NCBI GenBank assembly: GCA_964426805.1
Contig: CAYRRY010000001.1
Span: 2,504-66,503, forward strand
Origin: an uncultured Candidatus Saccharibacteria bacterium
Lineage (GTDB): Bacteria; Patescibacteriota; UBA1384; XYA2-FULL-43-10
Direction of reading: 5' to 3'
Length of the DNA stretch: 64,000 nt
Shown: one piece after another, positions 1-64,000 of the stretch
How positions within the stretch are numbered: position 1 is the stretch's first letter
How the letters are laid out: every line of letters begins with the position of its first letter
Notes under the pieces: generated by a model
What the model was told of the DNA's origin: nothing
The model's database searches: none
Seen by the model: the letters and a program-made list of their open reading frames with translations, nothing else
Translations under genes and position numbers: made by a program

Positions 1-425
1 TGGGTTGTGTCGAGAGTTTCTGCTGTGTAGTCGTTTTCGTAAAAAGATCCACTGTTGTTTTCCTCGGTTTCGTTGTTGTTCTCGCCAGCGAAAAATCCTT
101 CGAAATATGAATAATTTTGGTAGAAAAGCAAAAAGACAAGAATGATTATTAGAAACACAACCCATTTAGCCATCGGGTTATTTGTTTTCTTTGGATGGTT
201 GCCAAAATATTCTTTTTCTTCCTTTGTTTTTTCCTCTTCGGCTTGTTTTTCTTCGGTTTCTTCTTCTTCGTGATGGTCAAAGACAAAAGGATCGTCTGAG
301 TATTTTGGAGTATTATTGATATTAATTTCAAAATTTTCACCCTCGACTTTTGTGTCCTTTTTGGTAATATCAGCTTTTTTTGTTTGTTTTTTAGGACTTA
401 TATCGTTAGCTATACCCATATTCAT
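1..425 (-). CDS. hypothetical membrane-anchored protein, partial (3' end lies beyond window start); Lys/Glu-rich low-complexity N-terminal part, one TM helix (WVVFLIIILVFLLFY), acidic tail
   Basis: Minus-strand ATG at 425..423 preceded by GGAGG (forward 428-432). Reading frame is open to position 1. Absent from the ORF track because no stop lies in the window. The track ORF 149..340 is in a different frame. Confidence 0.45.
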   Translation of the reverse strand, partial: MNMGIANDISPKKQTKKADITKKDTKVEGENFEININNTPKYSDDPFVFDHHEEEETEEKQAEEEKTKEEKEYFGNHPKKTNNPMAKWVVFLIIILVFLLFYQNYSYFEGFFAGENNNETEENNSGSFYENDYTAETLDTT

Positions 426-474
426 GCCCCTCCAAGTGCATGGTTATATTATATCAAAAAGATAAAAGAATGTA

Positions 475-1404
475 CTATTTTTGCCAGTTTTTGCTATTTG
501 AGTGATTTTCGTGCATCTTGAATTTCTGAATGTGGGCTCGCCAGTCATCGCCGATTATAAATGGTTCTTTCTCTGGCTTGTTTTGCTCTTCGAGCATAGT
601 AAGATAACCAACGTCTTCGATCTCTATCCCCATCAACTTTAGGGCTAAGATGTCAGCCATAAGTGAGTCCGTAGAGGCTATCGCCCAGTGGGAAGGCACC
701 ATCTCCCCTCCTGCTGCTGGACCGTTGCCTTGCATGGAGGAGAAGCCGTCCAGTACTGCCAAATCAATTTTAATTTTAGAAGCAAGTCTTCGAATATTTT
801 CATTTATAGCCCAGTTGCCCTGGTGTATCATCACTTTGTTATTTTTCCCCATGCCGAATCTTGTGGCCACTCTAGCTGTGAATCCGTTGTCGGGTCGTAA
901 AAGAGAACCTACAGCGATGTTTTTGATAGCTCCCGTATAGACCACGTTGTTGTGTGTTTTGGGCGGAGAAACGCTGATAAGGTAGTCTGACTCTGTAATT
1001 GTTTTTGATATCTGAGCTTTCCATGGTTTTTCATTTTTATCAATTAGCTCAATCTCCTCAAATTCGTCGTTGTTCAGGTCAACTACAGAAAAACCGTAGG
1101 TTTCTTGAAGTGAAAAGTAGTCGTAGTTTTTAAATGCTTCGACGGTATCACCGACTCCTGTTCCTTCGGCTAGGGTTATCTGGTTTCTGGCATACGGTTT
1201 GATAAATTCAAAAACAGCATGAAGCGCATCGACGTGGGTTGATGCGAGCTGAAAATTGTCAACCACACAATTCGGTTTTACTACAATCCGCTCGGCTTTT
1301 TTGAGTCCAGAGATGATGTCGCCCTTGGTGAGCGAAAGAGATCTTTGGACGTTGTATGTCCTGTCGTCGGAATAAATAAAAGAAATCTTGCTCATAAAAA
1401 ACAA
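475..1404 (-). CDS. DUF362-family protein (uncharacterised Fe-S-associated domain family)
   Basis: 309-aa ORF. Motifs VVKPN, GxGxG-like and an overall pattern typical of DUF362 proteins. Family assignment is from memory only. Confidence 0.5.
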   Translation of the reverse strand: MFFMSKISFIYSDDRTYNVQRSLSLTKGDIISGLKKAERIVVKPNCVVDNFQLASTHVDALHAVFEFIKPYARNQITLAEGTGVGDTVEAFKNYDYFSLQETYGFSVVDLNNDEFEEIELIDKNEKPWKAQISKTITESDYLISVSPPKTHNNVVYTGAIKNIAVGSLLRPDNGFTARVATRFGMGKNNKVMIHQGNWAINENIRRLASKIKIDLAVLDGFSSMQGNGPAAGGEMVPSHWAIASTDSLMADILALKLMGIEIEDVGYLTMLEEQNKPEKEPFIIGDDWRAHIQKFKMHENHSNSKNWQK

Positions 1405-1454
1405 TATATATAAAAATATTACCTATATTAAATTCTAGCCGACGAAAGACTTTC

Positions 1455-1688
1455 TTACCAGCGAGAATATTCCTCTTTCTTTTCACCCGCCTTTTTATTT
1501 TTGGCTTGTTTGCCCTTTGAAACTAGAATGGTGCCAGCCTTTTCATCCACTTTCATGTCTACAAGGTCGCCCTTGCCCCATTTTAGCTCTTTTATCACCC
1601 ATTTTGGCAGGGTAACACACAGACTGTAGTTTGAGAATTTAATCAATTTTCTTTTTTCATTTTTCATATGAGTAAAGTATATATCCAT
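1455..1688 (-). CDS. AbrB/MazE/SpoVT-type swapped-hairpin DNA-binding domain protein (start possibly at internal Met ~1667)
   Basis: Segment SLCVTLPKWVIKELKWGKGDLVDMKV resembles the AbrB/MazE beta-barrel core. No toxin partner is adjacent. Confidence 0.35.
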   Translation of the reverse strand: MDIYFTHMKNEKRKLIKFSNYSLCVTLPKWVIKELKWGKGDLVDMKVDEKAGTILVSKGKQAKNKKAGEKKEEYSRW

Positions 1689-1758
1689 TGATTACTTTAA
1701 TCAAATAATATTAGCCTAATATATTTATAGAAAAATCCAACGGCTGGAATATCGTAGG

Positions 1759-2370
1759 CTATAAAACGAATTTTCGAATAACTCCTTTGACTTTGCCCTG
1801 AACAGTAATTCTCTTTTTGGAAAAACGCATCGGTTTCATGGTGCTATTAGCGGGTTGAAGTCGTATATATCCCTTTTCGTTGTAAAAACGCTTTAGGGTT
1901 GCATTTTCGTTGTCTACCAAGGCGACCACTATGTCACCATTGTGTGCGGAGGAGGTTTGCTCAATGATGACATAGTCGCCCTCCAAAATTCCATCTTCAA
2001 TCATAGACTCCCCTCGTACTCGAAGAGCAAATGTTTTTCGGCCCATCATATCTTTGGGGATATCTATGGTTTCGCTGGAACGTATGGCCTCTATCGGCTT
2101 GCCGGCGTCTATCACGCCTTCGAGAGGAACCATACAGAGATCGATGCCGGATGCGAAGGTTGGTGTGAGCTGGATAGATCTGGCGTCCATGTCTTCCTTG
2201 GTCAAGTAACCCTTGTCTTTCAAGATGTTAATATACTCGGCGACAGTGCCGGTGGATGATAGCTCAAAATAATATGCTATTTCGCGATAGCTGGGCGCGT
2301 AGCCGTTTTCGTCGATAAAGCTCTGTATGTAGTCCAAAATCTCTTTTTGTCGTCTTGTTAAAGGCTCCAT
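1759..2370 (-). CDS. lexA: LexA repressor (S24 peptidase)
   Basis: N-terminal winged-HTH (RQKEILDYIQ...GYAPSYREIA). C-terminal S24 autoprotease with RVRGESM (Ser nucleophile) and GDIVVALVDNENATLKRF (Lys general base). Confidence 0.92.
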   Translation of the reverse strand: MEPLTRRQKEILDYIQSFIDENGYAPSYREIAYYFELSSTGTVAEYINILKDKGYLTKEDMDARSIQLTPTFASGIDLCMVPLEGVIDAGKPIEAIRSSETIDIPKDMMGRKTFALRVRGESMIEDGILEGDYVIIEQTSSAHNGDIVVALVDNENATLKRFYNEKGYIRLQPANSTMKPMRFSKKRITVQGKVKGVIRKFVL

Positions 2371-2462
2371 ATTATCTCCCTTATAGAATCCAACCGTCGT
2401 TAAATGGTGGTTGAGAATTTCTAGTTGAATTATTTTCTAAAAACATCGTAAATTTGATTAGT

Positions 2463-2477
2463 GTTCGTCTTATGTTC
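2463..2477. promoter_or_regulatory. candidate LexA operator, direct-repeat type GTTC-N7-GTTC (GAAC-N7-GAAC on the lexA strand), ~90 bp upstream of lexA start
   Basis: Sequence GTTCgtcttatGTTC at 2463-2477. An additional CGAAC half-site lies at 2505-2509. The geometry matches the alphaproteobacterial-style SOS box, not the Gram-positive CGAACN4GTTCG palindrome. Confidence 0.3.
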
Positions 2478-2567
2478 GGTACTTATATAATACCAAACAA
2501 AACCCGAACATCCAGATGAAATTTATCCACAACTAAAAAAATATGCATAGGACTATAGAATACAAAA

Positions 2568-2705
2568 ATTATCCTCTTTTCTTGGTTTTAGATCTTTTGT
2601 CTTTCTTCTCTTTATATCGAATCTTTTTGATCAATTTGTGAAACAAACAACCTCTGTTCGCAAGAGCGAACACTCGCCTTTCAACTCTACTGGCTTTTAT
2701 CTTCA
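2568..2705 (-). CDS. small very basic protein (45 aa), unannotated in ORF track
   Basis: Minus-strand ATG at 2705 with GGAGG 13 nt upstream. Translation: MKIKASRVERRVFALANRGCLFHKLIKKIRYKEKKDKRSKTKKRG. Ribosomal-protein-like composition but no family recognised. Confidence 0.35.
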
Positions 2706-2783
2706 TCGCATAGATAGTGCCTCCAAAGGAGTTATCTAAACTTATAAGCTTGAAGCGTGGTTGGTATTGTTAAAACAATATAC

Positions 2784-4088
2784 TTATTTGCTCTGTTTTG
2801 AAAGCAATCCCACACACTCTATGTGATGAGTCTGTGGAAAGTTGTCTATGGGCTGTACTTTTTCTAAAATTATCTCGTGCTTCTTAAATTCATTTATGTC
2901 ACGTGCGAAAGTGGCTGGGTTGCAGGAAGCATAGATTAGTCGTTTAAATTTTTGTTTCGAAATCTCACTTACTAATTCTTTTGTAATTCCCGCCCTTGGT
3001 GGGTCAACAATCACAACATTGCTCTCGTACTTATTCAAGTTTATTCTATCTCTAAGATCCAGAGTGTAAAAATTACAATTTTGAACATGATTTAGCTTGG
3101 CGTTGTCTCTAGCGTCGTTAACCGCATTTAAAACTACATCTATCCCGGCTACTTCTTTGGCAAGGGTTGAGAGATAAATGCCGATAGTTCCGGTGCCACA
3201 AAATAAATCCAAGATAGTGTCCCCCGCTTCAACCTTGGCGTATTTTTTGATTATTTCGTAAAGTGTTTTAGCGCCGTATGAATTAGTTTGAAAAAAGGAC
3301 TCTGGAGATATTTGGAACTTAAACTTGCCTATTTTCTCATAAATTATCGGCGAACCAAATATCAGCTTTCGCTTAAGGCTCTTGAGTGACTTATTCGGAG
3401 CAATCGTATGATAAATAGATTTGACCTCATCAATCTTTTTTAAAACCTCTACAATCCCCTCTCTGTTTGGAAGCTCTTCATTGGTTGTAATTAGTTCAAC
3501 CATAATTTCACCAGTTATTTTTCCCTCGCGAATTTTTATCTGCCAGAAAGAAGACTTATACAGAACATTATCATTTATGTAGCTTTTTAATTCATTCAAT
3601 ATTTTATTTGATGTTTCTGATTGGAGGAAACATTCATCTATAGGAACCAACTCATTTTTATAATAGTGGTGTCTAGCAAAAGAGATGTTTTTATTGTTGT
3701 CTAGTAAAAAGAAAAAGCGCATAGAGTTCCTGTAATATAGCGGATGGTTTGACCCGGGCAAGATTGTCTCTGCTTCAATATCAATTTTAGCGCGGTCTAA
3801 AACTTCCTGGAATACTTTCTCTTTAATTTTGAGTTGATTGTCGTAGTTTATGTTCTGATGCCCGCATCCGCCACAATCTTCGAAGTGTGGACACTTGGGT
3901 TCAATGCGGATGTTTGAGGGTTTAATAATTTCATCAATCACGCCCTCTGCAAAAGACTTTTTATTTTTTAAAAGCTTAACTTCTACCTCGTCCCCGGGAA
4001 CGGTTTTGGGTACAAAAATAGGACGACCATTTTCGTCTCGTCCTAATCCAACTCCTGGAAATATAATTTTTTCAATTTTGATTTTCAT
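2784..4088 (-). CDS. 23S rRNA (uracil-5)-methyltransferase, RumA/RlmD family (TRAM domain + Fe-S Cys cluster + SAM MTase)
   Basis: N-terminal TRAM-like beta-barrel. Cys cluster CPHFEDCGGCGHQ. SAM motif LDLFCGTGTIG. Catalytic region DPPRAG...ASCNP. Confidence 0.85.
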   Translation of the reverse strand: MKIKIEKIIFPGVGLGRDENGRPIFVPKTVPGDEVEVKLLKNKKSFAEGVIDEIIKPSNIRIEPKCPHFEDCGGCGHQNINYDNQLKIKEKVFQEVLDRAKIDIEAETILPGSNHPLYYRNSMRFFFLLDNNKNISFARHHYYKNELVPIDECFLQSETSNKILNELKSYINDNVLYKSSFWQIKIREGKITGEIMVELITTNEELPNREGIVEVLKKIDEVKSIYHTIAPNKSLKSLKRKLIFGSPIIYEKIGKFKFQISPESFFQTNSYGAKTLYEIIKKYAKVEAGDTILDLFCGTGTIGIYLSTLAKEVAGIDVVLNAVNDARDNAKLNHVQNCNFYTLDLRDRINLNKYESNVVIVDPPRAGITKELVSEISKQKFKRLIYASCNPATFARDINEFKKHEIILEKVQPIDNFPQTHHIECVGLLSKQSK

Positions 4089-4089
4089 A

Positions 4090-4640
4090 TTAAGTTTGTA
4101 CGACGCGGGAAGTTGCCCTCCCGCGTCGCTTCGGATCCCGTGATTTGCTGAAAAGAATTGCTATCAGTAAATCACGGTCGTTGTCTGGCCGTCAGCTCAC
4201 CAGCGTAGAGGCCTGGCTCAGACAACTGTTTGCCCCGTGAGGAGTGGGGCACGACCGCGGTTGCCTCATGCGCTGGCTGTTGCCGCACGAATCAGCAACT
4301 TCTTCTGCGTCGCACCCATAGGGTGTCTCTCCCTTCTTGGGTATGTGAGGGGCGTTTGCCACTCACTATCACTGTGGAGATGTTCTCGACAAGTTAAAAC
4401 TATCATAAATCTGTCTCGACATCAACACACAACAAATAAAAAAAGACTCACCTAGAGTCTGAAAATAATAACAATTTAGAGGGGGGCGCGTCGGGTAACG
4501 CGCCCCCCTGCAGCTCAAGCAGATTGACAGCACCTAGATAGTGATTTATCCCTTGCGGGGCCACGCTATTCTAGCGCCATCATTGTGTCCGCCTATTCAC
4601 CACCTTTCGGTGGCGGACTATGTAAGAATATACCCTATTG
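4090..4640. ncRNA. GC-rich, highly structured non-coding island; candidate structured RNA(s) of unknown class
   Basis: No credible ORF. Perfect helices include CGACGCGGGA/TCCCGCGTCG (4101-4128), CCGTGATTT/AAATCACGG, GGGGGGCGCG/CGCGCCCCCC (4481-4508) and CCACC-GAAA-GGTGG, a GNRA-type tetraloop nested in GTCCGCC/GGCGGAC. A minus-strand intrinsic terminator follows at 4434-4460. Confidence 0.35.
4434..4460 (-). terminator. intrinsic terminator on minus strand (hairpin AGACTC-TAGGTG-AGTCT followed by TTTTTTTATTT)
   Basis: Read on the minus strand: agactctaggtgagtctttttttatttg. Confidence 0.6.
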
Positions 4641-4644
4641 CTGT

Positions 4645-5202
4645 CTATTTTTCAATTGCTTTATATAGTATTATTCCCGCGGATGTTGCAACGTTTAGAG
4701 AGTTGGCCACGCCGTGCATCGGGATATCAACATAAGCATCGCACAGCGCAAGAGCGCCATCTCCTATCCCCTCTACTTCATTTCCCACAACTATGGCTAT
4801 TGGTTTCTTATATTTAAATTTATTGTAATCGATACTTTCGTCGGTTTGCTCTAGAGCGACCACCGACACATTCTTTTTCTTTAGTTTTTCTATCACATCA
4901 ATTGTATTTTCAAAATATTTGTAAGGTACATGTTCGATAGTCTGAAGAGCAGTTTTTTCTAGATCAGGTCTTGGCGGATGCGCAGTGATTCCACAGAGAA
5001 ATATTTTCTTAACTCTTGCAGCATCGGCTGTTCGAAACATGGCTCCCACATTGTGAACAGAGCGAATATTATCCAAAATCAAATAAACCTCATGGCGAGG
5101 TTTATTTTTGAGGATTTGTAAGTCCCCTTTTCTTTTAATCAATTCTTCAGTATTAAGTTTTTTCATAGTTCCAAGTTCTTTATTCTTAATTCTGCAAAAC
5201 AT
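4645..5202 (-). CDS. SpoU/TrmH-family RNA 2'-O-methyltransferase (likely start at internal Met ~5166)
   Basis: SPOUT motifs: NVGAMFRTADA, VVGNEVEGI and the C-terminal LNVATSAGIILY. Confidence 0.8.
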   Translation of the reverse strand: MFCRIKNKELGTMKKLNTEELIKRKGDLQILKNKPRHEVYLILDNIRSVHNVGAMFRTADAARVKKIFLCGITAHPPRPDLEKTALQTIEHVPYKYFENTIDVIEKLKKKNVSVVALEQTDESIDYNKFKYKKPIAIVVGNEVEGIGDGALALCDAYVDIPMHGVANSLNVATSAGIILYKAIEK

Positions 5203-5220
5203 GTATTACCGATTTTGTTC

Positions 5221-6522
5221 TTAGCACTTATCTTTTTCAATTCTTTTCTGTATCTCTTCTAAAATATCTTTGACGAAAAATGTTTCCTGTGAGCTAGCAT
5301 TTAGATTTCTAAGAATCACTTCATCTTTCAGCGCTTCTTTCTGTCCGATAATTAGAGCATATTTTGCGCCAGTTTTAACCGCATGTCTCATCTGGGTTCT
5401 GAGTCCGTCGTTTGTTGGAACGAAGTAAACATTTGTGTTGTGCTTTGAAAGCATCTCGTAAACCTTCTTAGAGACCTCTTTGGCTTTTTCTCCAAGTTGA
5501 AGTATGCAAACCTCTACGCCACGGATAGGGGTAGGTTTAATCTTTTGCTCACGCATCAATTCCACAACCCTGTCAATTCCTAGAGAAAAGCCAACAGCGG
5601 GAGTTTTTGCTCCGCCCAAGAGCTCAACCAATTCATCATATCTTCCGCCTCCACCGATGGAGTTTTGTCTCTCTTTGTCAGACTTTGCAGCAAATTCAAA
5701 AACTGTTCTAGAATAATAATCCAAACCACGCACCAAGTATGGATCTAGGTCGTATCGAATCTCGAAATAATCTAGAAGCTCCAAGGTACTTTGGAAGTGA
5801 TCTTTGCATTCATCGCAGATATTGTCGATAATAAGTGGTGCACTTTTGGCTAATTTTTTGCATCCATCTTCTTTGCAGTCAAGCAAGCGGAGAGGATTTT
5901 CTTCATATCGGACTCTACAATCAGAACAAAGCTTGTTCAGATTTTTCTTGTAGTAGCTTTTTAGTTTCTTGATATATTTTGGTCGGCAAGCGGGGCAACC
6001 AATTGAGTTTGTATATACAATTATGTTTTTGAGGCCCAAGTCAGATAGAATTTTCCAGGCGGACATTATAGATAGATAGTCAGCCTTAGAAGATCTGTCG
6101 CCAAAAATTTCTACACCGACTTGATAAAACTCCCTGTATCTCCCCTTTTGAGGTCTGTCATGTCTGTACATGGGGCCAACGTAGTACATCTTTACCGGCT
6201 GAGGCATACTTCCCATCCCGTTTTCGATATATGCTCGCACGGCGCTAGCTGTTCCCTCTGGCCGTAGCGCGTATGTTGGATCCTTAATGTCATCTCCACG
6301 TTTTGAAATTAGATACATCTCCTTGCTGACGATGTCGGTATCTTTTCCAATCCCACGGGTAAATACTTCGGCATTTTCAAAAGTTGGCAGATCGATGCGT
6401 TGTATGCCCAGGCTTTGCAAAACACACTCGGAGGTGTGTCGAATCATCTGAAAATAAGGCTGGTCTTTGGGTAAAATATCTCTAGTTCCACGCGCTGTTT
6501 GATAAGATTCCTTTTTTGACAT
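5221..6522 (-). CDS. hisS: histidyl-tRNA synthetase
   Basis: Class II motifs. RGTRD at the N-terminus. GGGGRYD and GFSLGIDR are the HisRS signature peptides. A C-terminal anticodon-binding domain is present. Confidence 0.93.
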   Translation of the reverse strand: MSKKESYQTARGTRDILPKDQPYFQMIRHTSECVLQSLGIQRIDLPTFENAEVFTRGIGKDTDIVSKEMYLISKRGDDIKDPTYALRPEGTASAVRAYIENGMGSMPQPVKMYYVGPMYRHDRPQKGRYREFYQVGVEIFGDRSSKADYLSIMSAWKILSDLGLKNIIVYTNSIGCPACRPKYIKKLKSYYKKNLNKLCSDCRVRYEENPLRLLDCKEDGCKKLAKSAPLIIDNICDECKDHFQSTLELLDYFEIRYDLDPYLVRGLDYYSRTVFEFAAKSDKERQNSIGGGGRYDELVELLGGAKTPAVGFSLGIDRVVELMREQKIKPTPIRGVEVCILQLGEKAKEVSKKVYEMLSKHNTNVYFVPTNDGLRTQMRHAVKTGAKYALIIGQKEALKDEVILRNLNASSQETFFVKDILEEIQKRIEKDKC

Positions 6523-6672
6523 ATACGCCTTTCAAATTTTAGTTCTAATTTTTTCTTTGTATGAGGCTAGGTTAGCAATAATTATGGTCCAAGTCAACAC
6601 GAAAATCGGAATATTTTGATGTTATTGGATATTAATTATACAATAAAAATGTAATCAAATAATAAAAAATAT

Positions 6673-7749
6673 ATGGCAAAGCGCAAAAACATAAAAATAC
6701 TAGGAGCGGGTATTTCGGGTCTAACCGCGGCGATTAATTTGGCGAAAGCTGGCTACGGGGTTGTCGTCTACGAAAAGAATAAAGATTGCGGCATGAGATT
6801 TCATGGTGATATGCAAGGTTTGGAAAACTGGTCAAACGAGGAAGATGTATTAGATATGATGCATTCCATGCACATAGATATTAATTTTGACGCGACACCT
6901 TTTAGGAAAGTTCAATTCTCTAATTGCGAGTCTACTAAAGAATTTTCATATGATAAACCTTTGTTTTATCTTGTAAAAAGAGGTAGCCAAAAAGGTAGTT
7001 TAGATATGGGCCTGAAGAAACAATCTCAAGATTGTGGGGTTGTTATTAAATTTGAGCAAGAGGTTGAAGAGAAAGAATGCGATATAGTTGCTACCGGACC
7101 TAAATTTAAGCACATTATAATAGCTGACAAAGGAGAGCTTTTCAAGAACGATTTGCCAGATATGGCCATTGCCATAGTTAACAACGAAGCTGCTTACAAG
7201 GGTTATTCGTATTTCTTAAATGTGGACGGGCATGGTTGTTTATGCAGCTGTGTTTTTGATGACATAAAAAAACTGAATGAATGTTATGATTTTACAAAGA
7301 AATATTTTATCTCAAAATATAATATAAAAATCCTTAAATCAAAAGAAGTTGGTGGTGTGGGATATTTTTCACTAAAAAACTGTTACAGAAAAGGCAAGGC
7401 CTTATATGTTGGTGAATCAGCAGGCATACAAGACTTTCTCGCAGGATTTGGCATGCGAACCGCAATGAAATCAGGGTTTTTGGCTGCCCAATCAATACTT
7501 AACAATACGGATTATGAGAAAATGGCGGAAGAAGAGTTCGGAGATTACTTGCGAGCAGGCATTGTGAATCGTTTCGTCTGGGAACATTCGGACTCAGATA
7601 ACTACCTGTCGGTTCTTGAGAGATTGAATAAAATGGACAATAGTACTAAATATTTAAAATCGATTTATAATTATAATTTAATTGAGCATATTGAATACCC
7701 TATTGCACTTTCATATATAAAGAAGCAATACCCGGAAATATTAGAATAG
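6673..7749 (+). CDS. FAD/NAD(P)-binding oxidoreductase (geranylgeranyl-reductase-like flavoprotein family)
   Basis: N-terminal Rossmann dinucleotide motif ILGAGISGLTAAINLAKAGYGVVVYEK. Second GxG region GESAGIQDFLAGFGM near the C-terminus. Confidence 0.6.
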   Translation: MAKRKNIKILGAGISGLTAAINLAKAGYGVVVYEKNKDCGMRFHGDMQGLENWSNEEDVLDMMHSMHIDINFDATPFRKVQFSNCESTKEFSYDKPLFYLVKRGSQKGSLDMGLKKQSQDCGVVIKFEQEVEEKECDIVATGPKFKHIIIADKGELFKNDLPDMAIAIVNNEAAYKGYSYFLNVDGHGCLCSCVFDDIKKLNECYDFTKKYFISKYNIKILKSKEVGGVGYFSLKNCYRKGKALYVGESAGIQDFLAGFGMRTAMKSGFLAAQSILNNTDYEKMAEEEFGDYLRAGIVNRFVWEHSDSDNYLSVLERLNKMDNSTKYLKSIYNYNLIEHIEYPIALSYIKKQYPEILE

Positions 7750-7755
7750 AAGCCT

Positions 7756-8838
7756 CTACTCGTCGGTAAGTTTGAATCTATAGATCGATATCGCCGCCGC
7801 AACCACAATCCAGGTTATGACAATAATCATATTTATAGGATCTAAAAATGGTGATTTTGCTTCCAGCATTACGGCTCTGAGCATACGGAGTAGCGGCGCA
7901 AGTGGCAACCATTCGACTACGGAGAGCAACCATTCCGGAAGTTGATCAATTGGAAAGAAAACACCTGCCAAAAACATCATCGGTATAGTTATGGTCATGG
8001 ACATACCCTGGGCCGCATCTGCGTTCTTTGAGAAACTCGCCACTACGAAACCTAGAAGTTGGAATAAAAAGGCGCTGATAAGTGCAAAGACGACTGTTAG
8101 CCAGAGGCTTCCAGTTATGTTTGCTCCGAATCCGTAAACACCGATAGCCAAGATAACAGTGATTTGGATGATATTTACTACCAGTCTCGAAAGCACTTCT
8201 GCAAAGACAAATCTCCACGGTTTGATAGGGGTTGTGACAAGTCTTTTTAGGATCTGATCTTCTCTATACTTGCTCATAGTTATGGCGATTCCTTGGACCG
8301 AAGAGTTCATTAGTGCGAGACCGATCAGCCCGACTAGAACAAATTCAAAATAGGTTAACTCGTTTGAGGTAGAGCTGACTTCATTTATCGAAAAAATTGG
8401 TTCGACATTCTGAACTTTAAAATTTGCACCCGTTAGCATGTTGCCGAGAAAGGCTGTTATAACTTGGTTGGAAGTCAGGTTGCCCGGGTCTAAATAAACG
8501 TCAATTTCTTTCGGTGATTCAGGACTTAAAGCCCCAAAATCTTCAGGGATATATATTACGGAGACAATGTCGTTTGTTTCTATCAGCCCCTCTGCTTCTT
8601 CAATATTTTCAGTTTCACGAATCTTGAAAACATCAGAGTCAGTTAAGGTTGTCTCAATTCTGTTCGCAAGTTTTGTTTCTGATTTATTGATAACCGAGAT
8701 TGTGCCCACACTAGTTTCTTCTCCACCGAAAAAGAAACCGAAGATTAAGGTAAACATGATAGGAAATGCCAGGCTCCAAAAAAGACTCTGTCGTTGGCGG
8801 AAAAGCATTTTTAAGTTTAGTTGAATTAGTTTAAGCAT
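7756..8838 (-). CDS. ABC-2 type transporter permease
   Basis: Six predicted TM segments in the C-terminal half. Overlaps the upstream ATPase gene by 8 nt. Confidence 0.75.
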   Translation of the reverse strand: MLKLIQLNLKMLFRQRQSLFWSLAFPIMFTLIFGFFFGGEETSVGTISVINKSETKLANRIETTLTDSDVFKIRETENIEEAEGLIETNDIVSVIYIPEDFGALSPESPKEIDVYLDPGNLTSNQVITAFLGNMLTGANFKVQNVEPIFSINEVSSTSNELTYFEFVLVGLIGLALMNSSVQGIAITMSKYREDQILKRLVTTPIKPWRFVFAEVLSRLVVNIIQITVILAIGVYGFGANITGSLWLTVVFALISAFLFQLLGFVVASFSKNADAAQGMSMTITIPMMFLAGVFFPIDQLPEWLLSVVEWLPLAPLLRMLRAVMLEAKSPFLDPINMIIVITWIVVAAAISIYRFKLTDE

Positions 8839-9772
8839 TTTTGCCTCCTTTATCTTCTCGAATATCTTTTCCGGTTAGTTCAATAAAGAGATCTTCTAGA
8901 TTCGCTTCACCGATACTCAAGTTGTCAGGATGTATCTTTTGGATGATGTTTATCGCTTTATTCAAATTGGCTTTCGTTTTTATATTTAGCTCAAAATAGT
9001 TGTCTTTGCCGGCAGGATTTAGAATTTCACCGCAACAACTAGTAAGTTTTTCTCGAACCTCAGTCGTTACTTTTTTTGAAACGAAATCGACGCGATACGG
9101 ATAGGCCACTTCTCTGATTAGCTCGTTGACAGGGCCATTTTTTAAGATTTTGCCGTTATCCATAATTGCAATTCTGTCACAAAGTTTTTCCGCCTCTTCC
9201 ATGTAGTGAGTCGTCAGAATTATCGACTTGCCCTGCTTCTTGATCTTCACAATTATCTCCCAAAGGTTTCTTCTGGCAACTGGGTCAAGTCCTGTTGTCG
9301 GTTCATCTAGAAAAACCAGGTCGGGATCATTTATAAGAGAAGCTATTATTGAAAAGCGCTGCTGCTGTCCGCCAGAGAGTTTTCCAACATATGAATTTTT
9401 CTTCTCAAACAAATCAACCGAGCGAAGTAATTCATCTATATCAACGTGTTTCTCATAGAACGAGCCGAAAAGCTCGAGTATCTCGTAGAGTTTCAAGTGA
9501 CTATAGTAGGCGGAAGATTGCAATTGCACACCAATCTTCTCTTTAATTTCGGACAAGTCTTTGTTGATGCTTAATCCTAAAACCTGAATCTCTCCTGAAG
9601 TTGGTTTTCGTAGTCCCTCAATCATCTCTAGGGTTGTCGTTTTGCCAGCTCCATTTTCACCGAGCAAACCAAAAACTTCCCCTTGGTCAACGGAGAAGTT
9701 GATTTGGTCAACAGCAATAAATTTACCGTACTTTTTTGTTAGATTTTTTATTTCCAGAACTTTTTTTGCCAT
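8831..9772 (-). CDS. ABC transporter ATP-binding protein
   Basis: Walker A GENGAGKTTT, signature LSGGQQQR, Walker B LVFLDEPTTGLD. Confidence 0.9.
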   Translation of the reverse strand: MAKKVLEIKNLTKKYGKFIAVDQINFSVDQGEVFGLLGENGAGKTTTLEMIEGLRKPTSGEIQVLGLSINKDLSEIKEKIGVQLQSSAYYSHLKLYEILELFGSFYEKHVDIDELLRSVDLFEKKNSYVGKLSGGQQQRFSIIASLINDPDLVFLDEPTTGLDPVARRNLWEIIVKIKKQGKSIILTTHYMEEAEKLCDRIAIMDNGKILKNGPVNELIREVAYPYRVDFVSKKVTTEVREKLTSCCGEILNPAGKDNYFELNIKTKANLNKAINIIQKIHPDNLSIGEANLEDLFIELTGKDIREDKGGKNA

Positions 9773-12275
9773 TTGCTTTTACCAATTTTATCTTGTTTTT
9801 TGTTAATTCCACTAAAACATTGTCCCCTTTTTTGAACTTCTCGTCAAGAATTCCTTCAGCTAGAGGCGCCTCTATATTCTCCGTTATTACTCTTCTCATC
9901 GGTCTTGCACCGTACTCTGGCTTGAAGCCATTTTCGGCTATTTTATCCTTAGCCTTGGTAGATATCTTTATTCGAATCTTCATCTCCCTTATTCTGGAAA
10001 CTAGCTTTGCCACTTCAACATCTACTATTTTTCGGATAGCTTTTTTGTCTAGCGGTTTGAAGATGATAGTTCTGTCAATCCGGTTTAAAAATTCCGGCTT
10101 AAAGTGTTTCTCTATTTTGTCCATTACATTCTCTTTGAGCTTTTCATATTCATCCTGAGCCTTGTTCCCCTTGTCACTTCCCATAAATCCAATCTTAGCA
10201 CCACGAGTAAGGGTATCGGTGCCGAGGTTTGAGGTCATAACAACAAGAGTATTTCTAAAATCGACTCGTCTGCCCTTGGCATCTGTTAGCTCTCCATCTT
10301 CAAAAATCTGCAGCAAAATATTGAACACTTCCGGATGAGCTTTTTCAATTTCGTCTAGCAAGATCAGGGAGTATGGTTGCTTTCTTATTTTCTCGGTCAA
10401 TTTGCCGCCCTCTTCGTAACCTATATAGCCAGCAGGTGCTCCAACTAAACGGGAAACATTGTGTTTCTCCATAAACTCCGACATATCAATTTTGATTAGA
10501 GCATCGTCTTTACCGAAAACTTCTCGGGCCAAAACTTTGACCAGCTCAGTTTTTCCAACTCCAGTAGGACCTAGGAAAATGAATGAGCCAATCGGTCTTT
10601 TGGGGTCAGATATGCCGACGCGAGAGCGTCTTATGGCTTTTGCAATCTCTTCCACTGCTTCATCTTGTCCGATTATATGTTTGGTTATTCTTTTCTCTAG
10701 ATCCATAAACATTCTCTTCTCGGACAAAGTAAGGTTTGTAACTGGTATTCCTGCCCACTTAGAAACAACTTCGGCTATCTCTTCTTCATCTATTTTGCTT
10801 TTTTTATCAAGCGAACTCTTCTTTTCAAGTTTTAAAATATTTTCTCTTAATTTTAACTCTGCCTGTCGAAGTCTAGAAGCATTTTCATATTTTTCATTGA
10901 TCACGGCTTCATCTTTCTCGTTCGAAATTATTGATAATTTACGAGTTATCTTTGAGAGCTCTCTGGCTTCTGGTGTGATAACATTTGTCGCAGCAGCAGC
11001 CTCGTCGATTAGATCGATTGCTTTGTCTGGCAGAAACCTGTCTTGAATATATCTATGAGAGAGCTTTACGGCAGCTTTAAGTGATTCCGGCGTGTACTTT
11101 ACTTTGTGGTGTTGTTCATACTTCTTCTTAATTCCCTTCAAAATCTTTAGCGTCTCTTCTTCGTCAGTTTCATTTACAACAACTGGTTGAAATCTGCGCT
11201 CGAAAGCAGCATCTTTCTCAATATGTTTTTTGAACTCGTCAAATGTTGTGGCGCCCAAAACTTGTATTTCGCCTCTTGCCAAGGGTGGTTTCAGTATATT
11301 CGCAGCGTCCATCGATCCCTCGGCGGAGCCGGTGCCAATTACGGTGTGAATTTCATCGATAAAAAGAAGGATATTTCCTTTCTTTTTGATCTCAGAAATT
11401 ATCTTTTTGATTCGTGATTCAAATTGACCGCGATACATGGTGCCAGCCAAAAGAGAGCCCATGTCTAGCGACAAGACCTCCTTGTTGGCGATTTTTGTAG
11501 GCACTTCCCCTTCAACTATTCTAGACGCCAGTCCTTCAATAATTGCGGTTTTACCAACTCCAGGTTCTCCAATCAGGATAGGATTGTTTTTCTTTCTTCG
11601 CGATAAAATCTGTGTAATTCTGTCAATTTCAACATCTCGCCCGATTACTGGGTCAAGTTTTTTAGTCCTTGCCTGATTAGTGATATTTACAGTAAATGCT
11701 TTTAGCGCAGATTTTTCCTTGGTTTTGGTGGTTTGCATCTGCATCCCAGGTGGTGGCCCCATCGGACCGAAAGAAGCATCAGCCCCAGGCATCTCCATCT
11801 GCTCTAAGTTTGGTGCCTGCATTGCTTCTTTCGATTTGTTTATCTCAGAAAAAACAGACTCAATCTGAGTTTTTATCTCAACGGGGTTGATACCGATACG
11901 TTCAATTATGCTATATGAGTTAAATGTTTTGTTGGAAACTAGCGCCAAAAGTAGATGTTCAGCGTCGACTGTTCTGTGTTTGAACTTAGCAGCAAACTGG
12001 ACGCCAAGTTGTGTTGCGGCTTTGGCGTCTTTCGACATGCCGTTCGGAGCAGAACGGGCTACTCGCTTGCTAACAAGCCCAGCAACCAGGTGTGCTTGGT
12101 CTTCAGAAACTCGATAAACCGAGAGTATATCGTTAGCCAGTGTTCCCTTAATCATTAGAAGCGCCAAAAAAAGATGCTCAGTATCTATGATACTGTTTTG
12201 TTCTTTGGCAATCCTTTCAGCGGTCATCAAAACTTTCTGTAAGTTTGGACTAAATTTTCCAAATACATTTTTCAC
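9723..12275 (-). CDS. clpC: AAA+ chaperone ClpC-type (Clp ATPase with short M-domain and IGF ClpP-docking loop)
   Basis: Two Clp-N repeats. Two AAA modules (GEPGVGKT; GPTGVGKT). Middle domain is only ~60 aa. IGF tripeptide in AAA-2 (AKIGFMG). The 3' end overlaps the ABC ATPase start by 50 nt. Confidence 0.85.
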
Positions 12276-12299
12276 GTTTAGATCTTTAAGATTTAATTC

Positions 12300-13550
12300 T
12301 TACTTACTGTCCTCTTCTTTATCTTCTTTCTTGGCTTTTTTCTTTTTAACTTTTGCCTTCGTTTTTTTAGCTTTCTTTGCAGGCTTCTTCTTCGGTTTTT
12401 CCTCGGCCTCTGATTTCTCGGGTGTGTCGGGGTTCTCTGACTTTTTCTCATCAACCACCTCTTCGACACTTTCTTCTTCCTCATTTTCGGTACTAGTTCC
12501 ACTCTCGTCTTTTACTATGTCTATGCCCCAGTCGGTAAGCTTGGAGGCCAGACGCACATTTTGCCCACCCTTGCCAATAGCAAGCGAAAGACTCTCCTCT
12601 TCGACCATCACAGTAGCCTTGTGGTCCTTAGAAGAGATATTAATAGATTTAGTTTTAGCGGGAGAGAGAGCATTTTTGATAAACTGCTCGACATCTTCAT
12701 CCCAAAGCACGATGTCAATCTTCTCTTCGCCGAGTTCAGCCAATATCGCCTGAACTCTTGTTCCGCGCTGACCAACGCATGATCCAACCGGATCTATGCC
12801 TTCCTCGGTCGCGATAACAGCTATTTTAGTTCGTGATCCGGCTTCCCGGGCGATGCTTTTTATCTCAACTGTTTCTGCCAACACCTCAGGAACTTCAATC
12901 TCGAACAAACCTCGGATCAAGCCTTCATCAGAACGCGACACAATAATCTGAGGACCTCGTGAGGTTTCAGAAACCTCCTTGACCAAAACTTTCAATCTCT
13001 GACCTACATAATATCGCTCTTCATTTACCTGTTCTGATGGATAAAGCACAGCGTTTGCCTTGCCGAGCGAAAGAATAACATTTCTTCCTTCGATCTGCTG
13101 AACAGTTGCGTTTATGATCTCGCCTTCTCTGTCTTTGAACTCGTCGAACATCATATTTCTCTCAGCTTCTCGTATTCGCTGAATTATAACTTGTTTAGCA
13201 GTTTGCGCAGCGATTCTTCCAAAATCTGATTCTTTTGGCAGTGGAAGCTTTATTTCATCGCCCGCTTTAACTTTTTTATCAAACTTCATTGCTTCGGCCA
13301 CAGTAAGCTGTCTTTCGGATTCCTCTACTTCTTCCTCTTCCTCAACAACTTCATAAACACGAAACATGTCAGCCTCTCCGTTCTCTGGGTCGAGCTTCGA
13401 AGTGATAATTTGTTTTGGTTTTCCATAATCTTTTCTATAAGCGGCAGCCAACGCTGCTTCGAGCGCTTCTATAATTGTCTTCTTCTCTAATCCTTTTTCG
13501 TCGCATAGTTCATCGATTGCGCTCATGAACGCGTTCATCTCTTTTGCCAT
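12300..13550 (-). CDS. nusA: transcription termination/antitermination factor NusA with Lys/Glu-rich C-terminal tail
   Basis: NusA N-domain, S1 and two KH regions (GKGGQNVRLA). Basic/acidic repeat tail at the C-terminus. Confidence 0.9.
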   Translation of the reverse strand: MAKEMNAFMSAIDELCDEKGLEKKTIIEALEAALAAAYRKDYGKPKQIITSKLDPENGEADMFRVYEVVEEEEEVEESERQLTVAEAMKFDKKVKAGDEIKLPLPKESDFGRIAAQTAKQVIIQRIREAERNMMFDEFKDREGEIINATVQQIEGRNVILSLGKANAVLYPSEQVNEERYYVGQRLKVLVKEVSETSRGPQIIVSRSDEGLIRGLFEIEVPEVLAETVEIKSIAREAGSRTKIAVIATEEGIDPVGSCVGQRGTRVQAILAELGEEKIDIVLWDEDVEQFIKNALSPAKTKSINISSKDHKATVMVEEESLSLAIGKGGQNVRLASKLTDWGIDIVKDESGTSTENEEEESVEEVVDEKKSENPDTPEKSEAEEKPKKKPAKKAKKTKAKVKKKKAKKEDKEEDSK

Positions 13551-13685
13551 AATCTTCCTTTCGTCCCATTATTGGGAATATTAAATTGTTTTTAGACTAT
13601 TTATTAAAAAAATGGTGCCACAGAAGGGTCACCATAATCCACGTCTCTATACTATCAAATATAGTCACATTTGTCAATAGAATAT

Positions 13686-13725
13686 GCGAAAAATACGAAC
13701 GGCTCACACTAAGTGTGAGCCGTTC
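13686..13725 (-). terminator. intrinsic terminator after the GH5-like gene (13-bp perfect stem GAACGGCTCACAC-taa-GTGTGAGCCGTTC followed by TATTTTTCG on minus strand)
   Basis: Read directly from sequence. Stem sequence is related to the dispersed palindromic repeat family. Confidence 0.6.
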
Positions 13726-13749
13726 GCCTATCTAGAGCGTATTAACTAT

Positions 13750-15189
13750 CTATTTAGTAACTTCAACAAATATAGGTGTATCGGTTATATTTATTGTGCT
13801 CGCATCTTTCGTTTCTTCTTCTCCGTAAATATCAGTAACGGTAACGCTTCCTGATATTTCAGACGGCACGCTCGAGCTCTTGCCCCAGAGGACATATACA
13901 ACATCGCTTCCATCTGTAAACTTGTACTGTCCCGCGGAAGATGTAGCCCCGTCTGAGTCGTGCTCACTTTCTCTATATTCCTCGTTAATTGCTTCGACTT
14001 TATCAAAGCTGCCTAGCTTTTTGACTAAAAACTTATAAAGCTTATGAGTTGTGCTACTGTCTAAGTCGACATTTGACAACGGTCTTTTCTTCTCTTTATC
14101 CTTGTCCGCGCTACTGTAAGCATCTTCCTCGCCCCACATGGTCCAGTTCTCAATCAGAAATATTTTTTCAGCACCGAGAGCTAGTGAGAAAATGGTTGAT
14201 TTTGCCATCAGGGAATTAAACGCTTCAATGTCATCTGGCTCTCCCTGCAGATTTCCAAATTGGGCTTCTGTAATCCATATCGGTTTGTCAGTTATACCGT
14301 AGCCGGATAGATAATCTTTAAATTTCAAAAGATACATATCTTCCCGGCGCTCATCTGTATTTATTGAGTGAATATTAGCTATGTCAAAGTAATCGCCTGC
14401 TCCACCCTTAAACACTGGATTCCAAAACTCCTTAAACTGTTCTTGCATCCCAGCCATCCCGGCGTGAAGAACTTTTGCAGTCGGATCAGCTTTTTTGATA
14501 GCGGTGTATGAGGTTTTCAAAATTTCGAGGTATTCCGCAGAAGTTCCTACAAAAAACTTTAAATCCTCGCCTGCGCCACCTTCGGATCTGCCTTGCATTG
14601 AAGGTTCATTTAGAACTTCCCAATATTTGATAGGAACTTCTAATCCTGGCATATCGTCAACACCATCTCCGTCGTATCGTTCGACTACTTTCTCTAAAAA
14701 TGCGCCGTAAGCTTCCATATCACAAGGAGCGCCCATCAGTAGATTTTCACCATCTCTTTGTAGGTGGCCAGTGGCTTCGTATTTTGAACCGCTGTGACAA
14801 CTCTCCTGGTCCCAATTTGCATACGGCCAGATGATGGACAGATTATAAACTCCATCGGCTGTCATGCCCATATCGCCTTTTACCATCTGGTCCTTAAAGT
14901 CCCAATCATATTTCCCCTCTTTTGTTTCTATGTCGTTCCATACCGTATCATTCCCCCTCATCCAATAAGCGTCCTCTTCTCCAGCTACTTTTGAAATGTG
15001 AGAAGCTTCGGCTACAGGGTCGAGAGCTATAACTCCTGAACCATCTTTAACCACTGGAGCGTTGTTTTCCTTGGGCGCAAAAAATCCGTAGGCGAAATAT
15101 CCAACTACGGCAATTATTACTATTACGATGACCCAGATCCACCACTTGTTTTTTTTGTTGTTAGTTCCCAAATCAATTTCTTCGCTCAT
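13750..15189 (-). CDS. membrane-anchored glycoside hydrolase, family 5-like (TIM-barrel cellulase superfamily)
   Basis: N-terminal TM helix. WEVLNEP (acid/base Glu in NEP) and IWITE (nucleophile Glu) motifs are characteristic of GH5/clan GH-A. Confidence 0.6.
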   Translation of the reverse strand: MSEEIDLGTNNKKNKWWIWVIVIVIIAVVGYFAYGFFAPKENNAPVVKDGSGVIALDPVAEASHISKVAGEEDAYWMRGNDTVWNDIETKEGKYDWDFKDQMVKGDMGMTADGVYNLSIIWPYANWDQESCHSGSKYEATGHLQRDGENLLMGAPCDMEAYGAFLEKVVERYDGDGVDDMPGLEVPIKYWEVLNEPSMQGRSEGGAGEDLKFFVGTSAEYLEILKTSYTAIKKADPTAKVLHAGMAGMQEQFKEFWNPVFKGGAGDYFDIANIHSINTDERREDMYLLKFKDYLSGYGITDKPIWITEAQFGNLQGEPDDIEAFNSLMAKSTIFSLALGAEKIFLIENWTMWGEEDAYSSADKDKEKKRPLSNVDLDSSTTHKLYKFLVKKLGSFDKVEAINEEYRESEHDSDGATSSAGQYKFTDGSDVVYVLWGKSSSVPSEISGSVTVTDIYGEEETKDASTINITDTPIFVEVTK

Positions 15190-15222
15190 ATCCCCTCCAA
15201 AACATTAATTAACTATATTTTA

Positions 15223-16056
15223 TCAAACTAATCTTTTTTTAAGAACTAGCCAAGCAACTTTTATAAGTGCCGTTTGGCGTTTTATTCTCTTTGGGTTTTC
15301 AAGTAAACGATACAACCACTCAAGTCCTATAACCTGCATCCACTTCGGAGCTCTTTTTTGTACGCCGGCGACGAAATCAAATGTGCCTCCTAAACCAATT
15401 CCAATTTTACATCCAGTTTTTGCTAAATTTCGCTTTAACCAAAACTCCTGTCTGGGCGATCCAAATCCACAGAGCAAGATATCTGCAGAGGACTTCTTGA
15501 TCACTTCAAGTATGTGATTTTCTTCACTCGGTGAGTCGGTAGCAGAGAGAGAGCCAACTATTTTTAGGTTATGAATATCGGTTTGTAGTTTTAGCGACGT
15601 TTTCTCAACCACATTTGGATCAAGCCCCTTTTTATAGCCGAGCAGGAAAATGCGTTTTTTGTTTTTTGCGGCGTATTCACAGAGATCCCAAACTAGATCA
15701 GATCCTGAAAGTTTTTGTAAACTCTTTTTAAAAAATTGGTATGAAAACGGAAAAAATATTAGAGATAAAAGCCAGTGAATTGGAGCATAGATATAGTTTA
15801 TGAATTTATTTTTAAACTTAAAGGCGTTCAAAGTCTTGTAAGCCCAAATAACTCCAGCGCCATCGATTATGTTTAGACTTGCAGCTTTGTCTAGCAAGTT
15901 GAAGAAAGCATCATCATTCAAAGCATGACTTACGAACTCAACGTTGACTGTGGTGATGAGGCTCGAGTTTTTCTTCTCCTCCAAGCGAGAAAGCTGATGA
16001 ATGAATTCATCTTTAGAAAGCGAGTCTAATTTTATATCAAGTAGCTTTATTCTCAT
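15223..16056 (-). CDS. WecB/TagA/CpsF-family glycosyltransferase (GT26)
   Basis: C-terminal GLEWLYRLLENPKR motif and GGTFDF region typical of TagA/WecG. Confidence 0.75.
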   Translation of the reverse strand: MRIKLLDIKLDSLSKDEFIHQLSRLEEKKNSSLITTVNVEFVSHALNDDAFFNLLDKAASLNIIDGAGVIWAYKTLNAFKFKNKFINYIYAPIHWLLSLIFFPFSYQFFKKSLQKLSGSDLVWDLCEYAAKNKKRIFLLGYKKGLDPNVVEKTSLKLQTDIHNLKIVGSLSATDSPSEENHILEVIKKSSADILLCGFGSPRQEFWLKRNLAKTGCKIGIGLGGTFDFVAGVQKRAPKWMQVIGLEWLYRLLENPKRIKRQTALIKVAWLVLKKRLV

Positions 16057-17180
16057 TTGCTAAACTTACTATATTTTTCTTCAACATATTTGGTGAATTG
16101 ATTTTTGAATCTCTCAACTCCAAACTCTTTTGACCGATTGATGCATGTTTGTGGATCATACTTCGTAATATTCTTCTCAAACTTCTCTACTGCACCTATA
16201 AGTGATTCATAATTATCATCTTCAAAAAACAGGCCAGTTTTTGCATCTATCACAGTTTCCAGCACTCCACCGGATCCGTAGGCAATAACAGGTGTTCCCT
16301 GAGCCATAGCTTGGAGCGGCGTAAGCCCGAAGTCCTCTTCTCCTGGGAACACTAGAGCTTTTGCTTCGGCCAAATGCTTGGAAACTTCTTTTTCATCGCT
16401 TAAGTATCCCAGAAACTCGATGTTGTCATTTGCTAGAGACTGCAATCTTGCAAAATCTGCTCCCTCCCCTATTATCTTTAGATTTTTGCCAGACTTGTTG
16501 AAGGCCTCGATTGCTAAATCAATCTTTTTGTATGGTGTGAGCCTAGAAAGTATGAGGTAGTAATTTTTCTTTTCTGCATCAACTTTTGTTTGATTGGGAA
16601 ATGGAGGATAAATAACATCCGATTCTGCTCCGTAGTACTTCTTTATTCTTTTTGCTACATGTTTCGATATAGCAATCCAGTAGTTTGTTCGTTTCGACGC
16701 CTCTTTGTCCCACAACCGAAGCCGATAAAGCATGCCCCGTATAATCAACCCTCTTATTCCAAAACCGATATTGTTCTCGTCTAGGTATTGATGATACCAA
16801 TCCCACAAGTATCGTGTTGGCGAGTAACAGTGAGTTATGTGCAGACAGGATTTGGCGGTTATAGCGCCGTGAGCAAATGAGTTAGAATCAGAGATTACGA
16901 TGTCATACTCTGAAAGATCAAGCCTTTCAATGGCCCCGGGGAACTTATTCATCAGAAACTTCTGTTTGTTTTGAATAATTTTTGGGTATTTCTGTAGATA
17001 TGAGGTTTTTATCTCGTATCCTTCTTCAAACACGCCCTTCGTCCCTCTTTTGTCGTACATAAGTGTATATATGGGAGCATCAGGGTAGATCTTATGCAAG
17101 ACCTCCAAAACTTTCTCGGCGCCACCGAGCTTGATAAGAAAATCGTGGACTATGGCTATTTTGGGATTATTTTTTTTCAT
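16053..17180 (-). CDS. glycosyltransferase family 4 (GT-B)
   Basis: EDFGLTPLQAMAQGTPVIA E-x7-E type motif. Overlaps neighbouring genes by a few nt. Confidence 0.75.
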   Translation of the reverse strand: MKKNNPKIAIVHDFLIKLGGAEKVLEVLHKIYPDAPIYTLMYDKRGTKGVFEEGYEIKTSYLQKYPKIIQNKQKFLMNKFPGAIERLDLSEYDIVISDSNSFAHGAITAKSCLHITHCYSPTRYLWDWYHQYLDENNIGFGIRGLIIRGMLYRLRLWDKEASKRTNYWIAISKHVAKRIKKYYGAESDVIYPPFPNQTKVDAEKKNYYLILSRLTPYKKIDLAIEAFNKSGKNLKIIGEGADFARLQSLANDNIEFLGYLSDEKEVSKHLAEAKALVFPGEEDFGLTPLQAMAQGTPVIAYGSGGVLETVIDAKTGLFFEDDNYESLIGAVEKFEKNITKYDPQTCINRSKEFGVERFKNQFTKYVEEKYSKFSK

Positions 17181-18249
17181 CTAGAGAATTAAATACTTCA
17201 ATTACTTTCAGAGCCGTCATTTTCCAACTGTATTTTCCCAATCTCTCGCTACCAAGTTTTACTAGCTTGTCTGCCTCTTTTTTTGATCCAAGAACCACAG
17301 ATATTGTTTCTGCGATTTGTTCTGGCTTTTCAGGATCAAAATATTTTACAGCATCACCAGCTACTTCTGGAAGGGATGAGCTTTTTGAGCAAACCACCGG
17401 CGTCTGTGATGCGAAAGCTTCCAAAATTGGTATGCCGAAACCTTCGTAGAAGCTTGGGAATACAAAAAGAGAAGCATGTTTATAGTAGGAAGGAAGTGCA
17501 TCATCGCTTATATAGCCTGTAATAATTATTTTATTGCCAAGATTGTTCTTTTTTATTTCCTGCTCAATCTTTTCATAACCATATCCATGCTTTCCAGCTA
17601 AAATAAGTTTGTGTTTGAATGATTTCTCTTTGCAAAGAATTGCAAAAGCCTTTACCAAATTCAAGATATTTTTCTTTTTTTCTAATCTACCAACGTAGAG
17701 AAGGTAATCATCTTTGATTGGTTTAGTCGATTCCTTCGTATTTATAAATCTTCCCTCGTCGATACTAAGTCCAGTGACTTGCATCCTACGACGAAAATTA
17801 GGATAGAAGGTTTGAAAATCAGTCTTAGAGCTTTCAGTCAGAAACAGGATTGCTTTTGCTTTTTTGACGGCACTTTTAAGGGCGCTTTCTTGGAGAAGTT
17901 TGTTTTTTATAGAGTAGCACTCGGCATAGTGTTTGAATCCCAAGTCATGAACGTAGGTTGTAGAGTTTCTCGGGCAATACGAAGGAAGCATGTAGCCCGG
18001 CTCTAAAAAAGCGTCATAGTTTCCCCTCATGAGCAATAATGGTAGTTGAAATTTATTCCAAAACCTTTTCTTTTTCGAGTGGATTAGTTCATAATTATTA
18101 GTTGAAAACCGCACTTCTTTATTGGTGAGTATGGTGTACTTATTCTTTTTATCGTTCGACAAAAGAGAATCTATCAATTGATAGGAGAAATATTCTATGC
18201 CTGTTTTTTTATCTGCTGCGGCTTGCGCAGCATCTATAGCAATTTTCAT
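17167..18249 (-). CDS. glycosyltransferase family 4 (GT-B)
   Basis: YEGFGIPILEAFASQTPVVCS motif. Confidence 0.75.
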   Translation of the reverse strand: MKIAIDAAQAAADKKTGIEYFSYQLIDSLLSNDKKNKYTILTNKEVRFSTNNYELIHSKKKRFWNKFQLPLLLMRGNYDAFLEPGYMLPSYCPRNSTTYVHDLGFKHYAECYSIKNKLLQESALKSAVKKAKAILFLTESSKTDFQTFYPNFRRRMQVTGLSIDEGRFINTKESTKPIKDDYLLYVGRLEKKKNILNLVKAFAILCKEKSFKHKLILAGKHGYGYEKIEQEIKKNNLGNKIIITGYISDDALPSYYKHASLFVFPSFYEGFGIPILEAFASQTPVVCSKSSSLPEVAGDAVKYFDPEKPEQIAETISVVLGSKKEADKLVKLGSERLGKYSWKMTALKVIEVFNSLDEKK

Positions 18250-18256
18250 GGTTAAA

Positions 18257-19264
18257 TTAATTCTTCGCCCAAAGGATTGATCGTTTGTAAGCTTCTAAGT
18301 GATCCAAAGCTATGCCACAACCTTTTACTGTACAAAGCTCGGGCTCTTCTGCAACTTCGCAAGGCACTCCTGTAACTTTGGTCAAAAGCGTGTCGATATT
18401 TCGCAACCTTGCTCCACCACCAGTTATTACAATCCCCTTGTCCATAACATCTGAGGCAAGCTCCGGTGGGGTGTTTTGCAACACTTCTTTAACAATATTT
18501 ATAATTTCAAGTAGCGGGCCTTTAACAGCTTTGGCAATATCTTCCGATGATATTATTATGCTCTCCGGCAAACCTGTAACTGAATTTGAGCCCGAAATTT
18601 CCTTGTCTAGTTTCTCTTTTGCTGGTGTGGCTGAGCCGATGCCTATCTTAACCTTTTCTGCAGTTTGGCGACCTATTATTAAATTATGTTTTTTTCGGAT
18701 GTAATTTGATATAGCTGTATCAAGCTTATCTCCGCCTACACGAACTGAGGAAGATACGACAATATCGCCAAGTGCAATTACTGCTACTTCCGAAGTGCCG
18801 CCGCCAATATCTATAATCATGTTTCCGCTCGATGTTGCTATGGGAATACCGGCACCAAGAGCGGCAGCGATCGGTTGTTTTATAAGGTATGCCTGCTTTG
18901 CTCCAGCTGAGACACAGGCGTCGATTACAGCTTTTCTCTCGGTAGAAGTAACTCCAGCCGGCACAGATATCATTATTTCTGGCTTGATAAGCCGGATTCT
19001 GCCCGATACGCGGTTTACAAAGTTCTTGAGCATCGCCTCGGTTATCTTAAAGTTGGCGATAGCGCCTTCCTGAAGTGGATGCGCGGCGATGATACTATCC
19101 GGTGTGCGTCCTATCATCTCTTTTGCTTCCTTGCCAATAGCCATTATTTTATTATCGCTCGCCTGTAATGCAACAACAGAAGGCTCGTTGATAACAATTC
19201 CTTTTTTAGGAATATAAACGAGAGAATCAGTAGTACCCAAATCGATGGCGATTTTTCTGGACAT
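18257..19264 (-). CDS. mreB: rod shape-determining protein MreB
   Basis: Actin-fold motifs IDLGT, IIDIGGGTS, ITGGGA. Full-length MreB. Confidence 0.92.
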   Translation of the reverse strand: MSRKIAIDLGTTDSLVYIPKKGIVINEPSVVALQASDNKIMAIGKEAKEMIGRTPDSIIAAHPLQEGAIANFKITEAMLKNFVNRVSGRIRLIKPEIMISVPAGVTSTERKAVIDACVSAGAKQAYLIKQPIAAALGAGIPIATSSGNMIIDIGGGTSEVAVIALGDIVVSSSVRVGGDKLDTAISNYIRKKHNLIIGRQTAEKVKIGIGSATPAKEKLDKEISGSNSVTGLPESIIISSEDIAKAVKGPLLEIINIVKEVLQNTPPELASDVMDKGIVITGGGARLRNIDTLLTKVTGVPCEVAEEPELCTVKGCGIALDHLEAYKRSILWAKN

Positions 19265-20511
19265 TAGCCTTCCTTTTCTATCGATACTCCAAGATCTCGC
19301 AATTTCTGGTCGATCTTTTCATATCCCCTCTCGATTTGTTCAATATTGTCAATTTTTGTTGTTCCCTCGGCAAGTAGCGCTGCGAGTATAAGTGCTGCAC
19401 CTCCACGGATGTCTGAACTGCTAATAGATGTTCCAGTCAACTTGTCCGGTCCGAAAACATATACGATATGTGGGCTTTCAATGTTTATATTGGCGTTCAT
19501 TTTTTTCAACTCCTTTATATAGCCGAAGCGTGATTCGAAAAGAGTTTCAAAGATGCGAGTAGAGCCATCTGTTTGAGTTGAATAAACTGCATAAACAGAT
19601 TGTAGATCTGTAGGAAAACCAGGATAAGTACGTGTATCAATATCCATGGAACCCAAACCAGTGTGTTTTTTAGTTTTTATAGAATCTTCATTAATTTCAA
19701 AATTTGCACCAGCGTCTTTTAGAATCTTCAAAACAAGACTTAAGTGGTTTTTATTCACGTTTTCTATCTCAATTTCAGAATTTGTGGCCAGAGCCATTAT
19801 CAGATAAGTTCCAGCTTCAATCCGGTCAGATATGGTCGTGTGTTCGGCTCCGCTTAGTGTTTTCACTCCCTCGATCTCTATATCATGGCCGTTGTTAGTG
19901 ATTTTTGCGCCCATTGAGTTGAGGTAGTCTGTAAGGTCTTTAATCTCTGGCTCGGCGGCGGCGGCGTGAATATTACTAGTTCCTTTTGCGAGTGTTGCCA
20001 ACATGATTGCATTTTCAGTAGCGGTTACAGATATTTTCGGCAAGATAATCTCCGAGCCTTTTGGTTTGCCAGTAAGTGTGTATTTCTCACCGTCAATCTC
20101 CGTTTTTATTCCAAACTGCCGAAAGATATCTAAGTGATCGTCGATCTTTCTAGCGCCTATTAGATCGCCTCCTGGTTGATAGATGGTTACTTCGCCAAAA
20201 CGAGCAAGCATAGGTCCCGCCAGAACAATAGAAGCGCGAATCTTTTCAGATAGATCCTTATCTAAGACGTGAGAGTTGATACTTGTTGGATCCACCGTAA
20301 CGCTGTTTCCTTCTACTGTAACGTTCGCGCCGGATTTCTCTATTATCTGTTCTATTTTTTCTATATCTTTAATGCGCGGTACGTTGTGAATAGTCGAAGC
20401 GCTACCAGCCATAATAGAAGCCGCAATTAGCTTTAGGGCTGAATTCTTCGCGCCGGAAACTTTAACTTTACCAGAAAGCTTTGCTCCGCCCTGAATAATA
20501 AATTTTGACAT
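19264..20511 (-). CDS. murA: UDP-N-acetylglucosamine 1-carboxyvinyltransferase
   Basis: EPSP-synthase fold. N-terminus MSKFIIQGGAKLSGKVKVSGAKNS. Length 415 aa. Confidence 0.92.
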   Translation of the reverse strand: MSKFIIQGGAKLSGKVKVSGAKNSALKLIAASIMAGSASTIHNVPRIKDIEKIEQIIEKSGANVTVEGNSVTVDPTSINSHVLDKDLSEKIRASIVLAGPMLARFGEVTIYQPGGDLIGARKIDDHLDIFRQFGIKTEIDGEKYTLTGKPKGSEIILPKISVTATENAIMLATLAKGTSNIHAAAAEPEIKDLTDYLNSMGAKITNNGHDIEIEGVKTLSGAEHTTISDRIEAGTYLIMALATNSEIEIENVNKNHLSLVLKILKDAGANFEINEDSIKTKKHTGLGSMDIDTRTYPGFPTDLQSVYAVYSTQTDGSTRIFETLFESRFGYIKELKKMNANINIESPHIVYVFGPDKLTGTSISSSDIRGGAALILAALLAEGTTKIDNIEQIERGYEKIDQKLRDLGVSIEKEG

Positions 20512-20609
20512 ATTTTCTCCCGATAATTAATAACTCCATTTTAATCTAAAATAGCATAAATTTCAATGCTACCCTTAAAAAAAGTGTAAATATTTGATAT
20601 AATCTCTTT

Positions 20610-21326
20610 ATGTATAATGAGAGACATAAAAGAATGAAGAGTATTATAGTCGGGCAGGCACTAGTTGCGATTGGAATTATATTCATCGCCTCCTGCCTTA
20701 TCTTTTACACGATGGGCTACAGGATAAATTTCAAGAACTATACAATAAACAAAATAGGCATTTTGAGCCTAAATTTTGCCGATCATCCAGACAAAATTTC
20801 GATTGATGGCAAGGAGCACAAAAACGGGAATAATTTCTATATCGACCTAACTCCCGGGAACTACGACGTGATAGCCTCCAAAGCGGGGCATTACGATTGG
20901 AATTCTAGCTATTTGGTAAAATCTGGTCTTGTTCGAAAACAGAACGATATTATCTTTATTAAAGAGAACCCAGAGGTTACGGAGACTTTAGATGAAGAGG
21001 TTATAAACAAGCTGAATTTGCCCAATACGAGTCTGATAAGCGAGGACAAGCAGAAGTTAACCAGCAGCGACTATGAGATTTGGGTTAATTCAAAACTAAT
21101 TACGCGTTATTCAGAGCTGGTTTATGGTGTTACATGGTTCCCCGGCAATGACTATATTGCCTTTCAAATCAACGATGAAATAAGAATAATCGATAAATTT
21201 GGTGAAAATGATACCCTTTTGGTAGAACTAGAAAATTCTTCAATAACAAAATTTGCCTTCAAAGGTAACGGACGAGAACTATATTATAGAGACGATTCTA
21301 AGTACTATGTTGCGAAAATACGATAA
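20610..21326 (+). CDS. membrane-anchored PEGA-domain protein (likely start at Met 20634)
   Basis: TM helix, then ISIDGKEHKNG...LTPGNYDVIASKAGHYDW matching the PEGA pattern. Confidence 0.45.
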   Translation: MYNERHKRMKSIIVGQALVAIGIIFIASCLIFYTMGYRINFKNYTINKIGILSLNFADHPDKISIDGKEHKNGNNFYIDLTPGNYDVIASKAGHYDWNSSYLVKSGLVRKQNDIIFIKENPEVTETLDEEVINKLNLPNTSLISEDKQKLTSSDYEIWVNSKLITRYSELVYGVTWFPGNDYIAFQINDEIRIIDKFGENDTLLVELENSSITKFAFKGNGRELYYRDDSKYYVAKIR

Positions 21327-21382
21327 GAATACGATCTAAGCATTACTTCAAATTCCCTGGTAGGATTTTTTTGTTAATTGTA

Positions 21383-21964
21383 TTAATTATTTGTTTTTAT
21401 ATTTTTAGTAGTTGAATTGATTAAATCCTGCATAAGGTCTCCATATTTTTTAGATTCAATCTTCATTTTTGGGTCAATACTGCTCAGCATCTCCTTGCAT
21501 TCTTTTAGTAATATGCTTTTATTCTTTTTATCAGATGTGTGCTCAATTTCTAGGTAATCGCCCAATATATCGACTCTATCAAGGCAAAGTTCAAAATCCG
21601 TTATTTGAAATGTATCCCTAACCTTTGAAACAGTAAACGCTTCTTCATAGCCAAGACTGGTTAGAAATTCTTCCCCATCACTTATTTCTGGAACTGGTGA
21701 ACTAAATTCTAGTCCAATTCCATTTCTTTTAATTTGTTTAAATTCAACTAAAGTTTTCTTCTCATTTTTTCTTATTCTAGCGCTGAACCGTCCTTCGATT
21801 ATTTTAGTATTGTTATCTAGATCTTTCGGTCTCCCGAAAACCTTATCAATCAGCACCTCGGTTTTTATATGAACAGCGCCGATAGAGATTATTTTATTTT
21901 TCAACTTGTTCAAATTAGCACATTTTGATCTAATTTCGACTTCAAACATAATGGTTCCTTTCAA
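21383..21964 (-). CDS. CYTH-domain protein (CyaB/thiamine-triphosphatase-like)
   Basis: N-terminal FEVEIRSK (ExExK) motif and overall size of the CYTH family. Confidence 0.5.
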   Translation of the reverse strand: MKGTIMFEVEIRSKCANLNKLKNKIISIGAVHIKTEVLIDKVFGRPKDLDNNTKIIEGRFSARIRKNEKKTLVEFKQIKRNGIGLEFSSPVPEISDGEEFLTSLGYEEAFTVSKVRDTFQITDFELCLDRVDILGDYLEIEHTSDKKNKSILLKECKEMLSSIDPKMKIESKKYGDLMQDLINSTTKNIKTNN

Positions 21965-21968
21965 TTGT

Positions 21969-22583
21969 TTAGCTAATATCCGATTTTATTATTTTGATTA
22001 TCTCAGGGAAAGTCGAAATGTTGAAATGACCGTTTTTGCTTTCATATGTTATTATAACGGCGTTCTTTAGTTTATCTCTATATTCGTCTGCGTGAGAAAT
22101 AGGAACAACATCATCGTTTTTCGAAAACATTAGGTATAGGTTTTCGGAACAGCTATCGAGCATTGATAAATCAGAACCAAGTTCGAAACCCCCTACTAGA
22201 TCTTCCTCGGGAATTGAATTATCGAACGGTGGACATATAAGAAAAGTCGAGAGGATTTTTTTAGGTAGTTTGTTTTCTGAAAGATATTTGGCTAAAAATA
22301 TCCCACCCAAAGAAGAGCCTATTAAAATTACATTGTCTTTGAAATGAGGGATGAAACGCTCGAAGTAAATTTTCCAATCTTCGTACTTGGCATTGTCTTG
22401 CAACGGCATACGAGGTTTTATGATCTCAAATTCGTCACCAAGCTCATCTCTAATATATTTATCAGACCAACGTTTTTTATCTTCTAGCCGTATCTTCCGG
22501 TGCTTTAAAAAATCAACATAGTCTGCCCTGTTTTTGAAGGTCGTCCCACCGTGTACTAAAAATATTTGTGTTTTATTCTTCAT
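21969..22583 (-). CDS. alpha/beta-fold serine hydrolase
   Basis: Nucleophile elbow GSSLGG. Small (~200 aa) esterase-like fold. Confidence 0.55.
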   Translation of the reverse strand: MKNKTQIFLVHGGTTFKNRADYVDFLKHRKIRLEDKKRWSDKYIRDELGDEFEIIKPRMPLQDNAKYEDWKIYFERFIPHFKDNVILIGSSLGGIFLAKYLSENKLPKKILSTFLICPPFDNSIPEEDLVGGFELGSDLSMLDSCSENLYLMFSKNDDVVPISHADEYRDKLKNAVIITYESKNGHFNISTFPEIIKIIKSDIS

Positions 22584-22605
22584 ATTTCCTTTTGCGCTAT
22601 AACCA

Positions 22606-23415
22606 TTATTTGTATATCTTTGTTCCTATGTTTTTTCCTGATAATATCGACTTGAGTTGTTCGGGCTTTTTCCCGTTGATGACGCGGACTTCCAGATTTT
22701 CAGTTTCATTTAGCGTATCACGAATTATCTTCAGTTTGCTATGCATCCCGCCAGCTCCAAGCTTGGTTTTGCTTGTGCCGCAGAGATCATTAATGTATTG
22801 ATCGGTCAGTCGATCAGCATTTAACGAGGGAATAACTTTATTGTTTTCCAAAACTCCATCAGAACTTGTATTGAAGACCACTTCAACATTTTTGAAAAGG
22901 CTTGAACATAATTTTGCTAATAGTGCAGTAATCTTGTCGTTATCTCCAAAGTCTCCACCTCTCATCCTTACAAGCTCTTCATCGGTTACAAAATCATTAT
23001 CGTTTATCTGAATAACAGATTCATTCATTTTATATAGAGATAAGATGATTTGAGATATTTTTTCTTTTGAGCTTTCAGAAGATAGATCCCTGTGGGTGAG
23101 TAGGCTCTGAAGAACTCGTTTGTTTGGGATTGCTTTGTCCCAAAGAATAGATAAATGTGGGTTGCCAATAGCAGAGAAAATTCTTTTTCTAACAATTTCG
23201 TCATCTACGTATTGAAAATCATTTTTGAATGTTTTGCCGAAAGCAATAGCGCCCGAGCTAACAATTATGGCTGGGTTCTGAATACTATTAATAATCGATC
23301 CATGAGCTTGAATATTTTCATAATCGATTGAAATTTGTCCATCCTCCTCTTGCTTTACAAGAGTGTTGCTCCCGTACTTGATGATTGAAAGCTTGTTGTT
23401 AATTTTTTCCACCAT
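22606..23415 (-). CDS. amino-acid-kinase-family protein, glutamate-5-kinase-like (no PUA domain)
   Basis: IIKYGSNTLV start, GDNDKITALLA and GAGGMHSKL motifs resembling ProB. No proA nearby. Confidence 0.5.
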   Translation of the reverse strand: MVEKINNKLSIIKYGSNTLVKQEEDGQISIDYENIQAHGSIINSIQNPAIIVSSGAIAFGKTFKNDFQYVDDEIVRKRIFSAIGNPHLSILWDKAIPNKRVLQSLLTHRDLSSESSKEKISQIILSLYKMNESVIQINDNDFVTDEELVRMRGGDFGDNDKITALLAKLCSSLFKNVEVVFNTSSDGVLENNKVIPSLNADRLTDQYINDLCGTSKTKLGAGGMHSKLKIIRDTLNETENLEVRVINGKKPEQLKSILSGKNIGTKIYK

Positions 23416-23419
23416 AGAA

Positions 23420-24154
23420 CTATCTCTTATAGAATTCTTCGGCTACTATTATCAATCTATTTAGTGCAGTGCCGACCGGTGTGCAAGTCATGAGGCTTAG
23501 AATCCTTTTATCTTCTTGATCGAGCACTGAAAGATCGTTTGGTTTTACGCTCTTTTTCTCAACTACGCTGTAACCGTAAATCACATTATTGAAATTTATA
23601 TATATTTTATCCCCCACTACCAATTTATCGAGTAGCACAAAAGCTTCTTTATATTTACCGTTTGACCAAAAATAGTCGGAAGAGTGACCGGTAATAAATA
23701 CATTGCCCCCTTCTCCCGGCTTTGCTGTGCCATGCAGGTGTATGACACCGTTTTTTAGGTTGCTCTCTGTTTCTGTTGGGGTGTTTGGGACATCCCACAC
23801 TATGGGGGCCTGAACATCTATCTTTTCGATCACGATTGCACCATTTGGAACGGCTGGCACATTTATAATATCATCTGTAGAGTTATGCGATTGGTTTGTT
23901 CCAGAGCCTATAAGTGGCGAATTATCGACTTCCTCTGTTGTTATATTTTCCTTATACCAAAAGTCAAACCTTTTTTTAAAGGTTCCGAAGTTTATGAGCG
24001 CAAATATTATTGAGAATCCAATCACTAAATACAAAACGTAGAGAAAATATCGAAGAACTTTGCGCCCCCCGGTTTCTGTATTAGTTCCATATAAATTTTG
24101 GAGATCTTTTTCTTTGAATTTCATAATTTGGTGCCAGAGGTGGGAGTCTGTCAC
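23420..24154 (-). CDS. sortase-family transpeptidase (likely true start at Met ~24124)
   Basis: TM anchor, ITGHS (His), LSLMTCTP (TLxTC Cys) and a downstream Arg. The extreme N-terminus of the track ORF runs into a tRNA-derived repeat. Confidence 0.75.
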   Translation of the reverse strand: MTDSHLWHQIMKFKEKDLQNLYGTNTETGGRKVLRYFLYVLYLVIGFSIIFALINFGTFKKRFDFWYKENITTEEVDNSPLIGSGTNQSHNSTDDIINVPAVPNGAIVIEKIDVQAPIVWDVPNTPTETESNLKNGVIHLHGTAKPGEGGNVFITGHSSDYFWSNGKYKEAFVLLDKLVVGDKIYINFNNVIYGYSVVEKKSVKPNDLSVLDQEDKRILSLMTCTPVGTALNRLIIVAEEFYKR

Positions 24155-24253
24155 TGGTCAAATTCTGTCGAATTTGCCATCGACCCCGTCTCCCCCGACA
24201 TTTCGGGGTCCGACATTCAACTCTTCTTTAATTTGGTGCCAGAGGTGGGAGTC
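24128..24253. repeat. two tandem 21-24-bp copies of the tRNA-Leu 3' end (TTGGTGCCAGAGGTGGGAGTC) at 24128-24148 and 24233-24253
   Basis: Exact 21-mer matches to tRNA-Leu positions 24336-24356. Copy spacing is 105 and 103 bp. Confidence 0.8.
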
Positions 24254-24336
24254 GTCTACAAATATTTTTCTGTTGAAAAATTTCGCAGACCCGCCTCGGC
24301 TCTCAGTCGAACCTGCGGCATTCTCCTCCATATTTT

Positions 24337-24423
24337 TTGGTGCCAGAGGTGGGAGTCGAACCCACATCACGCGAGCGTGATACGATTTTGAGTCGTACGC
24401 GTATACCAATTCCGCCACTCTGG
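24337..24423 (-). tRNA. tRNA-Leu (anticodon CAA), long variable arm, CCA encoded
   Basis: Hand-folded. Acceptor GCCAGAG/CTCTGGC. Anticodon stem TACGA/TCGTA with loop CTCAAAA. Variable arm CACGC..GCGTG. T-arm GTGGG-TTCGACT-CCCAC. Confidence 0.8.
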
Positions 24424-24534
24424 CTAAATATCAAATAATGTATGGTTAATAACTGATAATTAAGAAACGATGTATTATTGACAATTTCAGCTAAAATTAT
24501 AGCAAATTTTACGTTCTTTGGAAAGTGCTAATAT

Positions 24535-24571
24535 GCTAAAATTTTAAACGCCTCACTCGTGTGAGGCGTTT
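24535..24571. repeat. palindromic repeat copy A (AAACGCCTCAC-tcgt-GTGAGGCGTTT, extended to a 17-bp stem)
   Basis: Shares the core with copies at 56521, 60726 and 62396. Confidence 0.7.
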
Positions 24572-24652
24572 AAAATTCATGATGTTGTGCGAATAAACTA
24601 TTTTAAAATCCTGGAAATCGGTATATAATTGATATATAAAAGGAGGGCGTAA

Positions 24653-26269
24653 ATGCCAGAGGTTTTCAATTTCAACACAAAGCGAACCAAGACGAAGCCT
24701 TTTGCTCTGATTATTCTAGACGGTTGGGGCGTAGCTCCTTCATGGGGTGGAAATGCGATAACGCTTGCAAAAACTAGTTATTTTGACGAACTTATTCGGA
24801 CTTATCCAAATACTACTCTCTCCGCCTCCGGACCAAGCGTTGGTCTTTCTGAAGGTTCCCCGGGAAATTCTGAAGCAGGTCACTTGAATATCGGTGCTGG
24901 CAGGATAGTACATCAAGATTTGCCCCTTATCAATCAAAAAATTGAAAGTGGCGAATTTTTTAATAACAAAACAATGAAGGCCTCTTTGGGGTATTTGAAG
25001 AAATATGGAGGTAAGCTTCATGTTATGGGCCTTCTTTCAAAATCTGGGACACATAGCCATCTGAATCACCTTTATGCTACTCTAAAGTTTTATAAGGAAA
25101 ACGGTGTTACGGATGCATATATTCATCTTTTTTCAGATGGACGTGATTCCGACCCCATGAGCGGGATTGAGATGATCGGAGAAGTACAGAAAAAGATTGA
25201 TGAGTTGGGAATAGGTCGTATTTCATCTATCATGGGTAGATTTTATGCTATGGACAGAGATAATCGTTGGGGACGCACCATACGAGCATACAACACACTT
25301 ACTAAAGGGGAAGCAGAGGTTGCTCAGAACGCAAACCAGGTTTTTTCCCATAGCTATAAGAGAGGCATAACGGACGAATTTATCGAGCCGAGGATTATTA
25401 CAAACAAAATTTCAAATTTTGAGAAGATAGTAGACAAAGATGTTGTTCTGTTATTCAATTTTCGCCCTGACAGAGTTAGGCAATTGACAAAAGCATTTTT
25501 GGCCACAGAGGTAAAACAATTTCCGGATAGAAAAAAACTCAAAAATATTATGATGGTTAGCTTTGTTACATACGAAAGAGAAAACCTCGGGGATAAGGTT
25601 TTTTACCCCGACCCTATTGAAAACCCTATAGCAAAAGTAATTTCCGACAAGGGTTACAAGCAACTTCACATGGCTGAAACAGAAAAATACCCACACGTCA
25701 CCTATTTTATGAACGGTGGCAACGAACAAGCCTATCCAGGAGAAACCAGAAAAATGATTCCGTCACCCAAGGTAAGAACTTACGATTACGCTCCGAAGAT
25801 GAGCGCAGAAAAACTCACAAAACAGCTGAACAGTTTCGTAAAACAGGGGAAGAATCATTTCTATATAGTCAACTATGCGAATCCCGACATGGTTGGCCAT
25901 ACAGGGAACTTGGAGGCAACGATACAAGCTATAAGCTATATAGATACATGTCTAAAATCACTCATACCTGAAATCTTGAAACAGGAAGGCACGGCTTTAA
26001 TATTTGCTGATCACGGAAACGCTGAACAGATGATTAATCCGCAAACTTCAGAACCAGATACGGAGCACACTACCAATCCCGTTCCATTTATTTTAGTAAA
26101 CGAGAAATTGAAAGGAAATGTCGTTCTTCAAAATAATGGCTCATTAACCAATATTGCGCCTACGGCACTTGAGCTTCTGGGAATCGATAAACCAAACGAG
26201 ATGTCTTCAAGGGAAAGTCTAATTCTTGCCAATCCTCGATTTGAACATAAAGGAATTCTAAAATTTTAA
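24653..26269 (+). CDS. gpmI: 2,3-bisphosphoglycerate-independent phosphoglycerate mutase
   Basis: ILDGWG, GNSEAGHLNIGAGR and ADHGN metal/catalytic motifs. 538 aa. Confidence 0.92.
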   Translation: MPEVFNFNTKRTKTKPFALIILDGWGVAPSWGGNAITLAKTSYFDELIRTYPNTTLSASGPSVGLSEGSPGNSEAGHLNIGAGRIVHQDLPLINQKIESGEFFNNKTMKASLGYLKKYGGKLHVMGLLSKSGTHSHLNHLYATLKFYKENGVTDAYIHLFSDGRDSDPMSGIEMIGEVQKKIDELGIGRISSIMGRFYAMDRDNRWGRTIRAYNTLTKGEAEVAQNANQVFSHSYKRGITDEFIEPRIITNKISNFEKIVDKDVVLLFNFRPDRVRQLTKAFLATEVKQFPDRKKLKNIMMVSFVTYERENLGDKVFYPDPIENPIAKVISDKGYKQLHMAETEKYPHVTYFMNGGNEQAYPGETRKMIPSPKVRTYDYAPKMSAEKLTKQLNSFVKQGKNHFYIVNYANPDMVGHTGNLEATIQAISYIDTCLKSLIPEILKQEGTALIFADHGNAEQMINPQTSEPDTEHTTNPVPFILVNEKLKGNVVLQNNGSLTNIAPTALELLGIDKPNEMSSRESLILANPRFEHKGILKF

Positions 26270-26270
26270 G

Positions 26271-27815
26271 ATGAATAAGTTGTCTAATTATCGCAAAAAA
26301 GTAGCCCTATTAGTTGTTGAGGGATTGTCGGCCAAGACAAAAAGAGAGGGCTCTCCCCTACTTCCTTCAAACTCGGGCAATATCGAGGTGCTTCTTTCGG
26401 GGTATGAAAAGAAGATTCTAAAAACTTTGGACCCAACAATTGATAGTAACATACTAGAAACAGACATTGTTTCGCTGTACAATACGTTCTCTTCTTCAAA
26501 ACGAGCTCTAAGTGAGGTTGCTAATTTTAAACATGATAAAAATGATTTCAAGAGTAAATTGGAAAAAATCAGTCACAACTGTAAAAATCACTCCTCTTCA
26601 ATGCATTTAGCCATGGTGTACTCTAAAAATCCAAAAGTATTTAACCAAAATATTTTCGACGAAATTATTGCTGGACTTAAGGAAATTGGGTTAAATAGGA
26701 TTTATCTTCATCTGTTTTGCGACTTCACTATGAAATCATCTGAAGTTAGAAATTTTGTTGAGCGATACAACAAGTTAGATGGAGCAAAGTTTCAGATTTC
26801 CTCAGTTTCGGGCACCTCATCCCTTCTGAGCCATAAGCAAAAAAATCAACTAGAAATATACAAATCGATGGTATTTGGAGCCAGTCATCAGATTATGGAT
26901 ATTTCACAGATTGATGATGGGGATTTTTCGCATCTACTCCCACACACGTTTATAAAAAATAGAAAACCGATTGGCATGATAAGCGATTTTGACACGATTC
27001 TATTTTTAAATTCAAGCTCTGAAATTTTCTTCGAACAGATTCATCTCTTAAATAAAAAAAGTAAATCTTTCCGTGGAGACAAAAACCTTTTTATGATAAA
27101 TACTGTATGTTTGACTAAAATTTATCGAAATATTGATGGCAAGGGAGTCGAATACCTAATTAGTAATATGCTTTACCAAAAAAATCTATTTTCAACTTTG
27201 TCTGAATATGGATTAAGCCAGATTAAAATATTTAATGCAGAAGATAGGGACCAGTATCTAGAAGGATATAATGGTTCCAACGAGATATTTGAAAACGAAG
27301 ATGTTGCGTTAATAGAGAGCGAAGGCAACCATGTCCTCTCCGCTCGTCACATCATACAAACATTTATTGAATCTATTGAAAATGATGAGCATGATCTTGT
27401 TTTTGCCTCAATGAACAGTTTAGTCAAATGTTCGTATGATACGGACTTAAAAGATTCGATATCTGTAGTCGACGAAATAAATCAAGCTATACCAGAGATA
27501 ATTAGAATATGCGCAAAAAATAAATTGACCTTTGTTTTTGCCTCGCCTTTTGGCGGTTCAGACTCCTTTTCCTCCGGCGACAAGCAAGGTCAAGAAAAGA
27601 ATTTTGAAAATATCAAACTAACCACTGTGCCTCTGGTGCTTGTAAATAACTTATTTAAAAAAGAGACTAGTAATCAGTTCATGATAAACAATTCCAATTT
27701 AATTGATATAATAAGTAGTAAGTCTAGTGTTTATGATTTTGCCCCGACTATTTTGGATTTATTTAATATTGAAAAGCCGGAAGGTTTTCAGGGAAGAAGC
27801 TTAACAAATGTCTAA
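26271..27815 (+). CDS. divergent iPGM-like paralog with metal-binding and catalytic motifs degenerated (putative pseudoenzyme or altered specificity)
   Basis: N- and C-terminal homology to gpmI (KVALLVVEGLS vs PFALIILDGWG; FAPTILDLFNIEKPEGFQGRS vs IAPTALELLGIDKPNEMSSRES). ADHGN is replaced by ASPFGG and the His of MVGHTG is lost. Confidence 0.6.
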   Translation: MNKLSNYRKKVALLVVEGLSAKTKREGSPLLPSNSGNIEVLLSGYEKKILKTLDPTIDSNILETDIVSLYNTFSSSKRALSEVANFKHDKNDFKSKLEKISHNCKNHSSSMHLAMVYSKNPKVFNQNIFDEIIAGLKEIGLNRIYLHLFCDFTMKSSEVRNFVERYNKLDGAKFQISSVSGTSSLLSHKQKNQLEIYKSMVFGASHQIMDISQIDDGDFSHLLPHTFIKNRKPIGMISDFDTILFLNSSSEIFFEQIHLLNKKSKSFRGDKNLFMINTVCLTKIYRNIDGKGVEYLISNMLYQKNLFSTLSEYGLSQIKIFNAEDRDQYLEGYNGSNEIFENEDVALIESEGNHVLSARHIIQTFIESIENDEHDLVFASMNSLVKCSYDTDLKDSISVVDEINQAIPEIIRICAKNKLTFVFASPFGGSDSFSSGDKQGQEKNFENIKLTTVPLVLVNNLFKKETSNQFMINNSNLIDIISSKSSVYDFAPTILDLFNIEKPEGFQGRSLTNV

Positions 27816-28374
27816 AAAAAGAGTAGAAATTGAGGTTTCGGCAAGGCATATCCATCTTGCTAAAGAAGATTTTGAAACACTTTTTGGCAATGACGCCGTT
27901 CTAGATGTTCGAAACTATCTATCTCAGCCAAATGAATTCGCTTCAAATAAAATTGTCGAGATTGTTGGCCCAGATTACGTTTTCGAGAAGGTTCGAATAC
28001 TTGGTCCATTCAGAAATTATAGTCAGGTAGAAATGTCAAAAACAGATACCTTGAAATCTGGCATAAATGCACCTTACAAAATTTCCGGAGACTTGCCGGG
28101 AGCCAGGGTTCGAGTAATCGGTCCCGAGGGAGAGTTTATAAAAGATATCGCAATAATCGCGAAAAGGCACATCCATTTGAGTCCAGCCGAGGCTCGAACA
28201 CTTAGGGTTCGATCAGGTCAGCACTTATCTGTTAGTATAGGCGGAGAAAGATCTGTAACTTTTGATAGATTTGAGGTTAGAGTTGGTGATAACTTCAAAA
28301 AGGCCTGTCACGTCGATACAGACGAAGGAAATGCGGCTGGAATTGATAAAAAATGTATAGGAACAATTATATGA
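27808..28374 (+). CDS. pduL: phosphate acyltransferase PduL-like (phosphotransacetylase/propanoyltransferase)
   Basis: Two PduL repeats with SARHIHL and KRHIHL motifs. Overlaps ackA by ATGA. Confidence 0.8.
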   Translation: MSKKRVEIEVSARHIHLAKEDFETLFGNDAVLDVRNYLSQPNEFASNKIVEIVGPDYVFEKVRILGPFRNYSQVEMSKTDTLKSGINAPYKISGDLPGARVRVIGPEGEFIKDIAIIAKRHIHLSPAEARTLRVRSGQHLSVSIGGERSVTFDRFEVRVGDNFKKACHVDTDEGNAAGIDKKCIGTII

Positions 28375-29438
28375 TACTAGTTATTAACACAGGTTCGTCT
28401 TCCATAAAGACTAAGCTTTTTAAACGGCACAAGGGTGTATTGATTGAAGTTTCTGCATTTTCCTCTGCTGGTATATCATCGAAGAACATCTCAAATTTTA
28501 GCCGAGCAACAACTTCTTTGTTTCGAGAAAATAATCTGGATAAAAAAGATATTAAAAAAGTTGCTTATAGAATAGTCCACGGTGGCGATGAGGGGAAAAA
28601 CAAATCGACAATTGACGTTAATGTCGAGAAATTGATAGAAAAATACAATCACCTATCTCCGAACCACAACCCATACGCCCTGGCTGTAATTCGTCAAACA
28701 AAGAAATTATTGAAAGATGCTAAGCACTACGCTTTTTTCGACACTGCATATTTTTCAAGCATTCCAGATGAGAACAAGCTCTTTCCCTTACCAAAGCTTA
28801 TCAACCACGGAATAGAGATAAAAAAATACGGTTTTCATGGGCTTTCACATCAATATATATATGAGAAAGGTGCATCTGGAAAAAAGGCCATTACTGTTCA
28901 CCTCGGAGCTGGTTGTTCTATCGCTGCAATAAACAGGGAAGGCCCGCAAAACACAACTATGGGTTCCACTCCTCTCGGTGGACTTGTTATGCTTTCGCGA
29001 CCTGGAGATCTAGATCCTGGTGTAGTTTTAGAATATGCCCAAAAATATGGTTACAAAAAAAGCTTGGACGTTCTAGCCAAAAAATCAGGCCTCCTCTCTA
29101 TTACAAATAAAACTTCCAGCATGCTCGATATTATTTACCAAGCTTTTGGGTATATAGAAGATGATAAATCTATGTTGAGTCGTGGATTGCCAACGGACGT
29201 TGCTTCCACAAAAAAAGCAGAGATCGCAATTAGCAAGTTTGTTAGGTCAATCCAGAAACACATTTGCGAATATTATATAGAACTCGGCGGATGCGATCAT
29301 TTGATTTTTAGCGGTCGAATCGGCACTGGTTCGAAGAAGATACGAAGTTTAATTACAAAAGATATAAAGTTTTTAGATATTAAAAATATTGAAGCTATTA
29401 CAACAGATGAAGAAAAGATGATGGCCTCGTATCTTTAA
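28371..29438 (+). CDS. ackA: acetate/propionate kinase (start at Met 28371; the track ORF begins earlier)
   Basis: ILVINTGSSSIK, HLGAGCSIAAI and GSTPLGGLVMLSRPGDLDP motifs of the ASKHA acetate kinase family. Confidence 0.85.
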   Translation: MILVINTGSSSIKTKLFKRHKGVLIEVSAFSSAGISSKNISNFSRATTSLFRENNLDKKDIKKVAYRIVHGGDEGKNKSTIDVNVEKLIEKYNHLSPNHNPYALAVIRQTKKLLKDAKHYAFFDTAYFSSIPDENKLFPLPKLINHGIEIKKYGFHGLSHQYIYEKGASGKKAITVHLGAGCSIAAINREGPQNTTMGSTPLGGLVMLSRPGDLDPGVVLEYAQKYGYKKSLDVLAKKSGLLSITNKTSSMLDIIYQAFGYIEDDKSMLSRGLPTDVASTKKAEIAISKFVRSIQKHICEYYIELGGCDHLIFSGRIGTGSKKIRSLITKDIKFLDIKNIEAITTDEEKMMASYL

Positions 29439-29469
29439 ATATATTGTTGTATGTGCTAAAATTTAAACA

Positions 29470-30507
29470 ATGACAAAAAAACATTCAAAACTTGTTACTG
29501 GGAATCAAGCGGCAGTTTTGGGAGCTTTAGCGGGCGGTGCTGAAGCTATGTTTGGCTATCCCATAACTCCAGCTACTGAAATTCTCCAAGGATGGATTGA
29601 AAAAGCTCAAAGCGACAAATCTTTGCACTTTTTGCAAACTGAAGATGAAACTTCGGCTGGTTTCGCTGTTTGCGGAGCGCTACTAAACGGCACGAAGGCT
29701 TTTACAGCTTCTGCTGGTCCCGGTCATGTCCTGATGCAGGACCCCGTGTCCATGGCGGAAAATGTTCGGCTTCCCTTCGTTGGGATAATGATGCAAAGAG
29801 GCGGACCATCCACAGGAACGGTTAATTTTTCTCAACAGGAAGTAAACCTTGCTTCCTTCGGTGGTAACGGTGAGGGGTTAAGAATTGTTTATTCGGCTTC
29901 AACTGTTCAGGAAATGTACGACTTGTCAGCAAAGATATTTAATACAGCCTGGAAATACATGTTCCCCACTTTTCTACTTGGTGACGGTTATATCGGGAAA
30001 ATGGAGTCTGAGATAGGTCTAACAAAAAAAGTGAACCCAATAAGTTCGAAGAAACTTCTTAGAGAACAAAAAACACCGACACACTTGAAGAACTGCTACT
30101 CATCCGAGGAAGAGCTAGCCGAGATTTTGAAAGAAAATATCTATGAATGGAACAAGAACAAGAGCGTGATTGCTGAAAGCGAGAAATATCGTACAGAGGA
30201 CGCAAAAGAGATCATTGTTGCTCATGGTCTTGTGGCCTCTGCAGCAAAAGAAGCCGTGGATATGATGCGAAATCATGGCAGAAAAATTGGCCTCTTCAGG
30301 GCTATCACAGTTCATCCGCTAGACACACTGCCTCTCTCAAATTTAGCCAAGAAGGTAAAAAGGATTCATCTTATCGAGGCTTCGCAAAACCAATTTTCAA
30401 GAATAGTTAAATACGAACTTTACGGAGAAACGACAGATATCGTTGAGCATTCCAAGCCGGCAGAGGGATTTTCACCTTCGGAGATAATCGATTTAATACG
30501 AGATTAA
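29470..30507 (+). CDS. 2-oxoacid:ferredoxin oxidoreductase alpha subunit (PorA/KorA-type)
   Basis: GNQAAVLGALAGG, YPITPATEI and FTASAGPGHVLMQD motifs. Confidence 0.85.
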   Translation: MTKKHSKLVTGNQAAVLGALAGGAEAMFGYPITPATEILQGWIEKAQSDKSLHFLQTEDETSAGFAVCGALLNGTKAFTASAGPGHVLMQDPVSMAENVRLPFVGIMMQRGGPSTGTVNFSQQEVNLASFGGNGEGLRIVYSASTVQEMYDLSAKIFNTAWKYMFPTFLLGDGYIGKMESEIGLTKKVNPISSKKLLREQKTPTHLKNCYSSEEELAEILKENIYEWNKNKSVIAESEKYRTEDAKEIIVAHGLVASAAKEAVDMMRNHGRKIGLFRAITVHPLDTLPLSNLAKKVKRIHLIEASQNQFSRIVKYELYGETTDIVEHSKPAEGFSPSEIIDLIRD

Positions 30508-30558
30508 CTTTATTAATTACCTAACAAGCTAATGTCTAAGAAGCTAGGGACATAAACC

Positions 30559-31272
30559 ATGGATCAGATTATGCCAACAAGTTGGTACGCGAAAAGTAAG
30601 CCTCATTTTTTCTGTGGAGGTTGTGGTCACGGTATTACCTTGAAACAACTCGGGTATGCTATAGACGATTTGAAAATTCAGGAAGATATCGTATTTGGTA
30701 TTGATATCGGCTGTTCCCTGCTAGCTTGGGATTTCTTTGCTTGCGATACGATCCAAACCCATCATGGACGCACTACTCCTGTTATGGTTGGCTATAAGAT
30801 GACAAAGCCCTCGAAAATTGCGCTAGCCTATATGGGCGATGGCGGTGGATATGCTATTGGTCTGCAGTCACTACTTCACGCTGCTTTTCGAAATGATCCT
30901 ATAACAGCTATTTTAGTTAACAACGAAAACTATGCCATGACAGGTGGACAAATGGCTCCAACAACTGAATCAGGAGTAAAAACAACAACATCACCCAATG
31001 GAAAACCAATAGAGTTCGGCCCTGGTTTCAAAGGGCCTGAAACAGTGAGAGGGGTTGCTAATAAAGATGCCTATGTTGCTCGTGCTTCTGTTTCTAATCC
31101 AGTAGTACTTCGGAATACCTTGAAAAAAGCTATTGAAACGCAGGCTGAAAAGAATAATTTCTCTTTCGTTGAAATCTTGTCCGTATGCCCTACTAATTGG
31201 AAGACATCGGCAAAAGAATCGCTAGAACGTGTTAAAGATATGGAAAAGTATTATCCTTTGGGAGAGATATAA
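30559..31272 (+). CDS. 2-oxoacid:ferredoxin oxidoreductase beta subunit (TPP-binding)
   Basis: FCGGCGHG and GDGGGYAIG...NENYAMTGGQ TPP-binding motif. Confidence 0.85.
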   Translation: MDQIMPTSWYAKSKPHFFCGGCGHGITLKQLGYAIDDLKIQEDIVFGIDIGCSLLAWDFFACDTIQTHHGRTTPVMVGYKMTKPSKIALAYMGDGGGYAIGLQSLLHAAFRNDPITAILVNNENYAMTGGQMAPTTESGVKTTTSPNGKPIEFGPGFKGPETVRGVANKDAYVARASVSNPVVLRNTLKKAIETQAEKNNFSFVEILSVCPTNWKTSAKESLERVKDMEKYYPLGEI

Positions 31273-31303
31273 ACTTTTATATTAATATCGATTAGGAGTT
31301 ATT

Positions 31304-31630
31304 ATGAATGAAGGAGAACGAGGGGCACCTGCTGACGCAGAGGATTGGACCGCGCCAAAGGATGAGGTCGAAACTAATGATGACATAAGACCGATTGAGA
31401 TGAGCGAAAAAGTTAGAGATAGTTGGACGGGCTTCCATTCGAATTGGATGGACGGTGAAACCGTGTCGTGTGATCAGCTAATCACCTATGTTAAAGATAA
31501 TCTAAATACTTCTGAGCCAGGCATCGGAGAAATGAATGCTGTAATTGATTCACTTGTTTCTGAACACAAAGATTGGTTTATGCCTGAGTTTTGGACTGAA
31601 CACGAGAAAGGCAGAGATAAAGCTGCATAA
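31304..31630 (+). CDS. small acidic hypothetical protein embedded in the OFOR operon
   Basis: 108-aa ORF with own ATG between beta and gamma-delta genes. No recognisable domain. Confidence 0.4.
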   Translation: MNEGERGAPADAEDWTAPKDEVETNDDIRPIEMSEKVRDSWTGFHSNWMDGETVSCDQLITYVKDNLNTSEPGIGEMNAVIDSLVSEHKDWFMPEFWTEHEKGRDKAA

Positions 31631-31636
31631 ATTCTT

Positions 31637-32467
31637 ATGAAAAATTGGTCAAACAAAAAAGTAAAATTGATTTTATCCGGCGAAGGTGGTCAGGGAATTC
31701 AAACTATCGCCAAAGCATTAGTCGCAATGGCAGTGGGGCAGGGATTAAAAGTCTCGTATCTGCCCTCTTTTGGCGTGGAGCAAAGAGGGACTCCCTCAAT
31801 TGCCTATGTAATTATTTCTGGCTCGGATATCAATTATCCAAGATTTGAAGAAGCAGATATTGTGATGGCACTTGCCAACAGAGCCGTTCCAAAAGTAAAT
31901 CATTTTATCACACCAAATACAGATGTTCTTTTCGACTCGTCTGTTATTAAACCAAATACTTTTACCCGTATGGCTGTTCACAAACTTGGAATTCCAGCAA
32001 CAGCACTATCGCATGAAAAATTTAATCCTCGCTCATACAATGTGTTAATGTATGGCGTTTTGGTTAATATGTTAAAGCTTGATTCAAGCCAATCGTGGAA
32101 AGCAATTAAAAATCAACTTAAAGACAAATTTAAAACCAAGAAGATTGAGGACGACAATAAAAATGCGTACGAATTTGGATACGAAGCCGTATTGGAAAAA
32201 AAGAGATTTTCATCCCCCACCTTCGAAACTAAATCAACGATAAATTACTATAAGAGCAAAGACAAAAAAGGAACCATTAACCCCTCTCTCTGCAAAGGTT
32301 GTGGTTTGTGCATTGAAAAATGCCCTACTGGGGCTCTTTCTTTTGGTACTGATTTGGGAGTATTTGGCACTCCTGTACCGGTGGTTGATCTAAACAAATG
32401 TATTGGTTGTGGTCTCTGCCATCAAATCTGCCCAGACGGAGCGATATTTATAGAAAAAAACAAATAG
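31637..32467 (+). CDS. 2-oxoacid:ferredoxin oxidoreductase gamma subunit fused to delta (2x[4Fe-4S] ferredoxin) domain
   Basis: Gamma-like N-terminus (ILSGEGGQGIQT). C-terminal CKGCGLCIEKCP and CIGCGLCHQICP clusters. Confidence 0.8.
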   Translation: MKNWSNKKVKLILSGEGGQGIQTIAKALVAMAVGQGLKVSYLPSFGVEQRGTPSIAYVIISGSDINYPRFEEADIVMALANRAVPKVNHFITPNTDVLFDSSVIKPNTFTRMAVHKLGIPATALSHEKFNPRSYNVLMYGVLVNMLKLDSSQSWKAIKNQLKDKFKTKKIEDDNKNAYEFGYEAVLEKKRFSSPTFETKSTINYYKSKDKKGTINPSLCKGCGLCIEKCPTGALSFGTDLGVFGTPVPVVDLNKCIGCGLCHQICPDGAIFIEKNK

Positions 32468-32470
32468 TAT

Positions 32471-32872
32471 TTATTTTACTCGATCTAAGTTGCTCTCTTT
32501 CACATTTTTCTCTGTGACTTCTTTGTCGGGCATAAGCCCAGGAAGTTTATAGTACTTTACGTTCTGTTTTATTGCACCAGGCAGCATAAAAAATGATAGT
32601 TTACTCCACCAATTCTTTTCTGGGGCCATCCCTACTGCGATTAAAGTTACATCTTTGCTTTTAATTAAATTCCAGTGTGTTCGCGTAAAATCAGTCAATG
32701 GCATAACTCCGCCGTAGGTGCCACTGATAATAAATATCTTCTTGGCCGTTTTAATATCTTTTTCGGCGGCGTGTTCAAATTCAACAGGCTCCGTTTTGTA
32801 CTTTGCTGCCAGCCAACCAGCATATTCTTTTGATGCGCCGTTTTTTGTTTTATAAGCAATAAAAGTGTTCAT
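32471..32872 (-). CDS. flavodoxin-like fold protein (HemG-like short flavodoxin domain)
   Basis: Weak similarity only (IAYKTKNGASKEYAGWLA at the N-terminus). Its position next to OFOR suggests an electron carrier. Confidence 0.35.
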   Translation of the reverse strand: MNTFIAYKTKNGASKEYAGWLAAKYKTEPVEFEHAAEKDIKTAKKIFIISGTYGGVMPLTDFTRTHWNLIKSKDVTLIAVGMAPEKNWWSKLSFFMLPGAIKQNVKYYKLPGLMPDKEVTEKNVKESNLDRVK

Positions 32873-32877
32873 TTTGT

Positions 32878-35580
32878 TTAGTTAATTTTATTTTTAATTT
32901 TTACACCAAGAATATTCTTCCAAAATCTAAGCTTCTCTATAATGCAGTAATAAACAGGGAAAGCTGTAACAGCCAAGATAGTAGATGCTAATAGTCCGAA
33001 TATTATTGTATAGACCAGAGATTCCCAGAAAGGATCGGCAAGTGACAAAGGCACAAGAGCTACAATTGTGGTGATAGTGGTGATAACAATCGGTCGAAAA
33101 CGCACAGCCATCGCCGTAGAGATCGCCTGTCCTGGATTTTTGCCACTCAGGCGCTCTCTATTAGCAAAGTCGATAAGCATGATTGTATTGTTGACCACGA
33201 TACCGGATAGAGCGATAACCCCAATGAGAGCAAAGAAGCTTAGTTCGTTGTTGGAGTAGAAGAGTGCTGGAAATACTCCGGCGAAAGAAAATGGTATGGC
33301 CAGTAAAACCAAGAACGGCAGAGAGAAAGAATTGTACTGGAGTACAAGCAGTACATACATAACTGCGAGTGCTATGTAGAAGAAAAAGAGTGCAGAATCA
33401 AAAGAGCCCATAAGCTCGCTCTCAAGCCCTTGGTTAAAAAGTATTCCCTGGTCAGCGTCTAGTCCAAGCTCTTCTAGTTTCGACTCATTAAATTCCTCTT
33501 CTACAGTTTTTTGCAATTCGATGATAATTCCTGAATTTTGAGTGTCAGATATCTTTGTTTTGACCTGGATAAATCTCTCGCCATCTTTTCTAGCAATAGT
33601 AGTCAAATAATCAACAGCAGGATCAAACGATTTCTCGCCATCCAAAACTTCCTTGTCAGTCAAAAACTCTGTAAGTTCATCGGCGGCTCTCTCTAGCAAG
33701 GCCTGATCATCTGAATAAACTTGAACAAAGAACTTGTACTCTGTTGTGTCTGGAGGACCAGCGCTGTAGGCAGAAGCTTTCATTGAAGCGTTATCAATTT
33801 CAGAATAATCATCGTTTATAGCTTCCACTAGTTCTGGGGCTGTTTTTTCACGGTCTTGAAAATCAGTCAGACGTACAAACAGGTAGCCCTGCGTGCTGTT
33901 CGAGGCAAAATAATCGACTTCTAGAATTTCGTCATCGGCATTTTCAACCAATATATTTTCAGCATCAATTGCAATCTGCTCTGCTTGGTCAACCGTTGTT
34001 CCATCTGGAAAAGACATCTGCACAATCATACTGTTAGCATCTTTTGGCGGAGCGAAAGTTGAGAATTTCAATTTTGTTGAATAGTATATCCCACCACTAA
34101 TTAAACCGAGAGAAACTATCAGAATTATTGTTGCCCATAAGGGTTTGCATACGTACCAGCCGATAAATTGTCCGACTTTCTTACTGGCCATTGAAATGAG
34201 ATCGCCGAGTTCGTTAAATATAACATTTCCAATTTTTGATAAAAAAGTCTTTCTCTCGACTTTTTTATAGTTTGGGATTAAGAAGCTGGATAAAAATGCA
34301 ATCGTAGTAAGAGCAATTATAAGCGAGGCCACAAGCGCAATTATTACTGTTACCGGTATGTACTGGATAAAATCACCTAAAACGCCGGATATCAGTGCCA
34401 TAGGGATAAAGACGAGAAGAGTAGTCAGCGTTCCAGAGATATCAGCAATTCCTATGTCCTTTATGGCAGCAGTTACCGCCTCAGCTCCTTTTTTGCCGAG
34501 TCGTTTCTGCCTATCAACAGATTCCACGACGACTATAGCATCGTCCACGAATAAACCCAAAACAAGGATGAGTCCGAAGAGGACCATAGTATTTAACTCG
34601 TATCCGATAAGATATAAGCCTAGGAATGTTGCAAAGAAAACAGTTGGTATAAAGATGGCACCTATAATTGAAGCTCTCCAGTTGATCATGATAAACAAAA
34701 CTACTACAACAGCTATCAGAGAAGTAAGTGCTGTTGATTCCAAATCCTGAATCTGATCTTTAGTATACTGTGCCATGTCACCGCCGTAAGCGATAGTGTA
34801 TCCGTTTAGCTCTCCCTCATTTTCTAATCGTTTAATTTCTTCGCGAACCTGGTCAGATGTTTCTACAATCCCACTATCTAGCTTTTTAGTTACGCCAACA
34901 TTTATCGCTTCTCTAAAAACAAGCTCGCCATCTTCTTTTAGACCAACTCTAGAATAACCCTCTTTTTGAATAACAGTTTTTCCGGTAAATGGATTGGCTC
35001 GCTCAATTAAAACATCGGTTGCGTTTGAGTTTTTTACAGCGTTAAGTTTAGAAAATTTGTTAGATAAGAATAGGGCCTTATCTTGTAGCTCGAAAGTTGT
35101 TTTGCCTTCTCCTGAAAGAGAAAACAAAAGGTCACTCTCGCCGTCAACTGCTCCAGCATTTATCGTCATATAATTTAGCTCTGCGCCCTCTGGTAGAAAA
35201 CTTGTATCTTTTAGCTCATCTTTTAGAGCATCAACTCCCTGTTCTGAGCTATATCCGGAAACAAATTCAATTTGAATGATTGAAAAATTTGGATAAGACT
35301 GAGTCAAGGTACTTTTTACTTCTGGCACTTCCAGAACTTTCTTCTCAAGTGGTCCAGCTACCCTCAAGTCAACCTCTGCCGAGTCATTTGCTAAATATGA
35401 AGTTTGGAGTATGGCAATTGGGATCTCGATTGGCGGCAAGCCCTCTCTTTTTAGGAACTGAGTATATGTCACGTATCCTATAGCTATAATTGCCAAGAGT
35501 AGCAAAATTGTGATTCTGTAAGTTTTTACAAAGTAGGTGCTAAATGAAGCAATCGCATTTTGTAGGAACGAGCTTTTCAT
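32878..35580 (-). CDS. RND-superfamily transporter permease (AcrB/MMPL-like, 12 TM with two large periplasmic loops)
   Basis: 900 aa. Two repeated 6-TM bundles each preceded by a large soluble loop. Confidence 0.75.
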   Translation of the reverse strand: MKSSFLQNAIASFSTYFVKTYRITILLLLAIIAIGYVTYTQFLKREGLPPIEIPIAILQTSYLANDSAEVDLRVAGPLEKKVLEVPEVKSTLTQSYPNFSIIQIEFVSGYSSEQGVDALKDELKDTSFLPEGAELNYMTINAGAVDGESDLLFSLSGEGKTTFELQDKALFLSNKFSKLNAVKNSNATDVLIERANPFTGKTVIQKEGYSRVGLKEDGELVFREAINVGVTKKLDSGIVETSDQVREEIKRLENEGELNGYTIAYGGDMAQYTKDQIQDLESTALTSLIAVVVVLFIMINWRASIIGAIFIPTVFFATFLGLYLIGYELNTMVLFGLILVLGLFVDDAIVVVESVDRQKRLGKKGAEAVTAAIKDIGIADISGTLTTLLVFIPMALISGVLGDFIQYIPVTVIIALVASLIIALTTIAFLSSFLIPNYKKVERKTFLSKIGNVIFNELGDLISMASKKVGQFIGWYVCKPLWATIILIVSLGLISGGIYYSTKLKFSTFAPPKDANSMIVQMSFPDGTTVDQAEQIAIDAENILVENADDEILEVDYFASNSTQGYLFVRLTDFQDREKTAPELVEAINDDYSEIDNASMKASAYSAGPPDTTEYKFFVQVYSDDQALLERAADELTEFLTDKEVLDGEKSFDPAVDYLTTIARKDGERFIQVKTKISDTQNSGIIIELQKTVEEEFNESKLEELGLDADQGILFNQGLESELMGSFDSALFFFYIALAVMYVLLVLQYNSFSLPFLVLLAIPFSFAGVFPALFYSNNELSFFALIGVIALSGIVVNNTIMLIDFANRERLSGKNPGQAISTAMAVRFRPIVITTITTIVALVPLSLADPFWESLVYTIIFGLLASTILAVTAFPVYYCIIEKLRFWKNILGVKIKNKIN

Positions 35581-35801
35581 AATAAATTAAAGTTAAATAA
35601 TAAAACAAATATTGATAAATATTGATAGTGCTAGTTTACTATAGGATTAGACAAATTTCAATCAGAGCGGCTCTCAATGTTTCGCGTAATAGAATCTATT
35701 TGTAAGTTAAGAGAATTTATATGATTATTTTGAATATCAATTGTTTCAGACATCTTCCATCTTTTACTTAAAACGAACACACCGACACTTGCTTGAATGA
35801 T

Positions 35802-35878
35802 TTGGTGGACCGTAAGGGACTTGAACCCTTGACCTCCTCCATGCCATGGAGGCGCTCTAGCCAACTGAGCTAACGGCC
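35802..35878 (-). tRNA. tRNA-Ala (anticodon GGC) with G3:U70 identity pair, CCA encoded
   Basis: Hand-folded. Acceptor GGGCCGT/ACGGTCC. D-arm GCTC-AGTTGGCTA-GAGC. Anticodon stem CCTCC/GGAGG with loop ATGGCAT. T-arm AAGGG-TTCAAGT-CCCTT. Confidence 0.85.
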
Positions 35879-35944
35879 CACTATAGAAATAATATTACAT
35901 TCATTTAGCTATAAAATCAATCTCATTCGTGATAAAATAGTATT

Positions 35945-36718
35945 ATGGAAACAAAAACAAAGTTATTAAAAATTGCTGGGCTGTCAAAAGCAGAACTTCA
36001 TATTCATAGCAATTATTCTGACGGAAAAGGATCGATTGAAGAAATCTTGGAATATGTTGAACATAACACCGATTTAAAAGTAATTGCCATCACTGATCAT
36101 GATACTATTGAGGGCGCAAAAATAGCAGACAAGTTAGTCAAAAACGGCGACTATAGGTTTGATGTAATAATTGGCGAAGAAGTTACATCGAGAGATGGTC
36201 ACATTGCCGGTCTTTTTCTAAAGGAAAAAGTAAACCCAGGTATGAGTGCTAGAAGAACAGTGAATGCCATTCATCGCCAAGGCGGTTTAGCAATTGCGGT
36301 GCATCCTTTTTTCAAAACACATTATTATCATCCTGATTATCCGATAATGCGTGGAGTAGGCGCAAAAGTGCTGCTGAGACTACGGGGACTATTTGATGCA
36401 ATCGAGGTAATTAATGCTACCCCAACAATGGGTTACGAAAACTATATGGCAGACTTATATAATAAAACTATTGTCCATACCGCAGAAACAGGTGCCTCGG
36501 ACGCTCACATTATAGGTGCTATCGGTCATGGCTACACTCTTTTCGAAGGAAATTGTAAAAAAGATCTTAAAAACGCTATAAAAAAAGCTCAGACAAAAGC
36601 GATGTCAAAAAAATGGAGCATTCTTGAAATGTTGAGGTATCTTTACTTCTTTATACCAAGTGGATTGAGAATACTGACATATTCCATTTTGCACCCAAGA
36701 CAATTGAAAAATAGTTAA
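35945..36718 (+). CDS. PHP-domain metal-dependent phosphoesterase
   Basis: ELHIHSNYSDG and ITDHD His/Asp motifs. Confidence 0.75.
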   Translation: METKTKLLKIAGLSKAELHIHSNYSDGKGSIEEILEYVEHNTDLKVIAITDHDTIEGAKIADKLVKNGDYRFDVIIGEEVTSRDGHIAGLFLKEKVNPGMSARRTVNAIHRQGGLAIAVHPFFKTHYYHPDYPIMRGVGAKVLLRLRGLFDAIEVINATPTMGYENYMADLYNKTIVHTAETGASDAHIIGAIGHGYTLFEGNCKKDLKNAIKKAQTKAMSKKWSILEMLRYLYFFIPSGLRILTYSILHPRQLKNS

Positions 36719-36740
36719 ATTGTTGGTATTTTAAGTACAT

Positions 36741-39641
36741 ATGAAATACGACTTCAAATCAATCGAGAAAAAATGGCAAGAACGTTGGGAGAAGTCGGAT
36801 GAGTTTATGGCTTCCGACGACTCAGACAAACCAAAACACTATAATTTGGTAGAATTTCCCTATCCATCTGGTGCTGGTCTCCATGTGGGGCACGTTATGG
36901 GTTATGGCGCCTCAGACGCTTACTGTCGCATGAAACGGATGCAGGGTTACAATGTGCTTTTCCCAATTGGTTGGGACTCTTTTGGTTTGCCCACCGAAAA
37001 CTACGCCATAAAGAACAAGATTCACCCACGAGTAGCTACCGACCAAAATATAAAAACATTTATTAAACAGTTTAAATCGCTAGGCATCTCTTTCGATTGG
37101 TCGAGAGAAATCGATACAACTGATCCAAATTATTATAAGTGGACTCAGTGGATATTTTTGAAGTTCTACAAACACGCAATAGTCGATGGAAAATTAGTTG
37201 AAGTAGCTGACGACGATACTATAACTCCCAGATTAGCTTATCAAGATGAGATAGCAATCAATTGGTGTCCGTCATGCAAAATAGGTTTAGCAAATGAAGA
37301 AGTAGTAAACGGCAAATGTGAACGATGCGGAGAAGAAACATCTAAAAAAATGCAGAAACAGTGGATGCTTCGCATAACCGACTATGCTGATAGGCTTATA
37401 GATGACCTTGATACCGTTGATTATCTAGAAAGGATAAGAACCCAACAAATAAATTGGATCGGGCGATCCGAAGGTACAGATGTGGACTTTAAGCTAAAAG
37501 GTTTAGATCAAATCATAAAGGTTTTTACTACGAGAGTAGATACCCTTTTCGGTTGTACATATATGGTACTTTCGCCAGAACATACACTTGTTAAAAAGCT
37601 GGACTCTTCAATAAAGAATGCTAATGAAGTTAACAAATATATCGAAAATGCTAAAAATAAATCTGATTTAGAACGAACAGAGCTTCAAAAAGAAAAAACT
37701 GGCGTACGGCTCGAGGGGATAACAGCCATCAACCCTATCAACAATGAAGAGGTTGAGGTTTGGATCGCAGACTACGTTCTAGCTAACTACGGTACAGGGG
37801 CTGTTATGGCTGTGCCGGCCCATGATGACCGTGATTATGAATTCGCCAAGAAATATGGGATTGAAATAAAAAACGTGATTATCCCAAAAGTAGTCGACAA
37901 ACACGATCCGCCAATGGAAGGTGTAGAAACAATTTATAGATTTTCGATACAAGCTATCATTATAAATCAGAAAGATGGGAAAGTCTTAACTCTCAAATGG
38001 AAAAAACTCCCGTGGAGAACATTTATCACTGGTGGTATAGACGAAGGCGAAGATGTTGTAGAGGGGGCTAAGCGAGAAATATTAGAAGAGACTGGGTACA
38101 AAAACATTAAATTCATTCGAAATCTTGGTGAAATCGTAGAGTCGCATTTTTATGCTAATCATAAAGAAGAAAACCGCAAGGCTCATTTTCAGGGTATACT
38201 TTTTGAACTAGAAAACGATGAACGAGATGAGGTGTCTAGCAAAGAAAAAGAAATCCATGAGGCCGAATGGATGACCTGGGAAGATTTGAACAATGACAAA
38301 CAGATTAAATGCGCTGAGTATGACATCTGGTTGGACAGAATTAATAATGACGAACACGCCTTTATTGAATACGGTGTTTTAATAAATAGCGGTAAGTTTG
38401 ATGGACTGGAGTCAAAAGAAGCAATTCAAAAAATCACACAAAAGATTAAAGACAATAATAGTGGAGATTTTGCAAAGAACTTCAAGCTTCGAGATTGGAT
38501 TTTTTCGCGACAGCACTACTGGGGTGAACCGATACCTATCATACATTGTAATACTTGTGGCACTTTACCTATGGACGAAAAGAACCTGCCTCTAGAATTG
38601 CCAGTAGTTGAGAACTATCAGCCCACAGACACTGGCGAGTCACCCTTGGCAAAAATCAAAGAATGGGTCAACGTTAAATGTCCTAAATGTGGAGCTGAAG
38701 CCAAAAGAGAAACCGACACAATGCCAAATTGGGCTGGCTCTTCTTGGTATTTCTTAAGATATTGCGACCCTAAGAATAATGATGAGTTTATATCTAAAAC
38801 AATGCTTGCTAGTTGGATGCCCGTAGATCTTTATAATGGTGGCATGGAACACACAACACTTCATCTTCTATATTCGAGGTTTTGGCACAAGTTTTTATAT
38901 GACTTAGGAGCCGTAAATACAGCTGAGCCTTACAAAAAGAGAATAGCTCATGGCATTATCCTTGGTACTGACAACCAGAAAATGAGCAAATCAAAGGGAA
39001 ACGTAATAAGCCCCGATGATATAGTTGAGCAATACGGAGCGGACACTCTTCGAGCCTATATTATGTTTATTGGACCATATGATCAAGAATCCGCTTGGAA
39101 TATGGACGGAGTTGCTGGTGTTAACAGGTTTTTGAATAAAGTAGTAAATAATTTTGAGAAAGTTGACGGTAATCACAAAGATGACGACAATACTATAAAG
39201 TTGATAAACAAGACAGTAAAAGGTGTCGGCGAGGACATTGAGAGGTATTATCTAAACACCTACATTGCCAAGTTAATGGAGTTCAACAACCATCTCTTCA
39301 CACTCGACAAAATATCTAGTCTAACATTAACTACATTTGCAAAGCTTCTCTCTCCTGCTTGCCCCCACCTAGCATCAGAAATGTTAGAGAGATTGAAGTC
39401 AGAGGACAATCTATGGCCAGAGTACGACAAATTAAAAATAATAGATAGCGAAATTACACTTGTTGTTCAGATAAATGGCAAAGTTCGTGACAAGATGACA
39501 GTACCCGCCAACATAAGCAAAGATGAGATGCTCAAAATTTCCAAAGAGAGCAAAATCGTTCAAAAATGGACAAAGAACAAGGAGATAATCAAAGAGATAG
39601 TCGTCCTAGGAAAGCTTGTTAACATTGTTATCAAGGGTTAG
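36741..39641 (+). CDS. leuS: leucyl-tRNA synthetase with an inserted NUDIX hydrolase domain (~37885-38367)
   Basis: HVGH, zinc knuckle WCPSCKIGLANEEVVNGKCERCG, CP1 editing domain (TTRVDTLFG...GTGAVMAVPAHDDRDYEFAKKYG), KMSKS. Between the editing domain and the EYGVLINSGKFDGL region lies GGIDEGEDVVEGAKREILEETGY, a perfect Nudix box. Confidence 0.9.
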   Translation: MKYDFKSIEKKWQERWEKSDEFMASDDSDKPKHYNLVEFPYPSGAGLHVGHVMGYGASDAYCRMKRMQGYNVLFPIGWDSFGLPTENYAIKNKIHPRVATDQNIKTFIKQFKSLGISFDWSREIDTTDPNYYKWTQWIFLKFYKHAIVDGKLVEVADDDTITPRLAYQDEIAINWCPSCKIGLANEEVVNGKCERCGEETSKKMQKQWMLRITDYADRLIDDLDTVDYLERIRTQQINWIGRSEGTDVDFKLKGLDQIIKVFTTRVDTLFGCTYMVLSPEHTLVKKLDSSIKNANEVNKYIENAKNKSDLERTELQKEKTGVRLEGITAINPINNEEVEVWIADYVLANYGTGAVMAVPAHDDRDYEFAKKYGIEIKNVIIPKVVDKHDPPMEGVETIYRFSIQAIIINQKDGKVLTLKWKKLPWRTFITGGIDEGEDVVEGAKREILEETGYKNIKFIRNLGEIVESHFYANHKEENRKAHFQGILFELENDERDEVSSKEKEIHEAEWMTWEDLNNDKQIKCAEYDIWLDRINNDEHAFIEYGVLINSGKFDGLESKEAIQKITQKIKDNNSGDFAKNFKLRDWIFSRQHYWGEPIPIIHCNTCGTLPMDEKNLPLELPVVENYQPTDTGESPLAKIKEWVNVKCPKCGAEAKRETDTMPNWAGSSWYFLRYCDPKNNDEFISKTMLASWMPVDLYNGGMEHTTLHLLYSRFWHKFLYDLGAVNTAEPYKKRIAHGIILGTDNQKMSKSKGNVISPDDIVEQYGADTLRAYIMFIGPYDQESAWNMDGVAGVNRFLNKVVNNFEKVDGNHKDDDNTIKLINKTVKGVGEDIERYYLNTYIAKLMEFNNHLFTLDKISSLTLTTFAKLLSPACPHLASEMLERLKSEDNLWPEYDKLKIIDSEITLVVQINGKVRDKMTVPANISKDEMLKISKESKIVQKWTKNKEIIKEIVVLGKLVNIVIKG

Positions 39642-39709
39642 CTTGATATTTTAGCTATTTTGTGCGATAATTCATTAGTGTTAAATCATAAATATTATTT
39701 AGATCAGTT

Positions 39710-39913
39710 ATGGCAGAACCAAAAAAGAGAACAAACAAATCCAAGCGTGGTATGAGAAGAATGTGTATTAAAGCCAAGGCTCCATCTATCGCCTACTGCG
39801 ACAATTGTCACGAGGCAGTTATTAGCCACCAAGTATGCAAAAACTGTGGTTTTTATAATGGCAAAAAAGTTATTGATATAGAAAGCAAAAAAGAAGTAAT
39901 CGAAGAGAAGTAA
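39710..39913 (+). CDS. rpmF: 50S ribosomal protein L32 (zinc-ribbon form)
   Basis: [17 protein letters not shown] start with CDNC...CKNC. Confidence 0.85.
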
Positions 39914-39917
39914 AAAT

Positions 39918-40349
39918 ATGAATCGTCACCTGGGCAGAATTGTAGCAATGCAGACCCTGTATGAGAATGATTTTCGAGAGGGATCTGACTTAGAAGAGAT
40001 AAAATCTAGAAACATTGGAGAATACTCCGATAAGGTAGATGATACTTTTATCATAGGTATTGTTGACGGTGTTTTAAAAGAAAAGGAGAAGATAGACGAG
40101 ATAATCCAGGACTCTGCACCAGAGTGGCCGATAGATCAAATATCAATCATTGATAAAAATATCCTACGAATTTCGATCCATGAGTTAGTATTTTCGAAAG
40201 ATGTTCCGCCAAAAGTTTCAATTAATGAAGCGGTAGAACTTGGCAAACAGTTCGGCGGCGAAAATTCATCTAAGTTTATAAATGGAGTTTTAGGTACAGT
40301 ACATGAAAAATATTCTGATGAATCAGATAATAAGAAAGGCAAAAAATGA
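39918..40349 (+). CDS. nusB: transcription antitermination factor NusB
   Basis: R(I)VAMQTLY start and [11 protein letters not shown]...FINGVLG C-terminal motif. Confidence 0.85.
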
Positions 40350-41050
40350 AAACAATTGAAGAATTTGAAAAAAGTATAGGAGTAGAGTTTAAGGACAGAG
40401 AGTTGATAGAAACCGTCTTTACACACCGATCTTATCTAAATGAACACCGAAACTTGAGTCATGATCATAACGAACGGTTAGAGTTTCTCGGCGATGCCGT
40501 CTTGGAGTTATGCGTTACTGAGTATTTATATGAAAAATACGACAAACCCGAAGGAATTATGACAAACTGGAGAAGTGCTCTCGTAAAGGGAGAATCGCTT
40601 TCGACAGAGGCAAAAAGAATAGGGATGAATGAGTTGATTAAAACTTCTCGCGGTGAATCAAAAAATACTGGAAAGGCCAGGGATCTGATTATGGCCAATG
40701 CTTTTGAAGCCCTTTTAGGGGCAATATATCTAGATAATGATTACAAAAAGGCCTACACCTTCGTTAAAAAGAATGTAGCTTATAAGTTAGATGATATAGT
40801 AAAAAAAGGCTTGGATTACGACGCAAAAAGCAAGTTCCAAGAACTTGCTCAAGATACCCTTGGTATTACACCATCATACGATGAATTAACATCTGTCGGC
40901 CCAGATCATAACAAAGAATTCACAATGGCTGCATTTTTAAACGGTAAAGAGGTTGGAAAAGGCAAAGGAAGATCAAAACAGAAAGCTCAAACTGACGCAG
41001 CCACCGAATCACTTAAAAATTGGGAAAAGATAAAAAAAGAATTCAAATAG
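40346..41050 (+). CDS. rnc: ribonuclease III
   Basis: [13 protein letters not shown] signature and C-terminal dsRBD. Confidence 0.92.
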
Positions 41051-41090
41051 ATTGAATAATAAAAAGGCAATTACATATTAAGTGTTTTTT

Positions 41091-42047
41091 TTAGTGCCAA
41101 TCAATATTACGAAATCCCCAATCAAGCAAGCGAACCGATTCATCCGCAGATGCGGTTACAGTATCTAGATAGGTATGAAGAACAACTCCGACCAATGTGT
41201 TACCCTCTCTGCTAGCAGCAGAGACAAGACAGTGACCTGCTTCCGGCATATATCCTGTTTTTACTCCGATAGCTCCAATGTAGTTGTATTCTCCGACCAA
41301 CCTATTCGAGTTCTTAAGTTCATGATAAATTGATTTTTCTGTATTCTTTGCCACATACTTTTCAGTTCCTACAATTTTTCTAAATATTTTACTTTTCAGA
41401 GCCTCGCTGGTCAAAGTAAAAAGATCATAAGCCGTGGAGTAACCAGTAACATCCAGTCCGGCGGGATCTTCGTATTTTGTATCAGTCATACCTAGTTCTA
41501 CGGCCTTTTCGTTCATTAGTGAAATAAATTTCGATATACCCACATCGTCAGCATTATTTGCATGTTCTGCTAACGCATAAGCTGAATCATTGCCAGATTT
41601 TATAAGAAGACAGTGCAAAAGCTCAGACACGCTCATCTTCTCACCGACTCTTAAAAACGCGTCGGCACCAACTTGATAAGCAGCATCAGCGGAGACTGTT
41701 ACAACCTCATCCAGAGCATATTCGTCGAGCACGACCAAAGCTGTCATTATCTTTGTAGTAGAGGCTATGGGAACTTCTGTCTTGTCGCCCTTCTTCAACA
41801 TCACCTTACCGCTCTCCAAGTCAGCTAACAGGTAGTTGTTTGCTCTTATGTTCGCACTTGGCGCACTTTTCTTCACCTCAGGAGTTCTAATCAGTTCAGG
41901 TAGATATGCGTCTATACCAGAAGCTACAACGCCCCTGTCATCACGCTGTTCAAGATTATAAACTGCGTCGTCAAACCTGTCCTCAGCAAAAGAAAAACCA
42001 AGTACGGAGCTAATAATCGATACCAAAAATAGTGATTTTTCAATCAT
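41091..42047 (-). CDS. D-alanyl-D-alanine carboxypeptidase (S11 low-MW PBP)
   Basis: SxxK (ASTTK), SxN (SGND) and KTG (KTGY) motifs. Confidence 0.8.
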   Translation of the reverse strand: MIEKSLFLVSIISSVLGFSFAEDRFDDAVYNLEQRDDRGVVASGIDAYLPELIRTPEVKKSAPSANIRANNYLLADLESGKVMLKKGDKTEVPIASTTKIMTALVVLDEYALDEVVTVSADAAYQVGADAFLRVGEKMSVSELLHCLLIKSGNDSAYALAEHANNADDVGISKFISLMNEKAVELGMTDTKYEDPAGLDVTGYSTAYDLFTLTSEALKSKIFRKIVGTEKYVAKNTEKSIYHELKNSNRLVGEYNYIGAIGVKTGYMPEAGHCLVSAASREGNTLVGVVLHTYLDTVTASADESVRLLDWGFRNIDWH

Positions 42048-42056
42048 CTTGTTTAT

Positions 42057-43490
42057 TTAGTCGTTTGTTTCAGTGTCCTTTATGGAAAGCGCCTTACTTT
42101 TTGCTTCTTTTGATAGTTCTATATGAACTGTTTTTAGCTGATTTTCCGATATGCTTGAGGGCGCTCCCATCATAGGATCTCTTGCGTCGCCAGTTTTTGG
42201 AAATGCCATAGCCTCTCTTATGGCTTTCTCTCCAGAAAATATGGCTGCGATTCTGTCTATTCCAGCAGCAATTCCACCGTGAGGCGGTGCTCCGTATTCA
42301 AAAGCTTCTAACATGTGGCCGAATCTTCTCTCTTTCTCCTCTGCTGATACGCCCAGTATATCAAAAACTTTTTCCTGGATATCTCTTTCGTGAATTCTTA
42401 TTGATCCTCCAAAAATCTCAAACCCATTTAGCGCCAGGTCATAGGCATATGCTTTTGCGTCTTCGGGCTTTGAGTCCAGCAATAATCTATCCTCCTTGGC
42501 TGGAGAGGTAAACGGGTGATGAACAGAGACAAGCTTGCCCTCGCTCTTGGATTTGGTAAACATCGGCGTATCGACAATCCACGCAAAGGCGAATTCTTCA
42601 GTATTATTTTTATCAGCTCGAAGATCCGGCTTATCGGTTTTATATTTTTCAATAGATTCCTTATATGTGATGCGTGGAAATGGGGTTTCGGTGATGCTAG
42701 CCTCAGGTTTAAGTTTTTTCACCATCTCTATCATCATCGGTTCAATCAAGTTTAGAATGTCTTCCTGTTCTACAAAGCTCATCTCCAAGTCCATTTGAGT
42801 GAATTCTGGTTGTCTGTCACCTCTTTGGTCTTCATCGCGAAAACATCGTGCAATCTGAAAATATCTCTCAATGCCGCCAACCATCAAAAGTTGTTTGAAT
42901 TGTTGTGGGCTCTGAGGTAACACATAAAATTGACCTGGGAAAAGTCTTGCCGGCACCACAAACTCTCGAGCACCTTCTGGGGTCGACTTTGTTAGATACG
43001 GCGTCTCAATCTCTCTAAAATCGTTTTTATATAAATACTCTCGAATATACTTAATTATTTCATGACGAAGAGTAATATTTTTGTTCATTCTATCTGTTCG
43101 TAAATCCAGATATCGATATTTTAGTCGAAGTTCTTCATCTACTTTTGAAGTATCTTTATCTATTTCAAAAGGTGGCGTCTTCGCCTTATTCAATATCTCA
43201 ATCTCAGAAGCTTCGAGTTCTATAGTTCCGGTAGCATTATCTTTGTTTACCATCTTTTCTGGTCTCTCCTTGACCTTACCGTTTATTCGAAGTACCCATT
43301 CTGTCCGTATATCAGAGACAACCTCATATGCTCTAGAGCCCGGCACAACTACAACTTGAACAATCCCAGTCATATCTCTAAGATCAAGAAAAACGATCTT
43401 TCCGTGATCACGCCTCGCATGAACCCAGCCATTGATTGACACATCTTTCCCTGCTTCTTTTGATAAATCTTTTATCCATTCTCTTTTCAT
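42057..43490 (-). CDS. aspS: aspartyl-tRNA synthetase, bacterial type, short form lacking the GAD insertion domain
   Basis: N-terminal OB fold. FRDED, QSPQQFKQLLM and GGIERYFQIARCFR class II motifs. 477 aa. Confidence 0.88.
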   Translation of the reverse strand: MKREWIKDLSKEAGKDVSINGWVHARRDHGKIVFLDLRDMTGIVQVVVVPGSRAYEVVSDIRTEWVLRINGKVKERPEKMVNKDNATGTIELEASEIEILNKAKTPPFEIDKDTSKVDEELRLKYRYLDLRTDRMNKNITLRHEIIKYIREYLYKNDFREIETPYLTKSTPEGAREFVVPARLFPGQFYVLPQSPQQFKQLLMVGGIERYFQIARCFRDEDQRGDRQPEFTQMDLEMSFVEQEDILNLIEPMMIEMVKKLKPEASITETPFPRITYKESIEKYKTDKPDLRADKNNTEEFAFAWIVDTPMFTKSKSEGKLVSVHHPFTSPAKEDRLLLDSKPEDAKAYAYDLALNGFEIFGGSIRIHERDIQEKVFDILGVSAEEKERRFGHMLEAFEYGAPPHGGIAAGIDRIAAIFSGEKAIREAMAFPKTGDARDPMMGAPSSISENQLKTVHIELSKEAKSKALSIKDTETND

Positions 43491-43502
43491 GTTGTCTCCA
43501 TA

Positions 43503-45761
43503 TTAGGTACGTAGCTTCGCTTTATATTTATTCTCTAGTTTGTTTACTATGCTAGAAAATATTTTGTCACCTTCTTCGTCCAATAGTGTCTTGTCGTCTG
43601 CTTGAAAGAAAAGGTGAAAGGCGATATTTTTCATCCCTTTGCCAAACTTATCCGAAGCAAATTCATCAAAGCAGTCCACTCTCTTTATTTGATCAGATAT
43701 TGAATATATAGTCTGCTCTATCTCTTCTGGCTTGATATTCTTTTTAACTATTACTGCAATATCCCTTGATACGGATGGATATTTTGATATTTTTCTATAT
43801 ATTTTACCTTTCTTCTCAACCTTGTAGGAAAGGAGTTTTTTGTCAAATCGTCTTTTCGCTATAGCTTTTGATATGTCGGTTTCAATTACTGTTACTGACT
43901 TTTTCTTGATTTTATAGGGTTTCAACTCTTCACTGAAAAGTTCGGTGATTTTAAATTCTCTCGAGCCAAAGCTGTATTTATCAGACAGCAAACTTATCAC
44001 TTCCTCACTAGAGATTTCACTTTTATTTGTAAGTGCCATCGCCAAAGACGTAGACTCCTTACTTTTTGAAAATACCTGACCAATTTCAAATATCTCAATC
44101 GGATCAAAGCTTGCGTTTTTCGAAATAGTTTTTAGTAGTCCTGAAGACAGATTGTTTCGTAGGTATTTGTTTTCAGGTTGCAGTGGGTTTTCTACTTCCA
44201 AGAGAGAAGATGATTTTATTTTGAAAACTTCAGTATCTCCTTTTGATAAAAACGAATAGTTGTAAACCTCAACCAAGCCAGCATCGACTAGCGTATCTTT
44301 GATATTCTCAAACAGATTGTAATTGGACAACGCCTTGTCAGAAGATTTCTTGATAGGTTTTGGTGTGATGTTATCATACCCATGTATTCTCCCCACTTCT
44401 TCAGACAAATCTTGCCAAACCTCGATGTCGTGACGAAAACTTGGAGGCATGCACCTGTTTTCACTAATACTGAACCCCAAACGAGAAAGAATCGACTTAA
44501 TTTGTTCGTCGTTTATTTCCAAATCAAGATATTTACGAATATTGTCAGGTTCAATCTCTAGCCAATTCTCCGAGTGCTCCCCATGGGGACCCACAACGCC
44601 AGATAATATAACACCACCCGCAACTTCGCTTATTAGTTTTGCTGCTTTATTTATTGCATGCTCAATACCTTTTGAGTCTACACCGCGTTCAAACCTATAG
44701 CTTGCTTCAGTATTTAGATTTAGGTTTTTGATGCTTTTTCGAATAACTTTTCGATCAAACTCAGCGCCTTCGATAACAATATTTGTAGTATCGTCTGAAA
44801 CCTGGCTGTTCTCTCCCCCTATAATTCCAGCAATCGCAATGGGTTTTTTATCGTCAGCTATTACTAGCTCTTCGCGAGTTAGGCTTCTCTTCTCTCCATC
44901 TAGTGAAATAATGGATTCGTTGCCCGAAGCTCTTCGAACCACAATTCTATTTTTATTGATCTTGTCCATGTCAAAAGCATGCAATGGGTGTCCTAAATCA
45001 TAGAGTATATAGTTGGTAATATCTACAACGTTATTTATGCTTTTCAGCCCCATTTTAGAAAGTGCGTTTTTAAGCCATTTTGGGGACGGAGCTATAGACA
45101 CACCTTCGACAACTCGAGCAAAATATCTCGGACAATCTTCATCTCGTTTTACATCCACCTTTATCACGTCTGAAGCTTTTTTAGATGATTTTTCAAGTGA
45201 AATGGGCTCTCGCATCACTTTCTCTGTAGAGATGGCTGATATCTCTCGGGCCATGCCTAAATGAGAAAGACAGTCGCCTCTGTTTGGAGTAATGTCTAGG
45301 TCAAATATAGTATCTTTTTCATAAACTTTATTCAAACCATCGCCTTCTTTCTCTTCTGGACTTAATATTAGAATTCCTGCGTGGTCGTTCCCAAGCCCAA
45401 GCTCTTTTTCAGAACAAAGCATACCTTCGGAGTCAACACCTCTAATCTTTGTCTTCTTAATCTCAAAATCACCTACTTTTGCACCAACCTTGGCTAAGGC
45501 CACACGATCGCCGATTTTGTAATTGTCCGCACCGCAGACAATCTTGTAGCTCTTACCACCAGTGGCTGCATCGACTACTTTTAGCTTGTCCGCGTTTTTA
45601 TGTTTTTCAATCTTCATAACCGTTGCAACGAAAATCTTGTCAAAAGAGACTTTTTTAATTTCTTCAACTTCACTTCCTGTTGAATTCAAAATATCTGCGA
45701 GCTCTGAGTCGCTGTAGCCAAACTTTGTATGTTTTTTTAACCAGTTTTTCGAGATTAACAT
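43503..45761 (-). CDS. pheT: phenylalanyl-tRNA synthetase beta subunit
   Basis: N-terminal tRNA-binding (EMAP-like) domain, B3/B4 and B5 domains, C-terminal anticodon-binding region. 752 aa. Confidence 0.9.
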   Translation of the reverse strand: MLISKNWLKKHTKFGYSDSELADILNSTGSEVEEIKKVSFDKIFVATVMKIEKHKNADKLKVVDAATGGKSYKIVCGADNYKIGDRVALAKVGAKVGDFEIKKTKIRGVDSEGMLCSEKELGLGNDHAGILILSPEEKEGDGLNKVYEKDTIFDLDITPNRGDCLSHLGMAREISAISTEKVMREPISLEKSSKKASDVIKVDVKRDEDCPRYFARVVEGVSIAPSPKWLKNALSKMGLKSINNVVDITNYILYDLGHPLHAFDMDKINKNRIVVRRASGNESIISLDGEKRSLTREELVIADDKKPIAIAGIIGGENSQVSDDTTNIVIEGAEFDRKVIRKSIKNLNLNTEASYRFERGVDSKGIEHAINKAAKLISEVAGGVILSGVVGPHGEHSENWLEIEPDNIRKYLDLEINDEQIKSILSRLGFSISENRCMPPSFRHDIEVWQDLSEEVGRIHGYDNITPKPIKKSSDKALSNYNLFENIKDTLVDAGLVEVYNYSFLSKGDTEVFKIKSSSLLEVENPLQPENKYLRNNLSSGLLKTISKNASFDPIEIFEIGQVFSKSKESTSLAMALTNKSEISSEEVISLLSDKYSFGSREFKITELFSEELKPYKIKKKSVTVIETDISKAIAKRRFDKKLLSYKVEKKGKIYRKISKYPSVSRDIAVIVKKNIKPEEIEQTIYSISDQIKRVDCFDEFASDKFGKGMKNIAFHLFFQADDKTLLDEEGDKIFSSIVNKLENKYKAKLRT

Positions 45762-46445
45762 TTAGAACTGTTTAATGAATCGTAAATCACCACTATAAAA
45801 TTGTCTTATATCGTCTATGCCATATTTGAGCATTACCATCCTGTCTATACCTATTCCGAAAGCAAAGCCACTATATTTTTCAGGATCTATCCCCATGTTT
45901 TTCAATACCTTAGGGTGAACCATGCCAGAGCCCAAAACCTCTAACCACTTACCTTTAAACCAGATATCTATATCAAAACCAGGCTCTACAAATGAGTAAT
46001 GATGAGGCCGCCTGCGAATCTTTATCTCGTCTCCGAACATCTTTTTTATGAAGTTCTCAAGCATCCAAAAAAGATTGCCAATATTTACATCCCTATCAAT
46101 ATATAAACACTCTAGTTGATAGAAAGTAGTTTCATGCCTGGCGTCGGTGGATTCATTCCTAAAACATCTCCCCGGAATTACCACTCTAATCGGCGGCTTC
46201 TTTTCTTTCCCCGCTCGTACCTGGCCATTCGAAGTATGCGTTCTTAAAACTCGTTTATCGGTCAACCAAAAAGTATCCTGCACGTCTCTAGAGGGATGGT
46301 CTCCCGGCACATTCACAGCATCAAAATTATACCATTCAGTGTCAACTTCTGGGCTAGAATAAACTTCGAAACCGAGCTCTTCAAATAATTTTAGCGCTTC
46401 TCTGAAATACAATGTTATTGGATGTAAATTCCCCTTTTTCTTCAT
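45762..46445 (-). CDS. pheS: phenylalanyl-tRNA synthetase alpha subunit, catalytic core only (start at Met 46445; the track ORF extension to 46517 is not supported)
   Basis: Class II motifs (HPSRDVQDTFW; FRNE; GFAFGIGIDRM). The ATG overlaps the stop of the upstream membrane-protein gene as ATGA. Confidence 0.85.
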   Translation of the reverse strand: MKKKGNLHPITLYFREALKLFEELGFEVYSSPEVDTEWYNFDAVNVPGDHPSRDVQDTFWLTDKRVLRTHTSNGQVRAGKEKKPPIRVVIPGRCFRNESTDARHETTFYQLECLYIDRDVNIGNLFWMLENFIKKMFGDEIKIRRRPHHYSFVEPGFDIDIWFKGKWLEVLGSGMVHPKVLKNMGIDPEKYSGFAFGIGIDRMVMLKYGIDDIRQFYSGDLRFIKQF

Positions 46446-46819
46446 GTTGACGAACCTTTTGTTTGAAAAAATAACTCTATTAATACTATCACAATTAGGA
46501 GTGGAATTCCAACCCAAAAATCCAATACTCTTAGCCCTTGAAGAAGCACAGTGACCACTATTCCCATTGATACTATAACACCTTGGCGAAGTGATGGTCT
46601 AAAAAGGGAATAAATCATCGAATTTTTAAATATGTAGATCTTTGAATAAAAAATTATCAGCGATAAAATGCCTACCAAGGTTACAAAGAGCGATAGATAG
46701 AAAAGCGAAAAGATAAATTGACTAGATTCATAGGGATTGTAGTTGTTGACAACAATTATGAAAGTCGCAATTGCGACTACCGTAATCGAAAAGATAAAAA
46801 ATAAATTTTTCTTAAGCAT
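46442..46819 (-). CDS. small integral membrane protein (4 predicted TM)
   Basis: 125 aa, strongly hydrophobic. ATGA-coupled to pheS. Confidence 0.55.
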   Translation of the reverse strand: MLKKNLFFIFSITVVAIATFIIVVNNYNPYESSQFIFSLFYLSLFVTLVGILSLIIFYSKIYIFKNSMIYSLFRPSLRQGVIVSMGIVVTVLLQGLRVLDFWVGIPLLIVIVLIELFFQTKGSST

Positions 46820-46849
46820 ATATATATTTTATCAAATTTATGCTTAGAA

Positions 46850-46881
46850 TGAAAAAATCCCCAATTTCCGGGGATTTTTTT
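46850..46881 (-). terminator. intrinsic terminator after rplM-rpsI (A-tract, stem ATCCCC/GGGGAT, T-tract; bidirectional)
   Basis: aaaaaatccccaatttccggggattttttt read directly from sequence. Confidence 0.65.
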
Positions 46882-47259
46882 CTATCGCTTAGACCATTGT
46901 GGAGATTTCCTAGCCTTTTTGTGTCCAGGCTTCTTTCTCTCTTTTTCTCTAGGATCACGTTTCAGGAGCCCTGCCTTTTTGAGGGGTGCGCGGAATTCTT
47001 GTTCGTACTCAACTAACGCTCGCGATATTCCATGTCTTATAGCTTCTAGTTGGCCCTGCTTTCCGCCACCAGAGACTTTTACGCTAATTCCGAATGACGA
47101 TAGCTTCCCGACGACTTCAAATGGTTTGTTTAGCTCATCAGAAGTAAACTCTTTTTCATTAACAATAAAACCTTTATCGCCCTCAGTAATTCTGACGCGC
47201 GCGATTGATGTTTTTCGTCTGCCTACTCCGTATTGATATCTTTTAGTTTTTTCTGCCAT
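46882..47259 (-). CDS. rpsI: 30S ribosomal protein S9 (start at Met 47259)
   Basis: GGGKQGQLEAIRHGISRAL and C-terminal KKPGHKKARKSPQWSKR. Confidence 0.9.
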   Translation of the reverse strand: MAEKTKRYQYGVGRRKTSIARVRITEGDKGFIVNEKEFTSDELNKPFEVVGKLSSFGISVKVSGGGKQGQLEAIRHGISRALVEYEQEFRAPLKKAGLLKRDPREKERKKPGHKKARKSPQWSKR

Positions 47260-47260
47260 A

Positions 47261-47671
47261 TTACTCGTTTTCGAATTTAATATTTTGATGTAAATGCTTG
47301 TCAGATTTGTATACATGCAATCTAGCCAGCCTGCTCTTTGTTTGCTTGTTCTTTGGAAGCATGCCTGCTACAGCTTTTTTGATAATCATGTCGGACTTTT
47401 TCTCTTTAGCTTCCTTGAATTCTAAAGTTTTTGTGCTTCCAATATATCCCGAGTGAGTGTGGTACTGTTTTGAATTTTCTTTATTGCCGGTAAGATATAG
47501 TTTGTCAGAGTTTATTACTACAACGTGATCTCCACCGTCTATGTTTTTAGCAAAACTAGGCTTGTGTTTTCCAATAATAAGAGAAGCAACTTCGGTACAG
47601 ACTCTGCCAACAGGAGCAGTTGATGCGTCGAATATATGCCAATTTCTCTGAATTTGTTTATTTTTTTCCAT
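47261..47671 (-). CDS. rplM: 50S ribosomal protein L13
   Basis: Sequence matches the L13 family over its full 136-aa length. Confidence 0.88.
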   Translation of the reverse strand: MEKNKQIQRNWHIFDASTAPVGRVCTEVASLIIGKHKPSFAKNIDGGDHVVVINSDKLYLTGNKENSKQYHTHSGYIGSTKTLEFKEAKEKKSDMIIKKAVAGMLPKNKQTKSRLARLHVYKSDKHLHQNIKFENE

Positions 47672-48044
47672 CTGTTTCCTTTTTCTCTACTGAGGGCTTT
47701 TTTTCGATCTTGTCTGTCATCTCAATCAACATCATCTCGGCGTTATCTCCAAGTCTGCTGGAAATCGACAGTGTCCGAGTAAATCCTGAGTTTCTGTTCT
47801 TAAATCTAGGCACCAATACTTCAAATGTCTTTTTATAAGCATTTTTATCTAGCATATATCCTGCAACGAAACGTTTCGCTGGAAGATCGTTTTTCTTTGC
47901 TCGAGTCATGATTTTATCAAACTCACTTTTTAGCACCTTGGCTTTTGCCTTAGTGGTTTGAATTGACTCATACAAAACAAGAGAGGTAACAAGATTTCGC
48001 ACCATTAGCTCCCTATTATCTTTTTTTCTGCCAAGCTTACGCAT
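47658..48044 (-). CDS. rplQ: 50S ribosomal protein L17
   Basis: MRKLGRKKDNR...SGFTRT pattern. Confidence 0.88.
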   Translation of the reverse strand: MRKLGRKKDNRELMVRNLVTSLVLYESIQTTKAKAKVLKSEFDKIMTRAKKNDLPAKRFVAGYMLDKNAYKKTFEVLVPRFKNRNSGFTRTLSISSRLGDNAEMMLIEMTDKIEKKPSVEKKETDGKK

Positions 48045-48978
48045 TTATCATCTCTTTTATTTCATCTACACCCTTATTTCCCAAGCCCTTTATTTCAGAT
48101 AGTTTAAGATCGGAAAGTCTCTTAAGTCCTGCGATAGACTTGATTCCAGCGTTGACCAAAGCGTTCGTGGTTCTAGCAGAAAATCCAGCTTCCTCAATTT
48201 TAGTCTTTGGATCCATATCTGCAATTTCACTGGTCTCCGGGGCAATTTCAGGAACGATTTCCTTCTCGACACTCTCCTCTGTTAGTTTATCCTCAACCTC
48301 TACGTTGAAAGCGATCTGTCTGTAGTGGTCTATTAAAATATTTGAAGCTTCTACCATGGCCTGTTTGGCCTCTGTTGTGCTATTGGTTTTCACGTCCAGA
48401 ATTAATCTGTCGTAGTTTGTCATCTGACCAACACGAGTGTTCTCTATCTCCATCTTAACTCTTTGAATTGGGGAGAAGGCCGCATCTGTCATAATTCGTC
48501 CTATCTCTTTTGTTGACTCTTCGCCAGATTCAATTGTGATAAAACCTCTGTTATTTTCAATAACCACTTCTAGCTCGAAGTTTGCCTTGTTGTCTAAATC
48601 GCAGATATATACATCTTCATTTACGATTTCTACCTGAGAATTGGCTTTAAAATCTTTGGAAGTAACCGTTCCTGGCCCCTTCTTGTTTAAATGAAGGACC
48701 ACAGGCTCATCACTGTGTGAGATGTAATTTATATCCTTTAGGTTCAGCATAAGCTCGATCATATCTTCCTTAACGTGTGGAACAGATGTAAATTCATGGG
48801 TTATGCCCTCAACTTTGAAAGAAGTCATGGCTGCACCTTCTAGTGAAGATAGCAAAACTCTTCGAAGAGCGTTTCCAATTGTAGAACCATATCCAGGATA
48901 AAGAGGCTCAACCGTAAAGATTGAATTATCTTCAGATACTTTTTTCTCAACAATTTTTGGTAATGTAATTTTTTCCAT
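48037..48978 (-). CDS. rpoA: DNA-directed RNA polymerase alpha subunit
   Basis: N-terminal dimerisation domain (GYGSTIGNALRRVLLSS) and C-terminal alpha-CTD. Confidence 0.92.
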   Translation of the reverse strand: MEKITLPKIVEKKVSEDNSIFTVEPLYPGYGSTIGNALRRVLLSSLEGAAMTSFKVEGITHEFTSVPHVKEDMIELMLNLKDINYISHSDEPVVLHLNKKGPGTVTSKDFKANSQVEIVNEDVYICDLDNKANFELEVVIENNRGFITIESGEESTKEIGRIMTDAAFSPIQRVKMEIENTRVGQMTNYDRLILDVKTNSTTEAKQAMVEASNILIDHYRQIAFNVEVEDKLTEESVEKEIVPEIAPETSEIADMDPKTKIEEAGFSARTTNALVNAGIKSIAGLKRLSDLKLSEIKGLGNKGVDEIKEMINA

Positions 48979-49007
48979 TTTTGTCCTTTTTCCCGCCGAA
49001 AGGCGAT

Positions 49008-49598
49008 TTATCTAGAATAATATTCCGCGACTAAACTTTCATTAATGCTCAAGTCTACTTCATCGCGATTTGGTATATGTTTAATAGTTATCTCTTTTTT
49101 CTTGGCATCTACCTCTATCCAGTTAGGTATATCACTTTTTACGTTTTTCTCTTCAGGTTTGTAGTTAATCTTTATTTTGTCACCTTCTGAGAGAAGAATA
49201 GATGGCACAGTAACTCTACCGCCGTTTAGGGAAACTAAACCGTGAGAAACTTTTTGTCTAGACTGTGGCCTAGAGCTAGCAAATCCAGCTCTGTAAACTA
49301 CATTATCTATTCTCGATTCAAGTATTTTAATTAGGTTCTCAGTAGTGTTTCCTTCAGATTTATCAGCTAATGCGTAGTATTTGGAAAGTGTTGATTCGGA
49401 TAAACCGTAAACTGATTTACTTTTCTGCTTTTCTCGAAGTTGTTTTCCGAACTCGGATAGTTTTGTTCTCTGAGTTGGACCGTGGTCACCAGGAACATAT
49501 GAACGTCTGGAGAACGCACACTTCGTAGTAAAACATCGGTCACCTTTAAGCATCAATTTGGCGCCTTCTCTTCTGCATCTTTTACAAGCTTTTTTCAT
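49008..49598 (-). CDS. rpsD: 30S ribosomal protein S4 (zinc-ribbon N-terminus; start at Met 49598)
   Basis: CKRCRREGAKLMLKGDRC and LSEFGKQLREKQK. Confidence 0.9.
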   Translation of the reverse strand: MKKACKRCRREGAKLMLKGDRCFTTKCAFSRRSYVPGDHGPTQRTKLSEFGKQLREKQKSKSVYGLSESTLSKYYALADKSEGNTTENLIKILESRIDNVVYRAGFASSRPQSRQKVSHGLVSLNGGRVTVPSILLSEGDKIKINYKPEEKNVKSDIPNWIEVDAKKKEITIKHIPNRDEVDLSINESLVAEYYSR

Positions 49599-49599
49599 A

Positions 49600-49995
49600 T
49601 TAGTTTCTTCTCGCTTTCTTTGGTCGACAACCGTTATGAGCAATCGGAGTTGTATCTTTTATAACATCTATTTCTAGTCTAGAATTTGTTAGGGCTCGAA
49701 CAGCCTGTTCTCTTCCAGATCCAACGCCGTTTACGAAAAGATTTGCTTTTGAGAGGCCCATTGCTCGAGCTTTCTCAATTGCAGACGTAGCAGCAAGACC
49801 AGCAGCGTATGGAGTAGACTTCTTTGTTCCCTTAAATCCGATCGAGCCTGCAGAAGCCCAAGCAACAACGTTACCACTCTCATCGGTGATGGTTACGATT
49901 GTGTTATTGAAAGATGACTGAATGTAAATATTTCCAACCGTAAGTGTACGTTTGCTTTTTTTGCTTTTTGTCTTTTTTGGTTCTTCTTTGGCCAT
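49600..49995 (-). CDS. rpsK: 30S ribosomal protein S11
   Basis: IAHNGCRPKKARR C-terminus. Confidence 0.92.
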   Translation of the reverse strand: MAKEEPKKTKSKKSKRTLTVGNIYIQSSFNNTIVTITDESGNVVAWASAGSIGFKGTKKSTPYAAGLAATSAIEKARAMGLSKANLFVNGVGSGREQAVRALTNSRLEIDVIKDTTPIAHNGCRPKKARRN

Positions 49996-50018
49996 ATTAA
50001 TAAGTAATATTAAATAAT

Positions 50019-50405
50019 TTAAGTCTTTTGGTCAGCTTTCTTTCTACCAGATCCAACTGTAATTTTTTTACCACGCTTTGTTCTGGCATTAGTTTTCGTT
50101 CTCTGGCCACGAACCGGTAGGCCTTTTTTGTGTCTTAAACCTCGAAAAGATGAAATATCTTTTAGTCTTCTCACATTTTGGGTAACTTCCGAGCGAAGAT
50201 CGCCTTCAACTTTATGTTTTAGGTTGATATTCTTTCGAATCTTTTCAATTTCGTCCTCGGTCAGATCCTTCACTCTTTTCTCAGCATCAATATTAGTTGA
50301 TTCCAAGATATTTTGACTCTGTTTTGACCCTATGCCAAATATATAGGTTAATGAAACCTTAACCTTTTTATCTGTTGGAATGTTTACACCGCTTATTCTG
50401 GCCAT
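50019..50405 (-). CDS. rpsM: 30S ribosomal protein S13
   Basis: MARISGVNIP start. Confidence 0.92.
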   Translation of the reverse strand: MARISGVNIPTDKKVKVSLTYIFGIGSKQSQNILESTNIDAEKRVKDLTEDEIEKIRKNINLKHKVEGDLRSEVTQNVRRLKDISSFRGLRHKKGLPVRGQRTKTNARTKRGKKITVGSGRKKADQKT

Positions 50406-50430
50406 GATTATCTTTAATTAGAAATTAATA

Positions 50431-50577
50431 CTATCCCTGTCTTTGTTTATGTTTTGGATTTTCGCATATAACAAAAAATCGTTTCTTAGCGCTTGGACGT
50501 GAAGATTTGCCCTTACTACTACGTGAAACAATTTTACACTTGTCACACATTTTTCTCACAGATGGTCTGACTTTCAT
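50431..50577 (-). CDS. rpmJ: 50S ribosomal protein L36 (with short internal insertion)
   Basis: Translated by hand: [48 protein letters not shown]. Not in the ORF track (<60 aa). Confidence 0.85.
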
Positions 50578-50817
50578 TTAAGACTGCTTCTTTTCAATTT
50601 TGTTTCGCCGAGTAATTCTGCCCTTTGCTAAATCGTAAACAGACAATTCAACAGTAACAGCGTCACCTGGCATACAATTAATTCTATATTTTCGCATTTT
50701 GCCACTTAGAGTAACAGTGACCAAATGGCCCGAGTCTAATTCAACATTGAAACGAGCATCAGGGAGTGACTCGGTAATGACTCCTTGCGCCTCGACATAA
50801 TCTTTATTATTTTTCAT
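50578..50817 (-). CDS. infA: translation initiation factor IF-1
   Basis: S1-like OB fold, 79 aa, conserved IF-1 sequence. Confidence 0.92.
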
Positions 50818-50866
50818 ATCTTGTGTTAAAATTTAGCATAATTATTTACTCTTGTCAACAAAAAAC

Positions 50867-51625
50867 TTAGGTTACGACCTCATATCCGTTTTTCATCACC
50901 AAAATCGTATGTTCAAAGTGAGCAGTCATCGACTTGTCTATAGTCCCTATCGACCAACCATCAGCACCGGTTTTAAGGTCATTTTTACCAACCACCACCA
51001 TCGGTTCTATTGCAATAGCGGTATTCTCCTCCAAAGCAACGCCTGTGCCAGCTTTACCAAAATTCGGCACCTGTGGCTCCTGATGCGGGTTTCTACCTAT
51101 TCCGTGGCCAACTAAAGATTTAATCACAGAAAACCCTCGATCAAGCACAACCTTTTCTACTGCCTCTCCAATATCGCCAGTAGTCGCACCAGCTTTAACT
51201 TTCCGAATACCAGCCATGAGAGACTCTTTTGTGGCTTCAAGCAATTTTTTGTGATTTGGGTCACGTGGTTTGCCTACAATTACGGTAATGGCAGAGTCAG
51301 TACACAACCCTTTATATTTCACTCCCAAATCTAGGCCAACAATATCGCCCTCTTGTAATATCTGACTTTCGCTCGGTATGCCATGAACAACATTCTCATT
51401 TATAGATACACAGAGCGATGCCGGAAATGGCTTATCACCATCCGAAGGGTAGTTTAAAAATGATGGTTTTGCACCGTGCTTTCGTATATTCTCCTCGGCC
51501 ATCGCATCTAAGTGACTGCCACTTACGCCAGGTTTCGCTAACTTAGCTAAAAGTTCAAGCGTTTCATTCAAAATTACTCCGCTAGCTCGAATGCTCTCAA
51601 TGTCTTGATCCGTTAGATGTTCCAT
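50867..51625 (-). CDS. map: methionine aminopeptidase type I
   Basis: Pita-bread fold metal ligands (D..D..H..E..E pattern), 252 aa. Confidence 0.9.
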   Translation of the reverse strand: MEHLTDQDIESIRASGVILNETLELLAKLAKPGVSGSHLDAMAEENIRKHGAKPSFLNYPSDGDKPFPASLCVSINENVVHGIPSESQILQEGDIVGLDLGVKYKGLCTDSAITVIVGKPRDPNHKKLLEATKESLMAGIRKVKAGATTGDIGEAVEKVVLDRGFSVIKSLVGHGIGRNPHQEPQVPNFGKAGTGVALEENTAIAIEPMVVVGKNDLKTGADGWSIGTIDKSMTAHFEHTILVMKNGYEVVT

Positions 51626-52284
51626 TTGTCAAACTTACTATTTATCTCTTCGCGCACCTCTTCTGGTGTTCGTTCGCCATCGATTCGTATATACTTACCC
51701 TCTCTATCGAAGTTTTTTGAAATCTCCTCAATTCGCGGAATATATTTAATAATCCTATTTTTTACCACCTCTTCCTTGTCATCAGCTCTATGAACCAAGG
51801 GTACGTTACATTTTGGACAGATATCTCCAGCCGCAAGTCCTCGGAAACTCTCTCCGCACTTCTGGCAAACTACTCTTCCAGCGATACGACTCATCGCAGT
51901 TTCTTGATCAATCTCAATATTCAAAGCGACATATTTGTCGATCTTAGACTCTTTCATAATATTCTTAAAATCTACCATCTGATTTTTGGAAAATGGATAA
52001 TTATCAAAAACAATGTTCCGATTTTTGTATTTAGAAATCTCGTCCTTGATAATCATCATTATGAAATCGTCATCTACGGGTTGACCTGAATTATACTTTT
52101 CCTCTGCTTTTGATTTTATCTCGCTTTCAGGATAACTTTTTAGGGCATTTCTAACTAATTCACCAACGGAGATACTAACGGCATTCAGTTTTTCCAGCAA
52201 AAAAATTGCCTGAGTTCCTTTTCCAGACCCCGGCAGACCCATAAGAGCCACTGCTATAGTTTTGTCTTGGTTAGTATTTGTCAT
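51613..52284 (-). CDS. adk: adenylate kinase with zinc-binding LID
   Basis: P-loop GLPGSGKGTQ and LID Cys pairs CQKCG...CPKC. Confidence 0.9.
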   Translation of the reverse strand: MTNTNQDKTIAVALMGLPGSGKGTQAIFLLEKLNAVSISVGELVRNALKSYPESEIKSKAEEKYNSGQPVDDDFIMMIIKDEISKYKNRNIVFDNYPFSKNQMVDFKNIMKESKIDKYVALNIEIDQETAMSRIAGRVVCQKCGESFRGLAAGDICPKCNVPLVHRADDKEEVVKNRIIKYIPRIEEISKNFDREGKYIRIDGERTPEEVREEINSKFDKWNI

Positions 52285-53548
52285 ATGTGTGCATTACTAG
52301 TTGCGCATCAATCTGTTTCATTGTTTCGATTACAACCGAGACCAAAATAAGAAGCCCTGTGCCACCCAAAACCAAGGTATCAATATTAGTTATTGCCTGG
52401 ACTATAAAAGGAAGAACGGCCACAATGCCTAAAAACAATCCCCCGAAAAATGTAATTCTAGAAATCACCTTTTTTAGAAAAAGCCTTGTTTCTTCTCCTG
52501 GGCGAAGACCTGGGATAAATCCACCCTGCTTCTGCAAGTTTTCAGCAACTTGATCTGGCTTAAAAACTACGTTTGTGTAGAAAAAGGTAAAGGCAAACAC
52601 AAGAACAAAGTAGATTACACCATAAAAGACTTGGTTATTTTGAAATAGATCTACCGTATATACAGCTGCGTTTCTAACCCATTCAGTATTGGCGTTTTCT
52701 AAATATTTTCCTACTACGCCTGGCACGATCAAAACCGACATAGCAAAAATAATTGGGATAACCCCAGCCGTGTTCACACGAAGTGGTAGATGAGAATCTA
52801 CACCACCATGAGATCTGTTGCCAGAAACTTGTCTAGCATAGGAGACAGGTATATTGCGTTGCCCCTCGGTTATATAGACTATGGCAGCAATAACAACGAT
52901 GAAAATTACTAAGAAAGCCGCAACACCTATTATAGTGCCTATGTCACCACCTTGCATCAAAGCCCAAGTATTTCGGATTTGCGAGGGAAAACCTGACAAA
53001 ATTCCAAGTGTGATAATAAGAGATATTCCATTTCCTATACCTTTTTCAGTAATAAGCTCGCCTAGCCACATCAAGAGAATCGTTCCAGCTGCAGATGATA
53101 TAAGCATCAAAGCTAAGTCAAATGAAGTCCAACCAGGGATAATGCCTTGGTTTTGAAGAAGCACCAACATACTATAAGCCTGGATAACGGCAAAAGGAAT
53201 AGTAGCTATTCTGGTGTATTGGTTTATCTTGTTTCTGCCCGCTTCCCCCTCTTTTTGCATCTCTTCCAGTCGTGGTACAACCATAACTAGAAGCTGAAAA
53301 ACGATAGAGGAAGTAATGTATGGCCCAACACCCATAAGAACAATTGAAAAGTTACTCATAGTACCACCAGAGAACATATTCAGAAGTCCGAAAATCTGGT
53401 TCTGCTCGAAGAACAATCGAAGTTGTGCCAAATCAACACCAGGAAGAGGTATATGTGCGACAACTCGAGTCAACAACAAAAGACCAGCTGCATACAAAAT
53501 CTTGTTTCGCAGGTCTTTAAACTGCCAAATTTTAGCCAATTTACTCAT
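52271..53548 (-). CDS. secY: preprotein translocase SecY
   Basis: 10 TM, 425 aa, canonical SecY sequence. Confidence 0.93.
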   Translation of the reverse strand: MSKLAKIWQFKDLRNKILYAAGLLLLTRVVAHIPLPGVDLAQLRLFFEQNQIFGLLNMFSGGTMSNFSIVLMGVGPYITSSIVFQLLVMVVPRLEEMQKEGEAGRNKINQYTRIATIPFAVIQAYSMLVLLQNQGIIPGWTSFDLALMLISSAAGTILLMWLGELITEKGIGNGISLIITLGILSGFPSQIRNTWALMQGGDIGTIIGVAAFLVIFIVVIAAIVYITEGQRNIPVSYARQVSGNRSHGGVDSHLPLRVNTAGVIPIIFAMSVLIVPGVVGKYLENANTEWVRNAAVYTVDLFQNNQVFYGVIYFVLVFAFTFFYTNVVFKPDQVAENLQKQGGFIPGLRPGEETRLFLKKVISRITFFGGLFLGIVAVLPFIVQAITNIDTLVLGGTGLLILVSVVIETMKQIDAQLVMHTYDKY

Positions 53549-53590
53549 TTACATTTTTAATTCTATCAGATTTTTCGAGCCTTGGAAAGG

Positions 53591-53695
53591 CTATTTCCTC
53601 TTATTCTTAAATAGTATATAGTAAATAGCCAAAACCGGGCCTACTATCAGAGCCAGCGAAGTTGCGATAATTATTGATATTGCCGTATCATTCAT
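53591..53695 (-). CDS. 34-aa single-TM micro-protein immediately upstream of secY
   Basis: Hand translation: MNDTAISIIIATSLALIVGPVLAIYYILFKNKRK. No strong RBS. Confidence 0.25.
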   Translation of the reverse strand: MNDTAISIIIATSLALIVGPVLAIYYILFKNKRK

Positions 53696-53730
53696 AATGA
53701 GTTTTTCCCTAAGAATCTAATTCCTAAATT

Positions 53731-54354
53731 CTAGTTCAGTTTCATTGTTTTTAGGAAAAGCTCACCCAAGTCAATCATATCTGCATCCTGAGAAGCATCT
53801 GTGTATTCATGCGAGAACATAGTCACATGTTGAGTTGAGTCGTTATAGAAAGATGCTACCTGTATTCTGCCATTTGTATCAAATGAAAAGTTTATCAAAG
53901 TCTCCGTCTGGCAATCTATCTCGAAATCTCCCTGTGATTCCATTACGTAACCTCCAAAGCCCATAATTGCTGCCTCAGCAGAATAAACGTTGAACGCACC
54001 TTCACTGCCGTCGATCTCTCCGCTAACGTTAATTTTAGCCGGGCTCAAAACATCAAGCATCCAATCGCTCGGGTACTGAAAGCTATAATCATATGATGAA
54101 CTCGTATAGGTGTCCCAAGTCGAAACAGTTGCTTCTTCGTCTGAAGTTAAGCCGTGATCACAGCCTCCAACCACTTCGTCTACCGTTTCTGCCTTCTCAA
54201 CATCAACCTCCAAACTGGCTATCTCTGTTTTCAAAGTTTCGACTTCTTCAGATTTCTTAGAATACTCGCCGTAGTACGAATATGCAGCATATCCGGCTCC
54301 TGCAATAATTATCACCAGTATTATCGTAATTGTCATTTTCCAAGCTTTACTCAT
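53731..54354 (-). CDS. membrane-anchored hypothetical protein (TM, coiled-coil, then conserved W-TYT...Y-FSF-YP domain)
   Basis: Paralogous to 54451..55185. Confidence 0.5.
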   Translation of the reverse strand: MSKAWKMTITIILVIIIAGAGYAAYSYYGEYSKKSEEVETLKTEIASLEVDVEKAETVDEVVGGCDHGLTSDEEATVSTWDTYTSSSYDYSFQYPSDWMLDVLSPAKINVSGEIDGSEGAFNVYSAEAAIMGFGGYVMESQGDFEIDCQTETLINFSFDTNGRIQVASFYNDSTQHVTMFSHEYTDASQDADMIDLGELFLKTMKLN

Positions 54355-54450
54355 AATTCCTCCTATTTTTTGTCATTCCCGCGAAGGCGGGAATCTACTT
54401 ATTAGATTATTAACCTTCCAAAACTTTTTACTATTTACCTGCTTTCATAT

Positions 54451-55185
54451 TTAATAGATGAAAGTTTCAAGCCAAGCATCGTAAAATGGCGATGAATAGC
54501 TCTCATAGTCGTACATCTGTATTACAAACATCTCGTTATCGTCGTTTACAAAGTTAATGTAGCGCTGAGAATAAGACTGTGGAGAAGAAGGAACCGCATA
54601 GTCATATCCGGAATATGAGCCCCCGGCCGATGTAGCTACTGTGTAGTTAGAACTAAGAGAGAGATAATCATCGTAATATGAGAAGCTATCCACGATCCAC
54701 TCGCGAAGATCAGTTCCCTCGGGTGGATTATAGTAATCACTAGATAGATGCATGATAGCTGTATTCGGCCAACCTACTTCAGATATGTCACCCTGCATTA
54801 TTGTCATGTCCCCCTCCGTCTCTTCACCGATAAACTCGCCACAAGGTTTTGTGGGGCAACCCTCGGTAGTATAAGTGGGTGGATGTTTGAAGCTAAAACC
54901 ATATTTATCATTTGTATATGTCACCCAATCCGATGTATCAACTTCCACCAGCTCATCCGCATCATCAGCATCTTCATCTACCTCCTCTTCTTCGTCTGCG
55001 TCATCAGCCGCCTCTAGCACCGCTAAATCACTCTGCAACAAGGTTTTCTTGTCTACTAGCTCCATGTGCTCTTTATCAATCTTTTTGTACTGATTGAAAT
55101 AATAATATGCGCCGTAAACCGTAGTTCCACATACTACTATCAGCAATGCCAATACAATGTAATAAGCCGTTTTCTTCATAAACAC
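54451..55185 (-). CDS. membrane-anchored hypothetical protein, paralog of 53731..54354, with poly-acidic linker
   Basis: Same architecture and shared motifs (WVTYTNDKYGFSFKHP vs WDTYTSSSYDYSFQYP). Confidence 0.5.
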   Translation of the reverse strand: MFMKKTAYYIVLALLIVVCGTTVYGAYYYFNQYKKIDKEHMELVDKKTLLQSDLAVLEAADDADEEEEVDEDADDADELVEVDTSDWVTYTNDKYGFSFKHPPTYTTEGCPTKPCGEFIGEETEGDMTIMQGDISEVGWPNTAIMHLSSDYYNPPEGTDLREWIVDSFSYYDDYLSLSSNYTVATSAGGSYSGYDYAVPSSPQSYSQRYINFVNDDNEMFVIQMYDYESYSSPFYDAWLETFIY

Positions 55186-55212
55186 TCTGTTGTTTTACCA
55201 ACACCCTCCTAA

Positions 55213-55626
55213 TTATTCAATAATTTCAAATTCTCGTAACAGGTCTGTCATTTTATGATGCCATACATTCGCCTTACTTTTAATATCTTCATCTGTCTTA
55301 TCCCCCGCAAATTCATCAAGAGTAACATAGAAGTGATTTTCTTGATCCGATACTTCGTTCCCTTCTTCTTCTAAATCACCTTTATACTCGTCAAAATTCA
55401 CTCCCAACTTTAGAATTGAATACATCGCATAGTAATTGAGCCAAACAACACTCTCTAGCCCAGGAAATAATTCGTTTGCTCTTTCTTGCAAGTACACATG
55501 AATTCCTCCTAACGCTTCTTTGGCTTTGTCGATGTCCCCTTCGGGAACTTGCTCAATTTTACTATCTATCTGGCATTTTGTGTCCGCTTCGATAACTTCT
55601 GGAGTTTGCTCACCTTCTTGTAACAT
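55213..55626 (-). CDS. acidic hypothetical protein
   Basis: 137-aa ORF, no recognisable domain. Confidence 0.4.
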   Translation of the reverse strand: MLQEGEQTPEVIEADTKCQIDSKIEQVPEGDIDKAKEALGGIHVYLQERANELFPGLESVVWLNYYAMYSILKLGVNFDEYKGDLEEEGNEVSDQENHFYVTLDEFAGDKTDEDIKSKANVWHHKMTDLLREFEIIE

Positions 55627-55770
55627 GTTAATTTCTAATATTTATTCCATTATACCAAATATTTACTAAATCACTAAAGACAGAACCCGGAGAGCACTCT
55701 CTTTTAAGTTAATAGGCATTATGGTATATTCTAACTGTTCACGAATTCGACTCCCGGGAGAGATGAAATT

Positions 55771-56445
55771 ATGCCGGATACTGACGTTGCATACGGCCTC
55801 AACGAGGCCGCAGCTCGAGCAACACGAAAGGGAAAGATCCCGTGGTCAGCTGAGGAACTCACCTTCTTCGAATGCCTCGTCTACCTACTCGCTGACAATT
55901 TCCCCTCGTTTGCCAGCGTGTCGTTTGTGGAGAGCGTGGCAAAGCAAGCATTCGCACGGGCTAGCGGCGCCGAAGAGATTCACGCGCTGGCACTCCTCGA
56001 TCGCGAAGGAAGCGTCATCGACAAGTACGTCACTGGGAAGACCAGAACGGATGCCTATATCAGAATGAGGTCGATTCTCACCGATCCGTTCGAGACAATG
56101 AACACAGTGGAGGAGTGCCGCGCGCAACTTCACCTCTGCAAACGCCTGGTCGACCACCCCAGCCTGTACAACGAGCATTACGAACGGCGAGTAGCGGAAC
56201 TCGTGCGACCGCAGCTATCCTCATGCCTCGGCACTAGCTCATTCCTCGGTATCATCGAGCAACTGCCGCCGAACCCAGTCACTATTCTTCCGGAACTCCT
56301 CGAGATCGCCGGCAGACTTTTCGCAGATGCTACTCCCGCGGAGAAAGCCATGATAGCTTGCGCCCTGGGCTACATCGGACTCCCGCCGGAGGGCTGTCCT
56401 GAGTGGATCCGGGAGTACCTGGCGGAGCACCCGCCCGATGCGTAA
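55771..56445 (+). CDS. hypothetical protein encoded by a visibly GC-rich segment (probable foreign origin)
   Basis: 224-aa ORF with Ala/Arg/Pro-rich composition atypical for the window. Followed by a GC hairpin at 56471-56499. Confidence 0.5.
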   Translation: MPDTDVAYGLNEAAARATRKGKIPWSAEELTFFECLVYLLADNFPSFASVSFVESVAKQAFARASGAEEIHALALLDREGSVIDKYVTGKTRTDAYIRMRSILTDPFETMNTVEECRAQLHLCKRLVDHPSLYNEHYERRVAELVRPQLSSCLGTSSFLGIIEQLPPNPVTILPELLEIAGRLFADATPAEKAMIACALGYIGLPPEGCPEWIREYLAEHPPDA

Positions 56446-56470
56446 TCAGCGCATCAAAGCACGAACATAA

Positions 56471-56550
56471 AGACCACCTGGCATGCCAGGTGGTCTTTCT
56501 GCGTATAAATGGAGTATCTCTGCTAAACGCCTCACTCGTGTGAGCCGTAT
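56471..56550. repeat. 14-bp perfect palindrome AAGACCACCTGGCA/TGCCAGGTGGTCTT followed by palindromic repeat copy B (degenerate right arm)
   Basis: Read directly from sequence. Copy B is TGCTAAACGCCTCACTCGTGTGAGCCGTAT. Confidence 0.7.
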
Positions 56551-56576
56551 AATTAGCCTTATTTCAGCTATAGCCC

Positions 56577-56605
56577 TTGACAAGGCTTTTTATACGTGAT
56601 ATATT
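56577..56605 (+). promoter_or_regulatory. sigma70-like promoter TTGACA-17-TATATT upstream of the DEAD-box helicase gene, followed by a ~110-nt leader containing a 9-bp inverted repeat
   Basis: Exact consensus -35 hexamer and 17-nt spacer. Leader has AACTTCGAT...ATCGAAGTT. Confidence 0.45.
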
Positions 56606-56724
56606 AAACATTGTAAAGATTACGTTCTATAGATTTCCGAACTTGAAACTTCGATGTTCTACAGAGCCAAATCGAAGTTATCAATAATAAACGGAATGTT
56701 TTTTGCGTTCCAAGAAGGAAATCA

Positions 56725-57975
56725 ATGAGAAAATTTAAAGCAAAGAAAACGAACTATTTTGGTGGTCCCAGAAAAAAGACTACCGGCAATCCCGGACAAT
56801 TTTCTAATTCTCGAGGCAGAGTTAGAAAATCTGGAAACGTAGGACAAAGAAAGAAAGCTGGCAGAGGAAAAAGAGAAAATATAGATGTATCAAAGTTCAT
56901 CCGTCACGCTAAACCAAATCAGCCCATAGAGGTCGCAAAAATTCAAAACACTTTTGCTGATTTTGGCTTTTGTAACGAGATTAACAAAAACTTGAACGAA
57001 ATCGGATACGTCTCCCCTACCCCCATTCAGGACAAATCAATCAAACCAATTATGGAGGGACGCGATCTAACTGGTATTGCAAACACAGGAACCGGCAAAA
57101 CCGCTGCTTTCTTGCTACCGCTGATTAACAAATGTTTCAAAGACAAAAATCAGAGAGTTCTAATCATAGCCCCTACGCGAGAACTCGCTCAACAAATTGA
57201 TCAGGAATTCAGAAAGTTTTCCAAAAACATGAATCTGTATTCCGCTACCTGCGTTGGAGGTCTACCTATTCACAGACAGATAAGCATGCTAAAACGAAGA
57301 CCAAGCTTTGTGATAGGAACTCCCGGCAGACTAAAAGATCTAAAAGATAGAAAAACTGTTAATTTCAGCTATTTCCAAAATATAGTGTTAGATGAGATAG
57401 ACAGGATGTTGGATATGGGATTTGTGGATGAGATAAAACAGATTCTTTCCGATCTACCACAAAACCGACACTCACTATTCTTCTCAGCCACACTGCCTCT
57501 AAAGATTGAATCACTTGTTAAGCAATTTTCAAACGATCCAATCATAGTTCGTACAAAAACTGGAGAAACCGCTGCAAATGTTGAGCAAGATGTGATAAAA
57601 GTAAACGAAAAGGAGAAGTTCAACAAACTAAGAGAGATTTTAGTAAGATCTGAGCTAAACAAGGTTCTAATATTTTCAGAAACCAAAAGAGGCGTAGATA
57701 AACTTTCCAAAAATCTTGCAGCCAACGGATTTAGAGCTGACTGCATTCACGGAGATAAACGTCAAAACCAGAGACAAAAAGCACTTTCTAGATTCAAAGA
57801 GAACAATGTCCAGATACTAGTAGCAACAGACGTTGCCGCTCGTGGTCTAGATATCGACAATGTTTCACACGTTATAAACTATACTATTCCAAATAGCTAC
57901 GACGATTACGTTCATCGAATCGGCCGAACTGGCCGTGGAGACAAATCCGGTGTAGCCCTTACGTTTGTAGAATAA
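56725..57975 (+). CDS. DEAD-box ATP-dependent RNA helicase (DEID variant) with Arg/Gly-rich N-terminal extension
   Basis: Q motif, GTGKTAAF, DEID, SAT, HRIGRTGR. Confidence 0.9.
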   Translation: MRKFKAKKTNYFGGPRKKTTGNPGQFSNSRGRVRKSGNVGQRKKAGRGKRENIDVSKFIRHAKPNQPIEVAKIQNTFADFGFCNEINKNLNEIGYVSPTPIQDKSIKPIMEGRDLTGIANTGTGKTAAFLLPLINKCFKDKNQRVLIIAPTRELAQQIDQEFRKFSKNMNLYSATCVGGLPIHRQISMLKRRPSFVIGTPGRLKDLKDRKTVNFSYFQNIVLDEIDRMLDMGFVDEIKQILSDLPQNRHSLFFSATLPLKIESLVKQFSNDPIIVRTKTGETAANVEQDVIKVNEKEKFNKLREILVRSELNKVLIFSETKRGVDKLSKNLAANGFRADCIHGDKRQNQRQKALSRFKENNVQILVATDVAARGLDIDNVSHVINYTIPNSYDDYVHRIGRTGRGDKSGVALTFVE

Positions 57976-58009
57976 TATTCTAGAATTAAATCATTCAGTA
58001 GGTATTGCT

Positions 58010-59830
58010 ATGTATGATTCTTCGAAAATTCGAAATATTGCCATCATCGCTCATGTTGATCACGGCAAAACAACACTTGTTGACGGACTTCTAAAACAGT
58101 CCGGTACTTTTCGCGATAACCAGCTAGAGATGAGCCAAACAACTATTCTGGATACCGGCGACTTGGAGAAAGAGCGTGGTATCACCATCTCTGCCAAGAT
58201 AGCTTCGGTAAAATACAAAGATTGTAAAATCAATATTATAGATACTCCCGGTCACGCAGATTTTTCAGGTGAAGTCGAGAGAACACTAAGCATGGCAGAC
58301 GGTGTTCTTCTTGTTGTAGATGCCCAGGAAGGCCCTATGCCGCAAACCAAGTTTGTACTGAGCCGAGCCCTAGCCCTGAACTTGAAACCGATAGTTATTA
58401 TAAACAAGATTGATAAAAAGGATGCACGGACTTTCGACGTTATAGGAGAAGTAGAGAACCTATTTTTAGACCTAGCCACTACAGACGATCAGCTAGATTT
58501 TCCTGTTTACTTTGCAGTTGGTCGCGAAGGTAAGGCTTTCGATGAAATACCAGAAGATATTTCTAACACAAAGGGCGACCTGTTGCCCATCTTCGATGCA
58601 ATCCTAAGTCACATACCTGCCCCTACTGCGAACATTGATGGAGAGTTCCAGATGCTGGTATCCGCCCTTGAGTGGGATTCTTTTAAAGGCAAGTACGCTG
58701 TCGGTAAAATTCAGCGTGGAAAAGTATCTAAAGGTGACACAGTATCCCTAATTAATAATGAAGGACTAATAACAGAATCAAATATTGAAAATATCTATAT
58801 TTCAGACGGACTAGAAAAAAACGAAGCATCGGTTGCTGGTGCAGGAGAGATTGTTCGCCTTACAGGTGTTCCAAATGCTAATATCGGCGAAACTATTACC
58901 TCATCCGAAAATCCTGAGCCGCTACCTCACATAGAAGTAGAAGCTCCCACACTACAAATCACCATAGGCCCAAACACTTCACCCTTTGCGGGACTTGAGG
59001 GAAAATTCACAACTTCAAGACAGATCGAAGCCCGTCTAAACAAAGAGCTAGAAACCAACGTTAGCCTTCGAGTTGAAAAAAAGGATACGACTTTTGTAGT
59101 TTCTGGCCGAGGAGAACTTCACCTCTCGATTCTAATCGAAACATTGCGTAGAGAAGGGTATGAGATGGAAGTTGGACGACCAACAGTTGTTACGAAATTT
59201 GAAGATAATGTTGAACTTGAGCCCGTTGAAGAGTTGACTATTGATGTTCCAGACGAATTTTGTGGAGCGATCAACAGTGAACTTGGCAACAGACGAGCGA
59301 TTTTAATTAATTCTGCAGTAACCACTGTAGGTTCAACTAGACTAACGTTTAAAATATCAACAAGAGCACTTTTAGGGCTTAGAAACGTTCTTCTGACCAG
59401 AACCAAGGGCACAGCAATTATGAATAGCTTACTTGTAGGATACGAGCCCATGGGAGATAAACTTCAGAAACTCAGAAACGGAGCGCTTATATCTGCCGAA
59501 AACGGAACAGCAGTCACATATGGGCTAAAGGTTGTAGAAGAACGCGGAACATCCTTTGTGGGCCCCGCCACACGTATATACGAAGGTATGATAGTAGGTT
59601 TAAACAGACGATCTGAGGATATGGAGATAAATGCTTGTAAAGAGAAACAGCTAACCAATGTTCGGGCCGCATCCAGCGACATCGCAACAGCGCTAGTGCC
59701 ATTTATTTCGCTATCCCTGGAGGAATCACTAGATTTTATAGAAGATGACGAGCTTTTAGAAGTTACTCCCGCATCGCTTCGTATGCGAAAAAGGCACCTA
59801 ACAGCTCTCAGTCGAAAAAAGAACAAATAA
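58010..59830 (+). CDS. typA: translational GTPase TypA/BipA
   Basis: AHVDHGKTTL, DTPGHADF, NKID and BipA-specific C-terminal domain. 606 aa. Confidence 0.92.
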   Translation: MYDSSKIRNIAIIAHVDHGKTTLVDGLLKQSGTFRDNQLEMSQTTILDTGDLEKERGITISAKIASVKYKDCKINIIDTPGHADFSGEVERTLSMADGVLLVVDAQEGPMPQTKFVLSRALALNLKPIVIINKIDKKDARTFDVIGEVENLFLDLATTDDQLDFPVYFAVGREGKAFDEIPEDISNTKGDLLPIFDAILSHIPAPTANIDGEFQMLVSALEWDSFKGKYAVGKIQRGKVSKGDTVSLINNEGLITESNIENIYISDGLEKNEASVAGAGEIVRLTGVPNANIGETITSSENPEPLPHIEVEAPTLQITIGPNTSPFAGLEGKFTTSRQIEARLNKELETNVSLRVEKKDTTFVVSGRGELHLSILIETLRREGYEMEVGRPTVVTKFEDNVELEPVEELTIDVPDEFCGAINSELGNRRAILINSAVTTVGSTRLTFKISTRALLGLRNVLLTRTKGTAIMNSLLVGYEPMGDKLQKLRNGALISAENGTAVTYGLKVVEERGTSFVGPATRIYEGMIVGLNRRSEDMEINACKEKQLTNVRAASSDIATALVPFISLSLEESLDFIEDDELLEVTPASLRMRKRHLTALSRKKNK

Positions 59831-59899
59831 TTTCCAACCATATAAATACTAAAAACACACCCATTTGGGTGTGTTTTTAGTTAAACAAATATCTATCGA

Positions 59900-60064
59900 T
59901 TAAGCTCGTTCGTGTTTTTCTACAAACCTCTTTATCGCATCGATGTTTTCTATCACCATCTTCGCTTTTTTAACACCAAACTGAAAAGGATATTTGTCTT
60001 CCTCATCATTTTTGATAACTATCATCGCGTTTCCCTTGAACTCTGATTCTTCTACAATCGCCAT
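59900..60064 (-). CDS. 54-aa hypothetical small protein
   Basis: Minus-strand ATG at 60064 with GGAGG 6 nt upstream. The leader shares a 19-bp stretch with the leader of ORF 60352..60669. Confidence 0.35.
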   Translation of the reverse strand: MAIVEESEFKGNAMIVIKNDEEDKYPFQFGVKKAKMVIENIDAIKRFVEKHERA

Positions 60065-60139
60065 TTTGCCTCCAAATTAAATATATAAAGATTATAACAA
60101 TTCTGCAGCTCCAGTGCCACTTTCTATTACTTCACGAGC

Positions 60140-60373
60140 CTACTGCATCGATATCCATTGGTTCATAGTGTCAACAGCATCTTGTTTCGCCACCATCAGC
60201 TCATTCCACTCTTGATCATCAAGCTCCCTGAGTCTCCGCTGCAATCTGTTTATCGTATCACTATCACGCGGGCTGATAATGTCACCCGTATGCCCACCCA
60301 ACTTATGCACCTTGTCTATTGTCGCTGTGGATTCTACATAAGGTTTTTTGTTCACGTCTTCTCGACCAGACAT
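60140..60373 (-). CDS. small hypothetical protein, paralog of 60352..60669
   Basis: Shared motifs VHKLGGHTGDIIS / VHQFGGRTRDIIS and EWNELMVAKQDA / EWDELMALKTDA. Confidence 0.45.
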   Translation of the reverse strand: MSGREDVNKKPYVESTATIDKVHKLGGHTGDIISPRDSDTINRLQRRLRELDDQEWNELMVAKQDAVDTMNQWISMQ

Positions 60374-60669
60374 TTTTTCTTGTAACCAAGCCCCCCCATT
60401 CTTTCATTAGCATCAGTTTTTAATGCCATGAGTTCATCCCACTCAGCGTTGTCCAGGTTGCTTCTAAATCTGCCTACGCTTTCTTGTAGCTTATTAATTC
60501 TAGCAAGACTTTCTTGGCTAATAATATCCCTAGTTCGTCCTCCAAATTGATGCACTCGTTTAGCCATTTCAGAGGAACTAACGTATTCCGCTATTTTATC
60601 AGTGTTTCCATCTACTTCTTCTCTTTCGTCTTCCGCTGGATTATGCGAAGTCGGTCTTGCTTCCACCAT
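60352..60669 (-). CDS. small hypothetical protein, paralog of 60140..60373
   Basis: As above. GGAGG RBS. Confidence 0.45.
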   Translation of the reverse strand: MVEARPTSHNPAEDEREEVDGNTDKIAEYVSSSEMAKRVHQFGGRTRDIISQESLARINKLQESVGRFRSNLDNAEWDELMALKTDANERMGGLGYKKKCLVEKT

Positions 60670-60725
60670 AGTTCCTCCAAATTAAATATATAGAAATTAT
60701 ATCATCTTTTGATTTATTTTCATAT

Positions 60726-60758
60726 TTGCTAAACGCCTCATACGAGTGAGGCGTTTAG
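60726..60758. repeat. palindromic repeat copy C (TTGCTAAACGCCTCA-tacgag-TGAGGCGTTTAG)
   Basis: Near-identical to copy D. A second GC hairpin CGGCCTCGC-atgag-GCGAGGCCG lies at 60808-60830. Confidence 0.75.
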
Positions 60759-60853
60759 ACTCAAACCACGCTCACATTTATTTGATTATAATATTTTTTA
60801 AACAGCTACGGCCTCGCATGAGGCGAGGCCGCTAGTAACGATACATCTTACTC

Positions 60854-62221
60854 TTAATGAGCGGGATAGTTCCCGTCAAAACATGCTTTACAGAAATCCT
60901 CAGGATCCCACCCAAAAGATCTTATGACTTCATCTAGGCCTTCGAGCGAGAGAAAGTGAAGCTTGTCTGCACCGATCTCTTTGCGAATAGCCTCAACATC
61001 TCCTTTCAGCCGGTGAGCAATCAGCTCCTCGTTGGTTGGGGTATCTATGCCAAGGTTACATCGACAGTAAAACATGGGACAGGGAATAAATACTTCAACC
61101 GAGCTTGGGTTGTTTCTTCGTAGAACCTCGACAACAGGGCCGATAGTTGTTCCACGAACAATTGAGTCGTCCACTACCAACAAGCGAAGACCAGGCTCTG
61201 TCCTGCAAGGAACGTGTTTGCTCCAAACACTAGCTACTCTCATCGACTGCAAAGGCTGAAGAAACGTACGCCTTTTGCCGACGTTAATCAAAAACGGATC
61301 ATATTCTATTCCGCTCTCCCGATACAGTCCAAGAGCTCCACCAAGACCGCTGTTGAGCACTGGCACCACGCGAGCGTCGGAGTCAGGCAAGAGGCCAACT
61401 TCCCTGGCAAGCTGTGCGCCCAAAGCTTTTCGGAAATCCAAGCAGGTAACGCCTCTGAACTTAGAAAACGCTCTTTGGAAATAGATGAACTCGAAGATGC
61501 AGTTGTCAGGATCTGCTGGCGCAAAACGTTCACGTTGCACGGTGCCGTCCGGGTGGACGTAGACCACCTCTCCCGGCTCAACCTCACCATCGACAGTCCC
61601 GCCGACACTCTCTATGGCACAAGTCTCGGAAGCGGCAAGAAAGGCAGTGCGACCATCTATCTCGATATGCCCGGTGTACAAAGGACGAATGCCGTGCGGG
61701 TCTCGCACATAGGCCACAACTCCTCCTGATTGAAGAATACAGAGGGAGTAAGAGCCTTCAAGTTTCGTACAAACCGAGGTAATCCGTTCATGCAATGTCC
61801 CTTTGGCCTGCGCCAGAAGTGCAGCCACGTACTCGGTATCGCTTCCGAACTCCATCTCCTTCTCTGTTCCTGGAACGAGCATGCCTTGAAGATCGTCAAC
61901 GTTGGTAATGTTGCCGTTGTGAGCAAGTGCAATATCACCAACGTGGAACGGGTGTGCACCCGCTTCGCCAGAGCCAGCGCTTGTTGGGTATCGGACATGG
62001 CCGATGCTTGCTCGACCAAGCAGAAGCGTTCGCATGCGCTCAGAAAAAACTTCTTCCGGACTGCCTTGGCCCTTGACTACTCTCAGCTCATTTGGCTCGC
62101 ACCCCCCGGATATCGCTATCCCAGCTGCATCATCGCCCCTGTTTGTCTGCATTTCAAGCATTCCCAATACGAGCGTTGCGGCCGAAAGATCTATGCAACT
62201 TGCACCGGCAATACCACACAT
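60854..62221 (-). CDS. purF: amidophosphoribosyltransferase (glutamine PRPP amidotransferase), GC-rich gene; start at Met 62221 so that Cys is the N-terminal nucleophile
   Basis: MCGIAG Ntn start, PRTase motif VVDDSIVRGTT, C-terminal Cys cluster. Codon usage is visibly GC-richer than neighbours. Confidence 0.85.
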   Translation of the reverse strand: MCGIAGASCIDLSAATLVLGMLEMQTNRGDDAAGIAISGGCEPNELRVVKGQGSPEEVFSERMRTLLLGRASIGHVRYPTSAGSGEAGAHPFHVGDIALAHNGNITNVDDLQGMLVPGTEKEMEFGSDTEYVAALLAQAKGTLHERITSVCTKLEGSYSLCILQSGGVVAYVRDPHGIRPLYTGHIEIDGRTAFLAASETCAIESVGGTVDGEVEPGEVVYVHPDGTVQRERFAPADPDNCIFEFIYFQRAFSKFRGVTCLDFRKALGAQLAREVGLLPDSDARVVPVLNSGLGGALGLYRESGIEYDPFLINVGKRRTFLQPLQSMRVASVWSKHVPCRTEPGLRLLVVDDSIVRGTTIGPVVEVLRRNNPSSVEVFIPCPMFYCRCNLGIDTPTNEELIAHRLKGDVEAIRKEIGADKLHFLSLEGLDEVIRSFGWDPEDFCKACFDGNYPAH

Positions 62222-62395
62222 GCAATTCGCTCTCCTTTTTGGATGTAAAAGTGCAAAGTTCACTTCTCACTGTTAATATAACAGCTATTCAGGTTAAAGT
62301 AATCTTTTTGTTCCAAATTAAACAATATAAAAAAATACCCGCGTAGACAGGCATGTAATAGCAAAACAATTTAGGCTAACCCAATAATTTCGAAC

Positions 62396-62428
62396 TTGCT
62401 AAACGCCTCATGCGAGTGAGGCGTTTGG
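62396..62428. repeat. palindromic repeat copy D (TTGCTAAACGCCTCA-tgcgag-TGAGGCGTTTGG), direct orientation relative to copy C
   Basis: Read directly from sequence. Confidence 0.75.
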
Positions 62429-62439
62429 CGACAAGACAA

Positions 62440-63040
62440 AAAAAACACCGAGCTATATGCAATGTGTATTTTTTTATACTATATAATCAATCCTCTTTTG
62501 CTCCATAAAAACAACACAGGCCCGACGACTGTCGAGACCTGCTAGTAGTGTGCATTCCCCAATTGAGGAGTGCTGTATTATTGCGAGGCGTAGTGAAACC
62601 GCCCAGTCCACCGTAGTGCAGTAGTACATACTGCTGCCGTAAGTGGCATGTCTTTGCGCGGGTTTTTCCTGAGGCGCCAGGGCGACTTACGGTGCCCTAG
62701 CCTGCGTCGATATGCGCGCGTGACTGAGTGCGCGAAGTGTCATGATACCACCTCCAGCAAACGAGATGTGCTCGCGCTAGGCCTTGATACAGTGGAGCGG
62801 AACTTCTGAGGGTTCGAACAACTGGGTTGGTTGACGTCACGAGTCCCGGAGTCCAGGAGGTGGATCGGACAGGGGCCAAAGATGGGTACATCTTGCGCGA
62901 TGGAGCGCGGTGTTTATGTATTGTCATGCTTTTACCGCTCAGCATGACTCGGAAAGCCTCGCCTCCTTAAATGCATCGCCAACAATTATGCTCATGTTCA
63001 ATATTTAGTATACTCTAAACATTTTCGATGTCAACAATAA
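62440..63040. ncRNA. GC-rich, non-coding, highly structured region; candidate large structured RNA of unknown class
   Basis: No credible ORF. Local hairpins GCAGTA-gtaca-TACTGC, CGCGC..GCGCG and CATGCT..AGCATG. Long-range complementarity CCGTAAGT/ACTTACGG and CCACCTCC (62748)/GGAGGTGG (62866). Ends at a terminator-like hairpin. Confidence 0.3.
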
Positions 63041-63043
63041 AAA

Positions 63044-63075
63044 AACACCCATTCACGTTAGGTGTTTTTTTAAAA
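63044..63075. terminator. bidirectional intrinsic-terminator-like hairpin (A-tract, AACACC..GGTGTT, TTTTTTT)
   Basis: aaaaaacacccattcacgttaggtgttttttt. Confidence 0.5.
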
Positions 63076-63124
63076 AATATATACAATCTTCTACGTGTAA
63101 AGTGTTACTATAATATATCTATTC

Positions 63125-64000
63125 TCAAACTTTTTTTACCAAGTGTTGATATATTTTAACCATAGCAAAAGTATCTAGCTCGCAATATTTATCAAGATCA
63201 GACAATATCTTCTCTTTTTCATCTTCTCTTTTCCCGTCGAGCACCGATTCCATCCAAAGCCTTTGGGCTGCTGTTCCCCCCTGAATATCCAAATCTTCAT
63301 AAGAAAGCTCAGGGATTAGAGCTGGCAAAACTTTTTTTATAGAAGCACTCCCGAAGAAATCTTTATGGGCGTACGAACCTGTTGAAAATGGCAACATCAG
63401 GTCAACTATCCTATCATTCAAATCTTCATAAAACTTAAGGTGCTCAGGAACCATGCGACCCATTAGTTCGTTGCGACCTTTCTCAAAACCTTCGAACCAA
63501 ACCAAGACCGTGCCCTTGTCACCAATCTGTGATTTTAGTGCCCCAGAGAGGGGCTCCGCTGGATTGCTACTATCTTTATGCAGATACTCAAAGTGTTTCG
63601 CCTCGCCCCCAGGCTTTTCAATCAAGTGCAGAGAATATTGAAATGGAAGTTGCTCGTACGGCTTCAGCCCATCAAAATACGGTATTGTAGAAGATAGCGT
63701 CTCGTAGTCGAGAAAATACAGAGGGTATTTGAGAGTATCTAGAAATGCTTTTATTCTCGGCTTGTTGATAACAGCTTTATCAAATTTGGTAGTCTCAACC
63801 TGGCTTCTCTGTTTACTGTTGAGATTGAAGTCGTTTGGTATTTCAGAGATATTCTTTATTCCCAGCTCCTCAAGTTCTCCGATCTTACTCGCCCCAGATG
63901 AGCAAAGATTGTAAATGCTATATTTTTCGACTTTTTCCAAAGTTTTATAAATATCGAGCCAGTCACCGAATGCACTAAGTCCCGTTTCAGATGGCGATAT
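63125..64000 (-). CDS. DUF2779-family protein (RecB-nuclease-like fold), partial: reading frame is open to the window end, so the true N-terminus lies beyond 64000
   Basis: YFLDYETL motif typical of DUF2779. The track start at 63940 is a TTG, and the frame upstream (…DWLDIYKT) has no stop to position 64000. Confidence 0.55.
   Translation of the reverse strand: MSPSETGLSAFGDWLDIYKTLEKVEKYSIYNLCSSGASKIGELEELGIKNISEIPNDFNLNSKQRSQVETTKFDKAVINKPRIKAFLDTLKYPLYFLDYETLSSTIPYFDGLKPYEQLPFQYSLHLIEKPGGEAKHFEYLHKDSSNPAEPLSGALKSQIGDKGTVLVWFEGFEKGRNELMGRMVPEHLKFYEDLNDRIVDLMLPFSTGSYAHKDFFGSASIKKVLPALIPELSYEDLDIQGGTAAQRLWMESVLDGKREDEKEKILSDLDKYCELDTFAMVKIYQHLVKKV

Follow-up and report, generated by a model that had tools for sequence, protein, structure and literature searches.

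The rRNA methyltransferase genes of the erm family are controlled by leader attenuation. Another described system is the STAB-SD element, which in cry3A we take to read GAAAGGAGG. According to PMC12970973 and PMC7509114, which cite Agaisse and Lereclus (1996), a 30S subunit held on the SD tract of the cry3A and hbs mRNAs without initiation blocks 5'-end-dependent decay. Ribosome blocking of RNase J1 has also been described (PMC5737220). We analysed a GC-rich island in a 64-kb stretch of DNA from an uncultivated Patescibacterium, the whole of which is termed the window and supplies the coordinates used below. A full-text literature search on non-coding RNAs in Patescibacteria (CPR) found no paper. 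To our knowledge, almost nothing is known about non-coding RNAs in this group.

The island occupies the spacer between two methyltransferase genes:

4645-5202, minus strand: SpoU/TrmH-type methyltransferase gene (trmH)
4089-4644: trmH-rumA spacer, 556 nt
2784-4088, minus strand: TRAM plus U5-methyltransferase gene of the RumA/RlmD type (rumA/rlmD), with its ATG at 4088

In the wider context, hisS lies upstream of trmH and lexA downstream of rumA, and the closest named homologues are from MAGs of the 'Patescibacteria group' and Berkelbacteria. The GC content of the spacer is 0.51 overall and 0.57-0.60 per 200-nt interval, compared with a mean of 0.40 for the 64-kb window, and no other of the 18 window spacers that reach 120 nt is GC-rich (the others range from 0.24 to 0.43). 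The longest ORF inside the spacer is 72 aa, and a Pfam search of the spacer ORFs gave no match passing the family cut-off. An earlier note on this DNA had described a GC-rich non-coding island of ~550 bp with no credible ORF, and both its coordinates and its content proved correct. Assemblies frequently break within the spacer. The window also holds a second GC-rich island, at 55771-56445, which consists of a foreign-looking 224-aa ORF with a near-identical promoter.

In distant Patescibacteria, with RlmD 44-62% identical, the trmH stop is found 0-25 nt from the rumA/rlmD start; it abuts the rumA ATG (TAAATG) in the loci L003 and L004 and is about 20 nt or less away in L024-L028. An expanded spacer of 164-1003 nt is limited to the clade with RlmD at least 65% identical, which identifies the island as a clade-specific insertion or expansion. 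The spacers of this clade have the following lengths:

L048: 164 nt
L053 and L054: 509 nt
window: 556 nt
L058: 620 nt
L056: 818 nt
L049: about 1003 nt
L051: at least 184 nt, where the contig ends

Seven distinct spacers were compared, whole units of which MAFFT, RNAalifold and nhmmer fail to align reliably. The spacer sequence is almost wholly different in each genome, with blastn and nhmmer connecting next to nothing, and HisRS is 80-92% identical across the same genomes. Within a single species (L053 and L054), the spacer differs at 1.38% of sites and the flanking genes at about 0.24%, so that the spacer diverges 5-6 times faster and much of it is probably weakly constrained. The differences between these two spacers are all transitions, five of the seven being from GC to AT; the maintenance of a high GC content despite this bias argues for selection on the hairpins or structure.

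Such turnover brings up the possibility that the island is a non-functional insertion remnant (a decayed mobile element, an acquired GC-rich fragment or a dead cassette), in which the hairpins would be leftovers or DNA-level palindromes. Besides the divergence at 5-6 times the rate of the neighbouring genes, this reading would account for the absence of the island from outgroups, for its different content in every relative and for the frequent assembly breaks, and it could draw on the second GC-rich island with its foreign-looking ORF and near-identical promoter. Nevertheless, we consider it unlikely. Searches of the 64-kb window and of ~150 kb of related loci turned up no further copy, so that the island counts as single-copy there; it is bounded by no terminal inverted or direct repeats; and blastn gave no match in phages or plasmids, on which grounds an origin from a mobile element, phage or plasmid was rejected. 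Likewise, no transposase, integrase or reverse-transcriptase gene was called in the locus flanks that were read, and comparison at the protein level revealed no similarity to the GC-rich ORF of 55771-56445. Neutral DNA in a genome of 40% GC with a GC-to-AT bias should, moreover, lose its GC hairpins. A pseudogene of the 224-aa ORF was also considered and rejected, since all that tblastn and blastn recover is a promoter similarity of about 20 nt. An att-like core, suspected where contigs overlap by 14 nt (4625-4638), was discarded, its one other near-match in the window being the promoter of similar sequence at 55719-55732; a shared set of reads probably underlies both assemblies broken at this point.

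The minus strand of the spacer folds with a minimum free energy (MFE) of -226.2 kcal/mol, compared with -173.4 ± 7.1 kcal/mol for dinucleotide shuffles (z -7.45), and none of 100 shuffles matched its stability. The plus-strand fold has a z of -6.69. When the two units described below were folded separately, unit 1 gave a z of -4.6 and unit 2 one of -6.9. Every hairpin quoted in the earlier note was located in the sequence, and pairing was counted as follows:

4101-4110/4119-4128: perfect hairpin, 10/10 paired
4480-4491/4498-4509: perfect hairpin, 12/12 paired
4138-4151/4164-4177: hairpin, 13/14 paired
4180-4187/4219-4226: hairpin, 8/8 paired

The spacer island is real, strongly structured and non-coding. 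In each of the six complete homologous spacers, the fold of the gene (sense) strand is the more stable one by 3.6-30 kcal/mol, and its G-U pairs equal or exceed in number those of the antisense strand. GNRA loops (GAAA, GCAA) and a U-tailed terminator are present on the minus strand alone. These results support the minus-strand reading that had been claimed for the structured region, and the preference for the sense strand in six of six spacers is a further argument against an insertion remnant. The proposed division into a ~190-nt RNA ended by a terminator and a ~340-nt structured stretch ahead of rumA is likewise upheld. The two units and the parts of the first are:

about 4622 to 4434, minus strand: unit 1, ~190 nt, with predicted ends
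4433 to 4089, minus strand: unit 2, which runs into rumA
4627..4655, minus strand: promoter-like element of unit 1, a consensus match scoring 10/12
4587..4618, minus strand: P1, the 5' hairpin of unit 1, with outer helix GUCCGCC/GGCGGAC, a GAAA-capped inner helix and a 3' internal loop UGAAUA
4597..4608, minus strand: 'super-SD' tract GAAAGGUGGUGA, followed by no start codon within usable range
4523..4583, minus strand: P2, a long irregular hairpin tipped by CCC-GCAA-GGG, the GNRA loop being on the minus strand only
4480..4509, minus strand: P3, GC clamp of unit 1, a hairpin of 12-13 bp
4434..4460, minus strand: intrinsic terminator of unit 1, AGACUC-UAGGU-GAGUCU followed by U7

The putative promoter of unit 1 has its -35 box TTGAAA (4655-4650) in the last trmH codons, a 17-nt spacer and the -10 box TATATT (4632-4627). 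The window, L048 and L058 all keep this -10 box and its flank (GTATATTCT) just past the trmH stop. At the other end, a hairpin at 4460-4444 and a T-run to 4434 (TTTTTTTATTT) have the make-up of an intrinsic terminator, exactly where a minus-strand terminator had been claimed earlier. No terminator was found between trmH and unit 1. Both the promoter-like and the terminator calls are consensus matches, whose numbers in the region are not above shuffle expectation.

A conserved structure of unit 1 is P1, whose outer helix of 7 bp shows pairing in each of the 21 cells from three genomes (window, L048 and L058). Two of its seven pairs have changed on both sides, one of these reading C-G, A-U and U-A among the three genomes, and two more are altered by G-U. 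In slid registers pairing reached at most 58%, and 24 of 500 shuffles attained the observed score. A covariance model of P1 (R1) matches this locus alone, in the window, L058 and L048, with E-values of 5e-9 to 7e-7. Because the spacers have diverged too far for nhmmer, covariation rests on this one helix in three genomes; in the window, forcing P1 costs 2.8 kcal/mol over the MFE. The earlier note had described a GAAA-capped helix within GTCCGCC/GGCGGAC, which is indeed present on the minus strand at 4587-4618, but the two helices it quoted overlap by 2 nt and therefore cannot both form fully. Compensatory changes in P1 are not what an insertion remnant would be expected to show.

Beyond P1, it is the order of parts that recurs among the relatives: P1, a variable hairpin, a GC clamp and a U-tailed terminator. 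A variable hairpin stands at the P2 position in L058, L048 and unit 2 of L056, and the P3 position is taken in L058, L053, L056 and L048 by GC hairpins of 11-16 bp whose stems are unrelated in sequence. Sense-strand terminators are also found in L058, L053 and L049, following the GC clamp in L058 and L053. A C-rich, anti-SD-like loop of the P3 clamp was considered as a seed and rejected, the loops not being conserved between members. In L048, one unit forms the entire 164-nt spacer and abuts rumA, which suggests that a single unit is the simpler state and that two-unit spacers arose by duplication and divergence. For the RNA reading of the island, the earlier note had named a negative Rfam result combined with a lack of conservation and compensatory change as the outcome that would speak against it; Rfam is negative, but the changes in P1 are compensatory and the architecture recurs at the locus.

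P1 contains the super-SD tract, for which the duplex with a canonical anti-SD tail was computed at -17.3 kcal/mol, a strength reached by 3% of shuffles; in this and all other anti-SD duplexes the 3' tail of the 16S rRNA was assumed to be canonical, for which the SD motifs of the window genes are the sole support. The ribosome-binding sites of 55 window genes gave a strongest value of -12.7 and a median of -5.2 kcal/mol against the same anti-SD, so that the super-SD is stronger than all of them. An SD-like tract of -15 to -18 kcal/mol is present in six of the seven spacers (p ≤ 0.03 each compared to shuffles), 15-45 nt past the first -10-like box of each spacer, with the 5' ends being predicted. 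The recurrence of the super-SD among spacers also weighs against an insertion remnant.

Tracts of this strength would be compatible with genes for very small proteins translated from strong SD sites, and an AUG does lie 6-10 nt downstream of the SD-like tract in unit 2 and in several relatives. We regard such genes as very improbable, however, since no conserved ORF follows the super-SD and neither unit 1 of the window nor L048 has a start codon at a usable distance. Elsewhere the SD-linked ORFs have 0-54 codons and are mutually unrelated, their predicted peptides (0 to 54 aa) sharing no common sequence; no Pfam match passed the cut-off, and rows of perfect GC hairpins are untypical of coding sequence. 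For the conserved 5' element, a stabilising role of the STAB-SD kind is the one we propose as most likely. In the window the tract is partly paired in the MFE structure, which would hinder 30S binding.

Unit 2 comprises the following parts upstream of rumA:

4379..4423, minus strand: AT-rich hairpin and direct repeat TGTCGAGA, present twice 30 nt apart, around a weak -10-like TAGTTT
4314..4342, minus strand: P1' hairpin (predicted fold) with a second SD-like tract AAGAAGGGAGAGA at 4326-4338
4266..4319, minus strand: 17-codon mini-ORF MGATQKKLLIRAATASA, 8-9 nt past the second SD-like tract
4260-4299, 4232-4250, 4180-4226 and 4138-4177, minus strand: four successive local hairpins
4101..4128, minus strand: GC clamp hairpin CGACGCGGGA-GGGCAACU-UCCCGCGUCG, 12 nt before the rumA ATG

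The AT-rich region with TAGTTT is a possible but unconvincing start of unit 2; the promoter scan made no call at 4379..4423 and no convincing promoter of unit 2 was found. For the second SD-like tract, the duplex with the assumed canonical anti-SD has an energy of -13.1 kcal/mol. The mini-ORF that follows has no conserved counterpart, the equivalent positions in relatives holding ORFs of 0-45 codons with no common sequence. Immediately upstream of rumA, a perfect GC hairpin of 10-16 bp stands 10-17 nt before the ATG in five of the seven genomes (window, L048, L049, L058 and L051), and in these five rumA has no SD. The distance from clamp to ATG is 42 nt in L053 and 138 nt in L056.

This arrangement bears on the proposal that the island regulates rumA/rlmD in cis, as a leader or attenuator that would gate read-through or translation via the terminator and the GC clamp in response to a ligand, to the state of the ribosome or to translation of a leader peptide, as in the attenuation of erm methyltransferases. 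The terminator is positioned between trmH and rumA, the downstream gene encodes an rRNA methyltransferase, and SD plus AUG(AUG) mini-ORFs occur in several units; in addition, the single unit of L048 makes up the whole 164-nt spacer and leads straight into rumA, and the clamp precedes an ATG without SD by 10-17 nt in five genomes. We judge a switch of this kind plausible, though fairly unlikely. No Rfam riboswitch or leader was found even at E ≤ 10, and the mini-ORFs have 0-45 codons without common sequence and are missing in L048 and in unit 2 of L053. When the halves of the clamp were paired with the upstream sequence, the energies were at chance level (z -0.02 in the window), so that no switch is visible. 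The clamp leaves the start codon uncovered, ending 12 nt before the ATG, and the sequence changes far too quickly to maintain a ligand-binding pocket. An erm-like switch had been suggested by an 8+6-bp complementarity between mini-ORF and clamp that was noticed by eye; it was dropped because the duplex energy equals the shuffle mean.

Several known RNA families had been put forward for the island, namely RNase P, 6S, tmRNA and SRP RNA as well as a riboswitch-like leader. At the gathering score, a search of the whole 64 kb with Rfam 15 returned two tRNAs and nothing else. In E-value mode (E ≤ 10), region 3900-4800 gave chance-level matches to unrelated families alone, and the L056 spacer together with the loci of five relatives gave no housekeeping match and no family recurring between spacers. 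For tmRNA, which combines a tRNA-like acceptor and T-arm with a tag reading frame, ARAGORN was negative, finding only two tRNAs in the window and nothing in the five relatives' loci. The candidacy of the four housekeeping RNAs is accordingly not borne out, there being no covariance-model match at E ≤ 10 and a negative ARAGORN result, and the idea of a known riboswitch or leader fares no better, with no curated Rfam cis-regulatory match in the spacer or its relatives. The island belongs to no known RNA family in Rfam 15. What survives of the earlier candidates is the novel non-coding RNA or leader.

We also weighed a divergent housekeeping RNA missed by Rfam, with unit 2 as RNase P or unit 1 as 6S, SRP or tmRNA. 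The lengths of the units fit (about 340 nt for unit 2), and the larger units of L056 and L049 carry GGGGAAACCCAUGACC and GGUAACG, the first of which is presumably one base off the P9 region of E. coli M1 RNA (GGGGGAAACCCACGACC). We give this reading almost no credence. The P9-like motif GGGGAAACCCAUGACC is absent from the window sequence, the CR-I (GAGGAAAGUCC) and CR-V (ACAGAAnCCGGCUUA) consensus strings of RNase P, which form its P4 helix, are absent from the sequence, and neither a P4 pairing nor the CR-I/CR-V consensus could be threaded. 6S RNA, some 180 nt long, closes on a long stem that pairs its 5' and 3' ends around a large central bubble; it has no Rfam match here, and the fold of unit 1 consists of separate hairpins in a row with unpaired ends. 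SRP RNA (4.5S), known by helix 8 with its GNRA loop and by conserved symmetric and asymmetric loops, has no Rfam match even at E ≤ 10. The relaxed-filter search at E ≤ 10 gave no hit to any of the four housekeeping RNAs in window or relatives, ARAGORN was negative, and the units are rows of local hairpins without long-range helices. Housekeeping RNAs would also not be expected to turn over completely between genomes in which HisRS is 80-92% identical. RNase P was rejected for the L056 and L049 units as well (no covariance-model support, the motif missing in the window and no match to viral contigs). A segment GACGGCCAGAC..CGUGAUUUACUGAUAGC resembles the A2058 region of 23S rRNA by eye; it matches no LSU rRNA model at E ≤ 10, and the resemblance was therefore treated as chance.

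The island is most likely a lineage-restricted bacterial small RNA or leader. The fuller account that we prefer, and to which we assign about an even chance of being right, is that of a fast-evolving, lineage-restricted small RNA (unit 1) and a structured rumA/rlmD leader (unit 2), with a role like that of STAB-SD. An RNA locus would have been inserted between the otherwise adjacent trmH and rumA/rlmD genes and would share their minus-strand orientation. Unit 1 would either start at a sigma-70-like promoter of its own, which overlaps the trmH stop, or represent the 3'UTR of the hisS-trmH transcript. Its layout would be P1, P2, P3 and a canonical intrinsic terminator, at which it would end; P1, the 5' hairpin, would present the very strong Shine-Dalgarno-like tract. 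Unit 2 would repeat the design, its SD-like hairpin being followed by several local hairpins and then a GC clamp, and may serve as a long structured 5' leader of rumA, whose SD-less ATG follows 12 nt past the clamp. A 30S subunit is proposed to bind the SD-like tract without productive initiation and, jointly with the 5' hairpin, to keep 5'-end-dependent decay from attacking the RNA; protection of the 3' side would fall to the GC clamps and the terminator. The start and end of transcription of the units, the role as a stabiliser and any regulatory target are what we infer from sequence and predicted folds.

A bolder account takes the trmH-rlmD junction as a hotspot of RNA cassettes that are duplicated, shuffled and replaced and that act via the anti-SD tail. 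Each cassette would consist of a promoter, an ultra-strong SD decoy displayed on a hairpin, variable hairpins and a GC clamp, and the RNAs would act as decoys or sponges of 30S subunits or as stable RNAs shielded by ribosomes. We judge this quite improbable; if true, it would make the expression of rRNA-modifying enzymes depend on how many 30S subunits are free.

With respect to the small RNA and leader that we favour, the locus offers a testable candidate RNA family, absent from Rfam, confined to one clade and situated between genes for rRNA/tRNA modification. If it is transcribed, it would be among the first small RNA or leader families defined in Patescibacteria and would extend the STAB-SD principle beyond Firmicutes. 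If it is not, it would show that a GC-rich, strongly folding island does not have to be a housekeeping RNA when it occurs in an AT-rich reduced genome.

The locus shares features with several known systems. With bacterial RNase P RNA it has in common the size of unit 2 and the one P9-like motif in the larger units of relatives, but it differs by the lack of a covariance-model match, of P4, CR-I and CR-V and of long-range helices. Like the palindromes of REP/BIME and MITE elements, it has GC-rich perfect intergenic hairpins that vary between strains and are tied to assembly breaks; unlike such repeats, which come in many copies per genome with terminal inverted repeats or target-site duplications, it is single-copy, has no repeated unit or terminal repeats, folds with strand asymmetry and has a conserved promoter and 5' hairpin. 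Erm-type leaders, with a conserved leader peptide and mutually exclusive hairpins that release the RBS and start codon, resemble it in combining an SD and a short ORF in the structured leader of an rRNA methyltransferase gene with a hairpin near the start codon, whereas here the leader peptide is not conserved, the alternative pairing is not above chance, the ATG is not sequestered and the downstream gene encodes an m5U (RlmD-like) enzyme rather than Erm. Terminator-ended or 3'UTR-derived bacterial sRNAs are also comparable: unit 1 is likewise ~190 nt long and directly follows a coding gene, with its -10 box overlapping the gene end, and such terminator-ended RNAs also have a stable stack of hairpins, end in a hairpin and U7, are restricted to a lineage and evolve quickly. 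Unlike in known sRNAs, no Rfam 15 family matches, and a second unit of similar build leads on into the next gene without a terminator at its end. In comparison with the STAB-SD of Bacillus thuringiensis cry3A and B. subtilis hbs, the tract here comes from an uncultivated Patescibacterium, stands at the head of a predicted small RNA and of a leader, and is partly hidden within a hairpin in the window. The likeness to STAB-SD lies in a tract fully complementary to the 3' end of 16S rRNA near the predicted 5' end of the RNA, here GAAAGGUGGUGA, which, as in cry3A and hbs, is not used for starting a protein.

The second GC-rich island of the window, with a GC content of about 0.57, and the hairpin that terminates it are located as follows:

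55719-56500, plus strand: second GC-rich island
56473-56500, plus strand: GC-hairpin terminator of this island

The island is made up of a 224-aa ORF (55771-56445, plus strand), which has no match in Pfam and no counterpart in any relative's locus. Its promoter, TGGTATATTCT, is near-identical to that of unit 1, the candidate ~190-nt RNA of the trmH-rumA spacer, and its leader gives a weak match (E 3.3) to the covariance model of P1, the 5' hairpin of unit 1. The island was probably acquired horizontally. Further GC-rich stretches (0.54-0.56) lie at 61263-62985; these are at least in part coding, as a 469-aa ORF with glutamine amidotransferase domains occupies 60854-62263 on the minus strand.

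Within the spacer itself, a direct repeat precedes unit 2, the proposed rumA leader:

4384-4391 and 4414-4421, read on the minus strand: two copies of TGTCGAGA, 30 nt apart

The upstream copy on this strand belongs to the palindrome TGTCGAGACA, the downstream copy reads TGTCGAGAAC, and the two flank a weak -10-like TAGTTT ahead of unit 2. The pair could be an operator. The gene lexA lies two genes downstream.

The spacer is also a frequent break point of metagenome assemblies, in the window (4625-4638) and likewise in L021/L057, L050, L052 and L051/L059. Two ENA contigs of the window strain, one ending at 4625 and the other beginning at 4638, overlap by 14 nt, ATAGGGTATATTCT (4625-4638); the start of a JGI contig falls at 4637. 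The two data sets may represent the same reads, because the window strain and a 68% relative are common to both. Relatives' contigs likewise end within their own spacers, in one case in a GC hairpin loop. These breaks may stem from variation among strains or from reads thinning out at GC hairpins.

Among the relatives' loci, rumA consists of two ORFs in L052 (337-507 and 528-1544, within 337-1544), the result of a frameshift or of faulty assembly. In L058 (846-880), the seven-nucleotide TGGGTAG is repeated five times in tandem immediately after the trmH stop codon, and L049 carries at 2477-2995 a trmH-like frame, 73% identical and lacking an ATG, where no gene was called. L056 (4080-4520) and L049 (3040-3600) each contain a homologous RNA-like unit that is larger, at 450-520 nt; it found no match in Rfam and was absent from the viral contigs searched. 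The two copies keep identical blocks, GGGGAAACCCATGACC, AATTGGGTAGACGA and GCCTATrAAGAAATT, although their flanking genes share only ~70% protein identity.

Follow-up and report, generated by a model that had tools for sequence, protein, structure and literature searches.

Structured modules ending in exact copies of the tRNA-Leu(CAA) 3' terminus at a tRNA-sortase locus of a CPR-type bacterium

The tRNA-Leu(CAA)-sortase locus

The 64-kb stretch of DNA analysed here in full (the window) is a housekeeping region of ~39% G+C, with genes for iPGM, a second iPGM-like protein, PTAC, acetate kinase, MreB, a MurA-like protein, aminoacyl-tRNA synthetases, SecY and others. In a species-representative genome collection, the best relative of the iPGM is 53% identical and belongs to a MAG labelled Saccharibacteria, the others being Berkelbacteria and Parcubacteria, which points to a CPR/Patescibacteria-like organism. 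On the minus strand, a tRNA-Leu(CAA) gene of 87 nt with an encoded CCA (24338..24424; ARAGORN, and 60.6 bits with the Rfam tRNA model) precedes a sortase gene of 234 aa (23420..24124; PF04203, E 2e-26). The sortase start at ATG 24124 is confirmed by N-terminal homology with its relatives.

The final 20 nt of the tRNA and one further A make up a 21-nt core (copy 1, 24337..24357, minus strand, exact match), which is composed of the T-loop GACT, the 3' strand of the T-stem (CCCAC), the 3' strand of the acceptor stem (CTCTGGC), ACCA and the additional A. As stated in the preliminary description of this DNA, the core recurs downstream of the tRNA as two exact orphan 3' ends on the same strand, copy 2 at 24233..24253 and copy 3 at 24128..24148, with start-to-start spacings of 104 and 105 nt. 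The last copy does adjoin the sortase gene, since the ATG lies 3 nt past it. Identity extends slightly beyond the core, over 23 nt between copies 1 and 2 and over 25 nt (the 21-mer and ATTA) between copies 2 and 3. The 21-mer, GACTCCCACCTCTGGCACCAA, has three exact occurrences in the 64 kb, all on the minus strand and all at this locus. A distal copy delimiting a larger island, for which the description had proposed a search, is absent: no further match occurs in the 64 kb even at up to 3 mismatches, and none in 100 shuffles. Among 31 tRNAs surveyed in 1.1 Mb of fetched loci, only tRNA-Leu(CAA) has its own 3' end repeated downstream, so that tRNAs in these genomes do not generally carry such repeats.

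The genuine tRNA-Leu alone is detected by ARAGORN and the Rfam tRNA model, with nothing tRNA-like (cloverleaf) in the DNA between the tRNA and the sortase gene. A CRISPR-like array was also considered and rejected: there are only three repeats, they are equal to the tRNA end, the "spacers" are homologous to one another, and no cas genes were found.

The fillers as members of one structured module family

Each orphan core is preceded by a filler, F1 (83 nt; 24254..24336, minus strand) in module U1 and F2 (84 nt; 24149..24232, minus strand) in module U2. The description had taken these segments to be unrelated, which does not hold. When the units U1 (24337..24233) and U2 (24232..24128) are aligned with the corresponding unit of a related locus, L089 (MAFFT), all three are in register and gap-free over columns 1-69. 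In a global alignment of F1 with F2, only 15 of 2000 shuffles score as well. The two fillers are 58.8% identical, whereas their cores are 100% identical.

Hairpins had been noted in the fillers and are present in both. With no structure supplied, RNAalifold predicts from the three sequences a fold of 30 pairs, 9 of them with compensatory changes. Hairpin A (24313-24298 in U1, 24208-24193 in U2, both on the minus strand) has a 5-bp stem and a 6-nt loop, the stem being GGUUC/GAGCC in U1, AGUUC/GAACU in L089 and CCCCG/CGGGG in U2. All five of its pairs have changed on both sides across the three sequences. The predicted fold also includes a lower stem beneath hairpin A and a hairpin B with the loop RACA (minus strand; the long hairpin at 24289-24255 in U1, adjoining core copy 2, and 24178-24156 in U2), whose closing stem stops one base short of the orphan core. 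For a structure that we specified ourselves, 96% of cells pair, against 44-58% when the partners are slid, and none of 500 shuffles attains its covariation score; these figures come from three sequences only. Single-sequence fold z-scores of the modules range from -3.3 to -3.9. The fillers thus belong to a single family of structured modules, from which they have diverged as two members whose hairpins covary.

Between the two hairpins, each filler carries a minus-strand segment complementary to the core, GAGGCGGG in U1 (24297-24290) and GAGACGGGGTC in U2 (24192-24182). Compared with dinucleotide shuffles, the complementarity gives p=0.055 for U1, 0.031 for U2 and 0.30 for L089. Pairs that involve the core are invariant, and covariation is therefore no test of them; an "anti-core" role, in which the filler segment would pair with the orphan, is put forward as a suggestion only.

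The known family is small and local. A cmscan of 23900-24700 against Rfam (E up to 10) returned nothing in the fillers and no match to RtT, and neither the window nor 24 related loci (229 kb) yielded additional members when scanned with a covariance model of the module. The three known members all lie at one site, in two lineages. The possibility that the fillers are decayed copies of the whole tRNA was likewise considered. F1 shares with the tRNA only the 9-mer GGTTCGACT, which 213 of 1000 shuffles equal and which is not conserved in L089. The similarity is not significant, and the fillers are therefore not decayed whole-tRNA copies.

Do the modules encode peptides? Read from the sequence, a putative 21-codon ORF lies in U1 (24256..24321, minus strand; MPQVRLRAEAGLRNFSTEKYL, then a stop), with GGAGGAG upstream of its AUG, and another in U2 (24151..24216, minus strand; MSDPEMSGETGSMANSTEFDQ, then a stop); in both modules the AUG occupies positions 17-19 and the stop positions 80-82. 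The matching positions and the GGAGGAG would suit small protein or leader-peptide genes, and the repeat unit of Escherichia coli tyrT carries an annotated ORF of this kind, tpr. However, the spacing between GGAGG and AUG in U1 is just 3 nt, the U1 ORF differs from L089 by 5 non-synonymous and 2 synonymous changes, and the L089 frame extends to 49 codons. The changes compensate RNA or DNA pairing and not a peptide. The description had regarded the ORFs that read through the repeats as artefacts, and they have no Pfam match. We do not regard a peptide from the 21-codon ORFs as established, and consider peptide genes a highly improbable explanation of the modules.

Junctions in relatives and the ancestral position of the tRNA

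The gene order, a divergent iPGM gene followed by tRNA-Leu(CAA) and by the sortase gene on the tRNA strand, is kept even in the distant loci L001, L002 and L109. Of three sortase loci that are more distant, two have no adjacent tRNA. Sortases at 67-100% identity to the window protein form 8 clusters. In three sets of loci the intact tRNA almost touches the sortase start, its CCA being followed by 5 nt and the ATG (CACCA-TAACT-ATG; L082-85, sortase 77% identical in amino acids, no unit) or by 4 nt and the ATG (CACCA-TATT-ATG in L092/93, 70%; CACCA-CATT-ATG in L094-97, 67%). A 58-nt spacer separates tRNA and ATG in L086-88 (74%, no unit), and a 650-nt insert of higher G+C, with an ORF and no orphan, separates them in L081 (78%). 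In L089/L090 (71%), the tRNA end is followed by a 105-nt filler, an exact orphan core and a 56-nt spacer before the ATG, that is, by one unit; the spacer is 79% identical to the one that follows the tRNA in L086.

The junction at copy 3 of the window, CACCA-AATT-ATG, has the form of those in which the tRNA itself abuts the sortase gene. Because the intact tRNA of relatives sits 4-5 nt before the sortase ATG, copy 3, 3-4 nt before the ATG, marks where the tRNA ended ancestrally; the insertion of ~209 nt took place at the 3' end of the tRNA and regenerated it. The number of units varies between 0, 1 and 2 among the relatives and the window (2 units), so that empty and occupied sites both occur. 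A conserved triplication, which would have spoken for promoter architecture and against integration, is not what the related genomes contain.

Could the tandem arrangement have been created in assembly, by joining strain variants? The contigs of L089 and L090 both break inside the tRNA, which marks the region as hard to assemble. The two are nevertheless independent assemblies and agree on the one-unit structure. Moreover, the repeat of 21-25 nt is shorter than the usual assembly k-mers, so that, as assemblers generally work, the junctions should be read-supported. We give an artefact an almost negligible probability.

F1 and the L089/L090 filler share 84.3% identity; for the sortase coding sequences of the window and L089 the value is 72.1% overall and 46.6% at third codon positions. 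Both orphans of the window and that of L089 are exact (20/20 identical). At such divergence of silent sites, 20-nt orphans inherited neutrally would not be expected to stay identical. The contrast between filler and third positions (84% against 47%) argues that modules and orphans are constrained or were recently acquired: they may be under selection, may have been repaired by gene conversion, or may have been inserted after the genomes diverged.

These data bear most directly on the proposal that two larger tandem elements at the tRNA 3' end were each deleted to ~83 nt and left functionless att scars. Such scars are classically recognized by direct repeats of a tRNA 3' end, and tRNA-Leu(CAA) is variable among the relatives, with the 650-nt insert of L081 and a GIY-YIG insertion in L082-85. 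The preliminary description had read the repeats as att scars, and this stands in so far as they are displaced or duplicated tRNA 3' ends of att-core type. It fails for decaying remnants: the identity of F1 to its L089 counterpart far exceeds that of the silent sites, the orphans are unchanged, and the fillers are homologous, with nine compensatory pair changes. Two independent deletions leaving 83 and 84 nt of like architecture are implausible, and the fillers, at 83-84 nt each, hold neither an integrase fragment nor cargo. Covariation and conservation already largely refute inert scars, which we consider distinctly unlikely.

tRNA-Leu(CAA) as a recombination target

The suspicion of a hotspot, raised in the description, is borne out by five close relatives with five different tRNA-sortase junctions. 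In L082-85, a GIY-YIG gene lies within a displaced 5' half of the tRNA. L102 carries a different, internally consistent tRNA-Leu(CAA) allele with the 3' end GACTCCCTCCTTCGGCACCA, then a GC-rich filler of 150 nt and then an orphan; the orphan is the 20-mer of window type, from which the resident tRNA end differs at 3 positions. L102 is the only real match from a scan of metagenome contigs for orphan cores, those in L100 and L101 being chance matches in high-GC coding DNA. In L109, an orphan found 26 nt past tRNA-Leu(CAA) agrees at 14 of 15 positions with the L002 allele, which is of Berkelbacteria type. By our own rough estimate ~0.001 such matches would be expected there, and chance is unlikely. 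In L089, the copy within the tRNA differs by one T-loop base, at which the orphan agrees with the window type. [quoted passage not shown]

Neither the L102 nor the L109 filler is related to the F family, and orphans must therefore arise by a process that extends beyond the module. Site-specific recombination would account for the pattern if the crossover lay towards the CCA end and the insert brought its own core. Orphan 3' ends of own and foreign alleles, the displaced 5' half with its GIY-YIG gene and the foreign 650-nt insert together show that recombination has repeatedly targeted tRNA-Leu(CAA) in these bacteria.

A mechanism that needs no insert is local tandem duplication, by unequal crossing-over or slippage at tRNA 3' ends, after which the fillers would have diverged while the cores were gene-converted from the tRNA. 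It is said to have been proposed for tyrT, whose repeats in E. coli prove that such arrays exist, and the regular period of 104/105 nt and the single unit architecture would follow from it readily. Yet conversion confined to a sharp-edged tract of 21-25 nt is unlikely, and so is the resulting combination of 59% identity between units with 100% between cores. Duplication cannot yield the window-type orphan beside a different resident allele in L102, and the single unit of L089 is of the F1 type only. We judge this origin very unlikely.

A different reading retains mobility for the present units, as mini non-autonomous, CIME-like integrative elements of ~105 bp, each a filler with an attP-like core, mobilized by a recombinase encoded elsewhere; hairpins and conserved blocks would then have their role in the element itself, perhaps as sites for the recombinase or as accessory sites. 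The constant orphan boundary, the presence or absence of units among close relatives and the exactness of a core whose fillers have diverged so far all suit this idea. So does the way in which the core seems to travel with the insert, as indicated by the three-position mismatch with the tRNA in L102, the single mismatch in L089 and, likewise, the foreign-allele orphan of L109. [quoted passage not shown] Some tandem islands there lack an integrase and have been read as cis-mobilizable (PMC3146451, PMC5704250), and a CIME or accretion model is available from elements of the ICESt1 type (PMC5704250). The likeness to such tandem att arrays covers the direct repeats of ~20 bp from the 3' end of an RNA gene, their start in the T-loop, units without a recombinase, strain-variable occupancy and conserved element-side sequence. 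However, those arrays measure kilobases, whereas the units of the window measure ~105 bp, are geneless and have fillers with conserved RNA-like structure.

Other findings count against mini-elements. The description had suggested looking for integrase genes elsewhere on the contig; when the ORFs of 150 aa or more in the 64 kb were scanned with Pfam, no integrase, recombinase, resolvase or transposase was detected, and the core has no match in phage or viral contigs. (A 17-mer of F1 has two viral matches, both by chance and inside clamp-loader genes.) Only three members of the family are known, none of them elsewhere, and the L102 and L109 fillers do not belong to it. The 84% identity between the window and L089 is more readily reconciled with prolonged vertical inheritance under selection than with a recent transfer. 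A circle of ~105 bp is also a poor substrate for site-specific recombination. A comparable preference for the same isoacceptor is found in enterobacteria, in which leuX, the tRNA-Leu(CAA) gene, is a target of P4-like phages and pathogenicity islands. The 3'-end core is duplicated there as well, but by large integrase-bearing elements, and none of that kind is present in the window. Overall, mini-elements appear unlikely to us; if the modules are mobile, no known integrative unit that targets a tRNA would come close to them in smallness.

A candidate role in a tRNA-mRNA transcript

How might the modules be expressed? The sole strong promoter-like site on the minus strand between the iPGM and sortase genes, TTTCCA and TG-TATAAT separated by 17 nt, lies upstream of tRNA-Leu (24496..24524). 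The palindrome that had been placed on the other side of the tRNA is present at 24540-24577. As this is the only such site and neither U1 nor U2 contains a terminator-like one, the sortase gene is probably co-transcribed with tRNA-Leu. It has neither a promoter-like site of its own nor a Shine-Dalgarno motif. An argument for a special leaderless sortase mRNA was entertained and is weakened by the fact that 27 of the 41 genes in the window start without a Shine-Dalgarno motif; as such starts are common in the genome, the sortase needs no special processing of its 5' end.

The explanation that we favour, with a confidence somewhat short of even, is that U1 and U2 are retained, structured, rtT-like modules within a tRNA-Leu(CAA)-sortase transcription unit. 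As the comparison with relatives shows, the ancestral tRNA end has remained beside the sortase ATG, each insertion restoring an intact tRNA upstream. Covariation and a conservation far above that of silent sites indicate that hairpins, several sequence blocks and the orphan ends have since been kept under constraint, so that the modules do not behave as inert scars. If the modules are transcribed as the trailer of the tRNA and the leader of the sortase mRNA, the orphan ends may pair with the complementary filler segments and, in the manner of a tRNA end, direct 3' processing or stop the transcript. A small RNA with a CCA tail could in this way arise from each module, and the 5' end of the sortase mRNA would lie only a few nt upstream of the ATG. 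An origin by recombination at an att-like core is compatible with a present role as RNA modules. Two observations temper the proposal: the close relatives L082-L088 manage without modules, which are therefore dispensable, and the cores could be identical through gene conversion or because they were inserted recently.

Orphan tRNA 3' ends are usually read as dead integration footprints. At this locus, the footprints and the DNA between them behave as conserved structured units in what is probably an operon of tRNA and mRNA, in a CPR-type bacterium with a reduced genome. Should the modules be processed RNAs, mimicry of a tRNA end would be a reusable means of transcript punctuation. More speculatively, and in our view improbably, the units may form a new class of tRNA-minihelix mimics that spread by recombination at tRNA-Leu(CAA) and were retained because the cellular machinery for tRNA ends cuts or trims at them, which would set free small CCA-tailed RNAs and punctuate a tRNA-mRNA co-transcript. 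Were this so, the modules would be a bacterial counterpart of tRNA punctuation, with the 5' end of the sortase mRNA set by processing, and would supply a general rationale for the 45-year-old tyrT/rtT repeats of E. coli.

Parallels with the tyrT operon of E. coli

The trailer repeats of E. coli tyrT-tyrV were reportedly described by Egan and Landy in 1978 and by Rossi in 1981 as 178 bp repeated 3.14 times. In the K-12 genome (NC_000913), tyrV is followed by three exact copies of the final 19 nt of tRNA-Tyr, 178 nt apart, and one more 19-nt copy lies between tyrT and tyrV. An annotated sRNA of 171 nt, RttR, contains the ORF tpr, and its annotated end coincides with the first orphan CCA. In the tyrT operon, rttR is reported to be encoded by one of the repeat units (Bosl and Kersten 1991, cited in PMC3318445). 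The summary of a 2024 preprint associates rttR with transcript processing and the stringent response and describes its mode of action as unknown.

In both systems, a tRNA is followed by tandem units that end in the exact tRNA 3' terminus (19-21 nt) with CCA, and each unit includes a short ORF as well as sequence that is complementary to the orphan. The complementarity is marginal in the window; the E. coli segment, GGGGAAGGAU, is equalled by 2 of 1000 shuffles (p=0.002). The processing scheme suggested above would parallel that reported for the rtT RNA (RttR). Unlike the E. coli array, the window array lies directly before a co-oriented protein gene, and its host is of CPR type. The modules have no similarity to rtT in sequence or to the Rfam RtT family, and their length is ~105 nt compared with 178 nt. 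By eye, the E. coli units look near-identical, whereas those of the window are 59% identical with conserved structure.

Insertions and foreign tRNA ends at the tRNA-Leu(CAA) locus

Upstream of the intact tRNA-Leu(CAA), several relatives without a module next to this tRNA (L082-L085 and L086/L087) carry a degenerate, displaced tRNA-Leu 5' half, which ends within the anticodon loop (..ACGACTCAAAAT). In L082 (4596-4995), and likewise in L083-L085, this half is accompanied by a complete GIY-YIG gene of 83 aa (PF01541, E 3e-13), whose ATG overlaps the anticodon loop of the displaced half and whose stop lies 5 nt upstream of the intact tRNA. The same arrangement in L086/L087 (4657-4942) retains only about 105 nt of a decayed GIY-YIG gene, and two GC-rich hairpin insertions lie within the displaced half. 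It looks as though a nuclease gene had inserted in the anticodon loop of tRNA-Leu and carried in a new 5' portion to replace the displaced one.

Two further loci carry foreign-allele 3' ends of tRNA-Leu(CAA) as orphans directly downstream of the resident tRNA-Leu(CAA). On the metagenome contig L102 (about 547-802, reverse complement), a 150-nt GC-rich filler is followed by an orphan of the window type, and in the distant relative L109 (1310-1437) a 26-nt hairpin is followed by an orphan of the type seen in Berkelbacteria (L002). Together, these orphans suggest exchange of tRNA-Leu-associated DNA between lineages.

The closest relative, L081, whose sortase is 78% identical to that of the window, has a 650-nt insert (2085-2736) between tRNA-Leu(CAA) and the sortase gene. 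Its GC content is visibly higher, it holds an ORF of about 115 codons, and it lacks the orphan core. Two independent metagenome assemblies with one module, L089 and L090, both begin (position 1) at the same base within the tRNA-Leu gene. The break point adjoins the repeated core on its upstream side, consistent with a repeat- or strain-induced assembly break at this locus.

Comparison with the E. coli tyrT repeats

In E. coli K-12 (NC_000913, 1286000-1288500), the sequence GGGGAAGGAU is present in every 178-bp unit of the tyrT repeats and overlaps the start of tpr. Its complementarity to the orphan tRNA-Tyr end is equalled by 2 of 1000 shuffles. The annotation of the sRNA RttR ends exactly at the orphan CCA.

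Translation starts and neighboring genes

A GGAG, GAGG or AGGA motif lies at -20 to -4 in only 14 of the 41 window genes that start with ATG, and an A/T-rich, TATAAT-like box is found closely upstream of two gene starts (20610 and 35945), a pattern suggestive of widespread Shine-Dalgarno-independent or leaderless initiation in this genome. The sortase start of L081 looks leaderless, judging from a TGGTATAAT box 7 nt upstream of its ATG.

Between the promoter-like sites of the divergently oriented iPGM gene and the tRNA, the window has a perfect palindrome with 17-bp arms (AATTTTAAACGCCTCAC/GTGAGGCGTTTAAAATT, 24540-24577). No second copy of this form occurs in the window with up to three mismatches allowed; an imperfect version occupies the same intergenic region of L082 (~4474-4510). 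The iPGM gene is the first of an adjacent pair of iPGM-like genes (24653-26269 and 26271-27815, both on the plus strand) that is kept in relatives L082, L086 and L091. The second gene shows only weak matches to the Metalloenzyme and iPGM_N families and is therefore a divergent paralogue. Further along, the leucyl-tRNA synthetase (966 aa; 36741-39641, plus strand) has an unusual architecture, with a NUDIX domain (PF00293, E 2e-17; aa 405-518) inserted immediately after the editing domain.

Follow-up and report, generated by a model that had tools for sequence, protein, structure and literature searches.

In the window, the whole stretch of 64,000 nucleotides analyzed here, the gene directly behind an intact gpmI encodes a degenerate paralog of cofactor-independent phosphoglycerate mutase (iPGM), here called X. 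Judged from sequence, X is very probably a protein under purifying selection that lacks iPGM catalysis. It is an extreme member of a fast-evolving family found after intact gpmI genes in one clade of Patescibacteria. Quite possibly, although we propose this tentatively, X is a dead descendant of a canonical-type iPGM that is retained by selection and works, probably without catalysis of its own, as an accessory or regulatory partner of GpmI.

All features of the locus lie on the + strand. The canonical gpmI (positions 24653–26269, 538 aa) has intact catalytic residues: its product scores 245.8 bits against Pfam Metalloenzyme, 242.5 bits against iPGM_N and 600.7 bits against TIGR01307 (cut-off 330.65), and it keeps 7/7 metal/nucleophile and 9/9 substrate residues. 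About 24 nt 5′ of gpmI lies a sigma-70-like promoter candidate (TTTAAA-16-TATAAT, 24602–24629), which is a candidate by position alone since a promoter and terminator scan of the region gave 24 promoter-like sites against a shuffled mean of 24.4, i.e. no excess. The last nucleotide of the gpmI TAA is 26269 and X begins with its ATG at 26271, which leaves a 1-nt spacer (TAA-g-ATG, 26267–26273). This junction suggests coupling of the termination–reinitiation type; junctions of a similar type (+1, 0, −8, +2 and +6) are found in related loci. X itself spans 26271–27815 (514 aa, ATG start) and its TAA (27813–27815) lies inside the start of pduL, within an 8-nt overlap (ATGTCTAA, 27808–27815). The pduL-type phosphotransacylase gene (27808–28374, 188 aa, Pfam PTAC 196.1 bits) in turn overlaps ackA by 22 nt; the latter encodes a short-form acetate kinase (28353–29438, 361 aa, Pfam Acetate_kinase 205.6 bits over model positions 2–353 of 392). 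An earlier note on this DNA had placed a 514-aa ORF 1 nt past the gpmI stop and had seen overlaps onward into pduL and ackA, and both observations hold. Its four-gene operon proved too short: the co-directional, tightly spaced cluster has the order gpmI-X-pduL-ackA-porA-porB-(orf108)-porG. The additional genes are a porA-like gene for the alpha subunit of a 2-oxoacid:ferredoxin oxidoreductase (29470–30507, Pfam POR_N and PFOR_II), a porB-like gene for the TPP-binding beta subunit (30559–31272, Pfam TPP_enzyme_C), a 108-aa ORF and a porG-like gene, whose product joins a gamma subunit to a ferredoxin (delta) domain of the 2x[4Fe-4S] type (31637–32467, Pfam POR and Fer4 families) and which closes the cluster at 32467. 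An Rfam scan of the 64-kb window returned two tRNAs only and no rRNA.

Homology of X to iPGM, previously noticed at both termini, is real but not confined to the ends; it runs over the full length. By BLASTP, X and the adjacent GpmI are 21% identical over 429 columns (E 2e-7), phmmer matches PDB entry 1EJJ, the iPGM of Geobacillus stearothermophilus, across residues 8–447 (E 2.2e-14), and a profile–profile comparison of the X and GpmI families by hhalign yields a probability of 98.4% over 462 columns. X passes the cut-off of Pfam Metalloenzyme (34.9 bits, cut-off 24.3), remains below that of iPGM_N (20.4 bits, cut-off 27) and does not reach that of the TIGR01307 equivalog model (53 bits, cut-off 330.65). 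The AF2 model (pLDDT 80.1, pTM 0.79) predicts a well-packed two-domain iPGM fold, in which a phosphotransferase domain is inserted into an alkaline-phosphatase-like phosphatase domain, and in a Foldseek search of the PDB with this model the top 22 matches are all iPGMs (1EJJ: TM 0.73, E 2.7e-32). X therefore resembles iPGM (GpmI/GpmM; TIGR01307; PF01676 and PF06415) in length class, two-domain architecture, predicted fold and full-length homology, and it shares structural motifs with it: the LH and IH strands, the D of the DGRD motif, the DxD..FxN motif and the C-terminal APTILxL helix. As expected of a pseudoenzyme, X shares homology and fold with an active family, as phmmer, Foldseek and hhalign all show. 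Phosphopentomutase (DeoB) and the archaeal-type iPGM (ApgM) also share the core phosphatase-domain fold with X (Foldseek E ∼1e-8 to 1e-9), but these active metalloenzymes align with a TM of only ∼0.4 and carry another cap domain. The ancestor of X was clearly a bacterial-type iPGM and neither DeoB nor ApgM.

In contrast to the fold, the active site of iPGM is gone. X retains 0/7 metal/nucleophile and 0/9 substrate-binding residues, and the same counts apply to all five members of its tight family. None of the six ligands of the two-Mn2+ site (D12, D403, H407, D444, H445 and H462) is left unchanged in any member. The sole conservative replacement is that of D12 by E17 (LDG to VEG, codon 26319–26321), which is invariant throughout the tight family. 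Residues 380–391 (SMNSLVKCSYDT, 27408–27443) stand in place of NYANPDMVGHTG, with D403 replaced by V385 and H407 by Y389; residues 424–431 (ASPFGGSD, 27540–27563) stand in place of ADHGNAE, with D444 replaced by P426 and H445 by F427, and the S-P-F of this segment is invariant in the tight family. At residues 444–450 (NFENIKL, 27600–27620), which occupy the place of the (T)EHT(T) segment, the ligand H462 is lost; alignments differ in whether its counterpart is I448 or K449. The phosphoserine loop (GNSEAGH) is missing at residues 55–70 (26433–26480), where hhalign places a deletion of ∼18 residues. MAFFT and HMMER alignments differ in the residue-level match of this region, but none of them contains a GNSE-like motif, and a search for such a motif (nucleophilic Ser62 in the GNSE(V/A)GH loop) found it in no member of the X family. 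Furthermore, the phosphoglycerate-binding residues H66, H123, R153, D154, R185, R191, R261, R264 and K336 are all replaced. The earlier note had read the loss of ADHGN, of the His of MVGHTG and of an intact GNSEAGH from the letters and had suggested a profile–profile alignment as a check: all three losses are confirmed, with SPFGG now in the place of ADHGN and with D403 of NPDMVGHTG lost as well, and the alignment retains neither the catalytic Ser loop nor any Mn ligand. Residues essential for the ancestral chemistry are thus absent, which is the second property expected of a pseudoenzyme. Because the Ser loop, the His/Asp metal ligands and the phosphoglycerate-binding Arg, Lys and His residues are lost, X would be unable to perform iPGM (alkaline-phosphatase-type) chemistry.

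We then compared X with related copies in other Patescibacteria. An exhaustive profile search yielded 63 ‘dead’ full-length iPGM-like clusters. In 16/16 independent loci with upstream DNA (the window, L001, L003, L004, L007, L009–L014, L089, L090, L092, L095 and L096), the gene immediately before X is an intact iPGM gene, with gpmI/X junctions mostly between −8 and +16 nt. The position after gpmI is kept in ∼17 lineages whose GpmIs are ∼50% identical. The usual order downstream of X is pduL-ackA or ACD and then porABG; among the 15 loci with a known downstream gene, 13 have pduL or ACD in a tight junction with X. The pairing of gpmI and X persists where the downstream genes differ: ACD replaces pduL-ackA in L014 and L095, and in L010 and L012 the genes behind X are unrelated ones (a 2′,5′-RNA ligase family gene; LeuRS).

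These data are consistent with the following model. X derives from a canonical-type iPGM, has kept its two-domain fold and has very probably lost catalysis; it would be made from the GpmI transcript directly after GpmI, probably by coupled translation as the spacing suggests; and it may bind GpmI and modulate or stabilize its active sister, at the entry of a putative lower-glycolysis-to-acetate/ATP operon, gpmI-X-pduL-ackA-porABG. Dead paralogs that activate or regulate an active one are known as ‘prozymes’, for example the S-adenosylmethionine decarboxylase prozyme of trypanosomatids. The analogy would lie in a catalytically dead paralog that is retained under selection beside an active one, and the co-occurrence with the active paralog is obligate in the 16 loci, with co-transcription suggested by the spacing. 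However, known prozymes come from eukaryotes and lie outside operons whereas X is operon-encoded; the likeness would be one of mechanism and not of family. That X acts through GpmI we regard as possible, with slightly more reserve than the reading as a whole. Because X is also in tight junction with pduL or ACD, adjacency alone does not mark GpmI as its partner. To our knowledge, the characterized bacterial iPGMs are described as monomers, and a GpmI–X heteromer would therefore be without precedent in the family.

The downstream linkage leads to a different reading, in which X serves the acetate/ATP-forming branch as a scaffold or partner (of PduL/AckA or ACD, perhaps also of POR) and tethers its enzymes or couples their expression or assembly. 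The stop of X overlaps the start of pduL by 8–11 nt in the window and in L001, L003, L004, L006 and L007, the distance between the two genes is ≤12 nt in L009, L013, L089, L090 and L092, and ACD, a functional equivalent, often stands behind X in loci lacking pduL-ackA, so that an acetate-forming step follows X in the 13 loci mentioned above. Nevertheless, L010 and L012 keep X after gpmI despite their unrelated downstream genes, the folds of PduL/AckA and of ACD are unrelated, which makes one common binding partner unlikely, and in Kerfeldbacteria (L045) pduL-ackA-por lies behind two intact iPGMs without any X. We consider a scaffold of the acetate branch rather improbable.

To a similar degree we doubt that X is a neo-functionalized enzyme or small-molecule binder with a new site of a non-alkaline-phosphatase kind, which could carry out a missing step from 2-phosphoglycerate to pyruvate or sense a glycolytic intermediate. 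The operon leads from GpmI to POR, PduL and AckA without enolase or pyruvate kinase, and signature motifs of enolase, PK, PPDK, GAPDH, PGK and TPI were not found in the 64-kb window, although their absence from the window is uninformative for the genome as a whole. In CPR the occurrence of enolase and pyruvate kinase is patchy, and TM7 genomes have been reported to lack enolase (PMC7304191; PMC3812714). Some same-slot relatives (P0015, P0016, P0022, P0035 and P0082) have 7/7 metal ligands and yet only 2–3/9 substrate residues, a pattern resembling a switch of substrate, and numerous polar residues are invariant within the tight family. In the wider X group, however, a search for an X-specific set of conserved polar residues or a new active site found none: the residues conserved there are nearly all structural and common to iPGM, and most of those specific to X are hydrophobic or Ser (S110, L148, F240, L384, S425 and K484). 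Copies in the same slot are 15–28% identical between lineages while their GpmIs are 49–65% identical, which is unusually low for an enzyme of central metabolism. Within this one slot the metal site was lost independently and to varying degree: it is complete in P0015 (7/7), reduced to 6/7 with loss of the Ser in P0012, and entirely lost in P0013 and the window copy. This is unexpected for a conserved catalyst. Same-slot relatives that keep the metal site, such as P0015, may still be enzymes, but since the copies span the range from intact to fully lost the metal site is dispensable for the function under selection. The enzyme of different phospho-sugar specificity considered in the earlier note is the least supported of the three functions it had named for the window copy, as the family conserves no set of polar residues.

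The preferred reading as a partner of GpmI rests in part on selection on X. In six loci (the window and five others) the frame comprises 513–514 codons with no stop and no frameshift at identities down to 44%, and the start is also preserved. Under neutrality pN should about equal pS; we found a pN of 0.154–0.39 against a pS of ∼0.8, at which synonymous sites are saturated. X evolves ∼2–3.3 times faster than GpmI (dN 0.172 versus 0.088 and 0.549 versus 0.165). The tight family has only 4 relatives among 5.8 billion clusters, its profile gave no match among the GTDB representatives, and a scan of JGI metagenomes returned a single contig, L004, that was already in the set; these scans gave no closer relatives for an unsaturated dN/dS. 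Against the partner reading stand the very fast divergence of X between lineages and the outcome of a search for preferentially conserved regions: with a close family of five members, which limits the power of residue-level conservation, no conserved surface patch was identified and neither domain is preferentially conserved, both being equally diverged. As a side observation, a 514-codon open frame in DNA of ∼35% G+C, with its length kept in five other loci, is beyond chance.

A slowly decaying gpmI duplicate that has so far escaped deletion would account for the loss of every catalytic residue, for the two- to threefold rate and for the rarity of the tight family. It is nevertheless very improbable: pN lies far below the saturated pS, frame, length and start are kept across the six loci, the slot persists in lineages whose GpmIs have diverged to about half identity, and the predicted fold is well packed. 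CPR genomes are ∼1 Mb in size, gene-dense and have shed nearly all dispensable genes, and a dead gene of 1.5 kb would therefore not persist. A frameshifted or decaying pseudogene is ruled out by the intact frame and by pN being much smaller than pS, and the earlier proposal of a pseudoenzyme rather than a pseudogene stands, catalytic residues being gone while the frame is intact under purifying selection. Retention is the third property expected of a pseudoenzyme, and X displays it in selection, frame and position. Hardly credible, finally, is a weak iPGM or phosphatase activity through substituted ligands (E17 or other Asp, Glu or Ser residues), as the conservative exchange of D12 and a conserved S68 near the uncertainly aligned Ser loop are set against five of the six remaining ligand positions now held by residues incapable of metal coordination (V/L, Y/S, P, F and I/K), nine of nine phosphoglycerate-binding residues replaced, a Ser loop deleted in the profile–profile alignment and a TIGR01307 score far below its cut-off.

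As for the origin of X, a recent duplication of the adjacent gpmI was rejected: the two proteins share only 15–22% identity and X scores lowest against the profile of the neighbor's clade. A second candidate source came from tandem iPGM pairs, as 42 of the 80 best GTDB matches have two intact, abutting iPGM genes, e.g. in Kerfeldbacteria (L045, where the order is iPGM-iPGM-pduL-ackA-por) and Magasanikbacteria (L040 and L062). Like gpmI and X, these pairs consist of two iPGM-family genes that abut or overlap, and they too belong to CPR bacteria with tiny genomes. Unlike gpmI and X, both copies have all 16 catalytic residues, and the extra copy lies upstream, forms its own clade (‘U’) and has its own indels, with the canonical copy downstream. 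HMM scores alone are ambiguous between the U and canonical types, but the U-specific insertions and deletions are absent from X and canonical profiles score slightly better; descent from the CPR-specific U clade was rejected. Because X lacks the features of the U copy, it stems from a separate duplication of a canonical-type gene.

Most of the other Patescibacteria have a tandem of two intact iPGMs, and cooperating pairs of iPGM paralogs look like a habit of this lineage. A bolder and, in our view, doubtful extension is that the iPGM of Patescibacteria is normally a pair of paralogous subunits and that in the clade of the window the dead ‘prozyme’ subunit is required to activate, stabilize or gate GpmI. 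If true, two abutting iPGM genes would be common in minimal genomes because iPGM works as a subunit pair, X would control the passage of carbon from 3-phosphoglycerate to the acetate/ATP branch, and the pair would be the first iPGM known as a heteromer, with X as the first bacterial pseudoenzyme to regulate a core step of glycolysis. Should X simply be a partner of GpmI, the 3PG/2PG step would have a regulation or a quaternary structure that nobody had suspected, and X would provide a clean example of an operon-encoded bacterial pseudoenzyme, for which a single slot offers a natural series of copies, from those with an intact metal site to fully dead ones.

In the open-access literature we found neither degenerate nor tandem iPGMs of CPR described, which does not prove that no such description exists. 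A systematic survey found iPGM paralogs to be rare (4/702 genomes) and PGM paralogs to accompany larger genomes (PMC2964296). The CPR pattern contradicts both points: a clade with genomes of ∼1 Mb devotes 1.5 kb to the dead version of a glycolytic enzyme right behind the live one. Dead copies of the X type pass the Pfam Metalloenzyme threshold and risk being miscounted as phosphoglycerate mutases in metabolic reconstructions of CPR. One true iPGM match bore the name iPGM in its source.

The degenerate iPGM paralog (X) is encoded at 26271–27815 (+ strand, 514 aa), directly 3′ of gpmI (24653–26269, + strand, 538 aa). Its ATG at 26271 lies a single nucleotide behind the gpmI stop codon (TAA, 26267–26269), just as the earlier note had read it. 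That note recognized iPGM homology at both termini; the termini are homologous, and X is in fact an iPGM homolog along its whole length. BLASTP aligned it with the neighboring GpmI over 429 columns (E 2e-7, 21% identity), phmmer against the PDB matched residues 8–447 to 1EJJ, the Geobacillus stearothermophilus iPGM (E 2.2e-14), and hhalign of the X family versus the GpmI family yielded 462 aligned columns (20% identity, 98.4% probability). For an AlphaFold2 model of X built from a 10-sequence alignment (pTM 0.79, mean pLDDT 80.1), the best 22 Foldseek matches in the PDB were all iPGMs, led by the closed, substrate-bound 1EJJ/1O98 (E 3e-32, TM 0.73). Curated family models reject X as a functional member: it scores 53 bits with TIGR01307 (cut-off 330.65; adjacent GpmI 600.7) and 20.4 bits with iPGM_N (cut-off 27), and none of the NCBIfam models covers it.

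Catalytic residues were those of the G. stearothermophilus enzyme, with the D12 numbering checked against the phmmer alignment and the metal/nucleophile and substrate-binding positions as established for 1EJJ. The adjacent GpmI retains 7/7 metal/nucleophile and 9/9 substrate-binding residues, X 0/7 and 0/9. D12 is replaced by E17, D403 by V385, H407 by Y389, D444/H445 by P426/F427 (‘ASPFGG’ versus ‘ADHGN’) and H462 by I448 or K449; the GNSEAGH loop falls within a deletion of ∼18 residues, and H66, H123, R153, D154, R185, R191, R261, R264 and K336 are each substituted. MAFFT, HMMER and hhalign alignments disagree by about one residue at the Ser-loop and D403 regions; none of the three places an Asp, His or GNSE-like Ser at a ligand position of X. 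The proposed losses of ADHGN, the MVGHTG His and GNSEAGH each proved correct in these alignments, by which X lacks the nucleophile loop and should be unable to bind two metals or phosphoglycerate in the ancestral way.

A search of 5.8 billion clusters returned only four close relatives of X (72, 61, 55 and 44% identity, all 513–514 aa); the next matches were true iPGMs with 20–24% identity. Codon alignments across six loci contained neither stops nor frameshifts, against the frameshifted pseudogene that the earlier note named as a refuting outcome. Synonymous sites are saturated (pS 0.78–0.84), and pN ranges from 0.154 for the closest pair to 0.39 for the farthest. Since pN of the adjacent gpmI is lower for the same pairs (0.083–0.148), X evolves ∼2–3.3 times faster than gpmI, yet it is clearly constrained. 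Two contigs encode an identical X protein, and all differences between them are synonymous. The open frame in six loci and the pN and pS values lead us to reject a pseudogene. As judged with the predicted structure, X proves to be a folded, selected, iPGM-shaped protein, and very probably one without iPGM chemistry.

At its 3′ end X overlaps pduL by 8 nt (ATGTCTAA). Pfam identifies GpmI (Metalloenzyme 245.8 bits, iPGM_N 242.5 bits), PduL (PTAC, 196 bits), AckA (206 bits) and, after ackA, a 2-oxoacid:ferredoxin oxidoreductase in three subunits (alpha, beta, gamma+ferredoxin). All genes are co-directional with gaps of ≤51 nt through porG, except for a 108-aa ORF between porB and porG. The gene order of the four-gene operon first described (gpmI/X/pduL/ackA) therefore stands, but the operon is longer: gpmI-X-pduL-ackA-porA-porB-(orf108)-porG. 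The order gpmI-X-pduL-ackA-porABG is found in every close relative.

The acidic orf108 (31304–31630, + strand) has no Pfam match, and GC skew nearby is unusually high (0.227 at 31000–31499). It is missing in relatives, which have a gap of 37 nt (L001) or 4 nt (L004) at this place, and seems to have entered the por cluster by insertion in this lineage only. AckA (28353–29438 in the window) is short across the clade (351–365 aa, Pfam model positions 2–353 of 392) and its usual C-terminal end, ∼40 residues, is apparently missing. Locus L006 (2583–3655) has ackA as two separate ORFs of 147 and 195 aa, perhaps through a frameshift or an error in assembly. In the window a tRNA-Leu(CAA) (24338–24424, − strand) separates the sortase gene from gpmI; the same interval of relatives holds a small GIY-YIG endonuclease ORF (L001:5804–5998, L092:3875–4198). 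The region immediately 5′ of the gpmI operon may thus be variable or mobile.

An exhaustive hmmsearch of 1.84 billion representatives with a five-member X profile gave 676 hits, 12 of them with E <1e-30, and, beyond the tight family of close relatives, a graded series of full-length proteins. We classified the best 157 of the 676 hits by catalytic columns: among the 145 full-length proteins, 63 are dead (≤2/7 metal ligands), 12 keep the metal site and have lost the substrate-binding residues, 27 are intermediate and 43 intact. Genomic context was taken for seven non-intact representatives. Those with metal 0/7 lie in pgi-gpmI-X-pduL-ackA-porABG followed by a third intact iPGM (P0020, L007), sortase-GIY-YIG-gpmI-X-pduL-ackA-porABG (P0013, L092), pgi-gpmI-X-ACD-porABG (P0102, L095; ACD, ADP-forming acetyl-CoA synthetase) and gpmI-X (P0140, L096); P0055 (0/7, L094) is identical to the X protein of L011 and hence not independent. 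P0015 (metal 7/7, substrate 3/9) occupies the slot in gpmI-X-pduL (X at L089:1771–3333), and P0012 (metal 6/7, Ser to Gln; L090) that in MreB-MurA-orf-sortase-gpmI-X-pduL, with synteny as in the window. A GTDB scan anchored on true GpmI added six species representatives (L009–L014) with GpmI 50–56% identical to that of the window and a degenerate copy directly 3′. Behind this copy come pduL-ackA-por in L009 and L013, ACD-por in L014 (Berkelbacteria) and unrelated genes in L010 and L012.

A catalytically intact iPGM gene directly precedes X in 16/16 independent loci with upstream DNA, with junctions mostly of −8 to +16 nt. The neighbor of X that does not vary is gpmI; acetate-branch genes are common next to X but can be replaced. 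A single ACD (CoA_binding, Succ_CoA_lig and ATP-grasp_5 domains) takes the operon position of pduL-ackA by non-orthologous swap in the Berkelbacteria-like L014 (13028–15031) and in another lineage, L095 (6518–8512). The tight X/pduL overlap would fit a role of X in the acetate/ATP branch, as partner or scaffold, but this is unlikely given the PduL/ACD swap and the unrelated genes behind X in L010 and L012.

Among named genomes, Patescibacteria (CPR) come closest, and GTDB scans yielded no close GTDB representative. Among the best 80 GTDB matches to the window GpmI, 32 are single iPGMs (mostly Clostridia, Deltaproteobacteria and similar), 42 belong to two abutting intact genes (16/16 residues each) and six to gpmI plus X. 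Genomes with intact pairs are labelled Magasanik-, Kerfeld-, Falkow-, Uhr- and Parcubacteria or ‘Patescibacteria group’, besides doubtfully labelled ‘binchicken’ MAGs; the pairs abut or overlap (among L016–L088, e.g. L045:8448–11581, L040:8375–11572, L062:8364–11593). Many ‘binchicken’ MAGs (L023, L025, L026, L037, L039, L041, L054, L058, L064, L072, L074, L085, L087, L088) are labelled ‘uncultured Gammaproteobacteria bacterium’ and some ‘Candidatus Saccharibacteria’; the iPGM tree puts their copies among Magasanikbacteria and Parcubacteria, with which they share the tandem layout, and the labels look unreliable.

A neighbor-joining tree resolved three groups: a canonical one, made up of the window GpmI clade and the downstream members of intact pairs; the clade U, in which the upstream intact copies stand apart with diagnostic indels; and long-branch X. 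X shares none of the U indels, canonical profiles score it slightly better and the clade of its own neighbor scores it worst. It therefore goes back to an early duplication, separate from the others, of a canonical-type gene, and on these grounds a recent gpmI copy and a degraded U are both rejected.

X shares its fold and ancestry with a textbook enzyme, and the pseudoenzyme is an established concept. Our searches of the open-access literature turned up neither a dead iPGM paralog nor tandem iPGM pairs in CPR. The one systematic survey that we found states iPGM paralogs to be rare (4/702 genomes) and PGM paralogs to accompany larger genomes (PMC2964296); in contrast, two live copies are kept at 42/80 loci, despite the minimal size of CPR genomes. 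As a lead X is well supported and would moderately surprise a specialist; its mechanism is inferred.

We tentatively propose that X works through GpmI: translation in step with GpmI would follow from stop and start codons that overlap or lie 1 nt apart, and X would act as the non-catalytic partner of GpmI. GpmI is favored over PduL/AckA because the gpmI-X pair is constant while downstream genes change, and because iPGM paralogs in abutting pairs are a lineage-wide habit. Across the wide X group almost all conserved residues are structural ones common to iPGM (Gly, Pro, the LH and IH strands, D of DGRD, DxD..FxN and the C-terminal APTIL helix), X-specific ones are few (S110, L148, F240, L384, S425, K484), and both domains have diverged equally, which favors a non-catalytic role. 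Same-slot copies span metal-site-intact to wholly dead: transferase-domain substrate-binding residues are lost in every copy examined (P0015 still has 3/9), the metal site in some lineages only, and its dispensability in the same slot points the same way. That X became an enzyme with a new function or a ligand sensor, perhaps to bridge a step for which enolase or PK is missing, is doubtful: relatives with an intact metal site and the patchy occurrence of enolase and PK in CPR (PMC7304191; PMC3812714) are consistent with it, the extreme divergence and the absence of a conserved polar constellation are not. That X, open in all six loci, is a decaying remnant is highly improbable, and so is residual iPGM or phosphatase activity through the residues substituted for the ligands.

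Five proteins matched by the profile (P0015, P0016, P0022, P0035, P0082), at least P0015 in the X slot, combine 7/7 metal/nucleophile with only 2–3/9 phosphoglycerate-binding residues and may be active phosphotransferases or phosphatases on a different substrate. In L007 (9089–10720) and L013 (17262–18875) a third, catalytically intact iPGM gene closes the gpmI-X-pduL-ackA-porABG operon; it groups with L082 pos1, separate from window-type GpmI and the U clade. In P0117 (934 aa) an intact iPGM (16/16 residues) is fused to a partner of about 400 aa.

Follow-up and report, generated by a model that had tools for sequence, protein, structure and literature searches.

Dispersed terminator-like hairpins on either side of a GC-rich, probably foreign purF in a Saccharibacteria genome

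The 64-kb stretch of Saccharibacteria DNA analysed here (the window) carries REP-like dispersed hairpins, two of which flank an accessory and probably foreign purF gene. Our preferred reading, to which we give a probability of roughly 60%, is that this bracket is a by-product of the distribution of the hairpin family and not the footprint of a cassette. A preliminary description of the region, made from sequence, had taken the two copies as the borders of a mobilised, horizontally acquired cassette. Reduced episymbiotic bacteria are usually regarded as lacking de novo purine synthesis and as poor in repeats. Our results do not overturn current views, and their main value lies in removing a cassette reading that is attractive but lacks support. 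In a reduced genome, such dispersed hairpins may be a useful marker of transcription-unit boundaries and possibly also a substrate for recombination.

Sequence, structure and placement of the hairpins

Two 33-nt copies of TTGCTAAACGCCTCA-YRCGAG-TGAGGCGTTT, named C and D, flank purF (Table 1). By sequence inspection copy C reads TTGCTAAACGCCTCATACGAGTGAGGCGTTTAG and copy D reads TTGCTAAACGCCTCATGCGAGTGAGGCGTTTGG. The preliminary description was correct in calling these two palindromic copies of the same direction with about two differences (31 of 33 positions are identical, one loop base and one 3' base being changed), and its estimate that they lie 100–170 bp outside the ends of purF agrees with the 95 nt measured from the stop codon to copy C and the 174 nt measured from copy D to the ATG. 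A search with the pattern AAACGCCTCA-N6-TGAGGCGTTT, allowing up to three mismatches, found four copies in the window against 0.00 expected from 100 shuffles. The remaining two, A (24546-24571) and the degenerate B (56525-56550), have the opposite orientation to C and D, with the loop CTCGTG. All four are intergenic, two in each orientation, at a density of about one copy per 16 kb.

Table 1. Hairpins, genes and promoter-like sites discussed in the text, with positions in the window.
Feature	Positions	Strand	Description	Basis
Hairpin copy A	24540..24577		stem 17 bp through AATTTT/AAAATT extension, loop region CTCGTG, opposite orientation; divergent spacer between tRNA-Leu (minus) and iPGM gene (plus); -24.6 kcal/mol, z = -7.9	RNA fold
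GC-rich ORFan	55771..56445	plus	224 aa, GC 0.58, GC3 0.67; its own terminator hairpin comes next, then copy B	
Unique terminator-type hairpin of the ORFan	56469..56498	plus	13 bp, AAAGACCACCTGG/CCAGGTGGTCTTT	hairpin list, RNA fold
Hairpin copy B	56522..56552		degenerate, right arm with two mismatches, opposite orientation; 80 nt past the GC-rich ORFan, 175 nt ahead of the DEAD-box helicase gene; -13.3 kcal/mol	RNA fold
Promoter-like site of ORF 60352-60669	60696..60723	minus	extended -10, TATAAT; directly downstream of copy C	
Hairpin copy C	60726..60758		12-bp stem CTAAACGCCTCA/TGAGGCGTTTAG, loop TACGAG; in the spacer separating the purF stop codon from the promoter of ORF 60352-60669; -18.9 kcal/mol, z = -6.3	motif search, hairpin list; RNA fold
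GC-rich 3' hairpin of purF	60809..60831	minus	CGGCCTCGC/GCGAGGCCG, begins 23 nt past the stop codon; -20.8 kcal/mol	RNA fold
purF-like glutamine-PRPP amidotransferase	60854..62221	minus	455 aa, starts MCGIAG, GC 52%	
Canonical T-tract terminator-like hairpin	62335..62354	minus	between copy D and the purF 5' region	
Hairpin copy D	62396..62428		10-bp stem, loop TGCGAG, orientation as C; separates the GC-rich block from the upstream region of purF; -18.1 kcal/mol, z = -4.8	motif search, hairpin list; RNA fold
GC-rich (55%) non-coding block	62500..62975	minus	possibly transcribed; RNA gene or decayed foreign DNA	
Promoter-like site TTGACA-16-TATACT	63007..63034	minus	11/12 matches; points into the GC-rich block	

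Four further copies with identical stem, loop and TA/AG feet were found in contigs (37–43% GC) of Ga0307992, another metagenome, whose copies may come from an organism not closely related to that of the window. Copy C is 97–100% identical to the Ga0307992 copies over 29–35 nt, and 100% identical across 29–31 nt to the copies in L017, L046 and L089. Family members are found in either orientation, in spacers of the tandem, 3'-of-gene and divergent types, and their RNA folds range from -13 to -25 kcal/mol (z between -4.3 and -7.9). When eight copies were aligned together with 40 nt of flanking sequence, it emerged that conservation is confined to a hairpin of about 30 nt, the family unit being CTAAACGCCTCA-YRCGAG-TGAGGCGTTTAG. 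The flanks lengthen the stem through complementary bases that are specific to each copy, with 10 double-change cells observed compared with 4.3 ± 2.0 in shuffles, a level reached by 3 of 500 shuffles; the perfect stems measure 12–17 bp after this extension (10–17 bp across copies) and the loop 6 nt. The hairpin structure is maintained, beyond mere sequence, and these copy-specific pairing extensions point to a structure and not to a fixed binding sequence.

It is highly improbable that the palindrome serves instead as a DNA operator, in which a dimeric regulator would bind TAAACGCCTCA-N6-TGAGGCGTTTA and control a regulon including purF, iPGM, the DEAD-box helicase gene and others. The dyad is perfect, and all copies with a known downstream neighbour lie 27–180 nt upstream of a gene start, two of them in divergent promoter regions; however, nearly any spacer of a compact genome is upstream of some gene, and the neighbouring genes have no common function. 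The conserved, asymmetric loop (YRCGAG), the perfect arms of 10–17 bp, atypical for operators, and the copy-specific flank pairing likewise argue against such a site.

The identical arm sequence is found with other loops in several related lineages. The stem AAACGCCTCA/TGAGGCGTTT is present in multiple copies, without a T-tract and with lineage-specific loops, in a Berkelbacteria MAG, in Peregrinibacteria MAGs and in SDBT01/SDBV01 contigs, and the MurA encoded on one SDBT01 contig (L068) is just 43% identical to that of the window. Two more stems, AACGGCTCAC and ATGTACACCT, are likewise common to such lineages, and all three are absent from the window's nearest sampled relatives. We regard it as very unlikely that the stem AAACGCCTCA/TGAGGCGTTT is a sequence-specific element common to, or exchanged among, several Patescibacteria lineages, possibly marking the integration of foreign DNA. 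If the hairpins were recognised by a conserved factor and marked the sites of such integration, episymbiotic bacteria would possess a recombinase-poor system of gene capture, with the ORFan, the orphan purF and the GC-rich block as candidate captured DNA. In viral contigs the hairpin motif gave 0 matches compared with 7, 0 and 7 for three composition-matched control hairpins, so that the sequence is not generally favoured there. Rfam searches at gathering and permissive thresholds left the hairpins unmatched save for a weak resemblance to the Chlorobi-1 hairpin (22 bits, with a gathering threshold of 50), and nothing relevant was found in the literature on CPR palindromic repeats and uptake sequences.

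In the preferred reading, the hairpins share the layout of the genome's ordinary bidirectional terminators (A-run, GC-rich core, loop, complementary core, T-run) and occupy the limited number of spacers that separate transcription units. They would most likely act as stable stem-loops, within the transcript or within single-stranded DNA, which end, insulate or stabilise neighbouring transcripts. The purF gene stands as a unit of one gene, equipped with an AT-rich upstream region and a GC-rich 3' hairpin of its own; there is one spacer on either side, and each happens to hold a family copy. With a dispersed family, and with a purF that is accessory independently of the hairpins, the bracket would be a by-product of the distribution of the copies.

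The other perfect hairpins of the window (hairpin list) are unique A-run/T-run terminators located after genes. Placement of the family copies is terminator-like for C, between the 3' end of purF and the next promoter, and for D, beside a T-tract terminator; by gene order, B, C, D and the copies in L017 and L046 would fit the 3' end of a transcription unit. Copy A and the L089 copy lie in divergent spacers, with no obvious job for a terminator. As regards the T-run, copy A has TTTAAAATT. In C and D the stem is followed by just TTT and then by A or G, short of a U-tract of at least five in eight; with only three T these copies make poor canonical intrinsic terminators, and a simple terminator scan does not call either.

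Composition, kinship and product of purF

The preliminary description had noted that purF is visibly GC-richer than its neighbours, and the GC and codon-usage analysis that it suggested bears this out. The gene has a GC content of 0.520 where 59 window ORFs average 0.399 (z = 3.2), i.e. 52% against 40%, and a GC3 of 0.496 where they average 0.373 (z = 2.1), although it is not unique, being third of the 59 by GC3 with LexA at 0.51 and ORF 55771-56445 at 0.67. GC1 and GC2 are raised along with GC3, and amino-acid composition accordingly accounts for some of the excess. Protein composition does not force the high GC of purF, since the homologue in L003, whose protein is about 55–56% identical, has a GC content of 0.438 and a GC3 of 0.333 in a genome of 41% GC. 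In three of four lineages, purF stands 11–15 GC points above its flanks (the excess is seen also in L007 and L010 and is absent in L003).

The distribution of the gene is patchy. Only three relatives, with 54–61% identity, were found among 5.8 billion proteins, the next matches being about 41% identical, whereas BipA has thousands. The homology search for a donor that had been recommended uncovered this sparse clade and gave no clear answer as to the donor, the nearest sequences outside the clade being Nitrospirota-type PurFs of about 41% identity. Phage purFs are 34–37% identical to that of the window. A GTDB genome scan with purF peptides returned no relative, PADLOC/PHROG-type scans for defence and phage families among purF and the small ORFs gave nothing relevant, and neither did the literature on Saccharibacteria purF. 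No other pur gene was found within ±10 kb of the three homologues or among the scanned window ORFs.

Comparison with related genomes, also proposed earlier, gave a mixed result. Relatives with 75–77% identical BipA have different DNA downstream of BipA and lack purF there, but their loci are otherwise rearranged and the closest BipA available for this comparison is just 77% identical. Exact look-ups of purF and ORF105, meant to reveal strain variants in which the site is empty, retrieved nothing but assemblies of this very sequence. The purF gene has the appearance of an accessory gene belonging to a small, divergent PurF clade, and its composition and patchy distribution make horizontal acquisition from an unsampled source of higher GC its most likely origin.

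That purF is instead native and vertically inherited in the Saccharibacteria lineage, with a GC content set by protein composition and selection and without transfer, appears unlikely. The identity of about 55% to the L003 protein is within the range of housekeeping proteins from the same two genomes (SecY 67, DEAD 63, Map 50 and Adk 30%), which makes old vertical descent with losses a possible history. The window and L003 also both carry purF a few kb from the SecY-Adk-Map genes and a DEAD-box helicase, and the raised GC1 and GC2, together with a GC3 (0.50) equalled by that of LexA, are consistent with native origin. Such an origin is at odds with the low GC and GC3 of the L003 orthologue, the excess over flanking DNA in three of four lineages, a clade of only four members when BipA has thousands of relatives, and the lack of purF downstream of BipA in the relatives.

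The product matches PDB PurFs over its full length (E-values of 1e-70 to 1e-45). Alignment with canonical PurFs and with PDB 6LBP indicates that it retains the N-terminal Cys nucleophile, RG, GHxRYxT, HNG, SDTE, RTF, DDSIVRGTT, GIDT and the Fe-S cysteines; it thus resembles the B. subtilis-type Fe-S enzyme (TIGR01134; PDB 1AO0/1GPH) in its full-length match and in its catalytic and Fe-S motifs. It differs in scoring 281.9 bits against TIGR01134, under the curated cut-off of 350, in having no match to PF00156 (Pribosyltran) reported in the Pfam scan, and in the replacement of PVPDSG by PVLNSGLGG. Its identity to canonical PurFs is about 40%, while these share about 50% among themselves across phyla. 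Judged by these residues, the product is divergent yet predicted to be catalytically intact. Some Saccharibacteria may therefore keep, or have regained, part of purine metabolism; alternatively, phosphoribosylamine or glutamine hydrolysis may be put to another use. A 13-mer, CTCGCATGAGGCG, is common to the 3' hairpin of purF and the reverse complement of copy D.

GC-rich islands and the cassette reading

The GC-rich non-coding stretch previously reported past copy D is present (62501-62975, 55% GC). It may be a protein remnant, but all of its ORFs are of 82 aa or fewer, stops occur in every frame and codon periodicity is absent; it has no Rfam match at gathering or permissive thresholds, no tmRNA or tRNA was found in it by ARAGORN, and nothing similar was seen in related loci or plasmids. 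For the plus strand its folding z is -0.65 and for the minus strand -1.6 (local z averages are -0.1 and -1.0), weak values compared with -3.8 to -6.7 in the 4.1–4.6 kb non-coding blocks, and a strongly structured RNA is unsupported. The GC-rich ORFan has no homologues in two exhaustive protein searches and is unmatched in Pfam, NCBIfam, PADLOC and PHROG.

The preliminary description reported no integrase or transposase and no further purine gene, which holds among the window ORFs scanned with Pfam. These scans covered the ORFs outside 46.4-50.4 kb, the SecY, Adk and Map genes within that interval being taken from the annotation of the overlapping contig L001; this annotation, including an extra 5.8 kb beyond the window, likewise contains no integrase, transposase or HUH enzyme. 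The claim that purF is the sole full-length biosynthetic enzyme was mistaken, as the window also encodes an EPSP_synthase-family enzyme, iPGM, PFOR subunits, phosphotransacetylase and acetate kinase.

In a capture mechanism the hairpins would be recombination sites through which GC-rich foreign segments are inserted or exchanged, purF and its flanks forming a 1.67-kb unit; this could proceed by short-homology recombination between copies after DNA uptake, or through a hairpin-specific trans-acting enzyme encoded elsewhere. We consider such capture clearly unlikely. The search for more copies and their neighbours, which the preliminary description had advised, cut both ways. Of the four window copies, three lie next to the three GC-rich islands (ORFan, purF and GC-rich block; P about 0.016–0.03, post hoc). 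On the 3' side of every island there is a copy, always turned the same way relative to the island, with the loop CTCGYR in the unit's own direction. The Ga0307992 copies, on the other hand, adjoin ordinary AT-rich genes of native GC (MetRS, NUDIX, PDZ protease, a DUF4012 protein and an NHL-repeat protein), and the orientation rule is broken in L017 and L046. Under random placement of four copies in 25 spacers, some single gene is bracketed with P about 0.2. The adjacency to islands is a weak residual signal in favour of the cassette idea, its statistics being weak and post hoc.

Capture would also be consistent with the variability of the DNA downstream of BipA among relatives and with the few or absent homologues of the purF clade and the ORFan, as might be expected of imported DNA. 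The reading of the hairpins as borders of a mobilised cassette is not supported, as they form a dispersed family, with no recombinase found among the scanned window ORFs or in L001 and with conservation ending at about 30 nt. Copy C is nearer to distant copies than to D, and this hairpin is not near the purF homologues in three other lineages; in one of these, L007, hairpins likewise lie on both sides of the gene, but they are unique. From purF out to either hairpin the DNA is AT-rich, resembles native sequence and contains a promoter, which again argues against a captured unit.

Comparison with known systems

The inverted pairs of uptake sequences, DUS in Neisseria and USS in Pasteurellaceae, resemble the hairpins in being a fixed 10-mer in inverted arrangement, intergenic and terminator-like, with arms that recur across lineages. 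Uptake sequences, however, occur mostly as single copies and also inside genes, whereas here the 8- to 10-mer half-sites are confined to hairpins; an uptake sequence was rejected because the half-sites never stand alone. Natural competence has been described for the host group.

Integron cassettes are likewise single genes with an imperfect palindrome on the 3' side, and they are compositionally foreign and often ORFans. They differ in that attC sites span 57–141 nt with R''/L''/L'/R' boxes and extrahelical bases, compared with the perfect hairpins of 26–34 nt found here, and in that they occur in arrays beside intI/attI, with usually promoterless cassettes, whereas the genes here have their own promoters and no IntI was found. 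An integron cassette was rejected, no integrase being present in the scanned window ORFs or L001 and the BipA and DEAD-box helicase genes lying between copies; the attC architecture was rejected in view of the perfect 10–17 bp stems, 6-nt loop and conserved unit of about 30 nt. A MITE or transposon was set aside, as the eight aligned copies show no conservation in their 40-nt flanks.

Bidirectional intrinsic (Rho-independent) terminators provide a closer parallel, the design being that of the window's unique terminators at 59848-59881, 46852-80 and 56469-98, and the same 26-nt pattern with long A/T tracts is an apparent terminator in many Flavobacteriia. The family departs from them in the three T of copies C and D, the two copies in divergent spacers and the repetition of its sequence, loop included.

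The REP/BIME elements of Proteobacteria differ in that a conserved GTAG-type foot was not identified here, in that the copies are single and not paired or clustered as in BIMEs, and in the Saccharibacteria-type reduced-genome host with its sparse copies; no RAYT or IS200-IS605-type Y1 transposase was found among the scanned window ORFs or in the L001 annotation. In common with REPs, the family consists of multiple near-identical intergenic palindromes in both orientations, imperfectly conserved over about 30 nt, dispersed and folding into stable hairpins. Like REPs, which terminate transcription or stabilise mRNA at the ends of transcripts, several copies probably lie at such ends, and the occurrence of the family is lineage-specific and patchy.

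Hairpins at purF as members of a dispersed family

The two near-identical direct palindromic repeats that the preliminary description placed ∼100–170 bp outside the ends of purF, and read as the ends of a mobilised cassette, are present. Hairpin copies C and D share orientation and 31/33 positions and have purF as the sole gene between them, copy C ending 95 nt past the stop codon and copy D starting 174 nt upstream of the ATG. The core AAACGCCTCA-N6-TGAGGCGTTT occurs four times in the window at ≤3 mismatches (copies A to D, table) and zero times in dinucleotide-preserving shuffles of the window. The search for further copies that had been proposed as a check, here an exact-pattern scan of metagenome contigs, yielded four more among the matches listed, all from one metagenome, Ga0307992 (contigs L017, L038, L046 and L089; GC 37–43%), and identical down to the loop TACGAG and the TA/AG feet. 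These contigs have no similarity to the window apart from the hairpin, which adjoins ordinary genes of native composition: 3′ of a DUF4012 protein gene, 5′ of the methionyl-tRNA synthetase gene, in a NUDIX/PDZ-protease gene spacer and in a divergent pair including an NHL-repeat protein gene. Copy C is nearer to the Ga0307992 copies (100% over 29–31 nt in three, 97% over 35 nt in the fourth) than to copy D.

The hairpins at purF are members of a dispersed family, not a pair. The genome is compact, with just 25 window spacers of at least 40 nt and 10 single features having such a spacer on each side, and random placement of four copies bracketed some single feature in 19–24% of trials. Dispersal, the closeness of copy C to distant copies and this frequency of chance bracketing all speak against the hairpins as cassette boundaries, and movement of purF as a cassette by them, though conceivable, is not supported. 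Their adjacency to GC-rich islands is suggestive, since three of the four copies lie beside the three islands formed by purF, a 224-aa ORF termed the ORFan and a non-coding GC block (P ∼0.016 by spacer count, 0.03 by spacer length; post hoc, n = 4 copies).

When the eight copies are aligned together with 40 nt on either side, conservation is confined to ∼30 nt, and there is therefore no larger element. The helix is often extended beyond the invariant core by copy-specific complementary bases (CCC/GGG in L017, ATGC/GCAT in L038, AATTT/AAATT in copy A), giving stems of 12–17 bp, and double-sided changes in the flanks occupy 10 cells against 4.3 ± 2.0 in column shuffles, 3/500 of which were as high. 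The predicted folds are stable (−13 to −25 kcal/mol, z −4.3 to −7.9), and the 8- to 10-nt arm occurs only inside the hairpin, a lone arm being absent from the window and the Ga0307992 contigs. The whole window has just 13 perfect hairpins whose stem is 9 bp or longer. The family accounts for three of them; most of the rest are unique A-run/GC core/loop/GC core/T-run palindromes 3′ of genes, presumably the ordinary bidirectional terminators of the genome. The family matches their design except that just three T follow the stem, and a simple terminator scan called no terminator at family hairpins.

Features of the window and of other contigs (window coordinates unless a contig is named)
Feature	Position	Sequence or loop	Remarks
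Hairpin copy A	core 24546-24571	loop CTCGTG	orientation opposite to C and D; pattern search
Hairpin copy B, degenerate	core 56525-56550	loop CTCGTG	orientation opposite to C and D; pattern search
Hairpin copy C	60726-60758, core 60731-60756	TTGCTAAACGCCTCATACGAGTGAGGCGTTTAG, loop TACGAG	sequence reading, pattern search
Hairpin copy D	62396-62428, core 62401-62426	TTGCTAAACGCCTCATGCGAGTGAGGCGTTTGG, loop TGCGAG	sequence reading, pattern search
purF	60854-62221, minus		455 aa
purF 3′ hairpin	60809-60831
Promoter-like site beyond copy C	60723-60696
T-tract terminator at copy D	62354-62335
ORFan	55771-56445, plus		224 aa
GC block	62500-62975		55% GC over 475 nt (62501-62975)
Promoter-like site into GC block	63034-63007, minus		11/12 matches
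GC-rich non-coding stretch	4101-4625
Candidate RNAs	4095-4400 and 4465-4640, minus
Promoter-like site and T-tract terminator of 4465-4640	4655-4627; 4460-4444
ORFs near copy C	60352-60669; 60140-60373; 59900-60064		105, 77 and 54 aa
Common promoter/RBS segment	60666-60704, 60061-60099		39 nt, 85% identity
tRNA-Leu(caa)	24338-24424, minus
tRNA-Leu 3′-end repeats	24124-24148, 24229-24253, 24333-24357
Leucyl-tRNA synthetase	36741-39641, plus		966 aa
PurF clade homologues	L003 10001-11371; L007 10001-11374; L010 313-1674
Two further stems, sites together	13696-13726; L014:55, L039:7171, L094:5252; L089:4154 and L094:9643
Main stem, Berkelbacteria ELA735	L133, L179, L182	loop ATGGAC
Main stem, Peregrinibacteria	L026, L157, L177	loop AGTATA
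Main stem, SDBT01/SDBV01 contigs	L014, L039, L054, L094	loops ACCAGT, TCGCGG	up to five or six copies in 10.7 kb

Composition and relatives of purF

The purF product, starting MCGIAG, matches PurF along its full length (NCBIfam, PDB), scores 282 bits against the PurF family model TIGR01134, under the cut-off of 350, and has amidotransferase domains as its sole Pfam hits. It keeps the Cys1 nucleophile, the RG, GHxRYxT, HNG, SDTE and GIDT motifs, the PRPP-site motifs RTF and DDSIVRGTT, and the cysteines that serve as Fe-S cluster ligands in PurF of the B. subtilis type; this residue conservation suggests PurF-like function. A search of 5.8 billion proteins gave it only three close relatives (61, 55 and 54% identity), followed by ∼41% identical PurFs of Nitrospirota and others, and that search identified no donor. 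The result is a divergent clade of four members in public data, 52–61% identical to each other and ∼40% to canonical PurFs, which are mutually ∼50% identical across phyla. On contig L003 the SecY-Adk-Map genes are ∼1 kb from purF and a DEAD-box helicase gene is also near, and on L007 and L010 it has unrelated neighbours. The hairpin family is near purF at none of these three loci (in L007 unique hairpins bound the gene), and no other pur gene lies near clade purF at any locus. A Ham1-like ITPase gene adjoins purF in L010 and is 6 kb off in L007.

As first described, purF is GC-richer than its surroundings (0.520 against a mean of 0.399 for 59 window ORFs, z = 3.2; GC1, GC2 and GC3 of 0.62, 0.45 and 0.50, z = 3.0, 2.3 and 2.1), and a GC-rich non-coding block does lie beyond copy D. 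Because the ORFan is richer still (GC 0.58, GC3 0.67), and LexA (GC3 0.51) and the non-coding blocks are also high, purF belongs to the upper tail of composition and is no lone outlier. Clade purF exceeds its flanks by 11–15 GC points in the window, L007 and L010; the L003 gene is close to its flanks (0.438 versus 0.407; GC3 0.333), so that the protein is encodable at host-like GC and the window copy is not ameliorated. Between purF and the hairpin on either side, the DNA is AT-rich and host-like.

The earlier statements that the window holds no other purine-biosynthesis gene and no integrase or transposase held in Pfam scans of its ORFs on either side of 46.4–50.4 kb, which also gave no HUH enzyme. 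The same scans identified aminoacyl-tRNA synthetases, NusA, NusB, RNase III, MreB, ClpB, an EPSP_synthase-family enzyme, iPGM, PFOR, phosphotransacetylase and acetate kinase; SecY, Adk and Map were named from the annotation of the overlapping contig L001. The 5.8 kb past the window end (overlapping assembly) encode a DUF2779 protein, a PIF1 helicase and an acetyltransferase. Among named sequences, those most similar to BipA, which is encoded beside purF, come from Candidatus Saccharibacteria and Patescibacteria; the closest sequence of all is 77% identical. Two relatives with 75–76% identical BipA keep the DEAD-BipA pair, and the DNA downstream of BipA differs and is devoid of purF; the contig of a third (77%) stops just past BipA. 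Identity to L003 is 55% for purF, within the housekeeping spread (SecY 67%, DEAD 63%, Map 50%, Adk 30%), which counts against recent transfer. purF is an accessory gene that was probably acquired horizontally, and the case for its foreign or accessory nature is of moderate strength. In the leucyl-tRNA synthetase, a NUDIX domain (residues 405–518, Pfam E 2e-17) directly follows the editing domain in protein order.

The ORFan has clear codon periodicity, no homologue in the 5.8-billion-protein search or a 1.8-billion-representative HMMER search, and no family match. The GC block has no ORF, codon periodicity or Rfam match, no like DNA in related loci or plasmids and a folding excess that is weak at most; a strong promoter-like site points into it, and possible readings of the block are a non-coding transcript of the minus strand or foreign DNA in decay. 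Two other GC-rich non-coding stretches, between TrmA-like and SpoU-like methyltransferase genes, exceed shuffles by a wide margin in folding (z = −6.7 and −3.8, in table order) and, since they match no Rfam family, are candidate novel structured RNAs. Near copy C, the 105- and 77-aa ORFs are paralogues, the 105- and 54-aa ORFs have a common promoter/RBS segment, and none of the three has a known family.

Hairpin positions and spread

On the minus strand, copy C lies between the GC-rich 3′ hairpin of purF and the promoter-like site of the next gene, and copy D has the GC block upstream of it and is closely followed by a canonical T-tract terminator. Copy B is 3′ of the ORFan's own terminator and 5′ of the DEAD-box helicase promoter. 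Copy A and the L089 copy occupy spacers flanked by divergent genes, a position that calls for no terminator. Hairpin design and position relative to genes lead us to read the family as REP-like structured intergenic repeats, whose probable role would be to end, insulate or stabilise transcripts. The purF 3′ hairpin and the reverse complement of the copy D core have a common 13-mer, CTCGCATGAGGCG (loop plus arm), and fold in different registers; this could be chance between GC-rich palindromes, or relatedness. Copy A is ∼120 nt from the 5′ end of a tRNA-Leu(caa) gene, whose 3′-terminal 20–25 nt recur twice downstream at ∼105-nt spacing, resembling leftover att sites of elements integrated at a tRNA 3′ end.

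Beyond the window, the 26-nt pattern is found on at least 100 contigs in each of two large collections. Among the matches listed, the stem in Flavobacteriia and many other groups is single-copy with long A and T tracts, as expected of an ordinary convergent terminator; in several Patescibacteria, again among the matches listed, AAACGCCTCA/TGAGGCGTTT recurs as multiple intergenic copies that have no T-tract and bear a conserved loop peculiar to the lineage. One SDBT01 contig is a distant relative of the window, as its MreB and MurA are 67 and 43% identical. Two more stems, AACGGCTCAC and ATGTACACCT, are common to distant lineages, and the apical sequence of ATGTACACCT also includes TACGAG. AACGGCTCAC, which occurs in the window at 13696-13726, has the central C:G pair flipped relative to the main family. 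All three stems are absent from the nearest sampled relatives of the window (∼72 kb). The cross-lineage counts carry strong ascertainment bias because the search pattern was exactly this stem, and control hairpins in viral contigs are as common as the family motif or commoner. A mobile or easily copied hairpin that expanded separately in individual lineages would account for the patchy spread better than vertical conservation does.

Comparison with known systems

Candidate assignments to other repeat classes were rejected: the hairpins fail as integron attC sites, which differ in size, are imperfect and come with IntI and an array, are without the conserved body and TIR/TSD of a MITE, and their arm is without the single in-gene copies typical of uptake sequences. 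Unlike canonical intrinsic terminators, the family is missing the U-tract. With REP elements it shares being short, intergenic, in both orientations, structure-maintained and patchy, but no RAYT is seen beside it in the window. The window enzyme resembles PurF in its catalytic residues, but misses the TIGR01134 equivalog cut-off and is without pathway context. REP-like repeats and imported metabolic genes are known kinds, and the finding adds one member to them.
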